A stretch of 40,109 bases of DNA. It comes from Candidatus Anderseniibacteriota bacterium. GTDB lineage: Bacteria > Patescibacteriota > Andersenbacteria > UBA10190. Where the stretch lies: contig JBBEDC010000013.1 of NCBI GenBank assembly GCA_040881505.1, positions 1 through 40,109 of the forward strand. Direction: 5' to 3'. Below, one piece after another: positions 1 to 40,109 of this stretch. The position numbers were made by a program, and so were the translations under genes. Under the pieces are notes generated by a model. It was not told the origin of the DNA and made no database searches. It was given only the letters and a program-made list of their open reading frames with translations. Positions within the stretch are counted from its first letter, which is position 1. Each line of letters opens with the position of its first letter.

Positions 1-317
1 CCAGCAACATCGAGACTACTGAGTGGAATGGTAAGTGCCGTAGATACGTTGTTGTGGTATTCCTGCCAAGTCTGGCTGATGACCTTGCGCCACTTTTCTC
101 GAAGCGTTTCGGATCCAACAGTAATATGCCGGGTTATAACTCGGCAGGCGGTTTCCGGATCAGGCGCCTCGCAGATAATGCTGGATAGTTCAGCTGGGTC
201 AACCTCTTCAGCAAACCCACTCAGCACCCACAGCGCCTTAAGGTTATCGTGCTGACCCTGAACCGCAGGAGCGTTCTGGGAACGAGAGGGACGAGATCCA
301 GAGGGCTGTAGTGACAT
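1..317 (-). CDS. hypothetical protein, 5' part only (runs off left edge)
   Basis: Minus-strand frame is open from ATG (A at 317) to the window edge, 105 codons with no stop (MSLQPSGSRPSRSQNAPAVQGQHDNLKALWVLSGFAEEVDP...). It is missing from the supplied track because it is edge-truncated. It starts 27 nt downstream of the clp gene stop. No domain recognised. GC looks higher than the backbone. Confidence 0.35.
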   Translation of the reverse strand, partial: MSLQPSGSRPSRSQNAPAVQGQHDNLKALWVLSGFAEEVDPAELSSIICEAPDPETACRVITRHITVGSETLREKWRKVISQTWQEYHNNVSTALTIPLSSLDVA

Positions 318-344
318 ACTAAGATTTATCCTACCTAAAAGCCC

Positions 345-3068
345 CTAGGCCGTCACTGCCTTTTTTGCACCTTTTTTAGAAGAGCTTGATACACCCTGTA
401 CTTCAAGGGCAATATCATCACCCCTCAACACCGCTGTAATATGGTCTCCTCTGTTAAATTCTCCGCTTAGAAGCGCTGTAGCCAGCTTATTCTCCAATCG
501 TTGTTGAATCTCACGCCGAAGCGGTCGCGCGCCGAACTGGGGATCAAACCCATCTTGAGCTAAACGATTGCGGACCTCTTCGGTAATTTCTAATTCCAGC
601 CCTTGAGCTCGGACTAGGCGCTTTACGTCTTCAAGCAAGTATTCGGCAATCTGCTGTACATGTACCTTCTCAAGAGGATGGAAGATAATAGTATCATCCA
701 CTCGATTAAGGAATTCTGGTCGAAATACCTCTTTTAACTTGTCCATGAGCAGGGCTTTCAGATCCTCCCAGGCTTTTGGATCCACTTGGGCTTTGCCGGC
801 CGCAGACTGGATCATTGTGCTGCCCACATTGCTCGTCATAATTATGAGAGCGTTGCGAAAATCGACTGTACGGCCCTTTCCATCGGTAAGGCGGCCGTCC
901 TCAAGCACTTGAAGGAGAATGTTAAAGATATCTGGATGAGCCTTTTCTATCTCGTCCAGCAGGATAACGGAATATGGCCTGCGGCGAACCTGCTCGGTCA
1001 ACTGCCCTCCTTCCTCATGACCAACATACCCCGGAGGAGAACCAATCATGCGAGAAACAGCATGCTTTTCCATATATTCGGACATATCCAAGCGAATCAT
1101 ACTGTCGTCGCTTCCGAACAAGACTTCTGCTAGAGCCTTGGTAAGCTCGGTCTTACCTACCCCTGTAGGCCCTAAGAACAAAAACGAACCTTGGGGGCGC
1201 TTGGGGTCTTTGAGGCCGGCTCTGGTACGGCGGATAGCCTCGCTCACAGCTTTAACGGCCTCCTCTTGGGCAATAACCCGCTTATGAAGCTCATCTTCCA
1301 GTGACAGGAGCTTCTCTTTCTCCGTCTGTGTCAGCTTTTCGACCGGAATACCCGTCCAAGAGGAGATAATCGTTTCCACATCGGCTGCACGTACTTCTGT
1401 TTGGGTGGTACCGGCCTTTTTCTTCCAATCCTCCTCAAGTTTCGCGATTTCCTTTTCCAGTGCTCCAACCTGCTCTTTAAGCTGTTTTCCATTATCGCTC
1501 CTGGCTCGTTGCGCTGAAGCTAACTCGCGCTTGGTCGTTTTAAGTTCCTGCTTCTTTTGCACAAGATTCTCAGGTTCCTCCATAGTCTGCAGTCGCACCT
1601 TAGCGGCTGCCTCATCCATTAAATCAATCGCCTTATCCGGAAGAAACCGGTCTCGCAGGTATTTATTAGATAACGTTACGGCCGCCACAATTGCCTCGTC
1701 TGCAATAGTTACTTTGTGATGAGCCTCATATCGGTCCTTCAGCCCCCGCAGAATTTCAATTGCATCTTCAGGTGCTGGTTCCTCCACGAGTACGGGCTGA
1801 AATCGACGCTCTAGTGCACCGTCTTTCTCGATATGTTTCTTATATTCATTCAGCGTAGTTGCTCCGATCATCTGCAGCTCCCCACGAGCCAACGCTGGCT
1901 TTAAAATATTGGCTGCATCCATTGTTCCGCCCTCGCCGCTAGCTCCGGCACCCATCACTGTGTGGAGTTCATCTATGAACACTATTACTGAACGGTCAGC
2001 TTTTTGGATCTCTTCAACTACCTTCTTGATGCGCTCCTCAAACTCTCCTCGATACTTCGTTCCTGCCACCATTGCCGGCAAATCAAGAGATAAGACCCGC
2101 TTATTCTTGAGCGTATCGGGTATATTGTCGTTAATAATGCGGGTAGCAAGCCCTTCGACGATTGCTGTTTTTCCTGTACCAGGTTCGCCAATGAGGACTG
2201 GGTTATTCTTGGTTCTTCGAGACAGTATCTGAACAACTCTCTGGACCTCATCACTGCGACCAATAACGGGATCAAGTTTTCCCTCGCGGGCAAGTTGCGT
2301 TAAATCCCGACTATACTCATCCAGTGTTGGAGTTTTGCTCTTAGCCTCCGCCTTGCCTGTCTTCTTTCCTTTTTCGCCTACGGCAGATAAGACTGCTTGT
2401 CGAAGTTTTGTTTCTGTAATTCCATATTTTTTCAGGGTTTGTGCAGCTAGCCCATCTCCTTCGGCGAGTAGTCCTAGAAGAATGTGCTCACTTCCCACAT
2501 AGTCGTGCTCGAGATTACGAGCTGCATGCCAAGCAAGCTCTAGGGCTTGTTTAGCTCGAGGAGATAAATCAGGCATCACTCCTTCTGTATATTTCTTTAT
2601 CTCCTTCTGCATGTTTTCCGTAAGGTACCCAACTAGCTCGTCTGCATCGATATCTAGATTCTCAAGAATCTTGCGGCCCACTTCCGCTTCACTGGCTATG
2701 CCAATAAGAAGGTGTTCGGTATCAAGAGCAGGTGAGCCCTTCTCCTGGGCAACCCCTGCTGCTTTCTGAACTACCCCTTTTGCTCTGTCAGAGAAAGCAT
2801 CAAGGATGTTCACTGACTCTGTTTGAGGTTGAAGCGGAGCCTCTGGAGAAAATCCAGCATGTTCGTGCTTACCCTGTCCGAAAAAAGGATCATTAAAAAA
2901 GCTGCCAAAGCCGGGAAATCTGGCAAAGGGCTTGCGAGACCTGGCAGATGCCGTAATACCCAATTCTTCTGCGCAAGCATGGCATAAGCCCGTCTGCTGT
3001 TGCTGTCCATTTACCGTATGCCGGACTTGAATAGCGGCTGGCCGGCTTTTACATCGCTCACAAAGCAT
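345..3068 (-). CDS. Clp/Hsp100 AAA+ chaperone ATPase (ClpC/ClpB type) with N-terminal zinc ribbon
   Basis: 907 aa. Two P-loops (GEPGTGKT, GPTGVGKT), two Clp_N repeats (ALDTEHLLIGI, YVGSEHILLGLL), a short coiled-coil middle domain, and FRPEFLNR near the C-terminus. The extra N-terminal CERC...CHAC motif looks like a 4-Cys ribbon. No (I/L/V)GF ClpP-docking tripeptide is seen after TSNVGS. Confidence 0.9.
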   Translation of the reverse strand: MLCERCKSRPAAIQVRHTVNGQQQQTGLCHACAEELGITASARSRKPFARFPGFGSFFNDPFFGQGKHEHAGFSPEAPLQPQTESVNILDAFSDRAKGVVQKAAGVAQEKGSPALDTEHLLIGIASEAEVGRKILENLDIDADELVGYLTENMQKEIKKYTEGVMPDLSPRAKQALELAWHAARNLEHDYVGSEHILLGLLAEGDGLAAQTLKKYGITETKLRQAVLSAVGEKGKKTGKAEAKSKTPTLDEYSRDLTQLAREGKLDPVIGRSDEVQRVVQILSRRTKNNPVLIGEPGTGKTAIVEGLATRIINDNIPDTLKNKRVLSLDLPAMVAGTKYRGEFEERIKKVVEEIQKADRSVIVFIDELHTVMGAGASGEGGTMDAANILKPALARGELQMIGATTLNEYKKHIEKDGALERRFQPVLVEEPAPEDAIEILRGLKDRYEAHHKVTIADEAIVAAVTLSNKYLRDRFLPDKAIDLMDEAAAKVRLQTMEEPENLVQKKQELKTTKRELASAQRARSDNGKQLKEQVGALEKEIAKLEEDWKKKAGTTQTEVRAADVETIISSWTGIPVEKLTQTEKEKLLSLEDELHKRVIAQEEAVKAVSEAIRRTRAGLKDPKRPQGSFLFLGPTGVGKTELTKALAEVLFGSDDSMIRLDMSEYMEKHAVSRMIGSPPGYVGHEEGGQLTEQVRRRPYSVILLDEIEKAHPDIFNILLQVLEDGRLTDGKGRTVDFRNALIIMTSNVGSTMIQSAAGKAQVDPKAWEDLKALLMDKLKEVFRPEFLNRVDDTIIFHPLEKVHVQQIAEYLLEDVKRLVRAQGLELEITEEVRNRLAQDGFDPQFGARPLRREIQQRLENKLATALLSGEFNRGDHITAVLRGDDIALEVQGVSSSSKKGAKKAVTA

Positions 3069-3180
3069 AATACGAAAATATCATTAGATCTCTTTAGTAA
3101 TATATACAACATACCAAAAGTACCTGGTATAGCCGATACTATTCCAACATCACTTTTCTCTGTCAATGACGGCTCTAAGT

Positions 3181-3220
3181 AAAAAAAACGGCCCCGAGTA
3201 TCTTGCGACACTTCGGGGCG
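3181..3220 (-). terminator. rho-independent terminator of the GC-rich minus-strand operon
   Basis: Read on the minus strand: CGCCCCGAAG-loop-CTCGGGGCCG hairpin immediately followed by T8 (A8 at 3181-3188 on plus). It lies just downstream of the ORF ending at 3239. Confidence 0.6.
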
Positions 3221-3238
3221 TGTAGTGAACAAATGATT

Positions 3239-3553
3239 CTACGGGCACGGCTGCACGTAAAACACGGACGAGCCAGCGGGCGTAGGGCATGGACCCCACA
3301 GCCTCACCGGGCAATTCAGGTACGGTACGAATTCCTGGCGTACCTGAATCTGATTGTTAACAACAACCTGGGGCGGCGGAAGCTCAACAACGACGCTGAC
3401 CTCCAACCCCTGGTCCCTGTACACCTGTTCGAGTGTGGCAGCCCATTCGCTCATCTTGACCGAAAGCTGGTCACTGATACGCCCAGGAAGCGTATCAACC
3501 GACTGCTGAATGTCATGGAAAGACTCCGTCACGGAAAGGCGCAATCCTTGCAT
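3239..3553 (-). CDS. hypothetical protein (GC-rich cassette 1, gene 4)
   Basis: 104-aa ORF, last in a co-oriented GC-rich four-gene run. It overlaps the upstream lipoprotein gene by 25 nt. The competing plus-strand ORF 3203..3613 is Arg-rich in the way antisense frames usually are. No domain recognised; Cys/Pro-rich C-terminus. Confidence 0.45.
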   Translation of the reverse strand: MQGLRLSVTESFHDIQQSVDTLPGRISDQLSVKMSEWAATLEQVYRDQGLEVSVVVELPPPQVVVNNQIQVRQEFVPYLNCPVRLWGPCPTPAGSSVFYVQPCP

Positions 3554-4239
3554 TCCCGACGGGTCGCTTGCTCCTCCTCCAGAAGATGCTTGTTCTCCTT
3601 GAGGTACTTGTAGTGGAATCGGGTGCTGATTTCCGATTGCCGCTGCAGTCGCTCTTCCATCTCTTTCTGATCTTGGCGCAGGCGCCTCACGTCTTTCATG
3701 AGGCCACCGAACCCAAGTCGTTCCCGCTCCGCTTCATCGTACTCCTTGATGGCTCGTGAGCGAGCAGTCCGAGCTTGAAATAAGGACGCTTCGTCCTCAA
3801 TCTCCAACCTTCTCCGCTGATCCGGAGTTTGGGGTGACACCAAGCTTGGATTAGCCGCTCCCGTCCTTGTGGGTTGCTGCGGAGCTGCGGCCCCCAAGTT
3901 GACTGGCTCAGGCGGAGGGGGCGGACCGTTGTCGACAGGCTGGGCAGCAGCTCGTCGATCATCAAGCCGCTGCAGAAAAGCCTCTTGCTTTGCGACTACG
4001 TCAGCCGGGACTGAGGACACCTTGGTTTCGATGCCGCCCAGGGTGACCTTCATCCCACCAAGGAGCTCAACCGTTTCACTGGACTTTGCCAACAGCTCGT
4101 TGGCAACCAGCTTTTCGTGCTCAGTCGGCTCCTGGAGCCGCCTGATGGTCTCTTCGCCCAGCTCTGTGGGCTTTCGACCACACCCTGAAAGGGTGTAAGT
4201 ACTGGTCACGATGACGATCAACAATGTCAGCCGCTTCAT
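3529..4239 (-). CDS. putative lipoprotein with Pro-rich linker and coiled-coil C-terminal half (GC-rich cassette 1, gene 3)
   Basis: N-terminus MKRLTLLIVIVTSTYTLSGC is a signal peptide plus lipobox (LSGC). Strong SD AAGGAGG lies 5 nt upstream of the ATG. PPPPPEP linker. C-terminus is charged and heptad-like (EAERERLGF...RLRQDQKEMEERLQRQ). Confidence 0.65.
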   Translation of the reverse strand: MKRLTLLIVIVTSTYTLSGCGRKPTELGEETIRRLQEPTEHEKLVANELLAKSSETVELLGGMKVTLGGIETKVSSVPADVVAKQEAFLQRLDDRRAAAQPVDNGPPPPPEPVNLGAAAPQQPTRTGAANPSLVSPQTPDQRRRLEIEDEASLFQARTARSRAIKEYDEAERERLGFGGLMKDVRRLRQDQKEMEERLQRQSEISTRFHYKYLKENKHLLEEEQATRRECKDCAFP

Positions 4240-4284
4240 CGCCGCCTCCTTTTTTGTTGTAGGGAGTCCTCCCGTCTGGTCGGG

Positions 4285-4878
4285 TTATTTCTTCTCCTGC
4301 GTCAGCTTTTGCAGCGCAGGGTACCCTTCATAGGGATCCTTCTCAGCAGTATCGGCCTGAGCTGCAGCGGTACCCTGTTCCGGCTGATTCTTCTCCTGAT
4401 AGTACAAGAACCCAGGAACAGCAATTGCTGCGACCACAACAACTGCAGCCAGCACGATAGCTACCCACTTCCACTTTGAAGATGGCGGGGAAGCCGTGCC
4501 GGCACTTGCCGCTGGAGCGGCCGCTGAAGGTTGCGACGTTGGCGTGTTGGCCAACTGCGAGCGAAGTTCACGCAGGTCTTGCTGGTCCTTCACCAACTTC
4601 TTGACCTCCGCGGCGGTGACCTTCATGCCTTTCGGCATCGCATCATCGGCCTCCGAGAGACGGTCGAGATCGACTTTGAGCGCCTCGACCCTTCCCTTGA
4701 TCTGCTGCTTCTCATCATCACTCGCAGCAGATCCATCGACGAGCTGCTTGATCTCCGCGATCATGAAATCACTCCTCGTGTAAAGGTAGGTTAAGAGGGT
4801 CATCCGGTCCATTGCCATTGTCGTCACCTGAGTGAGAACGACAATGGCCCGTTCAAGTCTGCCATTGCCGTTTTCCAC
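4285..4878 (-). CDS. tail-anchored coiled-coil membrane protein (GC-rich cassette 1, gene 2)
   Basis: 197-aa ORF with a charged helical region (EIKQLVDG...KGRVEALKVDLDRL...DLRELRSQL), an Ala/Pro/Ser linker, and a single TM helix WVAIVLAAVVVVAAIAVPGFLYY near the C-terminus. Start is ambiguous: GTG at 4878 (GGAG 7 nt upstream) or the internal ATG for MIAEIK (AGGAG 7 nt upstream). Confidence 0.6.
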   Translation of the reverse strand: MENGNGRLERAIVVLTQVTTMAMDRMTLLTYLYTRSDFMIAEIKQLVDGSAASDDEKQQIKGRVEALKVDLDRLSEADDAMPKGMKVTAAEVKKLVKDQQDLRELRSQLANTPTSQPSAAAPAASAGTASPPSSKWKWVAIVLAAVVVVAAIAVPGFLYYQEKNQPEQGTAAAQADTAEKDPYEGYPALQKLTQEKK

Positions 4879-4899
4879 GATTTTTCTCCAAGGCAGTGA

Positions 4900-5148
4900 C
4901 TACTCAGCAAGACGATCTTGGAGCTTCTGCAGCTTTTCGCTGATCCGATTCGCGCTCTCCTCCAGCATGCTGGAGAGATTGTCCTCCCGCTCCTGAAGCT
5001 CGGCCAACGCACGAGCATTTTGCTCGGCCAACGCACGAGCATTTTGCTCACTCTGAATCAAGCGATCAATACCAGCAGTGAGAGCGTCAAATCCTGCCTC
5101 CGCGGCAGTTACCCTCTCCACGGCTTTCGCCAGACGGTCTTCGGCCAT
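4900..5148 (-). CDS. small coiled-coil protein (GC-rich cassette 1, gene 1)
   Basis: 82 aa, entirely helical/charged, no TM. GAGGAG lies upstream of the ATG. Contains an exact in-frame 8-aa duplication, EQNARALA x2. Confidence 0.55.
   Translation of the reverse strand: MAEDRLAKAVERVTAAEAGFDALTAGIDRLIQSEQNARALAEQNARALAELQEREDNLSSMLEESANRISEKLQKLQDRLAE
4998..5049. repeat. perfect 24-bp tandem duplication (2.1 copies) inside the 82-aa ORF
   Basis: cggccaacgcacgagcattttgct occurs at 5001-5024 and again at 5025-5048, with matching flanking bases. It is in frame and gives EQNARALAEQNARALA. Confidence 0.95.
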
Positions 5149-5303
5149 CTTCTCTCATCTCCTCTGTCTCTGTGATTGTAAAACGTACCTTCCTAGCAAT
5201 TCACATACATCCCTGCAACGAACTTTCCAGTAATGCATACTTTATTGAACTTGTCAATATATGCATTCCGTGTTATGGTCCCGAGTTATTTCACGCCTCA
5301 ACT

Positions 5304-6383
5304 ATGCATATTTTCTTTATCGGACAACAGGGAATCCCAGCTCAAGATGCCTCTGACGCCACTGAAAGGCGGGTTGAGGCGATAGCGTCGTATCTGGGCC
5401 AGAAAGGCTATTCTGTAACCATAGCGTGCAAACACAGCTACGCGCCTACTACCGTACGCTTTGTGGGAACGGCTCGTCTGTATCGGCCCTTACGGCTTGT
5501 GCCAGATTTCGTGGGCATATTATGGCATGTTTGGCGCGAGCGACCTGATGTGGTGCACATACAAGATTGGAAAATGGCATGGATTGTGCGCTTAGCAGCG
5601 CTATTAAGCCCTGAGAGCACCTACGTATGGACAATCGGCAAACGTCCCCCACGTTGGCGGATGGCTCGCATTGCTGCCTGGCAGGCTCGCAGTGCTTTTG
5701 ATGCCATTACTGTCCCTGAGCGACATTTACAGTATCTCCTGTTAGTGAGGCTGGGCCTCCGAACTACATACATACCCGATGGGTACACACCCCCTCATAT
5801 CCCCCGTATCCCAGCATCCCATTGGAAACTGCGTAAGAACCAATATGTATTTACTACAGCCTCTACCTTCCAGGACGTTGAATGGGTCGCTCAAGCGCAC
5901 AAAGCAACGGGTAGCCGTAAAAGGCTTGTCGTACCAGGAGAAGTAACAGAATTTAAGCGCCTCAAGCGCAAATACCCCTTTCTTATCAATATCCCCCTCC
6001 CTGGAAAACGTGCCATTCTATCGCTTATCCAGCAGGCAGGAGTTGTTATCGCGCTTGATGCTGATGAGTGGCTACTGCCAGCAATGGATGCAGGGCGCCC
6101 AATTATCGCAGTTGGAAACCCAGCTATAGAAGAGATTATAGGAACAACGGGACAAATTGTGGCCCCAGATGACGAAGAAAGCCTCTCTACTGCCTTGCGA
6201 AAAGCTCTTAAGGGCCCTAAGAGCCTGGCGCTAATGACTAAGAAATCAGCAACTCGCGCTCAAGCACATTTCCGGTGGCAGCGAGTGTTTGAAGAGTATT
6301 CAGCGCTCTATCACTACCCAGCAATACAGCGCATTCCCCTAGATTCTGCTTTCCCGCGCCAGCGCGCGGTAATATCGGCCTAA
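5304..6383 (+). CDS. GT4/GT1-type glycosyltransferase
   Basis: N-terminus MHIFFIGQQGIP...KGYSVTI is typical of GT-B family 4. The C-terminal PAMDAGRPIIAVGNPAIEEIIG..G.IV resembles the EAMA.G.PVIA...E motif. I prefer the ATG at 5304 over the 44-codon upstream extension in the track. GC is intermediate and patchy. Confidence 0.75.
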   Translation: MHIFFIGQQGIPAQDASDATERRVEAIASYLGQKGYSVTIACKHSYAPTTVRFVGTARLYRPLRLVPDFVGILWHVWRERPDVVHIQDWKMAWIVRLAALLSPESTYVWTIGKRPPRWRMARIAAWQARSAFDAITVPERHLQYLLLVRLGLRTTYIPDGYTPPHIPRIPASHWKLRKNQYVFTTASTFQDVEWVAQAHKATGSRKRLVVPGEVTEFKRLKRKYPFLINIPLPGKRAILSLIQQAGVVIALDADEWLLPAMDAGRPIIAVGNPAIEEIIGTTGQIVAPDDEESLSTALRKALKGPKSLALMTKKSATRAQAHFRWQRVFEEYSALYHYPAIQRIPLDSAFPRQRAVISA

Positions 6384-6443
6384 AACGTGCAAAATATGGG
6401 TATTTAGGTATCATAAGGAGATTCAGTAAATTACTGTATAGAA

Positions 6444-6526
6444 GCGGATGTGGCGGAATTGGTATACGCGCATGGCTTAGGACCATGTGGGCATGTCCCG
6501 TGGAGGTTCGAGTCCTCTCATCCGCA
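6444..6526 (+). tRNA. tRNA-Leu(TAG), class II with long variable arm
   Basis: Hand fold: acceptor GCGGATG/CATCCGC, anticodon stem CATGG/CCATG, loop CTTAGGA (anticodon TAG), long variable arm, T-arm GGAGG-TTCGAGT-CCTCT, discriminator A. Confidence 0.9.
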
Positions 6527-6633
6527 CCTTGACATATACAAATAAATAGTGTACATAGATAGGACACTGTTCGGCTGACTTCTGACAAGGGCCGGGTGGT
6601 CCTTTTGACAAATCACAAACACCGAAGAAGGAG

Positions 6634-7656
6634 ATGGTTGTGGAATACTTCCTCATCAACGCGTTGGCCGTGTTTGTGCTGGTGACTATCTATGTTGCCG
6701 CCACGTCGGTATGGATCGTTCCTGCCGACAAGTACCTGGTCTCATTCTTCCTGCGGGACTACTCAAAAGTGTACGCCCCCCAGGACTACCTGAAGCAACA
6801 GCCAAGGATGGACTGGAAAGGCGCTACCTCAGGGTGGTTCGGTTCGAATGTTGTGATTCTGCTGTACCCATTGTGGGAAGGAATTTATTTTCCCACCACG
6901 ACAATCGTACTGCAGTACCACGCAGCAAGAATCTACACCAAGGATGGTGTGCCGATTTTCGTGAGCTGCACGCTCATCATTCAGCTTGACCCCAAGCTGG
7001 ATAACTTTGTGCGCGTCTTCAATGTCTTTGGAAAGGGTTACGATCTCGCTCGGGAGGAACGGATTTCTTACCGAATCGATCGGGACCAAGAGACCGGAGA
7101 GATCAAGGAGGCTAAATACGACAAGCCAACCCCCTGCATCGCTGGAACGATGCTCGCCTCTACTCAAGATCTTCTCCTGGAGACAATCCGAAGAACCGCC
7201 TCAACAATGACGTGGAAAGATATTTCCGGCAACATTCCCAAGTTTGAGCATAGGATTCGATACGCTCTTGCGGATCCAAATTCTGCATTTGCAAGAGCCG
7301 AAATTCTCGTTCGACAGCCAGGGGATGATGAGAACGCCTATGAAGGGCCTGCCGCACAACGGAACGGAGTGGACATCACGATCCCCGATGTTACTCCCAT
7401 GGATAAGGACTTTCTCAATTCCCTGGCCATCCCAGAAATCGAAAAGAGAAAGGGGGAGGGGGAGGCTAATCGAATCAACGCCATTCGGGAGCAAGTGGTA
7501 AAGCCAGGTGGCCGAGAAGTGTTTCGCAACGAAACGCTGCGAGCAATCGACAGTGTTGACATCTTTGCGACCAACGAGTCAGCAAACGCCATCATCGGGA
7601 GGCTCCTGCAGGGATCAAAGGACAAGAAGACCAAAAAGAAAGGAGAGAAAGAATGA
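6634..7656 (+). CDS. membrane-anchored SPFH/band-7-like protein (GC-rich cassette 2, gene 1)
   Basis: N-terminal TM helix, followed by VWIVPADKYLVSFF ... YPLWEGIYFPTTTIVLQYHAARIYTKDGVPIFVSCTLIIQLDP. This resembles the SPFH core pattern (IV.....V..FG ... P....v.....T.DG..v.vd..v.y.i.dP). C-terminus is charged and helical. The start may instead be the GTG at 6640, given the AAGGAG spacing. The family call is by eye only. Confidence 0.55.
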   Translation: MVVEYFLINALAVFVLVTIYVAATSVWIVPADKYLVSFFLRDYSKVYAPQDYLKQQPRMDWKGATSGWFGSNVVILLYPLWEGIYFPTTTIVLQYHAARIYTKDGVPIFVSCTLIIQLDPKLDNFVRVFNVFGKGYDLAREERISYRIDRDQETGEIKEAKYDKPTPCIAGTMLASTQDLLLETIRRTASTMTWKDISGNIPKFEHRIRYALADPNSAFARAEILVRQPGDDENAYEGPAAQRNGVDITIPDVTPMDKDFLNSLAIPEIEKRKGEGEANRINAIREQVVKPGGREVFRNETLRAIDSVDIFATNESANAIIGRLLQGSKDKKTKKKGEKE

Positions 7657-8801
7657 TCAGCCCTGGCGTTTTGATTCTTGCCGGCCTTGTGGCGACGGGA
7701 ATCGCAGTCTACTGCTACCGGACAAGATCCGTCAGTAGTGCTGACACAGTTCCGCCCTCTGGAGGGACTACGCCCACCGCTGGAGCAGAGAGAGCACCCA
7801 ACACAAAGGATGTGTGGAAACACGCCGTCAAGACACCCGTCTACATCGCTCTTGGAGCCATCTGGCTGCTGGGGGTGTCGATGGCGATAGGGTTTCTCTG
7901 GTACGTGGTCCTGCTCATCGGATGGATGTGGGGGCCACCCTCTCCGGAAACCAAGCCTCCAGTTGTCAGGGTGGCAGCTGCAGACCAAGATAGAGCTGCA
8001 CCAACGGTACAGCCTCCTCAGTTCTCACCCGAGAATGCCGCACGAATAACGCGGATCATGGGGGAGGCGACACCAGGAGTCATTCCAGTTCAAGAGATTC
8101 CAACCGAGATCTCTTTTGCGTACTGGGTGAACGGCAAGGAATGGGGGGCCAACCAGGGAACGGAGGCAAACCTGAAAGGGTTCGATCCAGAAAATAAGTG
8201 GGTTAAGATGGAAATTGACGACTACTCCCCTAGCTACTTCCTCCGGATCAATGATCGGCAAGTACGGGCTTCTTACCCCGAAAGGCTTCAATTCACTGCG
8301 CAGGAGGTTGCTAGCTGGAGCACAATCACCATCGCCTTTCAGGCAACGGGTAATGTTGGACGTGACCCCTTTCGTATCACACTCGAATATGGAGACAACA
8401 GCCTCACATCAACGAGAGTTCGGTTCGCCAACCAGGCAACCACAACTCCTAGCCAGGCAGGCGAAGCGAGCTATGGACTCCTTCCAGATCCGGCTGGTCT
8501 CCGAACCACGCTCTGGGTGGACATCAAGCACCCCGCAACGGATGTAGTGCCACAGGAGAAGCGCCTGTCCCTGTTTGAGAATCAGGAACTTGCCCTTCAG
8601 CACCCTGTGACACTGCAACTACACGGGGACAACGGTGTGGTGGTTAAGAAGCGACTCTACACGGCAGAAACAATGATCTCGCCGGCAGAACTCGCTTCTA
8701 GCACACTGGCCGGGTCTACGGCCATCGAAGTAGTCGTAGATATCCCCGCGCTACCGCAGGGAGCACGCGTCGAAGTCGTTCGCCTCGTGCAGCCAAAGTA
8801 G
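7653..8801 (+). CDS. multi-TM protein with large beta-rich C-terminal domain, unknown function (GC-rich cassette 2, gene 2)
   Basis: ATGA start/stop overlap with the upstream gene. TM helices near aa 4-21 and 61-93, a Pro-rich linker, then ~270 aa with no recognisable motif. Followed directly by a terminator. Confidence 0.7.
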   Translation: MISPGVLILAGLVATGIAVYCYRTRSVSSADTVPPSGGTTPTAGAERAPNTKDVWKHAVKTPVYIALGAIWLLGVSMAIGFLWYVVLLIGWMWGPPSPETKPPVVRVAAADQDRAAPTVQPPQFSPENAARITRIMGEATPGVIPVQEIPTEISFAYWVNGKEWGANQGTEANLKGFDPENKWVKMEIDDYSPSYFLRINDRQVRASYPERLQFTAQEVASWSTITIAFQATGNVGRDPFRITLEYGDNSLTSTRVRFANQATTTPSQAGEASYGLLPDPAGLRTTLWVDIKHPATDVVPQEKRLSLFENQELALQHPVTLQLHGDNGVVVKKRLYTAETMISPAELASSTLAGSTAIEVVVDIPALPQGARVEVVRLVQPK

Positions 8802-8825
8802 CGTTCTGATCTTTTCACCAACCAA

Positions 8826-8864
8826 CCCCAGAAAGGCGTTCGCGCTTTTCTGGGGTTATTTTTT
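8826..8864 (+). terminator. rho-independent terminator
   Basis: CCCCAGAAAGGCG-TTCG-CGCTTTTCTGGGG hairpin followed by TTATTTTTT. Confidence 0.8.
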
Positions 8865-9081
8865 ATAAAACAAGAAGATTAAAAATAGCGGCAGCAAAAG
8901 CCAATCCCGCAATAGCAACGATTAGCTTTAAAATTTTAAACTTCAACACTGTCTGTCGAGCATCGTCCCCAATCGCATAGTTATACAAACTAGCATTACG
9001 GATCAGAATGATTCCCAAGATGAGAACAAGCACCAATACTGTCCCATTGACGATATATATAATTAGGTCTATCGCTGTCAT
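8863..9081 (-). CDS. small two-TM membrane protein
   Basis: AT-rich ORF encoding two hydrophobic helices (IDLIIYIVNGTVLVLVLILGIILI; LKLIVAIAGLAFAAAIFNLLVL). I use the ATG at 9081 because the track start at 9102 is a TTG inside the neighbouring terminator. Confidence 0.4.
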   Translation of the reverse strand: MTAIDLIIYIVNGTVLVLVLILGIILIRNASLYNYAIGDDARQTVLKFKILKLIVAIAGLAFAAAIFNLLVL

Positions 9082-9100
9082 AACTCGATCATACCATACC

Positions 9101-9127
9101 AAAAAGCCGCCTCTCCGGCGGCTTTTT
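9101..9127 (-). terminator. rho-independent terminator ending the pilin-array operon (bidirectional shape)
   Basis: AAAAA-GCCGCC-TCTCC-GGCGGC-TTTTT, located 20 nt downstream of the last pilin-like gene on the minus strand. Confidence 0.8.
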
Positions 9128-9146
9128 GTAAAAGAGATCTTACAAC

Positions 9147-9500
9147 TTACGCAGCATTAATCGCGTTGATAACGAAGCGTACTACTGCTGCTGCTAATCC
9201 AATAACGATTAGACCGATAACAGCATACAGAATAGTGTTTTTCGCCGCATCAGCCGCTGACTCATCGCCCTGTGAGGTTATGTATCGCACACCACCGATG
9301 ACGAGGAAGATAGCAGCTACTAGCGCTGCAAGCATTAAGGCCCAGTTGATAATCGTCTCAACTGCTGTAATGAGATCAGAATCTGCATCACCAGCAAAGT
9401 CGAAGTTGTCACCCTGTAGACCAATAGCAAATGCCTTAGCCGGTGCACTTAACACAAGCATTGGAAGAACGCTGTTTCGAAAAAACTTTTTGATATTCAT
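9147..9500 (-). CDS. VirB2/TrbC-like mini-pilin paralog 1 (T4SS-pilin-like, CPR type)
   Basis: Signal peptide (…LSAPAKAFA), short variable segment, then a conserved two-helix hairpin: IINWALMLAALVAAIFLVIGGVRYITSQGDE...AKNTILYAVIGLIVIGLAAAVV. Confidence 0.75.
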   Translation of the reverse strand: MNIKKFFRNSVLPMLVLSAPAKAFAIGLQGDNFDFAGDADSDLITAVETIINWALMLAALVAAIFLVIGGVRYITSQGDESAADAAKNTILYAVIGLIVIGLAAAVVRFVINAINAA

Positions 9501-9538
9501 ACTCCCTCACCTCCTTCGAATAGACAACGTGACATCCG

Positions 9539-9895
9539 CTACGCAAACGCGATGCCATCGATTACAAAATTAACAATTGCTGCCGACAAACCAATTGCAA
9601 TAAGTCCAATGACTGCATACAAAAGTGTTTTCTTCCCCTTCTCGGCCTGTCCCTCATCTCCAGCTGAGGTTATGAACCACACTCCACCAATGATGATAAA
9701 AATTGCTGCCACTATTGCTGCCAACATCAAGAAAACATTGATGATAATTTGAATGGCTACAATCAAAGGAGTGTCTGCGGTACCAGAAAATGGCACCACC
9801 CTGCTTAGCCCTTGCGCATGTAGGGCCAGGGGTAATAAGAACAGTGAGGCAACTACGCCGTATCTGAGCAATTTGTCCATCATAGAGATAATCAT
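9539..9895 (-). CDS. VirB2/TrbC-like mini-pilin paralog 2
   Basis: Signal peptide (LALHAQG), variable segment, then IINVFLMLAAIVAAIFIIIGGVWFITSAGDEGQAEKGKKTLLYAVIGLIAIGLSAAIVNF. Confidence 0.75.
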   Translation of the reverse strand: MIISMMDKLLRYGVVASLFLLPLALHAQGLSRVVPFSGTADTPLIVAIQIIINVFLMLAAIVAAIFIIIGGVWFITSAGDEGQAEKGKKTLLYAVIGLIAIGLSAAIVNFVIDGIAFA

Positions 9896-9903
9896 ATCAC
9901 CTG

Positions 9904-10281
9904 TTATCCAAATGAAGAAAGCGTAAAGTTCACGATTGCCGCCGATAGACCAATAACGATCAGTCCAATGACAGCATATAGAAGCGTTTTCTTACCTTTA
10001 CTTGCTTGCTGCTCATCTCCAGCTGAGGTTATAAACTGTACGCCTCCAATGACTACAAAGACTCCCGCTACAATACTAACAAGTACTAAGAATACATTAA
10101 TAATATCAGTCAGAACCCCTACAAGATCGTCCCCACAAGCTATATTCCATTTACCACATGCATCATCAGGAACATCATCTAGTTGGGCTGCGGCCGGGAA
10201 AACCGCCAATACAAGCATAGTAAAGGTGGCAATAAAGATTACCATATGTAGGAAACGAAAAGTGTGACGAATAGACTGCAT
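9904..10281 (-). CDS. VirB2/TrbC-like mini-pilin paralog 3
   Basis: Signal peptide (FPAAAQ), variable segment containing CGKWNIAC, then IINVFLVLVSIVAGVFVVIGGVQFITSAGDEQQASKGKKTLLYAVIGLIVIGLSAAIVNF. Confidence 0.75.
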   Translation of the reverse strand: MQSIRHTFRFLHMVIFIATFTMLVLAVFPAAAQLDDVPDDACGKWNIACGDDLVGVLTDIINVFLVLVSIVAGVFVVIGGVQFITSAGDEQQASKGKKTLLYAVIGLIVIGLSAAIVNFTLSSFG

Positions 10282-10286
10282 AGTAT

Positions 10287-10679
10287 CTAGTTTACCGCCC
10301 TAAGGATGAAGTTTACAACGACTGCCGAGAGGCCAATGACAATTAGCCCAATGACAGCATATAGAATAAGATTTTTTGCTTTTTTGGCCTTGTCCTCTTC
10401 TCCGGCAGACGTGAGAAATAGTACACCTCCATAAATCAGTACCGCAGATGCAACAATTGCCACAAAGGAAAGGAAAATCTTAATAATATCTTCAAGAAGC
10501 GTACGGAATGCTGCTCCATCTTCTTCGCCCTCTACGTCACATCGGATTCCCAAGCCTTCGCAATCAGCTGGCTGAAAAGACCCCGCCTCCACTTCGTGCA
10601 GAGGCGCATTTAGCAAAAATCCTCCAAAAACCATGAGTGTCACAAGAAAAAGTATGGTTGTTTTTTTAGCAAACAGCAT
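10287..10679 (-). CDS. VirB2/TrbC-like mini-pilin paralog 4
   Basis: Signal peptide, variable segment containing CEGLGIRC, then conserved IYGGVLFLTSAGEEDKAKKAKNLILYAVIGLIVIGLSAVVVNF. Confidence 0.75.
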   Translation of the reverse strand: MLFAKKTTILFLVTLMVFGGFLLNAPLHEVEAGSFQPADCEGLGIRCDVEGEEDGAAFRTLLEDIIKIFLSFVAIVASAVLIYGGVLFLTSAGEEDKAKKAKNLILYAVIGLIVIGLSAVVVNFILRAVN

Positions 10680-10681
10680 AG

Positions 10682-11062
10682 TTATTCTGCAAAAAATTCA
10701 ACAATCGTATTTACAGCCAATCCGGCTACCCCAATAACAACAAGTCCAATAATAGCAGCGAGAATGAGCTTCTTTGCTTTTTTAGCCTTATCTTCATCAC
10801 CTCCAGAAACAAGATACATCACACCACCAACAATAATTGCAGCAACGGCTAAAATGCTAACAAATGCTAATATAATTCTCACCACAGCACGGATAAAAGC
10901 CTCTGCTTCCGTATATTTTTCTACTCCACTGCCAGTTTCAATCGTATCAACTCTATCGAAACTATCACTAAATGAGACTGCATGAGTAACAGGAATGTGC
11001 GGGGCAAACAACATTAACGTGACAACGCCTCCATTTATAACCCACCGTAGTTTACTCATCAT
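10682..11062 (-). CDS. VirB2/TrbC-like mini-pilin paralog 5
   Basis: Signal peptide, variable segment, then conserved IVGGVMYLVSGGDEDKAKKAKKLILAAIIGLVVIGVAGLAVN. ATGA overlap with paralog 6. Confidence 0.72.
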   Translation of the reverse strand: MMSKLRWVINGGVVTLMLFAPHIPVTHAVSFSDSFDRVDTIETGSGVEKYTEAEAFIRAVVRIILAFVSILAVAAIIVGGVMYLVSGGDEDKAKKAKKLILAAIIGLVVIGVAGLAVNTIVEFFAE

Positions 11063-11385
11063 TCGCCCCCTTCTCCAAGTAGCAATCTTTTCACGATCTC
11101 AATTATTAGGAAGGAAGTACCGACTATGACAAGTCCAATGATTGCAGTAAGAATAATCTTCTTGGCAGTTCCAGTTCTCTTCTCATCTCCAAAAGAAATA
11201 ATATACATCACCCCACCAACGATAAGGGCTAACAGCGCCAGCACAGCTGAAATACCTAGGAGCCAGTCAATGATTCTCGTAAGAAGCGTGATTTCAATAT
11301 CTTTTTCCCCGGCGAGCTTTGCCAGCGTAGCATCAACCTTTGCCGCATCATCTAAGCCACTTTGAAAAAAATCAGTTTTAGCCAT
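11059..11385 (-). CDS. VirB2/TrbC-like mini-pilin paralog 6 (no obvious signal peptide)
   Basis: Conserved IIDWLLGISAVLALLALIVGGVMYIISFGDEKRTGTAKKIILTAIIGLVIVG. I prefer the start at MAKTDFF (11385), which removes the overlap with paralog 7. The N-terminus is hydrophilic, unlike its siblings. Confidence 0.65.
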   Translation of the reverse strand: MAKTDFFQSGLDDAAKVDATLAKLAGEKDIEITLLTRIIDWLLGISAVLALLALIVGGVMYIISFGDEKRTGTAKKIILTAIIGLVIVGTSFLIIEIVKRLLLGEGGE

Positions 11386-11389
11386 AATA

Positions 11390-11743
11390 CTATCCTTCTG
11401 CGGGCCCCGCACCGAGGAACCCACTTACAATAGCAATTAATGCATACGAGGCTATAACGACTATTAGCCCAATAACTGCCCATGTAATAATTTGCTTAGC
11501 CGACTTAACGGACTCTTCCTTGCCAAAAGACACGATAAGCTTTACGCCTCCTGCCACCAAAGCAAACAAGGCCAGTAGCCCAACAAGTCCAAGCAGCCAT
11601 TGAATAATATTAGTAAGGAGCTCTTGAACAGTCTCTATTCCATTGAGAGGGTTTGTTATCCCCGCTGCACTCACAGTAAATGGCAGCGTCCATACGGATA
11701 TTACTGCGGGCAAGAAGACATTACCTTTACTAAATATTCGCAT
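11390..11743 (-). CDS. VirB2/TrbC-like mini-pilin paralog 7
   Basis: Signal peptide (PFTVSAAG), then IIQWLLGLVGLLALFALVAGGVKLIVSFGKEESVKSAKQIITWAVIGLIVV. Its start overlaps the stop of the upstream solute-binding protein gene by 14 nt. Confidence 0.72.
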   Translation of the reverse strand: MRIFSKGNVFLPAVISVWTLPFTVSAAGITNPLNGIETVQELLTNIIQWLLGLVGLLALFALVAGGVKLIVSFGKEESVKSAKQIITWAVIGLIVVIASYALIAIVSGFLGAGPAEG

Positions 11744-13013
11744 TATTCGGTATTAACAACTGAAGCTGGTCCTGAGCGCGACGCAAAGCATCCTTTATAG
11801 TAATAGACCCCGTCACGACCTCGTCTATCATAGCATTAAAAATGGTATCTGTGGCGACGATGTCCACTCTCGGCCATGTACGTGCAATAAGGGATTGATC
11901 TGCGAACACCCCAAGCTCCGGATTGCTTCGCACTGCCTCTATGTTATCCCGTCGAGCCGGTGGAGCGCCTTGTGCTTCATTTATCAGAGGAGCCACAGAA
12001 GTATCTGTCAAAAACCGGACAAACTGCCAAGCCGCAGTTGGTGATTGCGAAGCTGGCGATACAGCAAAAGGCCAATAGTTAGCGAAGGCAACCTGCGTGC
12101 TATCAGCAATCTGCGGTACAGGCGCGATTGCAAAGTTCAACCGAGGATTTTTCGCCTTAATAGTTGAAATGTGGTGAGAATAGTTAAACATCATAGCCGA
12201 CTCCCCTTCTGCAAACGCGTCAATGGAGAAATCCTGAGACAGATCCCAGGTATATACCTTCTTTGATTTGTTAGAAAAGTCGGTGTAGAACGTCAGGGCC
12301 GTCTCGGCTACTTGATTGGCCAGATCAATACGACCATCACCTCGAACAATATCAAGGCCGCTTTGAATCATTAACAGCTGAAGAATATCTCCAGCCCGGT
12401 TTACATTTGAGGCAGTCCCAAGCGTTGCTGCGCTTTGTTCAATCACTCCAAGGCGAGAAACTCGCGTAATACTCTCAGCTGCTCGCTGAAAATCCTGCCA
12501 GGTACGAGGAGGACGAGCAATACTAGCGCCTGACAGGAGGTCGCGATTGTAATACAGCGCGAGAGTATCAACGGAAGTTGGGAGAGCATACACAAATCCA
12601 TCTCGGACAACGTCCTGTGCTACTACGGACACGAATTCGTCCTGTAACTGGCGTACGTTAATGACTTCAGCGGGGGCAGGACTCATAATACCCCGCTTCG
12701 ACTCGACCCACGTGTGGTGAATAACGAATATGTCGGGCCCTCTTCCTTCTGCTAATGCCTCTAGAAGCTCTCTTTCATACGTCGCAACTGAGGCAATCTT
12801 TTTGTATTCAACCGCAATACCCGTCTGTTCTGTGAACGCCTTAACGATAGGGTCCATACTCGCGCTCTCCTGCCATAGACCCCACACAACTAATGCTTGA
12901 GAGGTGCTATCACCTACCCTATTCTGCGGGCGACGACAGCCAAAGCCTAAAACAGAAATAGCGCTGACAACAATCAACAGGGTTAACGCTGCCGTTTTTA
13001 AGCGAGGGCTCAT
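11730..13013 (-). CDS. extracellular solute-binding lipoprotein (ABC family-1, sugar type), orphan
   Basis: 427 aa. Signal peptide with lipobox (VLGFGC). General SBP_bac_1-like pattern (VWGLW..., ...PDIFVIHHTW, ...YALP.SVDTLALYYNRDLL). No permease or ATPase gene lies nearby. Confidence 0.75.
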   Translation of the reverse strand: MSPRLKTAALTLLIVVSAISVLGFGCRRPQNRVGDSTSQALVVWGLWQESASMDPIVKAFTEQTGIAVEYKKIASVATYERELLEALAEGRGPDIFVIHHTWVESKRGIMSPAPAEVINVRQLQDEFVSVVAQDVVRDGFVYALPTSVDTLALYYNRDLLSGASIARPPRTWQDFQRAAESITRVSRLGVIEQSAATLGTASNVNRAGDILQLLMIQSGLDIVRGDGRIDLANQVAETALTFYTDFSNKSKKVYTWDLSQDFSIDAFAEGESAMMFNYSHHISTIKAKNPRLNFAIAPVPQIADSTQVAFANYWPFAVSPASQSPTAAWQFVRFLTDTSVAPLINEAQGAPPARRDNIEAVRSNPELGVFADQSLIARTWPRVDIVATDTIFNAMIDEVVTGSITIKDALRRAQDQLQLLIPNNANI

Positions 13014-13558
13014 GACTTCTGTTTGGATAACACCAGAGCGTAATGGTAGGGGCTCGGTGCGAATTTCTTTGCAATATAGAGACCTACCTCAGAAGCAACG
13101 CGGGTGATTTCCTCTGCTGGAATACGCTGACTAACTGGGGGGCCAAATGGGCTAGCTACAACGTCCCACCCGACGATGACAATATGCCCATTAGCGGCCA
13201 CTACTCGCATGGCCTCGCGTAGCAGTGTTGCGATATCTGACTGGTAAATGATATTCGCAAGTAATACCCAATCAGCTGTATTGTCGGGCAACGAACTTCC
13301 CTTAGGATTCTCTAGGTTCGCTCGAATAACCTGAATAATGGAGTCAACGTTTTCCCGTTTCGATCGACTTTCAGCCTCTGCCAACATGTCAGGCAACACA
13401 TCAATCCCTATCGCTTTCCCATTCTTGCCAACAATATGAGCTGCGGGAACAAGATAAAAACCTGCTCCTGCTCCAAAATGGACTACTGTTTGTTCAGCCC
13501 GCAAACCAACTGTTCGCCAAAACTCTTCGGGCCGAATGAAGGATTGTTCTTCTGTCAT
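13010..13558 (-). CDS. class I SAM-dependent methyltransferase
   Basis: 182 aa. Motif I-like VVHFGAGAGFY, acidic post-I residue (GIDV), and overall Rossmann-MT layout. 4-nt overlap with the downstream SBP gene. Confidence 0.7.
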   Translation of the reverse strand: MTEEQSFIRPEEFWRTVGLRAEQTVVHFGAGAGFYLVPAAHIVGKNGKAIGIDVLPDMLAEAESRSKRENVDSIIQVIRANLENPKGSSLPDNTADWVLLANIIYQSDIATLLREAMRVVAANGHIVIVGWDVVASPFGPPVSQRIPAEEITRVASEVGLYIAKKFAPSPYHYALVLSKQKS

Positions 13559-13616
13559 AAAGTATAGGATACCACAGAGCGGGGGACGAGCTGAAGCGCT
13601 CCTTCCTCAATATTTC

Positions 13617-16118
13617 CTACTCTGTTTCAGGAGCCCACGTCGTGAACGTTGCCACCTTGCCGCTCTTGTCAGACGCCTTCATCAAACGCACCCCCTGCGT
13701 TGCTCGTCCTTGCTTGCTAATACCATCGACAGAGATGCGGATAACCTGTCCTTTTTGAGAAACCACCAGGAGGTCAGTTTGCCCTACATCCTCGCCCTTA
13801 ACTAGCGCTGCATTCACGATGGATCCCGTCTTGGAGGTAATACTTGCTGTCTTGATGCCAGATCCGCCTCGCTTCTGCTTGCGATATTCCTTAACTGCCG
13901 TTCTCTTTCCATACCCTTGTTCTGTTACCACAATCACTTCCAAGTCTTTAGCTGCCGTGGGTGCAATAACGTGCATTGCAACAATTTCATCGTCCTTCTT
14001 CAAGCGCATTCCAATTACACCTGCCGCCGTACGTCCCATAGGCCGAACATCCTTTTCGGAAAAACGAACTGCCTGACCGTTTTTTGTTATAAGTATCACC
14101 TCATCCTTACCTGAAGATACTGCAACCCACTCCAGCGCATCTCCGTCTCTCAAGGTAATTGCCTTTAATCCACTGCGGCGAATATTGAGAAAATCTTCAC
14201 GGGGTGTTTTCTTCATTAAACCATTTCGCGTAGCCATCACCAGATATTCTCCATCATCCTCCTTAGCAGGCAGGGCCTGTATAGCCGTCACCTTTTCATC
14301 CGGCGCCATCTCTAAGAAGTTCTGTACTGCATGCCCTTTCGCTGCTCGTGCAGTTGCTGGTATCTCGTATGCCCGAGCGGAGAATACGCGTCCGAGGTTC
14401 GTAAAGAAGAGTAATTGCTTGTGCGTTGTAGTCGCCAAGAAAATATCAACTACATCCTCTTCTTTAGTTGTCATACCCCGGACACCTGTTCCTCCCCGAT
14501 GCTGAACCTGATAGGTGCTGGTTGCCAGTCGCTTAATATATCCTCCCCGGGTAATAGTAACGACGGTTGGATCATCAGGGACAAGGTCTTCTTGAGAAAA
14601 GTCACCTACTGCTTGAGAGAAAACACGCGTTCGGCGCGCGTCACCATAATCATTAATGACTTGAGTGAAATCATCCTTAATCATTCCGAATACCTTCTTA
14701 GGATCTTTAAGAATACTTTCTAACTCTTTAATAAGCTTCTTCTTTTCATTTAACTCATCTTCTACCTTCTTGCGCTCGAGACCAGAGAGTGTCTGTAATC
14801 GCATCTCCAAAATAGCCGTTGCTTGAGCGTCTGACAGTTTAAAGTTCTTACGCAAATTCTGATGAGCAGTTTCCCTATTTTTACTCTTCTTAATTGTAGC
14901 GATAACCTCATCAATATGATCCAGCGCCTTCTTTAGTCCTTCCAATATATGGGCGCGCTCTCGAGCACGATCGAGATCATGCTGCGTACGACGACGAATT
15001 ACTTCCTGTCGATGGTTAATATGTTCATTCAATACCTCCTTGAGTGTGAGAACCTTTGGCTGGCGCCCCTGCTCAACCAGTGCCAGCATGTTTACATGAA
15101 ATGTTTTCTGTAGATCCGTGGCAGAGAAAAGCTGATTCAGTACTTTTTTGGGATACGCATCCTTTTTCAGTTCAACCACAATACGCACGCCATCCTTATC
15201 GGACTCATCACGCAAGTCGCGGATGCCTTCAAGTCGCCCTTCTTTGACTCCTGCAGCAATCTTAGTAATAAGTGTTGCCTTATTTACCAGATACGGGATC
15301 TCACGCACGATAATACGGTGTGCTCCACGATTATCCTCCTCAATATCTGCAAGTGCTCGCATTACGATACTGCCTTTTCCTGTAGCATAGGCCTGTAAGA
15401 TTTCCTGCTTGTTGTATATCGCAGCTCCGGTAGGAAAATCAGGTCCCTGCACATACTTCATGAGGTCCTCCACGGTCGCATCCGGATTATCAATCAAGTG
15501 CATCGATGCCTCACAAATCTCCTTGAGGTTATGAGGGGGAACGTTTGTCGCCATCCCCACCGCAATACCGACTGTTCCATTAAGTAAGAATTGTGGTATC
15601 CGACTTGGCAAGACAACGGGCTCCTGGCGGGTTCCATCATAGTTATCAGCGAAGTTTACGGTTCCCTTTTCAATATCAAATAGCATCTCGTCCGCAATCT
15701 TGGATAGGCGAGACTCGGTATATCGCATCGCGGCTGGAGAGTCCCCATCGAGACTACCCCAGTTTCCTTGACCGTCGATAAGGGGGTAACGCAGAGAAAA
15801 GTCTTGCACCAAACGAGCTAAAGCATCATATACTGCTAAATCCCCATGGGGATGATATCGCCCCAACACTTCACCGACGACGTTGGCAGACTTACGCAAC
15901 TTTGCAGTGGAACGTAATCCTTGTCGCCACATCACATACAAGATACGCCGCGCTACTGGTTTAAGTCCGTCTCGAACATCCGGCAATGCGCGAGATACGA
16001 TAACGCTCATCGCATAGTCCAGATAGCTTTTCTGGATTTCATCGGATAGGTTCTGATCGATTAAGCGACCAATAGTATCAGTTCGCTTCTCGTCAAAATT
16101 TGTTATTTTCTTTGCCAT
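13617..16118 (-). CDS. gyrA: DNA gyrase subunit A
   Basis: 833 aa. [18 protein letters not shown], the AAMRYTE catalytic-Tyr motif, and C-terminal beta-pinwheel repeats. Confidence 0.97.
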
Positions 16119-16137
16119 AAGTTAAATGTAGCTTGCT

Positions 16138-16500
16138 TTAAGGAAGTGGTTCGGGGGTTGGGCTTAGCGTAGGGGTTGGGTTAACGGATGGTCCGGGGGT
16201 AATAAAGATCTGAGGAGTAGGGGATGCCAATGGCTGCACATCTTGCACTCCACCTACTTGTGGAGCTAGTGTTCCACCGTCCGGCAACGTATCATTTGCC
16301 ACTTGCTCTTGAGCGGGAGCGGGTTCTTGCGAATCGCTGTTAAGTCGTAATTGAAGAGGAAGGAATACCACAAGCCACAATGCTACGGCTACAATACCTC
16401 CCACCACAGTAAAAATTGACGCAGCCCTCATTCGAACATGCTCAGGCTGTTGGCGAAGGTCGTTAACCTTACGTTGAATACGCTTTCTCATATCACTCAA
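16138..16500 (-). CDS. hypothetical single-pass membrane protein with Pro-rich tail
   Basis: 120 aa. Basic N-terminus, one TM helix (IFTVVGGIVAVALWLVVFLPL), and a Pro/Thr-rich C-terminus. 4-nt overlap with the upstream gene. Confidence 0.55.
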   Translation of the reverse strand: MSDMRKRIQRKVNDLRQQPEHVRMRAASIFTVVGGIVAVALWLVVFLPLQLRLNSDSQEPAPAQEQVANDTLPDGGTLAPQVGGVQDVQPLASPTPQIFITPGPSVNPTPTLSPTPEPLP

Positions 16501-17138
16501 GGAGTAAGGACAACGGTAATCATATCTTCCTGCGGAAGTTTATTTGCCTTGAGCGTAAGTTTGCCTTCCTTCTTCGCAGGACTAACTCCCATTTCTTTTG
16601 CAAATTGATCCACTGGCTCAAGTGATTCCTTTAGTTTTGGAATCTTATAATGGATCGGAATAACGATACGAGGCTCAATAGTGGTAGTTAAGCTAATAGC
16701 TTGCTTAGTTGTAAGACCACTGCCTCCCCCTACCGGGACTATCAGAATATCGATGTTGGCCTGTTCAACACCTTGAAGCTCCTTATCCAGCAGTTCACGG
16801 TTCAGCGCCCCTACATGAAGAAGGGTCATATTCTCTATTTGCCATAATTGAAGGCTTCTCTCGCTACCATCCTCTGCCATCCATGGATGAGCGTGAAGTG
16901 TTAGCCCACGAAACGAATATTCGCCTGGAGTATTAACAATTGTTGGTTCGCCCTGAATGGCCGCGACCTGGCTCATAGAAGGATCACCTGGGTTCGTCAG
17001 CGAAACAATATCGCCCTTGGATCGAAAAGGTGATAGGCCTACTGTGGGGGCATATGGGTCCAGTACTAGAGTAGCGTCTTTTGCCGTTACCTTAATAGTG
17101 TATTGTCCGTGCCAGGTGATCTGCATACGAGATATCAT
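16497..17138 (-). CDS. MBL-fold (UPF0173/YtkL-like) protein with degenerate metal-binding motif
   Basis: ITWHGQYTIKV...LVLDPY N-terminus and IPIHY near the C-terminus match the family. At the place where HxHxDH is expected, the sequence reads SLTNPGDPSMS. Confidence 0.7.
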   Translation of the reverse strand: MISRMQITWHGQYTIKVTAKDATLVLDPYAPTVGLSPFRSKGDIVSLTNPGDPSMSQVAAIQGEPTIVNTPGEYSFRGLTLHAHPWMAEDGSERSLQLWQIENMTLLHVGALNRELLDKELQGVEQANIDILIVPVGGGSGLTTKQAISLTTTIEPRIVIPIHYKIPKLKESLEPVDQFAKEMGVSPAKKEGKLTLKANKLPQEDMITVVLTP

Positions 17139-17357
17139 ATATGAGAATATCTATTTCCGGAAGACCCGTATAAGGCAAAACACTACTTTGACTTTGAACC
17201 ATCTGTGTGGCATCATCACCCCGTCCTTAAGATAGCTTGGGCACTTCAGTACATCTTACTGAAGTATATTAATTCTTAAACCCGATTGGTCGCTATAAAC
17301 TGCCTTTTGGATCTCCTTGATTCAGTATCTCCAAGGGCCTGACCGATCACTATATGT

Positions 17358-18521
17358 ATGTCTGAAACTAGTACGAAAAAAGAGGATCTCATGGGGAAGC
17401 TGCTCGAGCAGCATGAAGATCTTGTCCATGTGCCCGAGCGAGGAGAAATTCTCACAGGCACTATTCTCGAAAAAACCAGTAATGCCATGTATGTCGACCT
17501 GGGGCAGCTCGGCGTCGGTGTTATATACGGCCGTGAATTATTTGATGATCTCGACACATTCGAGACAGCTAAGATCGGTGACACCGTCCAAGCTAGTGTT
17601 CAACAGGTAGACAATGAAGATGGATACGTTGAGCTCTCCTTGCGTTCTGCGACACGTGAACGTAGCTGGGAAGAACTCAAACATAAACTCACGCAGGAGG
17701 TTGCGCTTGAGACGGAGATTATGGATGCAAACAAGGGTGGACTCATGGTTCGCATAAGTGGAGTTACTGGTTTTCTACCAGTGTCTCAGCTGGCACCTGA
17801 TCACTATCCCCGCGTTGAAGGTGGAGATAAGAACAAGATCCTTGAGAAGCTGAAGAGCTACGTGGGACAAAAATTTACTGTGAAGATTATTAATCTTGAT
17901 CAAGAAGAGGAGAAGCTTATCGTCTCAGAGAAGAGCGCAGTGAGTGATGAAATCAGCACCACGCTGGCTCAGCTCGGTGAAGGCAAGGTAGTAGAGGGGA
18001 CCGTTAGTGGAATTGTAGACTTCGGCGCCTTCGTAAAGTTTGAGGAAAGTGGGCAGGAGCTCGAGGGACTGGTCCATATTTCCGAACTCGCTTGGCAGCG
18101 AATTGATAACCCATCCGACTTCGTCCAGATCGGAGAGAAAGTTAAGGCCAAGGTTATTGGTGTGGATGATGGTCTCCGCATATCACTATCTATCAAACAG
18201 CTAGAGGAAGATCCGTGGTCAAAGGTAGGTGAGAGGTTTAAGATCGGCGACAAAGTTGAAGGTGAAGTGCTAAAGGTGACACCATTCGGTGGCTTCATAA
18301 AATTGGATGAGCAAATCCATGGGCTAGTTCATATTTCTGAACTCCCAGATGAAGCGCAGAAGGATCCATCCACTCTTCTCCAAGCTGGTGAACGAAAGAA
18401 ATTTACTGTTATATCCCTAGAGCCAAAGGAGCACCGCTTAGGGTTGAGCCTCCGCACAACTCCGCGAAAGGATATAAAGAAAGATAAGAAGAAGGAAGAA
18501 AAAGAGGCCGACAAGGAGTAA
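17358..18521 (+). CDS. rpsA: 30S ribosomal protein S1-like, four S1 domains
   Basis: 387 aa with four repeated S1/OB modules (G.I....GA(F)V.(L/F)...EG(L)VHISEL) and a Lys-rich tail. Confidence 0.85.
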   Translation: MSETSTKKEDLMGKLLEQHEDLVHVPERGEILTGTILEKTSNAMYVDLGQLGVGVIYGRELFDDLDTFETAKIGDTVQASVQQVDNEDGYVELSLRSATRERSWEELKHKLTQEVALETEIMDANKGGLMVRISGVTGFLPVSQLAPDHYPRVEGGDKNKILEKLKSYVGQKFTVKIINLDQEEEKLIVSEKSAVSDEISTTLAQLGEGKVVEGTVSGIVDFGAFVKFEESGQELEGLVHISELAWQRIDNPSDFVQIGEKVKAKVIGVDDGLRISLSIKQLEEDPWSKVGERFKIGDKVEGEVLKVTPFGGFIKLDEQIHGLVHISELPDEAQKDPSTLLQAGERKKFTVISLEPKEHRLGLSLRTTPRKDIKKDKKKEEKEADKE

Positions 18522-18540
18522 GCTCTCCTGAATTAAAAAA

Positions 18541-18568
18541 CGACCTGCGGATTATGCGGGTCGTTTTT
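18541..18568. terminator. bidirectional rho-independent terminator (rpsA on plus, tRNA-Ala on minus)
   Basis: AAAAAA-CGACCTGC-GGATTAT-GCGGGTCG-TTTTT. Confidence 0.8.
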
Positions 18569-18585
18569 AATTACACAAAGTTTAG

Positions 18586-18661
18586 TGGTGGACTCAGGGA
18601 GATTCGAACTCCCGACCTCTCCCATGCCATGGGAGCGCTCTGCCAGCTGAGCTATGAGCCC
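18586..18661 (-). tRNA. tRNA-Ala(GGC), CCA encoded
   Basis: The reverse complement folds as GGGCTCA/TGAGTCC acceptor with the G3:U70 Ala identity pair, anticodon stem CTCCC/GGGAG, loop ATGGCAT, T-arm GGGAG-TTCGAAT-CTCCC, then ACCA. Confidence 0.92.
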
Positions 18662-18738
18662 TGAAAGTTTCCTCAAAATACAATACCGTGCAGCTTCAAG
18701 CAATAGTCGTTTAAGAAAGAATGTGAAATACTCTCAGT

Positions 18739-19983
18739 GTGCTGCGGATATCAACCCCAAATTTATTTATCCTCTTGGTAGTAGTTTCAGTACTTCCACT
18801 TCAAAGCTCAGTGCTTCCTTTTCTGCTCTCTCCGCGTGAGCTGTGGAACGACTGGAGCTGGCTTCTAACCATAGTTCTTGTGTTCACAATATTCTCTCTG
18901 CCTAAAGGCTTTATTCATCGCATGAACACAGCCAGTGTACATCTACTTTTGGGCGGGTCCGCCTTTGTTGTTTTTATGTCTGCACTCAATGGTGGCGCGT
19001 TGCACACCACGCTTTCTTTCGTCACCATCCTCTGGCTATTCATCGTGCTTATAAATACTTCCAGGCGCCAGCAAGATATATTTGGGTTTGTGCTAATAGG
19101 ATTGCTCGCAATATTTGCGCAGTGGGGTGTGCTACAGTTTTCGCTCCAGCAGGACTTAGGGCTTCAATATATAGGTGAGTCAAATATTGGACCATCTGTC
19201 CCAGCAGTTGCAAAGTTTTTTTCAGAGTACAATGACATAAAGCTCATTAGAGCATATGGACCATACCCTCACAGCAATCCATACGGAGGAGCAGCTCTGG
19301 TTGGCCTGCTTCTTCTACCCTACTTTACTGGTAGATATTCTGGGCAGCATGGTCGGTACCTGCGAATACTTGAAGCTGTCCTTACGGGGGTATTCTGTCT
19401 AGCCGTATTCCTAAGCTTTTCGAGGGCTGCCATTGCGGGAGTATTGATTCTATTTATCCTGTCATGGGCCCGACGCAGGCAGGCACCTGGGCCAGTCCTA
19501 AATATTCGTATACTTGGCCTTGCGATTGTTACTCTCCTGCTGCTATTTTCCCCTCTCCTATATAGCCGAAACACTGACACTGAAGATGTGGCTCTCGTAG
19601 ATCGTGTTTCCGGCATCGAATGGTCAATGAACATTATTCGTGAACATCCTCTTTTGGGTGTAGGTCCTGGCAATTACACAGCAGCTTTAGAGGGTTACTT
19701 AGTGTCTGAAAACATTCCCGTGAACAATTGGGAGGTAGCTCCTGTTCATTCTGTTCCACTTCTGCTTGCAAGCGAGTGGGGCCTGCTCACTTCGATATCT
19801 ATACTCGCTTTCGTAGCTTGGCTTATGCGGCGCTCAGTTGGTCAGCTTACGCTTATTACATTTCCATTGTTCCCCCTTTTGCTGCTTGACCATTTTTATT
19901 ACACACAGGTTTTTTTACTTCTGCTGCTGATCTTTACGGGTTGGTTTTTACTTTCTCGGAGGAACCGTACTTTAAACTCGTAA
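18739..19983 (+). CDS. O-antigen ligase/Wzy-like polytopic membrane protein
   Basis: About 10 or more hydrophobic helices. The FLSFSRAAIAG segment resembles the Wzy_C signature. Start is uncertain: the track start is a GTG and the first ATG is ~60 codons in. Confidence 0.6.
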   Translation: MLRISTPNLFILLVVVSVLPLQSSVLPFLLSPRELWNDWSWLLTIVLVFTIFSLPKGFIHRMNTASVHLLLGGSAFVVFMSALNGGALHTTLSFVTILWLFIVLINTSRRQQDIFGFVLIGLLAIFAQWGVLQFSLQQDLGLQYIGESNIGPSVPAVAKFFSEYNDIKLIRAYGPYPHSNPYGGAALVGLLLLPYFTGRYSGQHGRYLRILEAVLTGVFCLAVFLSFSRAAIAGVLILFILSWARRRQAPGPVLNIRILGLAIVTLLLLFSPLLYSRNTDTEDVALVDRVSGIEWSMNIIREHPLLGVGPGNYTAALEGYLVSENIPVNNWEVAPVHSVPLLLASEWGLLTSISILAFVAWLMRRSVGQLTLITFPLFPLLLLDHFYYTQVFLLLLLIFTGWFLLSRRNRTLNS

Positions 19984-20039
19984 CTAACACAGCTGTTCCT
20001 TTTCACTGTTTCACCCTCAGGTGTTGTACAATAAAAGGC

Positions 20040-22745
20040 ATGGAAAAATCCTTCACCTCCTCGAATCTGTTCCACCCTCACTTAATGAAACGAGAGGAAG
20101 TACTGACGCGCCTTAATGTTCGACCCGACCAAGGACTTTCTGATCGCGAAGTTAAAAAACGAGCTAGTGAATTTGGAACTAACGAATTGCCACGAGCCCC
20201 CCGAAGACGATTTGTTTTCATCTTCCTCGATCGGTTTCGAGACATTCTTGTTCTTATTCTCATAGCTGCTGCCGTAGTCTCTTTTTTGCTTGGTCACGCA
20301 GAAGATGTAGTCATTATCGCCATCGCTATTTTTATTGATGTTTTTCTAAGTTTCATTCAAGTATGGCGGACCGAAAAGACTCTCGCTCGAATGCGGCAGC
20401 AAGTAGAGGATACAATTACCGTCCGCAGGGGTAGTGCATCACGCGCGCTTCCAGCTCGAGAGCTCGTTATCGGTGACATTATTGAGCTACGAGCAGGCGA
20501 GCGTGTACCTGCTGATGCCCGACTGATCAAAGTACAGGGACTCAGAACACAAGAGGCTGCTTTAACAGGTGAGGCAAGCGACGTTCAAAAACATACGCAT
20601 CCCCTGTCGACTAAAACTCCAATAAGCAGTAGAGCAAACATGATCTTCGCTGGAACTGTAATAGTAAGTGGTTCTGGGGAAGCTGTTGTAACACACGTAG
20701 GCACCCGGACTGAATTTGGGAAGATTGCTCAGGTATTGCGAGAACAACGATCCCCTGATTCTCCTCTACGAAAAAAACTCCAGCGTAAAGGAATTCAGAT
20801 CGGCTGGTTCATTATCGTCGCTGTCACTATCCTGACTGTTATTGAAATCATCCAGGGCAGTACGCTGGCAGATGCGGGACGCACTGCCATTACCCTGATG
20901 GTTAGTGCAATTCCTGAAGACCTAACCATGATCCTGACTATCGCTCTGACAGTCGGGGTCACGCGGATATTGCGGCGAGGTGGCGTAGTACGCAAGCTAA
21001 GTTCCGGTGAAACACTTGGTGCCGCCACCGTTATTTGCACTGATAAGACGGGGACATTGACCGAAGGCAAAATGAAAGCCGTGTCTTTTAACTTCCTTCA
21101 GGGAGACTCTATCCTCCCAGGACACACTTCAGAAGAGCCAATGCATATTCTGGCATTTAAGGGGATGGTCCTCGCCAGCGATGCTCACAAGGCTTCCAAA
21201 AATGGCAAGGAGCAAGAGTATGTCGGATCATCTACTGAACGCACTGCACTAGCTTTTGTGGAACAGCTAGGGATGGACTCAGACGAGGTACGCCAAACAT
21301 GGCGTAAGCGCGATAGCCTGACATTCAGCTCCGAATGGAAGTACCGAGCAATTCTCGCAGATCACCCCACCCAACCAACCCAAACTATTTTCGTAACCGG
21401 TGCACCTGATGTACTTCTTGCCCAAAGCTCTTCGGCGTTGAATAAGCAGAATGAAGATTCGCCCTTAACTAACTCCTCGCGCCACATCCTCGAACAAAGG
21501 ATCAACCAGCTCGCCAGCCAGGGATATCGCTTGATCGCAGTAGCTGTCAGGCGCCACGTATCACAAACTGAACTTACCCACAAAGATATACACGATCTAA
21601 GTTTCTTAGGAGTGTTGGCGATTGAAGACCCTGTTCGGCTTGATGTTGCTAGCTCTATTAAAGAAACACTTTCAGCTGGCGTTCACGTAAAGCTCATCAC
21701 CGGCGATCACATCGGCACAGCTAAGGCAGTTGCCAAAGCTGCGGGCCTCACTGCTAACGAAGACACTTCGCTTTCAGGACAAGAACTGCAGGAAATGAGC
21801 GACCAAGAACTGACCGAAGCGATGAAGACAGTAACAATATTCTCTCGTATCGAGCCACTTGATAAGCACCGCATTATTCGCATTCTTCAAAAGCAGGGGC
21901 ACGTCGTAGCTATGACCGGAGACGGCGTAAACGATGCAGTGGCCCTCAAGAGCGCTGATATTGGAGTAGCAATGGGCAGTGGAACGGACATCGCCAAAGA
22001 TTCTGCTGACCTAGTCCTTCTTAATAATAGCTTTACGACTATTGTTGCTGCTATTAAGGAAGGTCGTGTTCTTCGCGATAATATCCGTAAAGTCATTGCA
22101 TTTCTGTTAGCAACTAACGCTGCTGAAGTAGCTATTTTCTTTGTCAGCGTTATTTTCGGCATGCCGCTTCCATTGCTACCGACGCAGATCCTCTGGATTA
22201 ACCTTGTTACTGACGGCACCTCAGATATCGCCTTGTCGCTTGAACCAGCAGAGGACGATGTCATGAAACGCAACCCCGAGGACCCTAGCGCTTCGCTCCT
22301 CAGTCGAAACCTGACATTCCACATTATCTTTTCAGGCCTCATCATGACCGTAGGCACTATGAGTCTCTTCTGGTATCTCCTGGAATATACGCAAAGCCCA
22401 CTGCCTTACGCTCGAACAATGGCATTCACCTTTTTATCCGTGGCCTCGCTGCTGTCAGTGTGGAGCTTCAAGTCGATGCGTTTTATGATGTTTCACCAAA
22501 CGTTTTGGAATAATAAATGGATTTTTGTATCAGCGGGGTTTTCCTTTGGCCTTCATATGCTAGCAGTCTACATTCCTGGTTTCCAGCGATTCTTTGACAC
22601 CGTACCCCTACGGCTCTCAGATTGGAGTATTATCTTAGGCCTTGCCGCTGTCACGATCGTCCTCATCGACTTGCGTAAACTTATCTTCAAACAACCCGTC
22701 TCTACTGCGTGGACACCAGCTATAAAACCGATAACCGCGAAATAG
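20040..22745 (+). CDS. P-type cation-transporting ATPase (type II, Ca2+/cation)
   Basis: LTGEA actuator motif, phosphorylation site CTDKTGTLT, hinge TGDGVNDA, 10-TM layout. I prefer the ATG at 20040 (MEKSF...) because the track's extension overlaps the upstream gene. The TM4 motif reads PEDL rather than PEGL. Confidence 0.92.
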   Translation: MEKSFTSSNLFHPHLMKREEVLTRLNVRPDQGLSDREVKKRASEFGTNELPRAPRRRFVFIFLDRFRDILVLILIAAAVVSFLLGHAEDVVIIAIAIFIDVFLSFIQVWRTEKTLARMRQQVEDTITVRRGSASRALPARELVIGDIIELRAGERVPADARLIKVQGLRTQEAALTGEASDVQKHTHPLSTKTPISSRANMIFAGTVIVSGSGEAVVTHVGTRTEFGKIAQVLREQRSPDSPLRKKLQRKGIQIGWFIIVAVTILTVIEIIQGSTLADAGRTAITLMVSAIPEDLTMILTIALTVGVTRILRRGGVVRKLSSGETLGAATVICTDKTGTLTEGKMKAVSFNFLQGDSILPGHTSEEPMHILAFKGMVLASDAHKASKNGKEQEYVGSSTERTALAFVEQLGMDSDEVRQTWRKRDSLTFSSEWKYRAILADHPTQPTQTIFVTGAPDVLLAQSSSALNKQNEDSPLTNSSRHILEQRINQLASQGYRLIAVAVRRHVSQTELTHKDIHDLSFLGVLAIEDPVRLDVASSIKETLSAGVHVKLITGDHIGTAKAVAKAAGLTANEDTSLSGQELQEMSDQELTEAMKTVTIFSRIEPLDKHRIIRILQKQGHVVAMTGDGVNDAVALKSADIGVAMGSGTDIAKDSADLVLLNNSFTTIVAAIKEGRVLRDNIRKVIAFLLATNAAEVAIFFVSVIFGMPLPLLPTQILWINLVTDGTSDIALSLEPAEDDVMKRNPEDPSASLLSRNLTFHIIFSGLIMTVGTMSLFWYLLEYTQSPLPYARTMAFTFLSVASLLSVWSFKSMRFMMFHQTFWNNKWIFVSAGFSFGLHMLAVYIPGFQRFFDTVPLRLSDWSIILGLAAVTIVLIDLRKLIFKQPVSTAWTPAIKPITAK

Positions 22746-22753
22746 GCGAACGC

Positions 22754-22782
22754 TTGACATATATGGCTTTCGAGAATACAAT
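22754..22782 (+). promoter_or_regulatory. sigma70-like promoter upstream of nusA
   Basis: TTGACA (22754-22759), 17-nt spacer, TACAAT (22777-22782). It is followed by a perfect 9-bp hairpin TTCCGCGGC-AAT-GCCGCGGAA at 22796-22816 in the leader. Confidence 0.55.
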
Positions 22783-22848
22783 AGAGACATCATATTTCCG
22801 CGGCAATGCCGCGGAATTCTCATAAATAACAACTAAATACTTACAATT

Positions 22849-24048
22849 ATGGCAGAAGAACAAGGATCATTCAGCCTGGCTATCGACCAGATTGTTGCCG
22901 AAAAAGGAATTAGCAAGGAAAAAGTGCTTGAGACTATCGAAGCGGCGTTAGCGGCTGCATACCGCAAAGACTATGGCGAACGTGGACAAGACATTCGAGC
23001 TGAATTTAACGAAGATGACGGAACTGCTCGTATTTTTAAAGTTGTAACCGTTGTCGAAACTGAAGAAGATCTGGAAAATCCAGCTGCACAAATTCTACTA
23101 GAAGAAGCTAAGAAGACCGATTCTGAAGCAGAAGTAGGAAAGGAATACGTTGAAGAGGTTACCCCCACAGATCCAAATTATGGTCGAGTTGCCGCTCAAA
23201 CTGCAAAACAAGTAATCATCCAGCGTATCCGAGAAGCAGAGCGTGAAGCAGTATTTGAAGAATACAAGGATAAAGAAGGGGAAATCATTTCCGGCATTGT
23301 GCAGCGCATTGAACGAGATGTAGCGTTTGTTGATATTGGACGCACTACCGGAATCTTGTTTCCAAGTGAGCAGGTACGAGGCGAGCGATACCGCTTGAAC
23401 CAGCGTATCCGCGTATATGTAGTAAAAGTAGAGCTTTCAAGCCGCGGCCCTGAAATTATTCTCTCACGCAGCCACCCTGGAATGCTTCGTCGTTTGTTTG
23501 AGCTTGAAGTACCGGAAATATTCGCCGGCAGCGTAGAGATCAAAGGAATCGCCCGCGAAGCAGGCGAAAGATCTAAGATCTCTGTCTGGGCTAAAGAAGA
23601 CGGAGTAGATCCTGTGGGAGCCTGCATCGGCCAACGCGGCACCCGCATCCAAACAATTATTGCTGAACTATCTGGTGAAAAGATTGATGTCATTCAGTGG
23701 GATGAAGATCCAGCTCACTATATCGCAAATGCCCTTTCTCCTGCCCGCGTAGTTGCAGTAGATATTTTTGAGGATGAGAAGAAGGCCTTGGCGCACGTTG
23801 ATGAAGATCAGCTTAGCCTGGCAATCGGAAAGCGCGGTCAGAACGTACGCCTGGCAGCCAAATTAAGCGGCTGGCGCATAGACATCGTTAAAGCAGGTGA
23901 AGCAGAGGCTGTAGAAGGCGGAGCTGCTCCTGAAACACCAGAAGAGGAACCTACAGTAGAAGAGGTTCCTTCTGAAAAAGCCTCTTCAAACACTCCTGAA
24001 GACAAGCCTGCCCCTGAAGCACCGACAGAAGAGGAGAAGAAAGAGTAG
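22849..24048 (+). CDS. nusA: transcription termination/antitermination factor NusA
   Basis: N-terminal domain, S1 domain, two KH domains ([12 protein letters not shown]; [13 protein letters not shown]), acidic Pro/Glu tail. Confidence 0.95.
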
Positions 24049-24070
24049 GAAGCCCCCACAACGCTATTTC

Positions 24071-24101
24071 CACAACATCGGCCTTAAGGGCCGATGTTGT
24101 G
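24071..24101 (+). terminator. strong stem-loop after nusA (possible terminator or stability element)
   Basis: Perfect 13-bp stem CACAACATCGGCC-TTAAG-GGCCGATGTTGTG. The downstream T-tract is weak (TATGAGTGTATTT). Confidence 0.4.
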
Positions 24102-24176
24102 TATGAGTGTATTTGCGCTCAGGCGGCTACCTGGCGTACAACGAATAGAAGTCTTTAATTCCTTAAAAGACCAAAT

Positions 24177-26165
24177 ATGCAGTACGAATACGTTGTTGGA
24201 GGGGTCGCAGTTCTAGGTCTGGTTTATGCCGCCTGGCGAGCAAAACAAATATCAGACATATCAGTTACTTCGGCAAAGGCACAGGAAATTGCCGATGCCA
24301 TTCGCGAAGGATCAATGGCGTTTCTACGCCGAGAGTATCGAGTCCTTACAATTTTTGTTATCGCCGTTGCGATTCTTCTTGCCTTAACCCCAGCTATGTT
24401 TGGACCAGAGAATGCCGTAGCAACAGGCACAATCTGGGCCTTTATTATCGGTGCTCTGCTATCTGCTGTAGCTGGCAATATCGGTATGCGCATCGCCACG
24501 CTGGCAAATGTCCGCACAGCCGAGGGAGCGCAGCGCAGTCTAGGAGATGGCCTGGGCGTCGCGTTTGCTTCTGGCTCGGTCATGGGGCTTTCAGTTGTAA
24601 GCCTTGGGCTACTCGGTGTTGTATCGCTATACATCTGGCTCAAGGATCCAAATCTGGTATTCGGATTTGGTTTCGGAGCCTCAGCTGTAGCTCTCTTTGC
24701 CCGAGTGGGTGGGGGGATCTATACCAAAGCTGCTGACGTAGGCGCAGATTTAGTTGGAAAGGTAGAACAAGGCATCCCCGAAGACGACCCTCGTAACCCT
24801 GCAACAATCGCTGACAATGTAGGGGACAACGTCGGAGATGTAGCTGGTATGGGAGCTGATCTGTTTGAAAGCTATGTTGATACTATTATTGCTGCAATGG
24901 CTCTAGGATTAGCTGCCAGCGCCCTCTATGGCCCTAACGGCATTCTGTATCCTCTTGGTATTGCCGCAATCGGTATTATCGCCAGTGCCATTGGAGTATT
25001 CGTGGTTAAAACTGACGATGAGCGAAAAATTGGCTCGGCGATGAATAAGGGAATTCTCGTTGCGGGAGTACTTACTCTAGCTGGAGCATGGTGGCTAACA
25101 AGCAGCATGTTTGGTGACCTCACCCTGTTCTGGGTGATCGTAACTGGCCTCGTGTCTGGTGCCCTGATTGGCCTCATTACTGAGTACTACACCAGCCATC
25201 ACCGAAAGCCTACCCGCGATGTAGCCGAAGCTTCTCAAACAGGAGCTGCTACCACCATTATTGCCGGCTTAGGGCTAGGCATGATGTCTACAGCTTGGCC
25301 GATTATCATCGTTGCTGCTGCAATCCTCATCTCGTACAACCTGGCTGAGTTCTACGGTATTGCAATTGCTGCAGTTGGAATGCTTTCAACTCTCGGCATC
25401 ACACTTGCATCTGATACCTATGGCCCGGTAGCTGATAACGCTGCTGGTATTGCTGAGATGGCCGGCATGGGAGCTGAGACTCGAGAGCGCGCTGAAGCGC
25501 TTGATGCAGTTGGAAACACTACTGCTGCCATTGGTAAAGGATTCGCGATTGGATCAGCTGCATTAACGGCCTTGGCCTTGCTTGTCAGCTTCATCACCTT
25601 CTCCGACATCACTACTATTGATGTCATCCAACCAAAGGTCATGGTCGGATTGTTATTCGGTGGCATGTTGCCGTTTGTCTTCTCGGCCTTAGCAATGCAG
25701 GCCGTAGGCACCTCTGCTATGAAAATGGTGAACGAAGTACGCCGGCAATTCCGTGAAATTAAGGGGCTAACGGAAGGGACAGCCAAGCCTGACTACAACC
25801 GCTGTGTTGATATTGCGACTACTGCCGCTTTAAATGAGATGGTGCTGCCAACTGTGCTGGCAATTGTGGTGCCATTAGCTGTCGGATTCATTCTTGGGCC
25901 TGAGCCTCTTGGAGGTCTTCTAGCAGGTGGAATTGTAACGGGCTTCTTGATGGCTGTTATGCAATCGAATGCCGGGGGAGCCTGGGATAACGCAAAGAAG
26001 TACATCGAGGCAGGAAACCTGGGAGGAAAGGGATCCGTAAATCATAAAGCCGCAGTTGTTGGTGATACGGTTGGCGATCCGTTCAAGGATACGTCAGGGC
26101 CTTCCCTAAACATTCTGATCAAGCTTATGAGTATCGTCGCGCTGATCATCGCTCCGATGCTCTAA
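24177..26165 (+). CDS. hppA: membrane-bound pyrophosphatase, probably the K+-dependent type
   Basis: 662 aa, polytopic. [27 protein letters not shown], and [18 protein letters not shown]. Ala rather than Lys in GNTTAA is the known marker of K+-dependent enzymes. Confidence 0.95.
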
Positions 26166-26191
26166 GAATTATTCGATTTGACGGGAAAACG

Positions 26192-26230
26192 AAACCGTGG
26201 CTACACTCAAAGCCACGGTTTTTCGTTCTT
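26192..26230 (+). terminator. rho-independent terminator after hppA
   Basis: AAACCGTGGCT-loop-AGCCACGGTTT (11 bp) followed by TTCGTTCTTTC. Confidence 0.75.
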
Positions 26231-26259
26231 TCTCTCTCTTAGCTAGCCAAGAGGTGACA

Positions 26260-26556
26260 ATGCCAAAAGTGTTTTTCCGCATCCCCGGCGGCCCCCTGTG
26301 TTCTACCAACATGGAGGAGACAGAAATCAAGACAGCACGCCGCCAGGCGTCGCATCCAGGAGGGTATTTACTGCCTCTCGCGGATAACGAGGGGAAGTAT
26401 TCGGGCACCTACCGCGTCTACCACGTAGATATCGTAATGCTTGAACGCTGCAAACACCCATACTTTCTGCTTCAGCATGAAGGCCCTCTCCAAAACCACA
26501 AGAGCTACATCATTAATCCCATGCCTGCTTCTTCGCGCCGTTCACGCAAAAAGTAG
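26260..26556 (+). CDS. small hypothetical protein with basic tail
   Basis: 98-aa ORF from the ATG at 26260, preceded by GAGGTG. The track's longer version begins inside the hppA terminator hairpin. No domain recognised. C-terminus is SSRRSRKK. Confidence 0.35.
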   Translation: MPKVFFRIPGGPLCSTNMEETEIKTARRQASHPGGYLLPLADNEGKYSGTYRVYHVDIVMLERCKHPYFLLQHEGPLQNHKSYIINPMPASSRRSRKK

Positions 26557-26603
26557 GCTTTTTCTTTACAATGGTGGTCAAATTCGCTAGGCTCTAAAAA
26601 CCT

Positions 26604-27896
26604 ATGATAGTCAATATTACTCCCAAAAAAGAAACATCTCAGGTTGAGATGGAAATATCAGTTCCGGCTGAAGAATTTCAACCATTTATCAACAAGGCCG
26701 CTAAAAAGCTCTCAAAGGATGTATCTTTAAAGGGCTTTCGCCCCGGCAAAGCTCCTCTTGATGTAGTGGTCGAACATGTCGGTCAAGAACATGTTCTGCG
26801 CGAGGCTATGGATGCAGCCCTGCCAAAATACTTTGTTGATGCTGCCGTTGAACATAAGGTAGATGCTATCAATCGACCGAACATCACTGTTAAGCAGCTA
26901 GGCTTAGAAGGACCATTTGAGTTCACCGCCATTGTGGATGTCTTGCCAGAGGTAACGCTAGGCGACCCTACGAAAGTAAGTGTTGAAAAGAAAGAAATTA
27001 CAGTGGGGGATAAAGAAATCGAGCAGGAGCTCGGGTACCTGGCAAAGATGCGCGGACAGGACCTCGAAGTAGCCCGCCCCGCTCAAGAAGGTGACACTGT
27101 AAACGTAGATTTTACGGTTAAAATAGACGGTGCTGTCATCGAAGGCGGCGAAAGCAAAAATCACCCCGTTACTCTCGGCGAAGGCCGCTTTATTCCTGAT
27201 TTTGAAAAGAATATTACGGGAATGACCGCGGGAGATACCCGGGACTTTTCAATGACTTTCCCCGATAACTACCCACAAGCAGAGCTCCAGGGTAAAACAG
27301 CTGACGTAACAGTTAAAGCCCATGCTGTTCAAAAGCGCGTTCTCCCTGAAATTAATGATGAGTTTGCTAAAGGATTGGGAGAGTTTAAAGATCTTGAAGA
27401 GCTCAAGGACAAGCTCAAGGAAAACATGAAAAAAGAGCTGTCCCAAAAAGAAGAGGATCGCTACTTGGGAGAGCTGGCGGAAAAATATGCTGAAGTATCT
27501 ACCTTCGGACATATTCCAGAAGTGTTGATAGAGAAAGAAATTGATAACAGGATTGAGGAGTTTGCCTCCATGCTTGCCTACCAGCAGAAGAATCTTGATG
27601 AGTATCTGGCACGGGAAAATAAAACGCTTGATCAAATGAGAGCTGATATGCGCCCTACGGCTGAAAAACGAGTGAAAGTCGGACTTACTCTCCGCCGCTT
27701 TGCGGAAAAAGAAGGTATTACTGTTGAAGAGAAGGAAGTCACAGAAGAGGCAACCGCATATCTCAGCCAGTACAAGGATCCGGAACAGGCGGCAAAGGAG
27801 CTAGATGCCGAGCACCTCCGAGACCATATTGAAAGCGTCATCCGTAACCGTAAAACACTCAAAAAGCTGTCAGAGCTTGCTACGAAACCTGCGTAA
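26604..27896 (+). CDS. tig: trigger factor
   Basis: 430 aa. N-terminal ribosome-binding signature GFRPGKAP, a central FKBP-like segment, and a C-terminal helical arm. Confidence 0.93.
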   Translation: MIVNITPKKETSQVEMEISVPAEEFQPFINKAAKKLSKDVSLKGFRPGKAPLDVVVEHVGQEHVLREAMDAALPKYFVDAAVEHKVDAINRPNITVKQLGLEGPFEFTAIVDVLPEVTLGDPTKVSVEKKEITVGDKEIEQELGYLAKMRGQDLEVARPAQEGDTVNVDFTVKIDGAVIEGGESKNHPVTLGEGRFIPDFEKNITGMTAGDTRDFSMTFPDNYPQAELQGKTADVTVKAHAVQKRVLPEINDEFAKGLGEFKDLEELKDKLKENMKKELSQKEEDRYLGELAEKYAEVSTFGHIPEVLIEKEIDNRIEEFASMLAYQQKNLDEYLARENKTLDQMRADMRPTAEKRVKVGLTLRRFAEKEGITVEEKEVTEEATAYLSQYKDPEQAAKELDAEHLRDHIESVIRNRKTLKKLSELATKPA

Positions 27897-27956
27897 GGTA
27901 TATAGTCGAGGCGTGGAAACCCACTCTCGTTCCTTACAATAAAGGGAGGTGTGGCC

Positions 27957-28583
27957 ATGAATGCGCAAAATGCTGTGCAGCTCGTCGATACCCTGGCTTT
28001 GGCTATCAAGAGCCAAATGGTTCACGTTGCCGTCGACTCGAAGGAGTTCTATGCTCTGCTGTCAGCGTCTGAGAGCGAAGCGAATGACGGCACTCACCTG
28101 AAAGCTTACGTGATGCTGCCTTTGGGACAGTGTATTAATCTGCATGATCCCTTGCCCAACGATTCGTTCGAGGCACTGGAGATCAACACTCCGGCAATCC
28201 ATGTAACTGGACTGGCGGAGTGGCGCAAACAGGCACACAAGCAGTCGCGCAACTCGCTCGACGGCCATCTGGAACGCTTTGCAACGCGTCTGCTGCTTGA
28301 TGATGACGAGAAGCAGCAGCTGACTCTGGAACTCATGAACATGTCGAGGAAGGCAGTGCGCAAGAACCTTGGCGCTGTAAAGGTTTGTCCCAGTGTCTCT
28401 GTGGGACCGCGCTTCACCTCGAAGCTTGACCACAGCATCAAGCTGAAAGTCCTGCTTGATGCGAGCGTGATCAACAAGGCCGCTACCGACGCCACAGCCT
28501 ATCCTGACCCCGCAGGTGATCCAGCTGATGACGGCGATTCAGGATACAAGCCTGGAGACTTCGGGTTCATCACAGGCGCATAA
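27957..28583 (+). CDS. hypothetical protein (GC-rich single-gene cassette between tig and clpP)
   Basis: 208-aa ORF. Strong SD GGGAGG lies 7 nt upstream of the ATG at 27957, and its own terminator follows at 28587. GC3-rich codons differ from both neighbours. No motif recognised; acidic Pro/Asp-rich tail. Confidence 0.65.
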
Positions 28584-28586
28584 CAT

Positions 28587-28609
28587 GGGTAGGACAACTA
28601 CCCTTTTTT
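28587..28609 (+). terminator. rho-independent terminator of the tig-clpP cassette gene
   Basis: GGGTAG-GACAA-CTACCC followed by TTTTTT. Confidence 0.75.
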
Positions 28610-28681
28610 CATTTCACTGACGAAATTAAAGAGTTGCGATATAGTGAAGAGAGTCTAATTATTACGTTTTCTTTAAACCAT

Positions 28682-29266
28682 ATGTCCTACCTCGTACCAA
28701 CCGTTATCGAAAAGTCCCAATTCGGCGAACGCGCCTTTGATATCTATTCTCGTCTCCTAAAAGAGCGAATTATCTTCCTGGGAGGAGCCATTAATGATGA
28801 TGTCGCCAATATTATTATCGCCCAGCTTCTCTTTTTAGAGCATGAAGACCAGACAAAAGACATCAAGATTTACATTAACTCTCCGGGGGGAGTGGTCACG
28901 GCTGGTATGGCTATTTACGACACCATGCAATTTATCAAGCCAGATGTTTCGACTATCTGTATCGGCATGGCTGCCAGTATGGGAGCAGTACTGCTGGCTG
29001 GCGGCGCGAAGGGTAAGCGCATGTCGCTAACTCACTCCGATATCATGATCCATCAGGTCCTAGGCGGAGCCGAGGGGCAGGCTTCTGACATCGAAATTTC
29101 TGCTCGCCATATCCTTAAAATGAAAGATCGATTAAACCAGGTATTGGCCGATCACACAGGGCAGAAAAAAAGTAAAGTGGAAAAAGATACCGATCGGGAT
29201 TACTATATGGACGCAGAGGAAGCTAAAGCATACGGCTTGATTGACCACGTTGTACAGAAAGCTTAG
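28682..29266 (+). CDS. clpP: ATP-dependent Clp protease proteolytic subunit
   Basis: Catalytic Ser context GMAASMG, His in MIHQ, and the conserved [17 protein letters not shown]-terminus. I prefer the start at MSYLVPTV (28682). Confidence 0.95.
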
Positions 29267-29459
29267 CCGTCGCTCAATAAAGCAATTTTCCTCGCAATTC
29301 ACATCATATTTAGTATTAATACCCCTCTTCGGTCGTATCGTATCGCCCAGTCTTGTTTCTCTGAATTTCCTGTATCCACGATCTCGTCATTGTCGCTCTC
29401 AAAGCCTCGCATAATTACATAGACTCACCGCGTATACAGCCGTAAGGGCACAAACACCT

Positions 29460-30992
29460 ATGCCCGTGATTTCAACCGTGATCGCCGCTGTTGTTGCAGC
29501 TGGCGTTGGCGTAGCTGCCGGATATCAAATCCGTCGCAATGCAGGCGCTAGAAAAGAAGAGTCGGTCGATAAGAAGATTGAATCTAAGATCGCTGCCGCA
29601 AAAACAAAGGTAGTAACACTGCGAGAGCAAGCCGAAAAAGAAGCGAGAGAAATTCGCGAAAAAGCTGAGAAAGACCTCGATGAACGTCGAAGTCAGATTT
29701 TAGAACTTGAAAAGCGCGTAGCTGAGCGCGAGGAGAAGATTGACTCCAAACTCGAGCAGCTCGAGCAGCGTGACAAGGCACTGGTAGATCAGCAGGAGCA
29801 GTTAAGCAAGCGTGAGGAGGAACTTAAAGCCCTCAAAGGAGAAGAGGAAAAGAAGCTAGCTGATATTTCCGGCCTTACCAGCGAACAAGCCCAGCAGCGC
29901 GTTATGGAGCTAGCTGAAGAGCGCACTAAGGAAGATATCGTGCGTCGGGTACGGAAGATGGAAAAAGAGGGAGATCGAGAACTAGAAGAAAAGGCCCGCG
30001 ATATCCTTTCAAATGTTATTCAACGCTATGCCAGCTCGCACGTAGCGGAGCACTCAACCTCCTACGTTGACGTTCCGGACGAGAGCATGATCGGCCGCAT
30101 TATCGGCAAAGAAGGTCGCAACATCCAACACATTGAGCGTGTCACAGGCTGTGAAATCGTAATCGACAGTGAAGCGGGACATTCCATAATGATTTCCGGA
30201 TTTTCACCTATGCGACGCCAGGTCGCTAAGAAAGCGATTGAACAACTCATGAAGGATGGGCGTATCCATCCGGGTAGAATTGAAGAAGTTGTTGAAGAAG
30301 CAAAAAAGAAAATTAATGACGATATCCGCGAAGCGGGAGAAACCGTCGTTTATGATTTGGGCATTGTTGACTTCCCCCCACAGCTTATACACCTGGTAGG
30401 GCGTATGAAATACCGCACCAGCTATGGTCAGAATATCCTGCGTCACAGCTGGGAAGCTGCTCGTATTGCCATGATGCTTGCTCAAGAACTGGGAGCTGAC
30501 GTGAATATCGCCAAGAAGGCGACGCTGCTACATGATATTGGGAAGGCGATTGACCATGAGGTTGAAGGAAATCATGTCGAAATCGGGGAGAAGATCATGC
30601 GTAAGTTTGGGGTAAGCGAAGAAATTGTGCGAGCCGCAGCTGCCCACCATGAGGACTATCCTTTTGACACTCGAGAGGCGATCATCGTCCAGGTATCCGA
30701 CGCTATCTCCGCTGCCCGCCCCGGAGCTCGACGTGAGGACGTAGAAGGCTATGTGAAGCGCATGGAAGACCTGGAGCAGATAGCGACGAGTTATGAGGGG
30801 GTTAACAAGGCATATGCGATCTATGCAGGCCGCGAGATTCGAGTATTCGTTGAACCAAAAGAAATTGATGACCTGGGCGCTATAAAGTTAGCTCAGAGTA
30901 TTGCCAAGCAGATTGAGCAGGAAATGACCTATCCAGGAGATGTTAAAGTAAATGTTATTCGCGAAACTCGATCAGACGCTCTAGCGCGGTAA
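29460..30992 (+). CDS. rny: ribonuclease Y
   Basis: N-terminal TM helix, long coiled coil, KH domain (GRIIGKEGRNIQ), HD domain (LLHDIGKA...HH). Confidence 0.95.
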   Translation: MPVISTVIAAVVAAGVGVAAGYQIRRNAGARKEESVDKKIESKIAAAKTKVVTLREQAEKEAREIREKAEKDLDERRSQILELEKRVAEREEKIDSKLEQLEQRDKALVDQQEQLSKREEELKALKGEEEKKLADISGLTSEQAQQRVMELAEERTKEDIVRRVRKMEKEGDRELEEKARDILSNVIQRYASSHVAEHSTSYVDVPDESMIGRIIGKEGRNIQHIERVTGCEIVIDSEAGHSIMISGFSPMRRQVAKKAIEQLMKDGRIHPGRIEEVVEEAKKKINDDIREAGETVVYDLGIVDFPPQLIHLVGRMKYRTSYGQNILRHSWEAARIAMMLAQELGADVNIAKKATLLHDIGKAIDHEVEGNHVEIGEKIMRKFGVSEEIVRAAAAHHEDYPFDTREAIIVQVSDAISAARPGARREDVEGYVKRMEDLEQIATSYEGVNKAYAIYAGREIRVFVEPKEIDDLGAIKLAQSIAKQIEQEMTYPGDVKVNVIRETRSDALAR

Positions 30993-31009
30993 TGAAACAA
31001 AAAGTAGGC

Positions 31010-31047
31010 TTGGACATATCTTCCACATGATGTATACTACATACATC
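31010..31047 (+). promoter_or_regulatory. promoter plus inverted-repeat operator of the TA operon
   Basis: TTGGAC (31010-15), 17 nt, TATACT (31033-38). The 7-bp inverted repeat GATGTAT-actac-ATACATC (31029-31047) overlaps the -10 and ends 1 nt before the start codon. Confidence 0.5.
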
Positions 31048-31048
31048 T

Positions 31049-31330
31049 ATGGCTAATATGAAGCGTACCCAAATTTACTTGCCAGAACACATTCATCGCC
31101 GTCTCAAGATAGAGGCGAAGCGCCGTAAGTGCTCTATGGCTGACGTGGTGCGGGAAAGCGTTGAAAAGGACTTGAGTAACCCTAAAAAATACAAAGGAGC
31201 TGACGTGATGATGGATATGCTGGCAGATGCGGAGCGTCTAGAAAAGGATTATCCAACACCACCCGATGCGCCCACCGACCTTGCAGAAAACCACGACTAT
31301 TACCTATATGGCAAAGGACGTATTGAATGA
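31049..31330 (+). CDS. ribbon-helix-helix (CopG/VapB-like) antitoxin
   Basis: The N-terminus KRTQIYLPEHIHRRLKIEAKRRKCSMADVVRESVEK is a typical RHH. ATGA overlap with the downstream PIN gene. Confidence 0.8.
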   Translation: MANMKRTQIYLPEHIHRRLKIEAKRRKCSMADVVRESVEKDLSNPKKYKGADVMMDMLADAERLEKDYPTPPDAPTDLAENHDYYLYGKGRIE

Positions 31331-31740
31331 GCGTGTTCGTCGACACTTCTGCGTTTGTTGCTCTGTACTATCGTCATGATGCACATGCAAAATCAGCTAA
31401 GCGGGTTATCGAGCACCTTCAGCAGCACAATACCCCTCTCGTAACCAGTAATTATATTATCGCTGAGTCGTTAACTGTTATTTCACAACGAGCAGGCAAA
31501 AAACAAGCCGTATCTTTTGGGGAGTATATGGTAAACGATGACTTCCTGACTCTTAGAATTGGCAAATCAACGGAGCAACGCGCTTTTATACTGTTTTCCG
31601 AGCTTGCTCAGAAGGATGTCAGCTTTGTTGATTGCACCAGCTTTATTCTCTGCAAAGATCTTGGGATTACTCAAGTATTTTCATTCGACCAACACTTTGC
31701 AAAACAAGGGTTTAAACTACTGAAACCTAAGAAGGGTTAG
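31327..31740 (+). CDS. vapC: PIN-domain ribonuclease toxin
   Basis: 137 aa. VFVDTSAFVAL N-terminal acidic motif, later acidic residues (IIAES..., SFVDC..., FDQHF) as in VapC. Confidence 0.85.
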   Translation: MSVFVDTSAFVALYYRHDAHAKSAKRVIEHLQQHNTPLVTSNYIIAESLTVISQRAGKKQAVSFGEYMVNDDFLTLRIGKSTEQRAFILFSELAQKDVSFVDCTSFILCKDLGITQVFSFDQHFAKQGFKLLKPKKG

Positions 31741-31852
31741 GTTGTGTGTAGATTTTTCTCAAAAATAGAGCAAAAAGAAAAGACGATATTGCTATCGCCT
31801 TGTGTGAGCTCTGGACAGGAATTATACGGCCCTGTCTAAACCGCTGCCGATG

Positions 31853-32329
31853 TTAGTCGGCGGACTTTTCGACGGGGACAGCGAGGAAAGAGTCGTCCGA
31901 GTTCCATCCACTACTCCAGTGGTCAAGGTCGAACTCATACCAGCTGTCGTCCTCCCAGTCCCAACCGACGAGAGATGGCACATAGCGATGGCGACGGGAG
32001 CGCACGTAGACGGAACCGAGAGCCACCACTGATGATACTGGGAACCCGCACACAATGTAGGGGTATTTCTCCCCAAAAGTGCACAGTTCCTGGAGCGTGG
32101 CCGGGCGCAGACCCGCCTGACCCAGTTCCCAAACCACGTCCTTGCTCCCGATGTCGCGATTGGGGTGGTAGAGTACGGCTTTCGCGTCTATGACGATCTC
32201 GCCTTCGAGCTTGAAGTGCTCGGCGGTGATGTAGTCGTGGATGTAGTCGTACTTGCCGGCTGCGAGGGCGTCTTGGAGCGACTTGTGGCTGGACCGGATC
32301 GGGTAGCAAACACTGATGGAACTAGCCAT
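31853..32329 (-). CDS. hypothetical protein (GC-rich single-gene cassette)
   Basis: 158-aa ORF with AGGAGA 5 nt upstream of the ATG. GC3-rich. Trp/Asp-rich C-terminal half (GWDWEDDSWYEFDLDHWSSGWNSDD). No domain recognised. The other long frames here are antisense or offset artefacts. Confidence 0.6.
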   Translation of the reverse strand: MASSISVCYPIRSSHKSLQDALAAGKYDYIHDYITAEHFKLEGEIVIDAKAVLYHPNRDIGSKDVVWELGQAGLRPATLQELCTFGEKYPYIVCGFPVSSVVALGSVYVRSRRHRYVPSLVGWDWEDDSWYEFDLDHWSSGWNSDDSFLAVPVEKSAD

Positions 32330-32487
32330 TGCTGTCTCCTAGCTGGAAGGTACTCGTTTGCTACGACCACCATGATCGTAACGCCAGCATTATATCTTAA
32401 GTTATCTATATTGTCAACATATATTAAGCTATATGTAGCTATTTAATGTATATTTGTAATATATTTAGTTTACTATATAATCAAAAT

Positions 32488-33294
32488 ATGGCCTTAAAAA
32501 GTACCGACAGTCGTTCGCAAAACGAATTAGAGACAGCCCTAGCTGAACTAGGGCTGTCTCCTACTGAACAGCAGGTATATATGACTTCTTTGAAATCTGG
32601 ACCTTTGCCTATAACAGCGTTAGCTCAACAGGTTAGCCTAGAACGCCCCTACCTTTACACCCTTATTGCCTCCCTACGAGAAAAAGGGTTAGTTTCTCCA
32701 TCCCATGAACGCTATGGACGATCATTCTCTGTTGCCCCACCTACTGTCGTAGTAGACCTCTTGAGAGAAAAACAAGCCGCGGTCGCAGCCCTTCAGAAAA
32801 ACTTAGCAGCAGAGATGCCACGATACTTGGCCGCGTACAAAGGACAGGGCGCTACCCAGATTTTTCTCTATGAAGGAAAAGAACGCTTCTTTGAGCTGTA
32901 CACTCGTATATTTGCAGAAAAGCCTAAAGAAACTCTGTACTTCGGTGATCTCGACCACTTCATTCGCGTAGTTGAGGAAAGCGATACTGAAAGCTGGATA
33001 CAAAAACGTATCCGGCGCAAAATTGTCATGAAGTTTCTACCGATTGAATCTAAACGAGTGCAAGAGTTTCCAACTGATCCCTCACAGTATCGTGTAACTC
33101 GTGTAATCCCTCGCGACCTATGCAGCACACTCCCAGCTACTTTTCAGGTATTTGGCAGTTATGTCATTTTCTGGCAACCGCATACTCCCGCTGCTGTTGT
33201 AATACAAGACCCATATATCGCTGAAATGCACACGAAAATCTTTAACCTCTTGTGGCAGCAAGGCAAAGAAACTCCAATTGCGAAAGCTCCATAA
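32488..33294 (+). CDS. TrmB-family transcriptional regulator
   Basis: N-terminal winged HTH LGLSPTEQQVYMTSLKSGPLPITALAQQVSLERPYLYTLIASLREKGLV plus a C-terminal effector-like domain. I prefer the ATG at 32488. The upstream region is very AT-rich. Confidence 0.75.
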   Translation: MALKSTDSRSQNELETALAELGLSPTEQQVYMTSLKSGPLPITALAQQVSLERPYLYTLIASLREKGLVSPSHERYGRSFSVAPPTVVVDLLREKQAAVAALQKNLAAEMPRYLAAYKGQGATQIFLYEGKERFFELYTRIFAEKPKETLYFGDLDHFIRVVEESDTESWIQKRIRRKIVMKFLPIESKRVQEFPTDPSQYRVTRVIPRDLCSTLPATFQVFGSYVIFWQPHTPAAVVIQDPYIAEMHTKIFNLLWQQGKETPIAKAP

Positions 33295-33312
33295 GGTATC
33301 TACTGTTAATAC

Positions 33313-34188
33313 ATGCCCAAGCAATACCAACGAGTAGGCTTTCATGCTTCAGCTGCCGGAGGCCTCGAGAATGCTCCAGAAAACGCTCACGCACTTGATG
33401 CGGAGTGTTTTCAGTTCTTCTCACGCAGTCCCAGAGGAGGCGGTGCTAAGCCTATCTCAAACGAACAAGCGAAGCTCTTCCGAGAACGATGCGAGCAATA
33501 CGACTTCGAAAGCTATATTCACGCCCCGTATTACGTAAACTTCGCTTCAAAGAATAACCGAATATATCATGGGACAATTGCTGTTCTGCGTGAAGAGTTG
33601 GAACGCGGCTCGAAACTAGGAGTGAAATATTTAGTCACTCACCTAGGCAGTGCAAAGGAGCATGTGACTAACCCCGCATCGATTGAAACACCCCAGAGTG
33701 CCCTCGATCAGGCGGTAAAAGGCATCAAAGAGATGTACAAAGGGAATCCAAAATTTACCACTCAGCTTCTGCTCGAGATATCAGCCGGGGCGGGATCAGT
33801 CGTAGGCGATACCTTTGAAGAGCTGGGGTACCTACTTAAGCACGTAGGCCGCAAAGACATCCATGTCTGCCTTGATACCTGCCATATGTTTGCTTCCGGA
33901 TACGACTTACGAAAAAAAGAGGCTCTAAATGAAACAATGAAACTTTTCAGAAAACACGTTGGCATCTCTCATCTCAAGTTGGTCCACATGAATGATTCTA
34001 AGGCTGATCTTGGGGCACGAACTGATCGCCATGAGCATATAGGGAAGGGGAAGATCGGCAACGCAGGTCTTAAGGCTGTGCTGACTCATCCAGACTTTCA
34101 GAAAGTAAACTTCATCCTGGAAACTAAACATGATAGCCTCCTGTCGAAAGATTTGGCATTCTTAAAGAAACATCGGACTGCCTCATGA
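33313..34188 (+). CDS. nfo: endonuclease IV (AP endonuclease, TIM barrel)
   Basis: HAPYYVNFAS, THLGS, LEISAG, CLDTCHMFASGYD, HMNDS, and HEHIGKG metal-ligand motifs. Confidence 0.92.
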   Translation: MPKQYQRVGFHASAAGGLENAPENAHALDAECFQFFSRSPRGGGAKPISNEQAKLFRERCEQYDFESYIHAPYYVNFASKNNRIYHGTIAVLREELERGSKLGVKYLVTHLGSAKEHVTNPASIETPQSALDQAVKGIKEMYKGNPKFTTQLLLEISAGAGSVVGDTFEELGYLLKHVGRKDIHVCLDTCHMFASGYDLRKKEALNETMKLFRKHVGISHLKLVHMNDSKADLGARTDRHEHIGKGKIGNAGLKAVLTHPDFQKVNFILETKHDSLLSKDLAFLKKHRTAS

Positions 34189-34823
34189 ACCGAGAAGAAA
34201 AACAACTAGCGTTAGAGGAGCTCAACAGACGCGAGGAAGAACGCGTGAAGAATGGCCCGTTAGCTCAAAGCGCAACGCAAGCGGTACCAGGCGAAGGTAA
34301 CCCCGATGCTGATATTTTATTTATAGGAGAAGGGCCTGGAAAGAAGGAAGATGAGCTAGGACGACCGTTCGTGGGCGCGGCGGGCAAATTTTTGAACGAG
34401 CTCATAGAATCAATCGGCTTACAGCGCGAAGATGTATTTATTGCTAACATCGTCAAACACCGTCCGCCAGGTAACCGCGACCCCCTGCCAGATGAAGTTG
34501 AACTATACAAGCCGTGGCTGGAAGAACAGATTAATATCATTGAACCGAAACTTATCATCACCTTAGGGCGGCACTCTATGGGATGGCTTCTGGGTCCTAA
34601 CCTTTCGATTACAGCCATACACGGGCAACCTAAGCGCCGTAATGGCAAGGTTGTGATGCCTATGTATCACCCAGCTGCTGCTTTGTATCGTGGCGATCTC
34701 CGACCAGTGCTCAAAGCTGATTTTGCAAAGATTCCTAAAGTGATTGAGCTCATTGATAAAGACCAAGGTGTAACTGCAGCCGAGCAGGAAGAGGAAATAG
34801 AAAAACAAGCAGCGTTGCTCTAA
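34185..34823 (+). CDS. family-4-like uracil-DNA glycosylase, cysteine-free
   Basis: Motif A FIGEGPGKKEDELGRPFVGAAG and motif B HPAAALY. The protein has no Cys at all (KHRPPGNRDP where the family has KCRPP). ATGA overlap with nfo. Confidence 0.85.
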   Translation: MNREEKQLALEELNRREEERVKNGPLAQSATQAVPGEGNPDADILFIGEGPGKKEDELGRPFVGAAGKFLNELIESIGLQREDVFIANIVKHRPPGNRDPLPDEVELYKPWLEEQINIIEPKLIITLGRHSMGWLLGPNLSITAIHGQPKRRNGKVVMPMYHPAAALYRGDLRPVLKADFAKIPKVIELIDKDQGVTAAEQEEEIEKQAALL

Positions 34824-34852
34824 ATCTGCAAAGCCGCTATTCTCTGTTGTAC

Positions 34853-34936
34853 GCGGACGTGCTGGAACCGGTAGACAGCCATGGTTGAGGGCCATGGGAG
34901 CATTAGCTCGTGGAGGTTCAAGTCCTCTCGTCCGCA
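34853..34936 (+). tRNA. tRNA-Leu(GAG), class II
   Basis: Acceptor GCGGACG/CGTCCGC, anticodon stem CATGG/CCATG, loop TTGAGGG (anticodon GAG), long variable arm, T-arm GGAGG-TTCAAGT-CCTCT, discriminator A. Confidence 0.9.
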
Positions 34937-35054
34937 CTAATCGAATTTGCTAAGCTGGAACGCTTCATATACAGTGATTTTGCCAATTTATGGGTTATAG
35001 GAACTCATAATAAGCTTGGCGCTTGTTACTTGAAAATTGGAAAGGTGTACCACA

Positions 35055-35780
35055 ATGTCTTCTCTGGTGATTCCGACCCGGGCGATTGCGCTCGGTCTTC
35101 TGAAGGCTGGTACTTTGAGCCTGCGAGATGTCGATGGGGGCGAAGAGCCTTATCTGTACTCCAGCGGCAATAACGGCCCGGGGTACGTCATGGTCAAGTC
35201 CCTGGGAGGCTGCAAGCCAGTCTTCCGGCAAGCCTGCATCTGGCTGGCTGCCAAAGTCGCCGCAGAACACCCTCAACTCGACTGGGTCGCCGCAAACGCA
35301 ACCGGCGGAATGCCACCTGGTGTGCTCGTCAGTGAGTACCTGGAACACTTCCTCGGCAAGACCATCCCGTACGTCTACATCCGCGGAACTCGCAAGCGCG
35401 GTGGTCACGGTGAGCTCATCACCAATCTGCCAAACAACCCCGACACTCCGTCGGGAAGCAGCGCTGTGGTCATGGAGGAGTTGGTCAACTTCGCAAGCAC
35501 CACCTGCAACAGTGCGGTGTTGCTCCGTGAGGAAGGATATCGTGCAGATCATGCGTGTTGCATCCTCTACTACGGCAACCCGGAAGCCGAGAAGGCGCTG
35601 CAGCGGGATCAGGTCGGTATGACCTATCTTCTCACTCTTTCCACCCTTCTGGAGGTGGCAGAAGAAGAGGGGACTCACCCCGCTGCGCTCGTTCAGAAAT
35701 ACCGCGAGTTTCTCGCCAACCCCCTCAAGTGGCAGTCGGACCGCGGTTTCGAGCCCCGTAAGGAAGGAGGGACGCTGTGA
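35055..35780 (+). CDS. divergent type I phosphoribosyltransferase, OPRT-like (GC-rich cassette)
   Basis: Aligns by eye to E. coli PyrE: ...EPYLYSSG, TGGMPPGV (vs YKGIPIA), YVYIRGTRKRGGHGELI (vs FNRKEAKDHGEGGNLV). The PRPP loop reads AVVMEELVNFASTT (vs VMLVDDVITAGTA). I prefer the ATG at 35055, which follows GAAAGGTG. Confidence 0.7.
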   Translation: MSSLVIPTRAIALGLLKAGTLSLRDVDGGEEPYLYSSGNNGPGYVMVKSLGGCKPVFRQACIWLAAKVAAEHPQLDWVAANATGGMPPGVLVSEYLEHFLGKTIPYVYIRGTRKRGGHGELITNLPNNPDTPSGSSAVVMEELVNFASTTCNSAVLLREEGYRADHACCILYYGNPEAEKALQRDQVGMTYLLTLSTLLEVAEEEGTHPAALVQKYREFLANPLKWQSDRGFEPRKEGGTL

Positions 35781-36475
35781 AGCCTCTGCTTTGCATTGCC
35801 CTTGATGACCTCTGGGAAGAGGAGCACTCCACCCTCACCAAGGTGGAAGCGATACTGCAGAAGGTTCCGCCGGATCGCCTGGTGCTGAAGGCAAACCTCG
35901 ACTTCGCCCTGAAGCGAGGCTTGAAAGACGCTGTTCAGCTGCTTCAAAGCTTCTCCGCGCAACTGTTCGTTGATCTGAAAATGTTCAACGGCAGCAGGAC
36001 AATGGAACGGATTGCCCAGAGTCTCGTCGACCTGGATGTGGACTACTTCAACGTCCATCTTCTGGCCGATAAGGAGAGCAGAACAGCAATCAAGGCTGCC
36101 AAGACCAGCAAGACGCGTGTGCTTGGAGTCACAGTCTTGAGTCACATGGATGAAGGCTACTGTCAACAAATCTTCAAACTGCCACGGAAGAGCGTTGTCA
36201 GAAACCTGGCTCAGCTTGGGAATCGTCTTGGTTGTGATGGGATCATCCTTCCTGCTGACACGATTCCCGTCATTCAACACTCAAGCCTTCTCTGCGCAAC
36301 GGGTATTCGGCCAACTTGGTACAAAGACACCCGCCACGCCGTAGAGACCACGCCAACAAAGGCTGTGGAAATAGGAGCCGACATACTGGTATGCGGCGGT
36401 CCAATCATGAACAGTGAAGACCCCGGGGCAGCTGCCACGCGAATCCTGGACGAGATGGACTCAGTAGGGTTTTGA
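35777..36475 (+). CDS. divergent OMP-decarboxylase-fold protein (GC-rich cassette)
   Basis: Aligns by eye to PyrF: LCIALDD, VLKAN, FVDLKMFNGSRT (vs LDLKFHDIPNT), FNVHLLAD, VLGVTVLSHM, ATGIRP, ADILVCGGP (vs GRP). GTGA overlap with the upstream PRTase gene. Confidence 0.7.
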   Translation: MKPLLCIALDDLWEEEHSTLTKVEAILQKVPPDRLVLKANLDFALKRGLKDAVQLLQSFSAQLFVDLKMFNGSRTMERIAQSLVDLDVDYFNVHLLADKESRTAIKAAKTSKTRVLGVTVLSHMDEGYCQQIFKLPRKSVVRNLAQLGNRLGCDGIILPADTIPVIQHSSLLCATGIRPTWYKDTRHAVETTPTKAVEIGADILVCGGPIMNSEDPGAAATRILDEMDSVGF

Positions 36476-36497
36476 ACGCCCTACTGCAAAACGCTAC

Positions 36498-36538
36498 GCC
36501 GGACTATGTGCAACACGCACTGGTACGGCTTTTTCTTT
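36498..36538 (+). terminator. probable rho-independent terminator of the PRTase/OMPDC-like pair
   Basis: GCCGGAC...GTACGGC imperfect stem (one mismatch, large loop) followed by TTTTTCTTT. Confidence 0.45.
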
Positions 36539-36550
36539 ACTTCGAATTTG

Positions 36551-36623
36551 TGGGCGGTGCAGGGCTCGAACCTGCGGCCTCCTCGGTGTAAACGAGATGC
36601 TCTACCAACTGAGCTAACCGCCC
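36551..36623 (-). tRNA. tRNA-Val(TAC)
   Basis: The reverse complement folds as GGGCGGT/ACCGCCC acceptor, D-arm GCTC-AGTTGGTA-GAGC, anticodon stem TCTCG/CGAGG, loop TTTACAC, T-arm GCAGG-TTCGAGC-CCTGC. Confidence 0.92.
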
Positions 36624-36624
36624 T

Positions 36625-36935
36625 TGGTGCCACGGGTCAGAATCGAACTGACAACGCCAGCCTCTTCCATAATATAAGGCTAATGGACTATATCATCACC
36701 CACTACAAGCAAGACGCTTGGGTGGGGCTGGGCGCTTCCACTGCAACTGTTGCAATGTACTCCCCGAAGGGATAGTCTCTACACCTTCCTAAATCTGTTT
36801 TCTAAAACAGGTTTAGGCTTGGCTCGGGATTACCTGGCGTAAAGGTTTCCCCGAATTCACCCAGTTTTTTACCACCTGTTACCAGATGGGGCCCCGAAGA
36901 TTCAGGGCTGCGCTCTACCATTGAGCTACCGTGGC
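36625..36935 (-). tRNA. tRNA-Phe(GAA) interrupted by a group I intron (exons 36935-36904 and 36667-36625; CCA encoded)
   Basis: 5' exon is GCCACGG-TA-GCTC-AATGGTA-GAGC-G-CAGCC-CT. 3' exon is GAAGA-GGCTG-GCGTT-GTCAG-TTCGATT-CTGAC-CCGTGGC-A-CCA. Joined, they give a canonical cloverleaf with anticodon loop CTGAAGA. Confidence 0.85.
36668..36903 (-). ncRNA. group I intron, IC3-like, ORF-less (~236 nt)
   Basis: P1 pairs exon GCCCU with intron GGGGC, giving U.G at the 5' splice site. The intron ends in G (..UUAUG). P2 is CCATCTG-GTAA-CAGGTGG with a GNRA loop. Core motifs GAATTCGGGGAAACC (36858-36844), CCCGAGCCAAGCC (36828-36816) and GAAGGTGTAGAGACTA (36788-36773) closely match my recollection of the Azoarcus tRNA-Ile intron core. 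P8 carries a TTCG tetraloop. Confidence 0.8.
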
Positions 36936-37032
36936 ATATTTAGTTGTAGATAGAGGATAGCGGAAGAGGCGCTAATTATCAACAAAAGGGGCTTGCTCAA
37001 ATAGAAGATATTTCGTACAAATACTACACGTT

Positions 37033-37104
37033 GCGGGTATCGTATAGTGGCTATTATAGCTGGTTGCCAATCAGCAGACACGGGTTCGACTCCCGTTACC
37101 CGCT
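37033..37104 (+). tRNA. tRNA-Gly(GCC)
   Basis: Acceptor GCGGGTA/TACCCGC, anticodon stem GCTGG/TCAGC, loop TTGCCAA, T-arm ACGGG-TTCGACT-CCCGT, discriminator T. Confidence 0.9.
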
Positions 37105-37151
37105 CACTGGGAAAGAAGGCTATACAAAATGAGTGATGATATGGTAGGTAT

Positions 37152-37535
37152 ATGTTTAACAGGATTCACCATATAGCAATCATCTGCTCTGACTATCAGA
37201 AATCTAAGCATTTTTATACAAAAATCCTGGGACTTTCTGTATTGAATGAGACGTATCGCGCAGAAAGAGACTCTTACAAGCTGGATTTGAAAGTTGGCGA
37301 GCTATACCAAATAGAGCTTTTTTCCTTTCCCAGCCCGCCAATAAGAACGAGTAATCCCGAAGCTGCTGGGTTACGGCATTTGGCCTTCGAGGTTGATAAT
37401 GTTGAAAGAGTCGTAAGCCACATTATCGATGCAGGAATAGCCGTAGAGGATATAAGGGTTGATGAACATACGGGGAAGAAGTTCACTTTTTTTGCCGACC
37501 CCGACGGACTGCCGCTTGAAATATATGAGAAATAA
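37152..37535 (+). CDS. VOC/glyoxalase I family protein
   Basis: 127 aa. IHHIAIICSDYQKSKHFYTKILGL ... GLRHLAFEVD ... FFADPDGLPLEIYE are typical paired beta-alpha-beta-beta-beta modules. Confidence 0.85.
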   Translation: MFNRIHHIAIICSDYQKSKHFYTKILGLSVLNETYRAERDSYKLDLKVGELYQIELFSFPSPPIRTSNPEAAGLRHLAFEVDNVERVVSHIIDAGIAVEDIRVDEHTGKKFTFFADPDGLPLEIYEK

Positions 37536-37550
37536 CTGTTCCCTATAGAA

Positions 37551-38048
37551 ATGCCCGACCCAACTCCTCAAGAGATGGCTACCTGCGTAGCTGTTCTAAA
37601 ACAACTGGAACCGGGGTTTTTACCTTTGGAACTATTTGATCAAATTGCCCGATTAGTTCGCCTGCCCATGGTCGATGTAGTGCCGATATCCTATAAGGAG
37701 GAACACCTGCATATTGGATTGATACAACGAGAGGTGAACGACATATGGTGGCCGGGTATGTGGCACCTGCCTGGAACTGTTCTGCGGAGCACCGATACGA
37801 TGGAAAGCGCTATTCAAAGGCTGTGTGACGATGAACTTCAAATTCACGCTTCAGATCCGCCTGTATCTCGCGGCTTTTTACTGCACTATAGTAAGAGAGG
37901 AGCAGAAGTAGTCCTTATTTATACCGTAGAAAACTGCTCTTTTGAGGATAAATCGACAATTAAGTGGTTTCCCATAAACGAACTTCCTCAAGAACTTGTT
38001 GATAGCGAGAGAGATGTAATTGCGAGGATAGAGGAGAGCTTAGAGTAG
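37551..38048 (+). CDS. NUDIX-fold-like protein with degenerate Nudix box
   Basis: 165 aa. WHLPGTVLRSTDTMESAIQRLCDDELQI sits where GX5EX7REUXEEXGU is expected, but several catalytic Glu are missing. Confidence 0.45.
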   Translation: MPDPTPQEMATCVAVLKQLEPGFLPLELFDQIARLVRLPMVDVVPISYKEEHLHIGLIQREVNDIWWPGMWHLPGTVLRSTDTMESAIQRLCDDELQIHASDPPVSRGFLLHYSKRGAEVVLIYTVENCSFEDKSTIKWFPINELPQELVDSERDVIARIEESLE

Positions 38049-38498
38049 CTATTCCGTTAGAAACTTCTTTCGAAATTCGTATCCAACAACGGTTGGGATA
38101 TAGAAAACAACATCAGCCGTTATTTTCCCTAAAATAACTCCAAGCTGAAGATTACCCAATTGGGTGGTAAAGAAATAAATGGTAGCCGGACGTATGAGAA
38201 AAATATCCAGCACTTCTGAGAATCCAAACTCTACGATTGCGTTCCTCACCGTTCTATATGCTGACAGAACAGCTGTTTTAGGGGTTATCTGCTCATGCAA
38301 ACGGAGACTTTTACGTAAGTCTCTTGTTATTAGCACACTATAAAATCCCACCACCTCTCCCAATGTGGCTATAATCGCCAAGAGTGCGACTTTATCGGTT
38401 ACCCTCTGCGCAACTACTGCAGTTAGCACTGCAGCTAAGGCTGCCACAATTTCGGCTGGAATATATCGTTTAAGCCACTCGGAGATCTTGTGTTTCAT
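38049..38498 (-). CDS. hypothetical 4-TM membrane protein
   Basis: 149-aa ORF with four hydrophobic segments. Convergent with and abutting the upstream gene. No family recognised. Confidence 0.55.
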   Translation of the reverse strand: MKHKISEWLKRYIPAEIVAALAAVLTAVVAQRVTDKVALLAIIATLGEVVGFYSVLITRDLRKSLRLHEQITPKTAVLSAYRTVRNAIVEFGFSEVLDIFLIRPATIYFFTTQLGNLQLGVILGKITADVVFYIPTVVGYEFRKKFLTE

Positions 38499-38510
38499 AG
38501 TAGTAGAAAT

Positions 38511-39065
38511 CTATAAGGGGCCCATTCGTTGCCGCTCCAAGTGCGCAAAGAACTCCCGGGCCTTAGGGCTCTTTAGATTAGGGCGCACGTTGTTCCAGAA
38601 TTCCTGCAAGTCAGCTCCCTGTGCTTCTTCATACTCCAATGCCTGCATTATCACCTCAATCATGTCGGCATCTTTTACTAATAAGGCCTCTGGGGTGTTC
38701 TGGGCTTCATATTCATGCCATAGCTTTAGGAGGTCGTCACGCCCGGCTGCTTGAGCCAGTTTCTCAAAAGCCAGTCGTTCTTGAGTTTCTTTTTCTTCTG
38801 GAGAGATACCGTCATGTAGGGTAATGTCTCCGACCTCCGCTTCGGCAAGATCATGAATGAGCCCCATAAGCAATACTTTTTCTCGATCTACCCCTTCGTC
38901 AGCAAGCAAATAAGCAGTCAGTGCGGTGCGGTAAGAATGCTCGGCAACAGATTCTGGGTCTTTAATATTTTTACGTATCCATCCGCTTCGAATAACGGTT
39001 TTAAGCTTTCCGGCAGCTCGCAGCAGTATTTCCATGCTCTTCATGGCATTTACTATATCGAACAT
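38511..39065 (-). CDS. HD-domain phosphohydrolase (YfbR/HDDC2-like 5'-nucleotidase family)
   Basis: LKTVIRSGW..PESVAEHSYRTAL...LIHDLAEAEVGDIT...KDADMIE. Start is ambiguous (39101, 39065, 39044 or 39035). The longest form would overlap the divergent paralog. Confidence 0.8.
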   Translation of the reverse strand: MFDIVNAMKSMEILLRAAGKLKTVIRSGWIRKNIKDPESVAEHSYRTALTAYLLADEGVDREKVLLMGLIHDLAEAEVGDITLHDGISPEEKETQERLAFEKLAQAAGRDDLLKLWHEYEAQNTPEALLVKDADMIEVIMQALEYEEAQGADLQEFWNNVRPNLKSPKAREFFAHLERQRMGPL

Positions 39066-39079
39066 GCTAGGGTAAAACC

Positions 39080-39688
39080 ATGGCAGATAAAACCACAGCA
39101 ATCGTTGATTTCCTCTTCGAGGTGGGTATCTTATCCCAAACCCCGCGCAGCTGGCCTCACTTCTTGGGCAGCGGAAAGCAGTCTGTAGCTGAGCATCTCA
39201 ACCGCGCCACATATATTGGTTATGTGCTGGCAAGTATGGAAGGGGATGTCGATATGGCTAAGGTACTACAAATGTGTTTGTTTCATGATCTGGCCGAAGG
39301 CCGTACCAGCGACTTGAACTACGTTCATCAGAAATACACGAGCGTTGACGAGCAGAAGGCGATTGATGAGCTGGCTGACCCGCTGCCATTTGGTGAGAAT
39401 ATTCGCACTATCCTGCATGAATACGAAGAGCGAGAGTCAAAGGAATCCATTGTAGCCAAAGATGCCGATAACCTCGAGTTTATCCTCTCTCTCAAAGAAC
39501 AAACCGACATTGGCAATACTCGATCAAAAACATGGCTGCCTTCTGCCGTTGCCCGGATTAAAACAAAGTCAGGCAAAAAACTAGCAAAGAAGATCCTTGA
39601 AACGGACTCTGATCATTGGTGGTTCGCAGACAAAGACAGTGAGTGGTGGATTACCCGTAATGGAAAAGATGCACATGGGAAAAAATAA
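39080..39688 (+). CDS. HD-domain phosphohydrolase (YfbR/HDDC2-like), paralog
   Basis: FLFEVGILSQTPRSW...SVAEHLNRATYIG...LFHDLAEGRTSDL...KDADNLEF. Confidence 0.8.
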   Translation: MADKTTAIVDFLFEVGILSQTPRSWPHFLGSGKQSVAEHLNRATYIGYVLASMEGDVDMAKVLQMCLFHDLAEGRTSDLNYVHQKYTSVDEQKAIDELADPLPFGENIRTILHEYEERESKESIVAKDADNLEFILSLKEQTDIGNTRSKTWLPSAVARIKTKSGKKLAKKILETDSDHWWFADKDSEWWITRNGKDAHGKK

Positions 39689-40022
39689 TTTAGCACAAAA
39701 ACATTGCGTGCCGTGCCAGGGCGGCGTTCCGCCGCTGGCAGATAAGGAACTACAACAATACGTTCAACAACTTCCTGAGGGCTGGGAAGTAGAAGATACA
39801 AAAAAGCTCATAAAAACATATGAGCTACCCGGATTTCGAGCTAATATCGCATTCGTTAATCAAATAGCGGATATAGCGGAAGAAGAGGACCACCACCCAG
39901 ACCTTCATATTGCATATAACAAGCTCAAAATAGAGCTCTGGACGCATAAAATAGGGGGATTACACGAAAACGACTTTATTCTGGCTGCTAAGATCGGAAA
40001 CCTATATAATCAGCTTAATTAA
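39660..40022 (+). CDS. pterin-4a-carbinolamine dehydratase (PCD/DCoH-like)
   Basis: CVPCQGG N-terminus, FRANIAFVNQIADIAEEEDHHPDL...ELWTHKIGGLHENDF signature. Start is uncertain (39660, 39669 or 39675). It overlaps the 3' end of the upstream HD gene. Confidence 0.8.
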   Translation: MEKMHMGKNNLAQKHCVPCQGGVPPLADKELQQYVQQLPEGWEVEDTKKLIKTYELPGFRANIAFVNQIADIAEEEDHHPDLHIAYNKLKIELWTHKIGGLHENDFILAAKIGNLYNQLN

Positions 40023-40109
40023 GCCAATATATTACTTATTGACAAACCTTCCTAACGTAAGTTCAACAAGTAATTGCACCACTTAAGGAAAAATGAGCCA
40101 ATTCGGCTA

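Follow-up and report, generated by a model that had tools for sequence, protein, structure and literature searches.

Tandem arrays of VirB2-like pilin genes in Patescibacteria were published in 2020, 2023 and 2025, and both the arrays and the question of their product are already in the literature (PMC7427843, PMC10633639, PMC12102498, PMC12857230). Known examples are SEML1_0006-0019 of S. epibionticum ML1 and the 'Sec-secreted array' of N. lyticus TM7x, and 441 arrays of 2-11 genes have been reported (PMC12102498). The array is essential in S. epibionticum (PMC10633639), and in cultures enriched for Patescibacteria, T4SS pilin genes rank with the most strongly expressed genes that lack a known function (PMC10936435). 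In the reviews consulted, a Patescibacterial T4SS pilus is described only as a possibility (PMC12857230). Arrays of VirB2 paralogues are also found in Bartonella and Anaplasma phagocytophilum, where antigenic variation and alternative use have been proposed (PMC12102498).

The window analysed here (40,109 nucleotides) is an entire contig, a chromosome fragment of Candidatus Andersenbacteria bacterium. Like the known Patescibacterial arrays, its array consists of tandem, divergent small genes of family PF18895 whose products have signal peptides and a two-helix hairpin; it is chromosomal, with no relaxase nearby. Unlike the sampled Saccharibacteria loci, where the pilin genes lie beside virB4, a TraC/TrsD-like gene and PrgI (matches in 68 of 81 loci) without a solute-binding protein (SBP) gene, it stands apart from T4SS genes in a block of gyrA, methyltransferase (MT), SBP and pilin genes, and is translationally coupled to the SBP gene. 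As in the Bartonella and A. phagocytophilum arrays, T4SS pilin genes of a host-dependent bacterium have been amplified in tandem and have diverged, but here the ordered orthology, the tight coupling and the fusions in relatives point to joint use. The array itself is not new; a prior description of the SBP-pilin context was not found in our literature search.

Organization of the locus

In the ORF map of the window, MT, SBP and seven small genes form one minus-strand run with overlaps or short gaps. The features are as follows.

13617..16118, minus strand: gyrA, conserved upstream neighbour (ORF and synteny)
13010..13558, minus strand: MT, class I SAM-dependent methyltransferase, 182 aa (Pfam Methyltransf_11/31/25, E about 1e-11)
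11730..13013, minus strand: MalE-like SBP, 427 aa, probably a lipoprotein (SBP_bac_1, E 1.5e-34)
11390..11743, minus strand: pilin 1, 117 aa, signal peptide (..VSA/AG), PF18895 42.5 bits
11059..11385, minus strand: pilin 2, 108 aa from ATG 11385, PF18895 35.9 bits
10682..11062, minus strand: pilin 3, 126 aa, signal peptide, PF18895 35.6 bits
10287..10679, minus strand: pilin 4, 130 aa, signal peptide, PF18895 39.9 bits
9904..10281, minus strand: pilin 5, 125 aa, signal peptide (..AAA/QL), C-x6-C loop, PF18895 48.3 bits
9539..9895, minus strand: pilin 6, 118 aa, signal peptide (..LHA/QG), PF18895 38.3 bits
9147..9500, minus strand: pilin 7, 117 aa, signal peptide, last array gene, PF18895 49.4 bits
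about 9101-9127, minus strand: intrinsic terminator hairpin at the end of the array (sequence and fold energy)
8863..9081, minus strand: eighth, degenerate pilin-like gene, 72 aa from ATG 9081 (PF18895 E 0.02, weak)
8824-8857, bidirectional: terminator 3' of the eighth gene (terminator scan)

MT ends 4 nt inside the start of the SBP gene (junction -4), and the start of pilin 1 overlaps the SBP stop by 14 nt (-14). Pilins 1 and 2 are separated by +4 nt with the ATG 11385 start, which is preceded by the Shine-Dalgarno sequence AGAAGGA, or overlap (-35) with an upstream GTG (11424). The remaining junctions are -4 (start of pilin 3 overlapping the stop of pilin 2), +2, +5, +8 and, between pilins 6 and 7, +38; the strongest Shine-Dalgarno of the array, GAAGGAGGTGA, lies upstream of pilin 7. 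The terminator at 9101-9127 folds with -22.1 kcal/mol (z = -4.7), and equally good folds were obtained in 0 of 200 shuffles. It was missed by the consensus scan, probably because the flanking A/T runs pair and lengthen the stem.

As judged from the sequence, the seven pilin genes are co-transcribed and largely translationally coupled; co-expression is expected because the genes overlap or lie at most 38 nt apart and are closed by one strong terminator. The coupled run of MT, SBP lipoprotein and seven mini-pilins proposed in the initial annotation stands, as does its terminator; the overlap of the SBP and pilin 1 genes is to be corrected to 14 nt. The terminator scan found no terminator-like site in the 58-nt gap between gyrA and MT, so gyrA may be co-transcribed with MT and the co-directional cluster may begin upstream, around 17138.

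The eighth gene, just past the array terminator, is an addition to the initial annotation. It encodes two TM helices with a GDD loop and no signal peptide, and is conserved, with same-position orthologues in the sister species L002 (61% identity), L004, L022 and L025 (pN 0.27 vs pS 0.77).

Family assignment of the seven pilins

All seven small proteins passed the cut-off of PF18895 (T4SS_pilin; 26.6 bits), scoring 35.6-49.4 bits (E 1e-8 to 5e-13), well beyond chance, and share 13 invariant columns (..GGV...S.G.E....K....A.IGL..). Both the conserved motif and the assignment to a T4SS-pilin-like family common in CPR genomes, made initially by eye, were thereby confirmed. Signal peptides had been ascribed to all seven proteins and are present in six; the exception is pilin 2, whose N-terminus is hydrophilic (hydropathy), and its L002 orthologue likewise has none. 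Pilin 4 has a C-x6-C loop (Cys40/Cys47) within its variable N-terminal part, also seen in the L002, L003 and L004 relatives.

The proteins resemble VirB2/TrbC/TraA (PF04956 and relatives) in size, leader peptide, two hydrophobic helices and a short charged loop. However, the profile search gave TrbC matches that were all below the cut-off (pilin 5, 24.6 bits against 27.9; pilin 2, E 5e-4), hhalign against Agrobacterium-type VirB2 gave 1.3% probability, and Foldseek returned only generic helical hairpins, none with E < 1. A tblastn search against plasmids gave no match. Thus, of the profile likenesses suggested at first, that to T4SS_pilin holds for seven of seven whereas that to TrbC is sub-threshold, and these searches found no link of the window pilins to classical VirB2, or to other experimentally studied pilins, in sequence or fold. 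Some of their relatives do score above the TrbC cut-off (29.1 bits), and precomputed PF04956 matches exist for many homologues. The window differs from the VirB2/TrbC/TraA systems also in having seven paralogues instead of one, and no adjacent VirB1, VirB3-B11, cyclase or acetylase partner.

Across the hairpin, all seven match NCBIfam NF045849, the 'Mbov_0395 family pilin-like conjugal transfer protein' of Mycoplasma ICE, at 23-37 bits (E 2e-9 to 4e-5), which is sub-threshold for a 40-bit cut-off. These matches agree with reports that the Patescibacterial T4SS is related to the monoderm MPF-FATA class. The Mycoplasma protein is encoded by a single-copy gene on a mobile element.

The AF2 model of pilin 7 is a two-helix hairpin (residues 39-75 and 80-116; pLDDT 71.6). 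Over residues about 36-117, pilin 7 shares 45-48% identity with Saccharibacteria pilins (loci L184-L186), and two of these three loci, L185 and L186, also carry VirB4, a TraC-like gene, PrgI and a large 899-aa-type membrane protein.

The SBP and MT genes and their conserved linkage to the array

The best natural PDB matches of the SBP are maltose/trehalose-binding proteins (E about 1e-16), outranked by two engineered receptor fusions; its match to NCBIfam MalE (E 3e-20) is below cut-off. Nearly all of the 120 closest homologues have the N-terminal h-region and, directly after it, L-T-G-F-G-C-R, and many aromatic residues are invariant, as in sugar binders. Relatives number 533 among GTDB species genomes, and the L002 SBP is 76-77% identical. 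The protein thus shares the SBP_bac_1 fold family, lipoprotein-type leader and invariant aromatics with the MalE-type SBPs of ABC importers, but its gene is coupled to pilin genes and a MalFGK-type partner was not found: Pfam scans of the larger window ORFs detected no ABC permease or ATPase, and the families listed for 90 neighbouring genes downstream at 20 loci include neither.

SBP lipoproteins are also encoded on enterococcal conjugative plasmids (PrgZ/TraC), and PrgZ is able to serve a monoderm conjugation system. The analogy is functional only; unlike the window SBP, PrgZ binds peptides, belongs to a different SBP family and has no pilin linkage.

The MT has no signal peptide or TM segment, and shows only distant ArsM/UbiE-like matches in NCBIfam, far below cut-off. 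Identity between it and the L002 orthologue is 78%, and pN is much lower than pS.

The order MT, SBP, pilin genes, singled out in the initial annotation, is conserved in relatives. Of 89 informative loci, each from a different species, 85 have an SBP orthologue followed by same-strand pilin genes; the first pilin gene lies within 200 nt of the SBP in 72 of the 89, and in 52 it overlaps the SBP gene or is at most 10 nt away. MT is immediately upstream of the SBP at 82 of 87 related loci, and gyrA upstream on the same strand at 70 of 73. As gyrA is also conserved in the block, the synteny may partly reflect generally stable gene order and not shared function. One could then suppose that a stable housekeeping block (MBL-fold gene, gyrA, MT, SBP) simply lies beside the array and that the SBP serves an ordinary ABC importer encoded elsewhere. 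Such a view accommodates the retention of gyrA, which has no plausible pilin link, the wider order kept in L022 (ClpP, trigger factor, NusA, S1, MBL, gyrA) and the resemblance of the SBP to a normal sugar-binding protein. We consider it unlikely, since SBP/first-pilin start/stop overlaps, which usually mark co-translated partners, recur between lineages with SBPs only about 40% identical, and the array keeps its place after the SBP gene while holding anything from 2 to 11 modules. Moreover, no SBP homologue was found in the 81 Saccharibacteria T4SS loci, so the linkage is clade-specific, which argues for a clade-specific role.

Location of the T4SS machinery

Pfam scans of the larger ORFs did not find VirB4, VirB6 or VirD4 families in the window. 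The initial annotation had stated their absence for 25 kb on either side; this holds within the window, which on one side extends only about 9 kb beyond the array. In 101 related loci, searched out to about 8-10 kb from the operon with Saccharibacteria queries that divergent proteins may escape, T4SS genes were likewise not detected. A published table lists VirB4 in five of seven operon-carrying genomes, the other two being drafts listed without it, which supports a machine located elsewhere. An ordinary Patescibacterial T4SS with its genes at another site is probably the missing apparatus, and with such arrays already in the literature the presentation of this point as an open question was overstated.

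Alternatively, the pilin-like hairpins could work without a T4SS, staying in the membrane or forming a short conduit as the hetero-oligomeric transmembrane partner of the MalE-like lipoprotein; the two would make up a new type of system that relies on the SBP to take up or sense saccharides from the host. The tight SBP/first-pilin junctions at 52 of 89 loci, the ABC components not found in the window or sampled neighbours, the lack of a detected T4SS gene near any of the 101 loci, the two drafts without VirB4 and the one leaderless paralogue would suit such a device. So would natural fusions in relatives, in which 2-4 hairpin modules share one signal peptide and the resulting 4-8 TM helices resemble polytopic membrane proteins. 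Yet the window pilins are homologous to pilins inside Saccharibacteria T4SS clusters, VirB4 is present in most operon-carrying genomes checked, and the operon has no energy-coupling component. Array members in other Paceibacteria carry large adhesin-like ectodomains (e.g. four PKD domains plus PA14), which support a surface role and are easier to reconcile with a surface structure than with a transporter. We know of no precedent for a pilin-hairpin/SBP transporter, and regard this arrangement as decidedly unlikely.

Conservation and probable joint use of the paralogues

The seven pilins and the eighth gene have one-to-one orthologues in the same order in L002, at 42-77% identity (pilin 1, 61%; pilin 3, 42%; pilin 5, 64%; pilin 6, 59%; pilin 7, the best conserved array member, 77%). 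In this comparison pN is far below pS throughout the array, and the hairpins evolve more slowly than the N-terminal parts, whose mature segments are the most variable. The pil1 type is the first array gene in all five Andersenbacteria relatives examined (L003, L004, L022, L025, L030). By these measures of sequence conservation, the pilins are real, maintained, old and non-redundant paralogues.

The variable N-terminal segments and the different array sizes of related species (3, 7 or 8-11 modules) would agree with a store of alternative subunits, one major pilin being used at a time so as to vary antigens or host range, a reading put forward for Patescibacteria in PMC12102498, but such a store is very improbable here, because seven ordered one-to-one orthologues persist in L002, with its 76-77% identical SBP, promoter-sized gaps or terminators do not occur between the array genes, the tight coupling implies joint expression and the covalent fusions in relatives mean that several modules are made together. 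The fusions also support physical association of the modules.

We give about an even chance to the explanation that the locus is the Andersenbacteria/Paceibacteria form of the Patescibacterial T4SS pilin array, with the machine encoded elsewhere and the SBP as an accessory. The seven non-redundant PF18895 paralogues would be made from one message, largely by translational coupling; six would be exported via Sec and trimmed by signal peptidase, and one would insert without a leader. Each would form an N-out/C-out two-helix membrane hairpin with its short charged loop in the cytoplasm. A VirB4/TrsD/VirB3/VirB6-type T4SS encoded elsewhere on the chromosome would draw on this membrane pilin pool and build a mixed pilus-like structure at the host-cell contact, in which pilin 7 is likely the major subunit and pilin 1 may be the subunit tied to the SBP. 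From its conserved gene linkage, the SBP, made from the same message, would be a conserved accessory of the organelle and would most likely sit at its base and bind either a saccharide or a glycan of the host surface. The heteropolymeric fibre or uptake/attachment organelle suggested initially would agree both with the ordered paralogue orthology and with the fusions in relatives.

Gene organization of the array

The genes for a methyltransferase (MT), a solute-binding lipoprotein (SBP) and seven small proteins of 108-130 aa (pilins 1-7) form a head-to-tail run on the minus strand.

ORFs and terminators of the array and its flanks
13617-16118, minus strand: gyrA, upstream of MT
13010-13558, minus strand: MT, methyltransferase, 182 aa
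11730-13013, minus strand: SBP, solute-binding protein, 427 aa
11390-11743, minus strand: pilin 1
11059-11385, minus strand: pilin 2, start ATG at 11385
10682-11062, minus strand: pilin 3
10287-10679, minus strand: pilin 4
9904-10281, minus strand: pilin 5
9539-9895, minus strand: pilin 6
9147-9500, minus strand: pilin 7
about 9101-9127: terminator of the array
8863-9081, minus strand: eighth gene, 72 aa
8824-8857: bidirectional terminator of the eighth gene

The successive junctions from MT to SBP and through pilins 1-7 measure -4, -14, +4, -4, +2, +5, +8 and +38 nt, assuming that pilin 2 starts at ATG 11385, which is preceded by the Shine-Dalgarno sequence AGAAGGA. The terminator located 3' of pilin 7 is a GC-rich hairpin with a T-run (-22.1 kcal/mol, z = -4.7; none of the 200 shuffles folded equally well). 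It was overlooked by a simple consensus scan; pairing between the A and T runs on either side, which makes the stem longer, is the probable reason. In the gyrA-MT interval, the terminator scan detected no terminator-like site, and therefore, the transcription unit may begin farther upstream.

Directly past the array terminator, we observed an eighth gene, which is followed by its own terminator; its product is a two-TM hairpin that has a GDD loop and lacks a leader. Its match to the Pfam family T4SS_pilin (PF18895) is weak (15.4 bits, E 0.02; under the 26.6-bit cut-off), and several Andersenbacteria keep this gene in the same place.

The small genes encode T4SS pilin-like proteins

All seven small proteins scored 35.6-49.4 bits against PF18895, above its gathering cut-off of 26.6 bits (whole-protein score). 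The T4SS-pilin-like family proposed in the initial annotation was therefore borne out. The seven pilins are mutually 26-52% identical, and their alignment has 13 invariant columns, which fall within the hairpin motif described in that annotation. Hydropathy and the alignment gave two hydrophobic helices with a short charged loop between them. An AlphaFold2 model of pilin 7, for which the seven-paralogue alignment was used as input, is a two-helix hairpin (residues 39-75 and 80-116; mean pLDDT 71.6). A leader had been ascribed to all seven together with the hairpin; the hairpin stands, and a leader with an A-x-A-type cleavage site is predicted in six. The N-terminus of pilin 2 is hydrophilic and has no leader, and this is also the case for its orthologue in L002, a sister-species locus. 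The variable N-terminal part of pilins 4 and 5 contains a C-x6-C loop, whose recurrence in relatives would fit an extracellular placement of this segment.

Membership in the TrbC/VirB2 family (PF04956), which the same annotation had suggested, fared differently from that in PF18895. The best scores, 24.6, 20.7 and 17.9 bits for three of the pilins, are all below the gathering cut-off of 27.9 bits, and the remaining four had no match to this model. Some relatives of the window pilins exceed the threshold (e.g. 29.1 bits). The hhalign comparison of the seven-paralogue profile with four Agrobacterium-type VirB2/TrbC sequences, in which both profiles were shallow, gave a probability of 1.3% over 12 columns. 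Foldseek returned nothing from the PDB at E < 1, and its top hits were generic hairpins such as ATP synthase subunit c; this fold is too simple to discriminate. Profile searches of PDB sequences with the seven pilins gave nothing meaningful, and tblastn of pilin 5 against 72,556 plasmids gave zero matches.

We also compared the pilins with NF045849, the model of the Mycoplasma ICE 'pilin-like conjugal transfer protein' (Mbov_0395). All seven matched it with 23-37 bits (E 2e-9 to 4e-5), under its 40-bit cut-off. The hairpin of pilin 7 (residues ~36-117) is 45-48% identical to Saccharibacteria pilins from three loci (L184-L186), and two of these (L185 and L186) also encode VirB4, a TraC/TrsD-like protein, PrgI and a large membrane protein. 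Judged by these comparisons, the link of the array genes to the classical conjugative pilins is weak; the NF045849 matches, the relatives passing the TrbC threshold and the likeness to Saccharibacteria pilins do tie the family, at the level of sequence, to type IV secretion. Therefore, we filed the genes under PF18895, with the Patescibacterial T4SS pilin group, and not as demonstrated VirB2/TrbC members.

Conserved linkage of the pilins to a sugar-binding lipoprotein

The SBP matched PF01547 (SBP_bac_1; E 1.5e-34) and the maltose-binding proteins of the PDB (E ~1e-16), and this MalE-like protein has many invariant aromatic residues. Its leader ends with L-T-G-F-G-C-R (residues 20-27), which is found in about 116 of the 120 closest homologues. 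This motif differs from the textbook lipobox; its conservation points to lipid anchoring of the SBP, possibly through a lipobox variant specific to the clade. Pfam scans for the cognate permease and ATPase expected beside the SBP of an ABC importer detected no ABC permease or ATPase genes in the 40-kb window. The MT product is a cytoplasmic class I methyltransferase, for which no close named relative was found in Pfam or NCBIfam.

SBP relatives numbered 533 in the genome collection. We collected 94 distinct loci with an SBP orthologue, nearly all of them from species-representative genomes, spanning Andersenbacteria, Yanofsky-, Portnoy- and Terrybacteria and other Paceibacteria. Pilin genes are located downstream of SBP on the same strand at 85 of 89 informative loci. 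The first pilin begins at most 200 nt from the SBP stop at 72 loci, and within 10 nt of it or overlapping at 52. On the other side, MT is directly upstream of SBP at 82 of 87 loci, and gyrA is upstream on the same strand at 70 of 73. Arrays range from 2 to 8 genes and from 2 to 11 hairpin modules. Hence, the MT-SBP-pilin order that was seen in the window is conserved in relatives. A mere adjacency of the MT/SBP block and the pilin array, as neighbours without a shared function, is a main rival reading that we consider unlikely.

Pilin matches were also present in 68 of 81 Saccharibacteria VirB4 loci, and homologues of SBP, the methyltransferase and gyrA were found in none of the 81. Thus, SBP-coupled and VirB4-adjacent loci are two layouts of one pilin family, and the SBP-coupled layout seems specific to this clade.

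Tandem pilin arrays themselves are already known and are ordinary for the phylum. Arrays of small Sec-secreted proteins adjoining T4SS genes were described in Saccharibacteria (PMC7427843, 2020), and in S. epibionticum, a series of pilin genes belonging to the T4SS cluster proved essential (PMC10633639, 2023). In a 2025 survey, 383 assemblies yielded 441 arrays, each with 2-11 VirB2-like genes, at a mean array identity of 25% (PMC12102498); the window array has seven genes that are 26-52% identical. The observation made in the initial annotation is confirmed overall with small corrections, and the novelty that it attached to the array was overstated. In contrast to the arrays, the SBP-pilin context had no mention that full-text searching of the literature could find, and as far as checked, the conserved coupling of pilins to a sugar-binding lipoprotein is new.

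Surroundings of the array and probable location of the T4SS machinery

The window carries housekeeping genes (ClpB/C-type ATPase, gyrA, S1, NusA, H+-pyrophosphatase, trigger factor, ClpP and RNase Y). It spans the entire source contig, which derives from sediment metagenomes; a search for RNA runs yielded just three runs, all from sediment metagenomes and tagged 'DNA?'. The nearest SBP homologues belong to Candidatus Andersenbacteria. At 36625-36935 (minus strand), adjoined by tRNA-Val and tRNA-Gly genes, is a tRNA-Phe(GAA) whose anticodon loop is split by a group I intron of 236 nt (Rfam RF00028, 62.3 bits; tRNA found by ARAGORN with the intron option). A PIN-domain protein (31327-31740, plus strand; E 1.5e-12) is possibly the toxin of a toxin-antitoxin pair. 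The gyrA ORFs at four Paceibacteria loci (L005, L008, L018 and L020) are of 1253-1662 aa and thereby exceed the window gyrA (833 aa) by 400-800 aa, which suggests inserted elements such as inteins.

Pfam scans found no T4SS families, including the VirB3, VirB4 and VirB6 expected beside TrbC/VirB2 pilins, in the 40-kb window, in agreement with the initial annotation, which had noted the lack of VirB4, VirB6 and VirD4 there. Among the families that were reported for the 90 downstream neighbours at 20 loci, there is neither a VirB4-type family nor an ABC permease or ATPase. Larger neighbours have no Walker A motif, the one exception being a truncated ORF that lies at the distal end of L002 and is ClpB-like by position only. 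Saccharibacteria VirB4, TraC-like protein, PrgI and two large cluster proteins, used as queries, had no match in the window or at any of 101 related loci. A genome scan with the VirB4 of L103, a Saccharibacteria locus, returned only Saccharibacteria (at least 82% identity), and a scan with pilin 7 returned five loci, none from Andersenbacteria.

Two overlapping plus-strand genes convergent with the array (6634-7656 and 7653-8801) have N-terminal hydrophobic segments and are conserved only in L002 and L025. We rejected them as hidden T4SS parts, since they are Pfam-negative, lie on the opposite strand and are kept in the closest relatives only. At L187 (11175-14237 of the 969-kb contig CAZJXP010000001.1), a 1020-aa ORF matching the TraC-like protein and VirB4 adjoins a single pilin gene; the contig is labelled Methanosarcinales archaeon, and this archaeal label looks doubtful.

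The published Table S1 lists VirB4 in five of seven operon-carrying genomes (those of L003, L005, L016, L073 and L086), the two without it being drafts (L008 and L090). The operon is also carried by the closed or near-closed genomes JAWVGZ010000003.1 (850 kb) and CAZBFM010000001.1 (653 kb). To present the missing apparatus as a puzzle was therefore an overstatement. Pilin genes were close to virB4 in just 1135 of 1948 VirB4-positive assemblies of the survey (PMC12102498). Beside these data, a membrane device independent of any T4SS and fed by the SBP, with which the bare surroundings of the array would agree, appears rather improbable. We give a still slighter chance to a saccharide-capture device that needs no T4SS ATPase, where the mixed pilin hairpins, sometimes fused into proteins of 4-8 helices, would form a membrane or pilus conduit taking the cargo of the MalE-like lipoprotein.

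Non-redundant, fused and decorated pilins

Each of pilins 1-7 and the eighth gene has its best L002 match at the same position, with identities of 61, 54, 42, 44, 64, 59, 77 and 61%, respectively; that of the SBP is 76-77%. Non-synonymous differences are far below the synonymous ones, which are saturated, and the N-terminal parts of the pilins diverge faster than the hairpins. Judged by these positional orthologues, the seven paralogues are not redundant. The array always opens with a pil1-type gene in the five Andersenbacteria relatives that were examined, and it closes with a pil7-type gene in four of them, the exception being L022 with its three-gene array; the middle part grows, contracts or fuses (3 to 11 modules). 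Of the seven, pilin 7 is the best conserved and has the strongest ribosome-binding site, and therefore, we propose it as the probable major subunit.

Several relatives have 'polypilins', in which two to four hairpin modules share a single ORF and one signal peptide (proteins P0126, P0130, P0132, P0133, P0141, P0143, P0188, P0203, P0221 and P0222); many of the examples are two-module proteins. Small-residue motifs at their junctions might be signal-peptidase sites. The fusions are predicted to preserve the N-out/C-out topology, and we found no mention of pilin-module fusions in the T4SS literature examined. Such polypilins are classical evidence that the fused parts would work next to each other.

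SBP is followed in other (non-Andersen) Paceibacteria by a first gene that encodes a hairpin with a Cys-rich, Pfam-negative C-terminal ectodomain of 170-250 aa, and by a second that encodes a 250-300-aa ectodomain, a Gly-rich linker and a C-terminal hairpin. The first such gene of L016 combines four PKD domains with one PA14 domain. A LAS/M15-type peptidase domain, considered for the C-terminal extension that this first gene has in other Paceibacteria, was a guess that Pfam did not support. The predicted ectodomain-bearing pilins fit a surface organelle with adhesive parts.

Polypilin and ectodomain-pilin loci of related genomes
L003, 11723-12871: polypilin, four modules
L030, 10809-12053: polypilin
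L004, 12789-13613: polypilin
L007, 11293-13477: ectodomain pilins
L015, 5356-7358: ectodomain pilins
L019, 2378-4086: ectodomain pilins
L020, 11219-12948: ectodomain pilins
L021, 11347-13690: ectodomain pilins
L016, 11216-13831: ectodomain pilins

The ordered orthology, the module fusions and the adhesin-type domains argue for paralogues acting jointly and not as spare copies, and a store of alternative subunits is the least probable of the explanations.

Implications of the SBP-pilin coupling

We hold, with about even confidence, that seven non-redundant T4SS pilins would be expressed together, that they would be built into a mixed surface structure by a T4SS machine whose genes would lie elsewhere, and that the SBP would serve this structure as a conserved accessory. 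T4SS pilin genes are among the top-expressed unknown genes in Patescibacteria-enriched cultures (PMC10936435). A 2025 review regards the possible pilus of these monoderms as an open, exciting point and speculates on a conduit for the uptake of host molecules (PMC12857230).

The SBP linkage bears on the function of the essential Patescibacterial T4SS and its pilins. A sugar-type lipoprotein with predicted translational coupling to pilins in hundreds of species offers a concrete, expressible handle on the uptake-conduit speculation. Were the saccharide-capture device true, the epibiont-host interface would have a new class of SBP-dependent uptake. The coupling to the SBP is the part worth following; the ligand of this protein would indicate what the pilin structure handles.

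Follow-up and report, generated by a model that had tools for sequence, protein, structure and literature searches.

A predicted group I intron in the anticodon loop of tRNA-Phe(GAA) from a Candidatus Andersenbacteria contig, and its relatives in other CPR tRNA genes

The DNA analyzed here, which we call the window, is a single stretch of 40,109 nucleotides. Because its GyrA protein is 89% identical to Candidatus Andersenbacteria proteins, we assign the host, an ultra-small bacterium, on this sequence basis to the Candidatus Andersenbacteria within the Patescibacteria/CPR (candidate phyla radiation). A default ARAGORN run over the 40-kb window did not find a tRNA-Phe gene; run in intron mode, the program recovered a split tRNA-Phe with a 236-nt intron. 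The locus contains the following features:

36954-36982, minus strand: weak sigma-70-like promoter match (TTGATA-17-TATCCT) with 9 of 12 consensus matches, from a consensus scan only
36935-36904, minus strand: 5' exon of tRNA-Phe(GAA), tRNA positions 1-33 (GCCACGGTAGCTCAATGGTAGAGCGCAGCCCT), last base U33, from both ARAGORN results, that for the joined exons and that of intron mode
36903-36668, minus strand: group I intron, ORF-less, 236 nt, from Rfam RF00028, the minimum free energy (MFE) fold and covariation
36667-36625, minus strand: 3' exon of tRNA-Phe, tRNA positions 34-76 (GAAGAGGCUGG...CCA), from ARAGORN and the sequence
36550-36623, minus strand: tRNA-Val(UAC), 1 nt 3' of the tRNA-Phe CCA

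When the exons were joined, ARAGORN returned a 75-nt tRNA-Phe(gaa) with a perfect cloverleaf, a CCA end and the anticodon loop CUGAAGA. This agrees with the first-pass annotation, which had described two halves 236 nt apart that form such a cloverleaf and had placed them at the right coordinates and on the right strand. The anticodon loop contains G37. The intron begins with GAAUC and ends with AUUAUG. It had also been described as ORF-less, and this was borne out: the sole mechanically called ORF there (36506-36775, plus strand, 89 aa) runs antisense to the intron and extends over part of the tRNA-Val gene, and we rejected it as an intron ORF. The sigma-70-like match lies 19 nt upstream of the tRNA-Phe start, and tRNA-Phe and tRNA-Val probably share one transcript. 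Glyoxalase and OMP-decarboxylase-like genes flank the locus, and gyrA lies 20 kb from tRNA-Phe.

A search with the Rfam model RF00028 (Intron_gpI) gave a significant, full-length match on the minus strand (36913-36665, model positions 1-253), scoring 62.3 bits (gathering score, 50) with an E value of 1.3e-13, far above chance. Together with the splice-site rules, this match upheld the earlier proposal of a group I intron inserted after U33 of tRNA-Phe(GAA). Our main reading, to which we give a probability of about 0.85, is that a group I intron splits tRNA-Phe(GAA) at U33/G34, that it is a member of a mobile family without an endonuclease and that the gene would need its removal at the RNA level.

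We defined this family operationally by a 20-mer, GACUAUCCCUUCGGGGAGUA, the exact P7-P7.1 motif, together with a position in the anticodon loop. The window intron carries the motif, sits in a tRNA and comes from a CPR genome. Among the matches listed, the motif fell within a split tRNA at 67 of 80 genome loci, and CPR genome bins accounted for nearly all of them. Metagenomes yielded 23 more split tRNA-Phe genes from 120 loci retrieved with a loose pattern, these 23 being the true matches. Altogether, public CPR genome and metagenome contigs held at least 29 further intron-split tRNA-Phe(GAA) genes, all interrupted at the same 33/34 site, and at least 59 relatives in tRNA-Asn(GUU) and tRNA-Asp(GUC) genes, where the insertion site is 35/36. 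ARAGORN host calls of Thr(UGU), His(GUG) and Ser(UGA) were rejected: judged by their exon bodies, by the U35.G pair and by the CUGU|UAA junctions, these hosts are tRNA-Asn(GUU). Some tRNA-Asn relatives are longer (~600 to 720 nt) and contain ORFs of about 102 to 182 aa, most of 104 to 118 aa, in the P1 loop. Three of these ORFs (104, 135 and 149 aa) gave weak HNH matches in Pfam, with PF01844 scores of 17.9, 19.9 and 22.0 bits against a gathering score of 21.4. No ORF for a homing endonuclease is present in the window intron, which, as judged by sequence, belongs nonetheless to a mobile family residing in CPR tRNA-Phe, tRNA-Asn and tRNA-Asp genes.

The predicted structural elements of the window intron are as follows:

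36904-36908, minus strand: P1 exon strand GCCCU (tRNA positions 29-33), pairing with GGGGC
36896-36900, minus strand: internal guide sequence, P10 strand UCUUC, pairing with GAAGA of the 3' exon (36667-36663)
36891-36895, minus strand: internal guide sequence, P1 strand GGGGC, pairing with GCCCU
36872-36889, minus strand: P2 hairpin of 7 bp with the GNRA loop GUAA; two-sided changes occur at all seven pairs in each of the two alignments
36858-36864, minus strand: P3 5' strand CUGGGUG, pairing with CGCCCAG (36734-36728)
36783-36854, minus strand: P4-P5-P6/P6a domain, from covariation
36773-36779, minus strand: 5' strand of the guanosine-binding helix P7, G[A]GACUA with a bulged A, pairing with UAGUCC (36690-36685)
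36761-36772, minus strand: P7.1 hairpin UCCC-UUCG-GGGA, an insert relative to the Rfam consensus
36739-36757, minus strand: P7.2 hairpin CAUUGCA-ACAGU-UGCAGUG, 7 bp as counted
36699-36726, minus strand: P8 hairpin, in which three of five outer pairs covary
36668-36684, minus strand: 17-nt 3' tail AUUAGCCUUAUAUUAUG with omegaG at 36668 and no P9 hairpin

The P1 and P10 strands are contiguous on a single guide, UCUUC-GGGGC, and the P1 exon strand takes in three anticodon-stem nucleotides (G29, C30 and C31). Across the 30 independent tRNA-Phe introns, the P1 pairs U33.G, C32-G and C31-G were present in every sequence, and position 30 covaried perfectly with its guide partner (G-C in 22 introns, C-G in 8). 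P10 comprises 5 bp in the window, one fewer than the 6 bp of most relatives, with four pairs kept in 30/30 introns and one in 27/30. The 5-bp P1 with its U33.G pair, the terminal intron G and the GNRA-capped P2 had all been anticipated in the first-pass annotation, and the core strings that it quoted were all present, with P3 and P7 forming a pseudoknot of the group I topology. The sequence GAA is repeated at both junctions and four registers yield an identical spliced product, so the product sequence cannot tell them apart; ARAGORN in intron mode places the junction one base further along. Nevertheless, an intron at 34/35, 35/36 or 36/37 is extremely improbable, since only 33/34 offers both a U 5' of the splice site opposite a P1 G and a terminal intron G, and since 33/34 is kept in all 30 homologues alongside the contiguous P10. 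Under the U.G and omegaG rules, the other three registers were discarded.

The group I fold was strongly supported by covariation. In the tRNA-Phe alignment, 94.7% of pair cells were paired, compared with 81.1% after shuffling (0/500), and double changes occurred at 26 of 49 pairs. The covariation score was 0.373 versus 0.128 for shuffled alignments and at most 0.087 for slid controls, the alignments being MAFFT based and the structure being drawn from the window sequence, which favors it somewhat in the slid controls. A mixed alignment of tRNA-Phe, tRNA-Asn and tRNA-Asp introns gave 83.3% paired versus 66.1% shuffled and a score of 0.433 versus 0.135. P3 was 99.5% paired with compensatory changes at three pairs, P4 was 100% paired with four covarying pairs, all six P6a pairs covaried, and P7 was invariant (30/30 and 26/26 sequences). 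In a set not selected on the P7-P7.1 motif, P7.1 was 97.6% paired, with the variants CCC/GGG, UCC/GGA and CCU/AGG. P7.2 was 91.7% paired and changed on both sides at 6/6 counted pairs, which marks it as a selected structure; an eighth A-U pair is possible and would give a CAG triloop. The MFE fold (z = -3.5) recovered P2, P3, P6a, P7.1, P7.2 and P8. These comparisons show how the intron sequence is organized, which family it belongs to and, for each helix, conservation together with covariation.

The same evidence bears on whether the split gene could be a dead, nonsplicing copy in a genome that holds an uninterrupted tRNA-Phe elsewhere. Our view of the genome spans 40 kb, the P9 hairpin is missing, and one relative is clearly degenerate, lacking P8 and the 3' strand of P7. 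Against this, the window retains every catalytic-core helix in intact form, along with the U.G pair, omegaG and P10, covariation-preserving selection is evident in 30 homologues and the joined exons fold into a flawless cloverleaf ending in CCA. No second tRNA-Phe was found within the 40-kb window and no intronless tRNA-Phe among about 200 fetched loci. An exact-sequence look-up of the window pyrophosphatase, made for orthologous Andersenbacteria loci, returned no match, and the neighborhoods of the glyoxalase and OMP-decarboxylase-like homologues were not syntenic and contained no tRNA-Phe. Moreover, circularized CPR genomes hold tRNAs for all amino acids, some of them hard to detect owing to group I introns (PMC8172020). 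We therefore regard a dead copy as highly improbable.

The first-pass annotation had further assigned the intron to subgroup IC3, and this assignment was not borne out as it stood. IC3 introns, in the Michel-Westhof scheme and the Azoarcus structure, have P3' directly after P7, without P7.1 or P7.2. The window intron instead carries a 36-nt insert with the P7.1 and P7.2 hairpins between P7 and P3', which is absent from the Rfam consensus, and in place of a GNRA-capped P9 hairpin before omegaG it has the 17-nt tail, which aligns poorly to the Rfam P9. The P3-P8 core strings do look IC3-like and presumably resemble those of the Azoarcus tRNA-Ile intron. One alternative is therefore an IC3 intron of the classical tRNA kind, directly related to the Azoarcus tRNA-Ile and cyanobacterial tRNA-Leu introns, that has changed its host tRNA: the J3/4-P4, P4'-P6 and J6/7-P7 strings align well to the Rfam consensus, and the intron is small and ORF-less, with a GNRA-capped P2 and an anticodon-loop position. 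We consider this origin unlikely, given the two-hairpin insert, the covariation of P7.2, the missing P9 hairpin, the extension of P1 into the anticodon stem and the occurrence of an identical P7-P7.1 21-mer in non-tRNA phage introns, namely those of Lak-A1 and seven IMG/VR contigs. P7.1 and P7.2 are listed among class IA2 features in a survey of IStron introns (PMC4227781), and the Twort intron structure is cited in PMC1995217 with regard to P7.1/P7.2.

Like the window intron, IA phage-type introns (T4 td, Twort orf142 and the IStron ribozymes) have two hairpins between P7 and P3', and HNH endonuclease ORFs occur in relatives. In contrast, IA phage-type introns sit in protein-coding genes rather than in a tRNA, and the P4-P6 and J3/4 sequences of the window intron look IC3-like. 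IA2 introns also carry an extended P9 domain with P9.0, P9.1 and P9.2 (PMC4227781), whereas this is absent from the window intron and its relatives have at most a single P9 hairpin. Judged by sequence, the architecture is a hybrid in which the core resembles IC3, the P7.1/P7.2 hairpins are of the IA type and P9 is often missing, and the CPR tRNA-intron family appears related to phage introns.

A GNRA-capped P9 was present in 6 of the 30 tRNA-Phe relatives. In the window, a duplex is possible between UAGCC in the tail (36682-36678) and GGCUG, the stem strand of the 3' exon (36662-36658), and RNAfold gave -7.6 kcal/mol for the duplex of tail and exon. Among 22 distinct short-tailed relatives, duplexes between tails and their own exons averaged -3.6 kcal/mol, compared with -2.13 +/- 0.27 kcal/mol when exons were permuted (0/5000), and differences between the tail and the true stem strand were mostly transitions that preserve pairing (C to U, which yields U.G, and G to A, which yields A-U). 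We tentatively suggest, at somewhat less than even odds, that P9-less tRNA-Phe introns use a "stem-swap," in which P1 takes the 5' strand of the anticodon stem while a near-copy of that strand in the tail takes the 3' strand. The tail UAGCC would then replace P9 and hold GGCUG of the 3' exon stem for as long as P1 occupies the real 5' strand, and the 3' splice site would be set by an exon-specific helix coevolving with the host tRNA rather than by P9/P9.0. The proposed helix spans a long loop of 15 nt. The pairing is missing in about 10 of 24 short-tailed relatives and therefore cannot be indispensable.

Catalysis, like co-transcription, the role of the tail and essentiality, is something that we infer from sequence. 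The tRNA-Phe gene would first be transcribed, probably along with the adjacent tRNA-Val, and the P3-P9 and P4-P6 core would fold, braced by the GNRA-loop P2 and by P7.1/P7.2. P1 would then arise from pairing of the guide GGGGC with exon positions 29-33 (GCCCU), which places U33.G where cleavage occurs and partly opens the anticodon stem. P7 would hold an external guanosine that attacks 3' of U33, the adjoining UCUUC would pair with GAAGA, the first five bases of the 3' exon, as P10, and the terminal G (36668) would displace the external G in P7, allowing the exons to be ligated. Ligation would restore the anticodon loop CUGAAGA, and the anticodon stem would re-form.

Because there is no P9 hairpin and the tail-exon helix contains a 15-nt loop, a protein might be required to assist catalysis. 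It would be compatible with our main reading, and not strictly a rival to it, if this true group I intron depended in the cell on a protein cofactor or RNA chaperone instead of acting autonomously. The usual P9/L9 tertiary brace is absent, P1 must compete with the anticodon stem, and reliance on helpers in vivo is known for many group I introns (Hausner 2014, PMC3984707). Such dependence nevertheless seems doubtful to us, although less so than a classical IC3 origin: the core is compact and GC rich, P2 with its GNRA loop and P7.1/P7.2 provide peripheral stabilization, the intron contains no maturase-like ORF and there is no evident candidate cofactor nearby.

Known bacterial tRNA group I introns are likewise small ribozymes in the anticodon loop, with members with and without an endonuclease ORF. 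They share the P1 U.G pair, omegaG and the GNRA-loop P2 with the window intron, and, judging by the Rfam consensus, their P3-P4-P6-P7 core is probably much like that of the window. The window intron differs from them in its host tRNA-Phe(GAA) and 33/34 site, in having P7.1 and P7.2 and no P9 hairpin, in drawing three anticodon-stem nucleotides into P1 and in a tail that can pair with the 3' exon stem strand. Reviews list only Leu, fMet, Ile and Arg as bacterial tRNA hosts and, up to 2024, place such introns in cyanobacteria and in alpha- and betaproteobacteria, in contrast to the CPR/Patescibacteria host here (PMC4033280, PMC11408192, PMC8450103). The suggestion in the first-pass annotation of a new host and homing site is consistent with these host lists, but the site is not peculiar to this locus, given the same intron at the same site in at least 29 other CPR contigs. 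We set aside the 22- to 49-nt "group I introns" reported in cyanobacterial Arg, Gly and Lys tRNAs (PMC5733544) as irrelevant, the inserts being too short for ribozymes.

Group I introns of CPR rRNAs and tRNAs, from the same host group as the window, appear in the metagenomics literature (Lui et al., Ibrahim et al. 2021), where those in tRNAs are mentioned in passing (PMC8172020, PMC8694215). Ibrahim et al. reported one intron-containing tRNA per Saccharibacteria genome, citing Castelle et al. 2018 (PMC8694215). The "Thr(TGT)" case in the literature may be a miscalled tRNA-Asn(GUU). Our full-text literature search found no description of a tRNA-Phe group I intron, and the CPR literature searched gave no systematic account of host tRNAs, splice sites, structure class or family relationships and no tRNA-Phe. 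The family in CPR tRNA-Phe, tRNA-Asn and tRNA-Asp genes is large and barely described; compared with the reviews, this locus adds tRNA-Phe as a host, the cut at 33/34, the hybrid architecture and how common the family is in these CPR/Patescibacteria tRNAs.

Standard tRNA finders miss or mislabel such genes: default ARAGORN missed the tRNA-Phe in the window, and in intron mode the program assigned many tRNA-Asn genes to Thr, His or Ser. CPR tRNA censuses, and with them inferences on completeness and codon usage, are therefore distorted. As a set of natural variants that have or lack P9, contain two kinds of P7.x elements and carry exon-matched tails, the family lends itself to the study of exon recognition. 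If the split gene is the sole tRNA-Phe, the ribozyme would be indispensable to translation in a minimal-genome organism. If the stem-swap is true, then, with the spread of the family, ribozyme splicing would be a routine and possibly essential part of tRNA maturation in CPR bacteria and a systematic cause of "missing" tRNAs in CPR annotations.

The minus strand of the window carries, between positions 36935 and 36625, a 32-nt 5′ tRNA half ending in ...CAGCCCU, a 236-nt insert that begins with GAAUCUUCGGGGC and ends with AUUAUG, and a 43-nt 3′ half, GAAGAGGCUGG...GGCACCA. In its default mode, ARAGORN detected five tRNAs in the window, and tRNA-Phe was not among them. Once joined, the exons were read by ARAGORN as a tRNA-Phe(gaa) of 75 nt whose cloverleaf is flawless and whose loop is CUGAAGA, and the program's intron mode recovered the split gene with an intron of 236 nt, confirming the coordinates, strand and spacing proposed in the first-pass annotation. 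The comparison with Rfam Intron_gpI, which that annotation had suggested as a check, gave a significant end-to-end match to positions 36913-36665 of the minus strand (62.3 bits, gathering score 50; E 1.3e-13), far beyond chance. The split tRNA-Phe is real and correctly located.

Since GAA is present at both junctions, four registers lead to one identical spliced product. ARAGORN placed the junction one base further along, and this placement was rejected in favor of U33|G34, the sole register that obeys group I rules. Here, the final exon base U faces a G in P1 (exon GCCCU/guide GGGGC) and the final intron base is G, as had been proposed from the sequence alone; the 5-bp P1, the GNRA-capped P2 and the core strings quoted at that stage are likewise all present. 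The sequence UCUUC lies directly 5′ of the P1 guide and pairs with the first five bases of the 3′ exon, GAAGA, forming P10, and thus P1 and P10 are set by a single contiguous guide, UCUUC-GGGGC. Judged from sequence, the intron appears to use the standard group I mechanism, and its P1, P10 and core are well supported. No second tRNA-Phe copy was found in the 40-kb window or in any fetched locus. G37 (loop CUGAAGA) is present in the window gene, within the first five 3′ exon bases (36663-36667), and in each of the 29 further tRNA-Phe genes with an intron; A37 is the usual base of bacterial tRNA-Phe. G37 takes part in P10 pairing, and in this comparison among intron-bearing genes it could be either a general trait of Patescibacteria (CPR) or a base that co-evolved with the intron.

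The helices of the intron were assigned as follows.

Helices of the tRNA-Phe intron
36889-36872, minus strand: P2, 7 bp, loop GUAA
36864-36858 with 36734-36728, minus strand: P3
36854-36783, minus strand: P4-P5-P6/P6a
36779-36773 with 36690-36685, minus strand: P7, G[A]GACUA with the bulged A in brackets, pairing with UAGUCC
36726-36699, minus strand: P8

The 36 nt that separate the P7 5′ strand from the P3 3′ strand are a pure insertion in the Rfam alignment and contain two hairpins, P7.1 (UCCC-UUCG-GGGA) and P7.2 (CAUUGCA-ACAGU-UGCAGUG, in which an extra A-U pair would reduce the loop to a CAG triloop). Past P7 there are just 17 nt, AUUAGCCUUAUAUUAUG, without a P9 hairpin. An unconstrained minimum free energy fold of the intron independently yielded P2, P3, P6a, P7.1, P7.2 and P8, with an energy z-score of -3.5 relative to dinucleotide shuffles. 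Group I classes are told apart in part by peripheral elements, among them P2, P7.1 and P7.2 (PMC3984707). The features of class IA2 include P7.1 and P7.2 along with an extended P9 (PMC4227781), and in the Twort intron the P7.1/P7.2 hairpins surround the guanosine pocket (PMC1995217). The window's intron shares the P7.1/P7.2 pair with IA2 but lacks its extended P9, and it combines an IC3-like P3-P8 core with an IA-type P7 extension. We therefore filed it as a group I intron with these two components, outside IC3; the earlier IC3 label does not accommodate the inserted P7.1 and P7.2 hairpins and the absent P9 hairpin.

A 20-mer scan of GTDB contigs, with one genome per species, returned at least 80 loci. 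The matches listed came almost all from Patescibacteria/CPR bins (Saccharibacteria, Parcubacteria-group phyla, Absconditabacterales and others), and in 67 of 80 among them the motif lay inside an intron-split tRNA.

Hosts of the 20-mer-matched introns, after host correction
tRNA-Asn(GUU): at least 54 loci
tRNA-Phe(GAA): at least 7 loci
tRNA-Asp(GUC): at least 5 loci
Degenerate copy: at least 1 locus

The Asn and Asp introns are inserted between positions 35 and 36, and the Phe introns between 33 and 34. The labels Thr(UGU), His(GUG) and Ser(UGA) given by the intron mode of ARAGORN were rejected: these genes are tRNA-Asn(GUU), as read from the exon bodies UCCG...GGAGC, the junctions CUGU|...G|UAA and the guide GCAG, with a U.G pair at U35 (loci L011, L015, L018, L032, L033, L034, L038, L051-L055, L069, L071, L075, L078, L084, L086 and L089). 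The intron-containing "Thr TGT" tRNA published for Ca. Minimicrobia vallesae (PMC8694215) may have been mislabeled in the same way. The degenerate copy (L028, 53-653) lacks P8, J8/7, the P7 3′ strand and the start of the 3′ exon, and probably reflects either a dead copy or an assembly error.

Scanning metagenome contigs with a pattern built from the tRNA-Phe junction and guide identified at least 23 more tRNA-Phe(GAA) genes split by an intron, out of 120 listed loci. The exact P7.1 motif was missing from 22 of these 23 introns, and the tRNA-Phe family is thus wider than the 20-mer scan could detect. Across the two scans, at least 30 copies in tRNA-Phe were counted and, for the family as a whole, at least 89 split tRNAs that are intact; the intron is therefore not unique, contrary to what the first-pass annotation had implied. 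Nine metagenome loci (L105, L159, L167, L172, L173, L176, L183, L199 and L201) carry a second type of tRNA-Phe intron, in which a single hairpin stands for P7.1 and P7.2; its 17- to 19-nt hairpin loop, GUGAGUCCCAACAAUAAUC, is nearly invariant, and J8/7 reads GAUGAGAUAGUCC in place of GAUGAUAUAGUCC. Another tRNA-Phe intron (L195, 4889-5196) has the P4 (GCUGG/CAGC) and GGUUCAGAGACUA core variants otherwise typical of tRNA-Asn, tRNA-Asp and phage members, which suggests that cores were exchanged, or introns retargeted, between tRNA hosts.

The window-derived structure was applied to 26 short members of the family drawn from the three tRNA hosts (alignment A2) and to 30 tRNA-Phe introns chosen irrespective of P7.1 (alignment A3). 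In A2, 83.3% of pair cells were paired, compared with 66.1% in column shuffles (0/500), and the covariation score was 0.433, compared with 0.135 when shuffled and at most 0.11 when partners were slid; pairs changed on both sides in P2 (7/7), P4 (4/6), P5 (3/3), P6a (6/6) and P7.2 (6/6). The corresponding values in A3 were 94.7% versus 81.1% paired, and 0.373 versus 0.128 shuffled and at most 0.087 slid. P7 was invariant in A3, and P7.1 was 97.6% paired, with the variants CCC/GGG, UCC/GGA and CCU/AGG. For exon recognition, U33.G, C32-G and C31-G were each present in 30/30 introns, position 30 covaried perfectly with its guide partner (G-C in 22, C-G in 8), and four P10 pairs formed in 30/30 and the fifth in 27/30. 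By these numbers, purifying selection maintains the ribozyme fold and its recognition of the exons in numerous independent lineages. A dead insertion would not be expected to show such pairing and covariation.

The 30 tRNA-Phe introns divide into 6 that carry an ordinary P9 hairpin, in most cases GNRA-capped, and 24 with short tails, among them the window's. Approximately 14 of these 24 tails contain a near-copy of the anticodon-stem 5′ strand, which complements the 3′ exon stem strand and shifts with the exon, while about ten short-tailed members lack the pairing.

Tail sequences and the 3′ exon stem strands they complement, in the window and collected loci
Window and L199: tail UAGCC, exon GGCUG
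L167: tail UAGCC, exon GGCUA
L183: tail UUACC, exon GGUAG
L173: tail CACGC, exon GCGUG
L181: tail CAUUU, exon GGAUG
L017 group: tail UCGC, exon GCGA
L101: tail GUCGU, exon GCGAU

Mismatches between the tail copy and the true stem strand are mostly C-to-U or G-to-A, which preserve pairing. The tail duplex with its own exon averaged -3.6 kcal/mol, compared with -2.13 ± 0.27 for permuted exons, and 0 of 5000 permutations were as low. Because P1 of the tRNA-Phe introns draws on stem nucleotides 29 or 30 to 31, the tail would hold the displaced 3′ stem strand and help to position the last intron base (omegaG, 36668) and the 3′ splice site, in place of P9.

The window is a fragment of a bacterial chromosome, with gyrA, nusA, tig, RNase Y and membrane pyrophosphatase genes and a ClpB-family AAA+ ATPase gene scoring below the ClpB cut-off. 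Its GyrA is 89% identical to a Candidatus Andersenbacteria protein, and many more top matches are likewise named; NCBI places them in the Patescibacteria group, Parcubacteria group, Candidatus Anderseniibacteriota. A search through the flanking genes recovered no orthologous loci in other Andersenbacteria because these genes are not syntenic. tRNA-Val(UAC) (36550-36623) starts 1 nt past the encoded CCA of tRNA-Phe, and the two are probably co-transcribed, which would have RNase P cut tRNA-Val 1 nt past the tRNA-Phe 3′ end; tRNA-Gly(GCC) (37033-37105) is divergently oriented. A glyoxalase/VOC family protein (37152-37535) is approximately 73% identical to Mucilaginibacter (Bacteroidota) and Brasilonema (cyanobacteria) proteins, suggesting recent horizontal transfer into a CPR genome. 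An OMP-decarboxylase-family gene (35777-36475) has only 16 relatives at E < 1e-30 among 5.8 billion proteins (best, 50% identity) and is, for a CPR bacterium, an atypical and divergent gene of nucleotide metabolism.

The window's intron has no ORF, as first described. At least 30 tRNA-Asn introns of about 600 to 720 nt encode ORFs of about 102 to 182 aa (most 104 to 118) with a CxxC...HH motif, and three of these (104, 135 and 149 aa) matched Pfam HNH weakly (17.9, 19.9 and 22.0 bits; gathering score 21.4). In the sole example examined (L041, 4119-4754; pre-tRNA nt 69-380), a 104-aa HNH-like ORF occupies the P1 loop, starting ~35 nt past the 5′ splice site and running across the guide into P2, an unusual position, implying that translation must be coordinated with folding of the ribozyme. 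Given these HNH-like ORFs in the long tRNA-Asn relatives, the family looks like one of homing-endonuclease-driven mobile introns, of which the window's copy would be an ORF-less derivative.

In the reviews covered, group I introns of bacterial tRNAs are listed for cyanobacteria and alpha- and betaproteobacteria (PMC4033280, PMC11408192), for tRNA-Leu in Burkholderia (PMC2686568), and for tRNA-fMet in cyanobacteria and tRNA-Ile2 in Acidovorax and Burkholderia (PMC8450103), and for no other hosts. For two Saccharibacteria, one intron-containing tRNA per genome was noted with a citation of Castelle et al. 2018 (PMC8694215), and CPR tRNA introns receive only passing remarks. The incompletely covered literature yielded no description of a tRNA-Phe host, the 33/34 site or this structural family, and an earlier account is possible. 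The suggestion that host and site are new stands with respect to the review host lists, but at least 29 other tRNA-Phe copies share the 33/34 site.

BLAST searches of phage genomes returned short matches to Prevotella megaphage Lak-A1, in the P7-P7.1 segment (94% identity), and to Pseudoalteromonas phage pYD6-A, where the match belongs to a genuine group I intron carrying a long insert in the corresponding position. The 21-mer AGACUAUCCCUUCGGGGAGUA occurred in seven IMG/VR contigs, six of which had Rfam group I introns, none within a tRNA. Lak-A1 (L001, MK250015.1, about 209160-209630) and the IMG/VR loci L003-L009 have non-tRNA group I introns whose 21-nt P7-P7.1 is identical to that of CPR tRNA introns, an identity that points to exchange between phages and CPR bacteria. 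The window's intron belongs to a sparsely described family that spans the CPR and is related to introns of phages.
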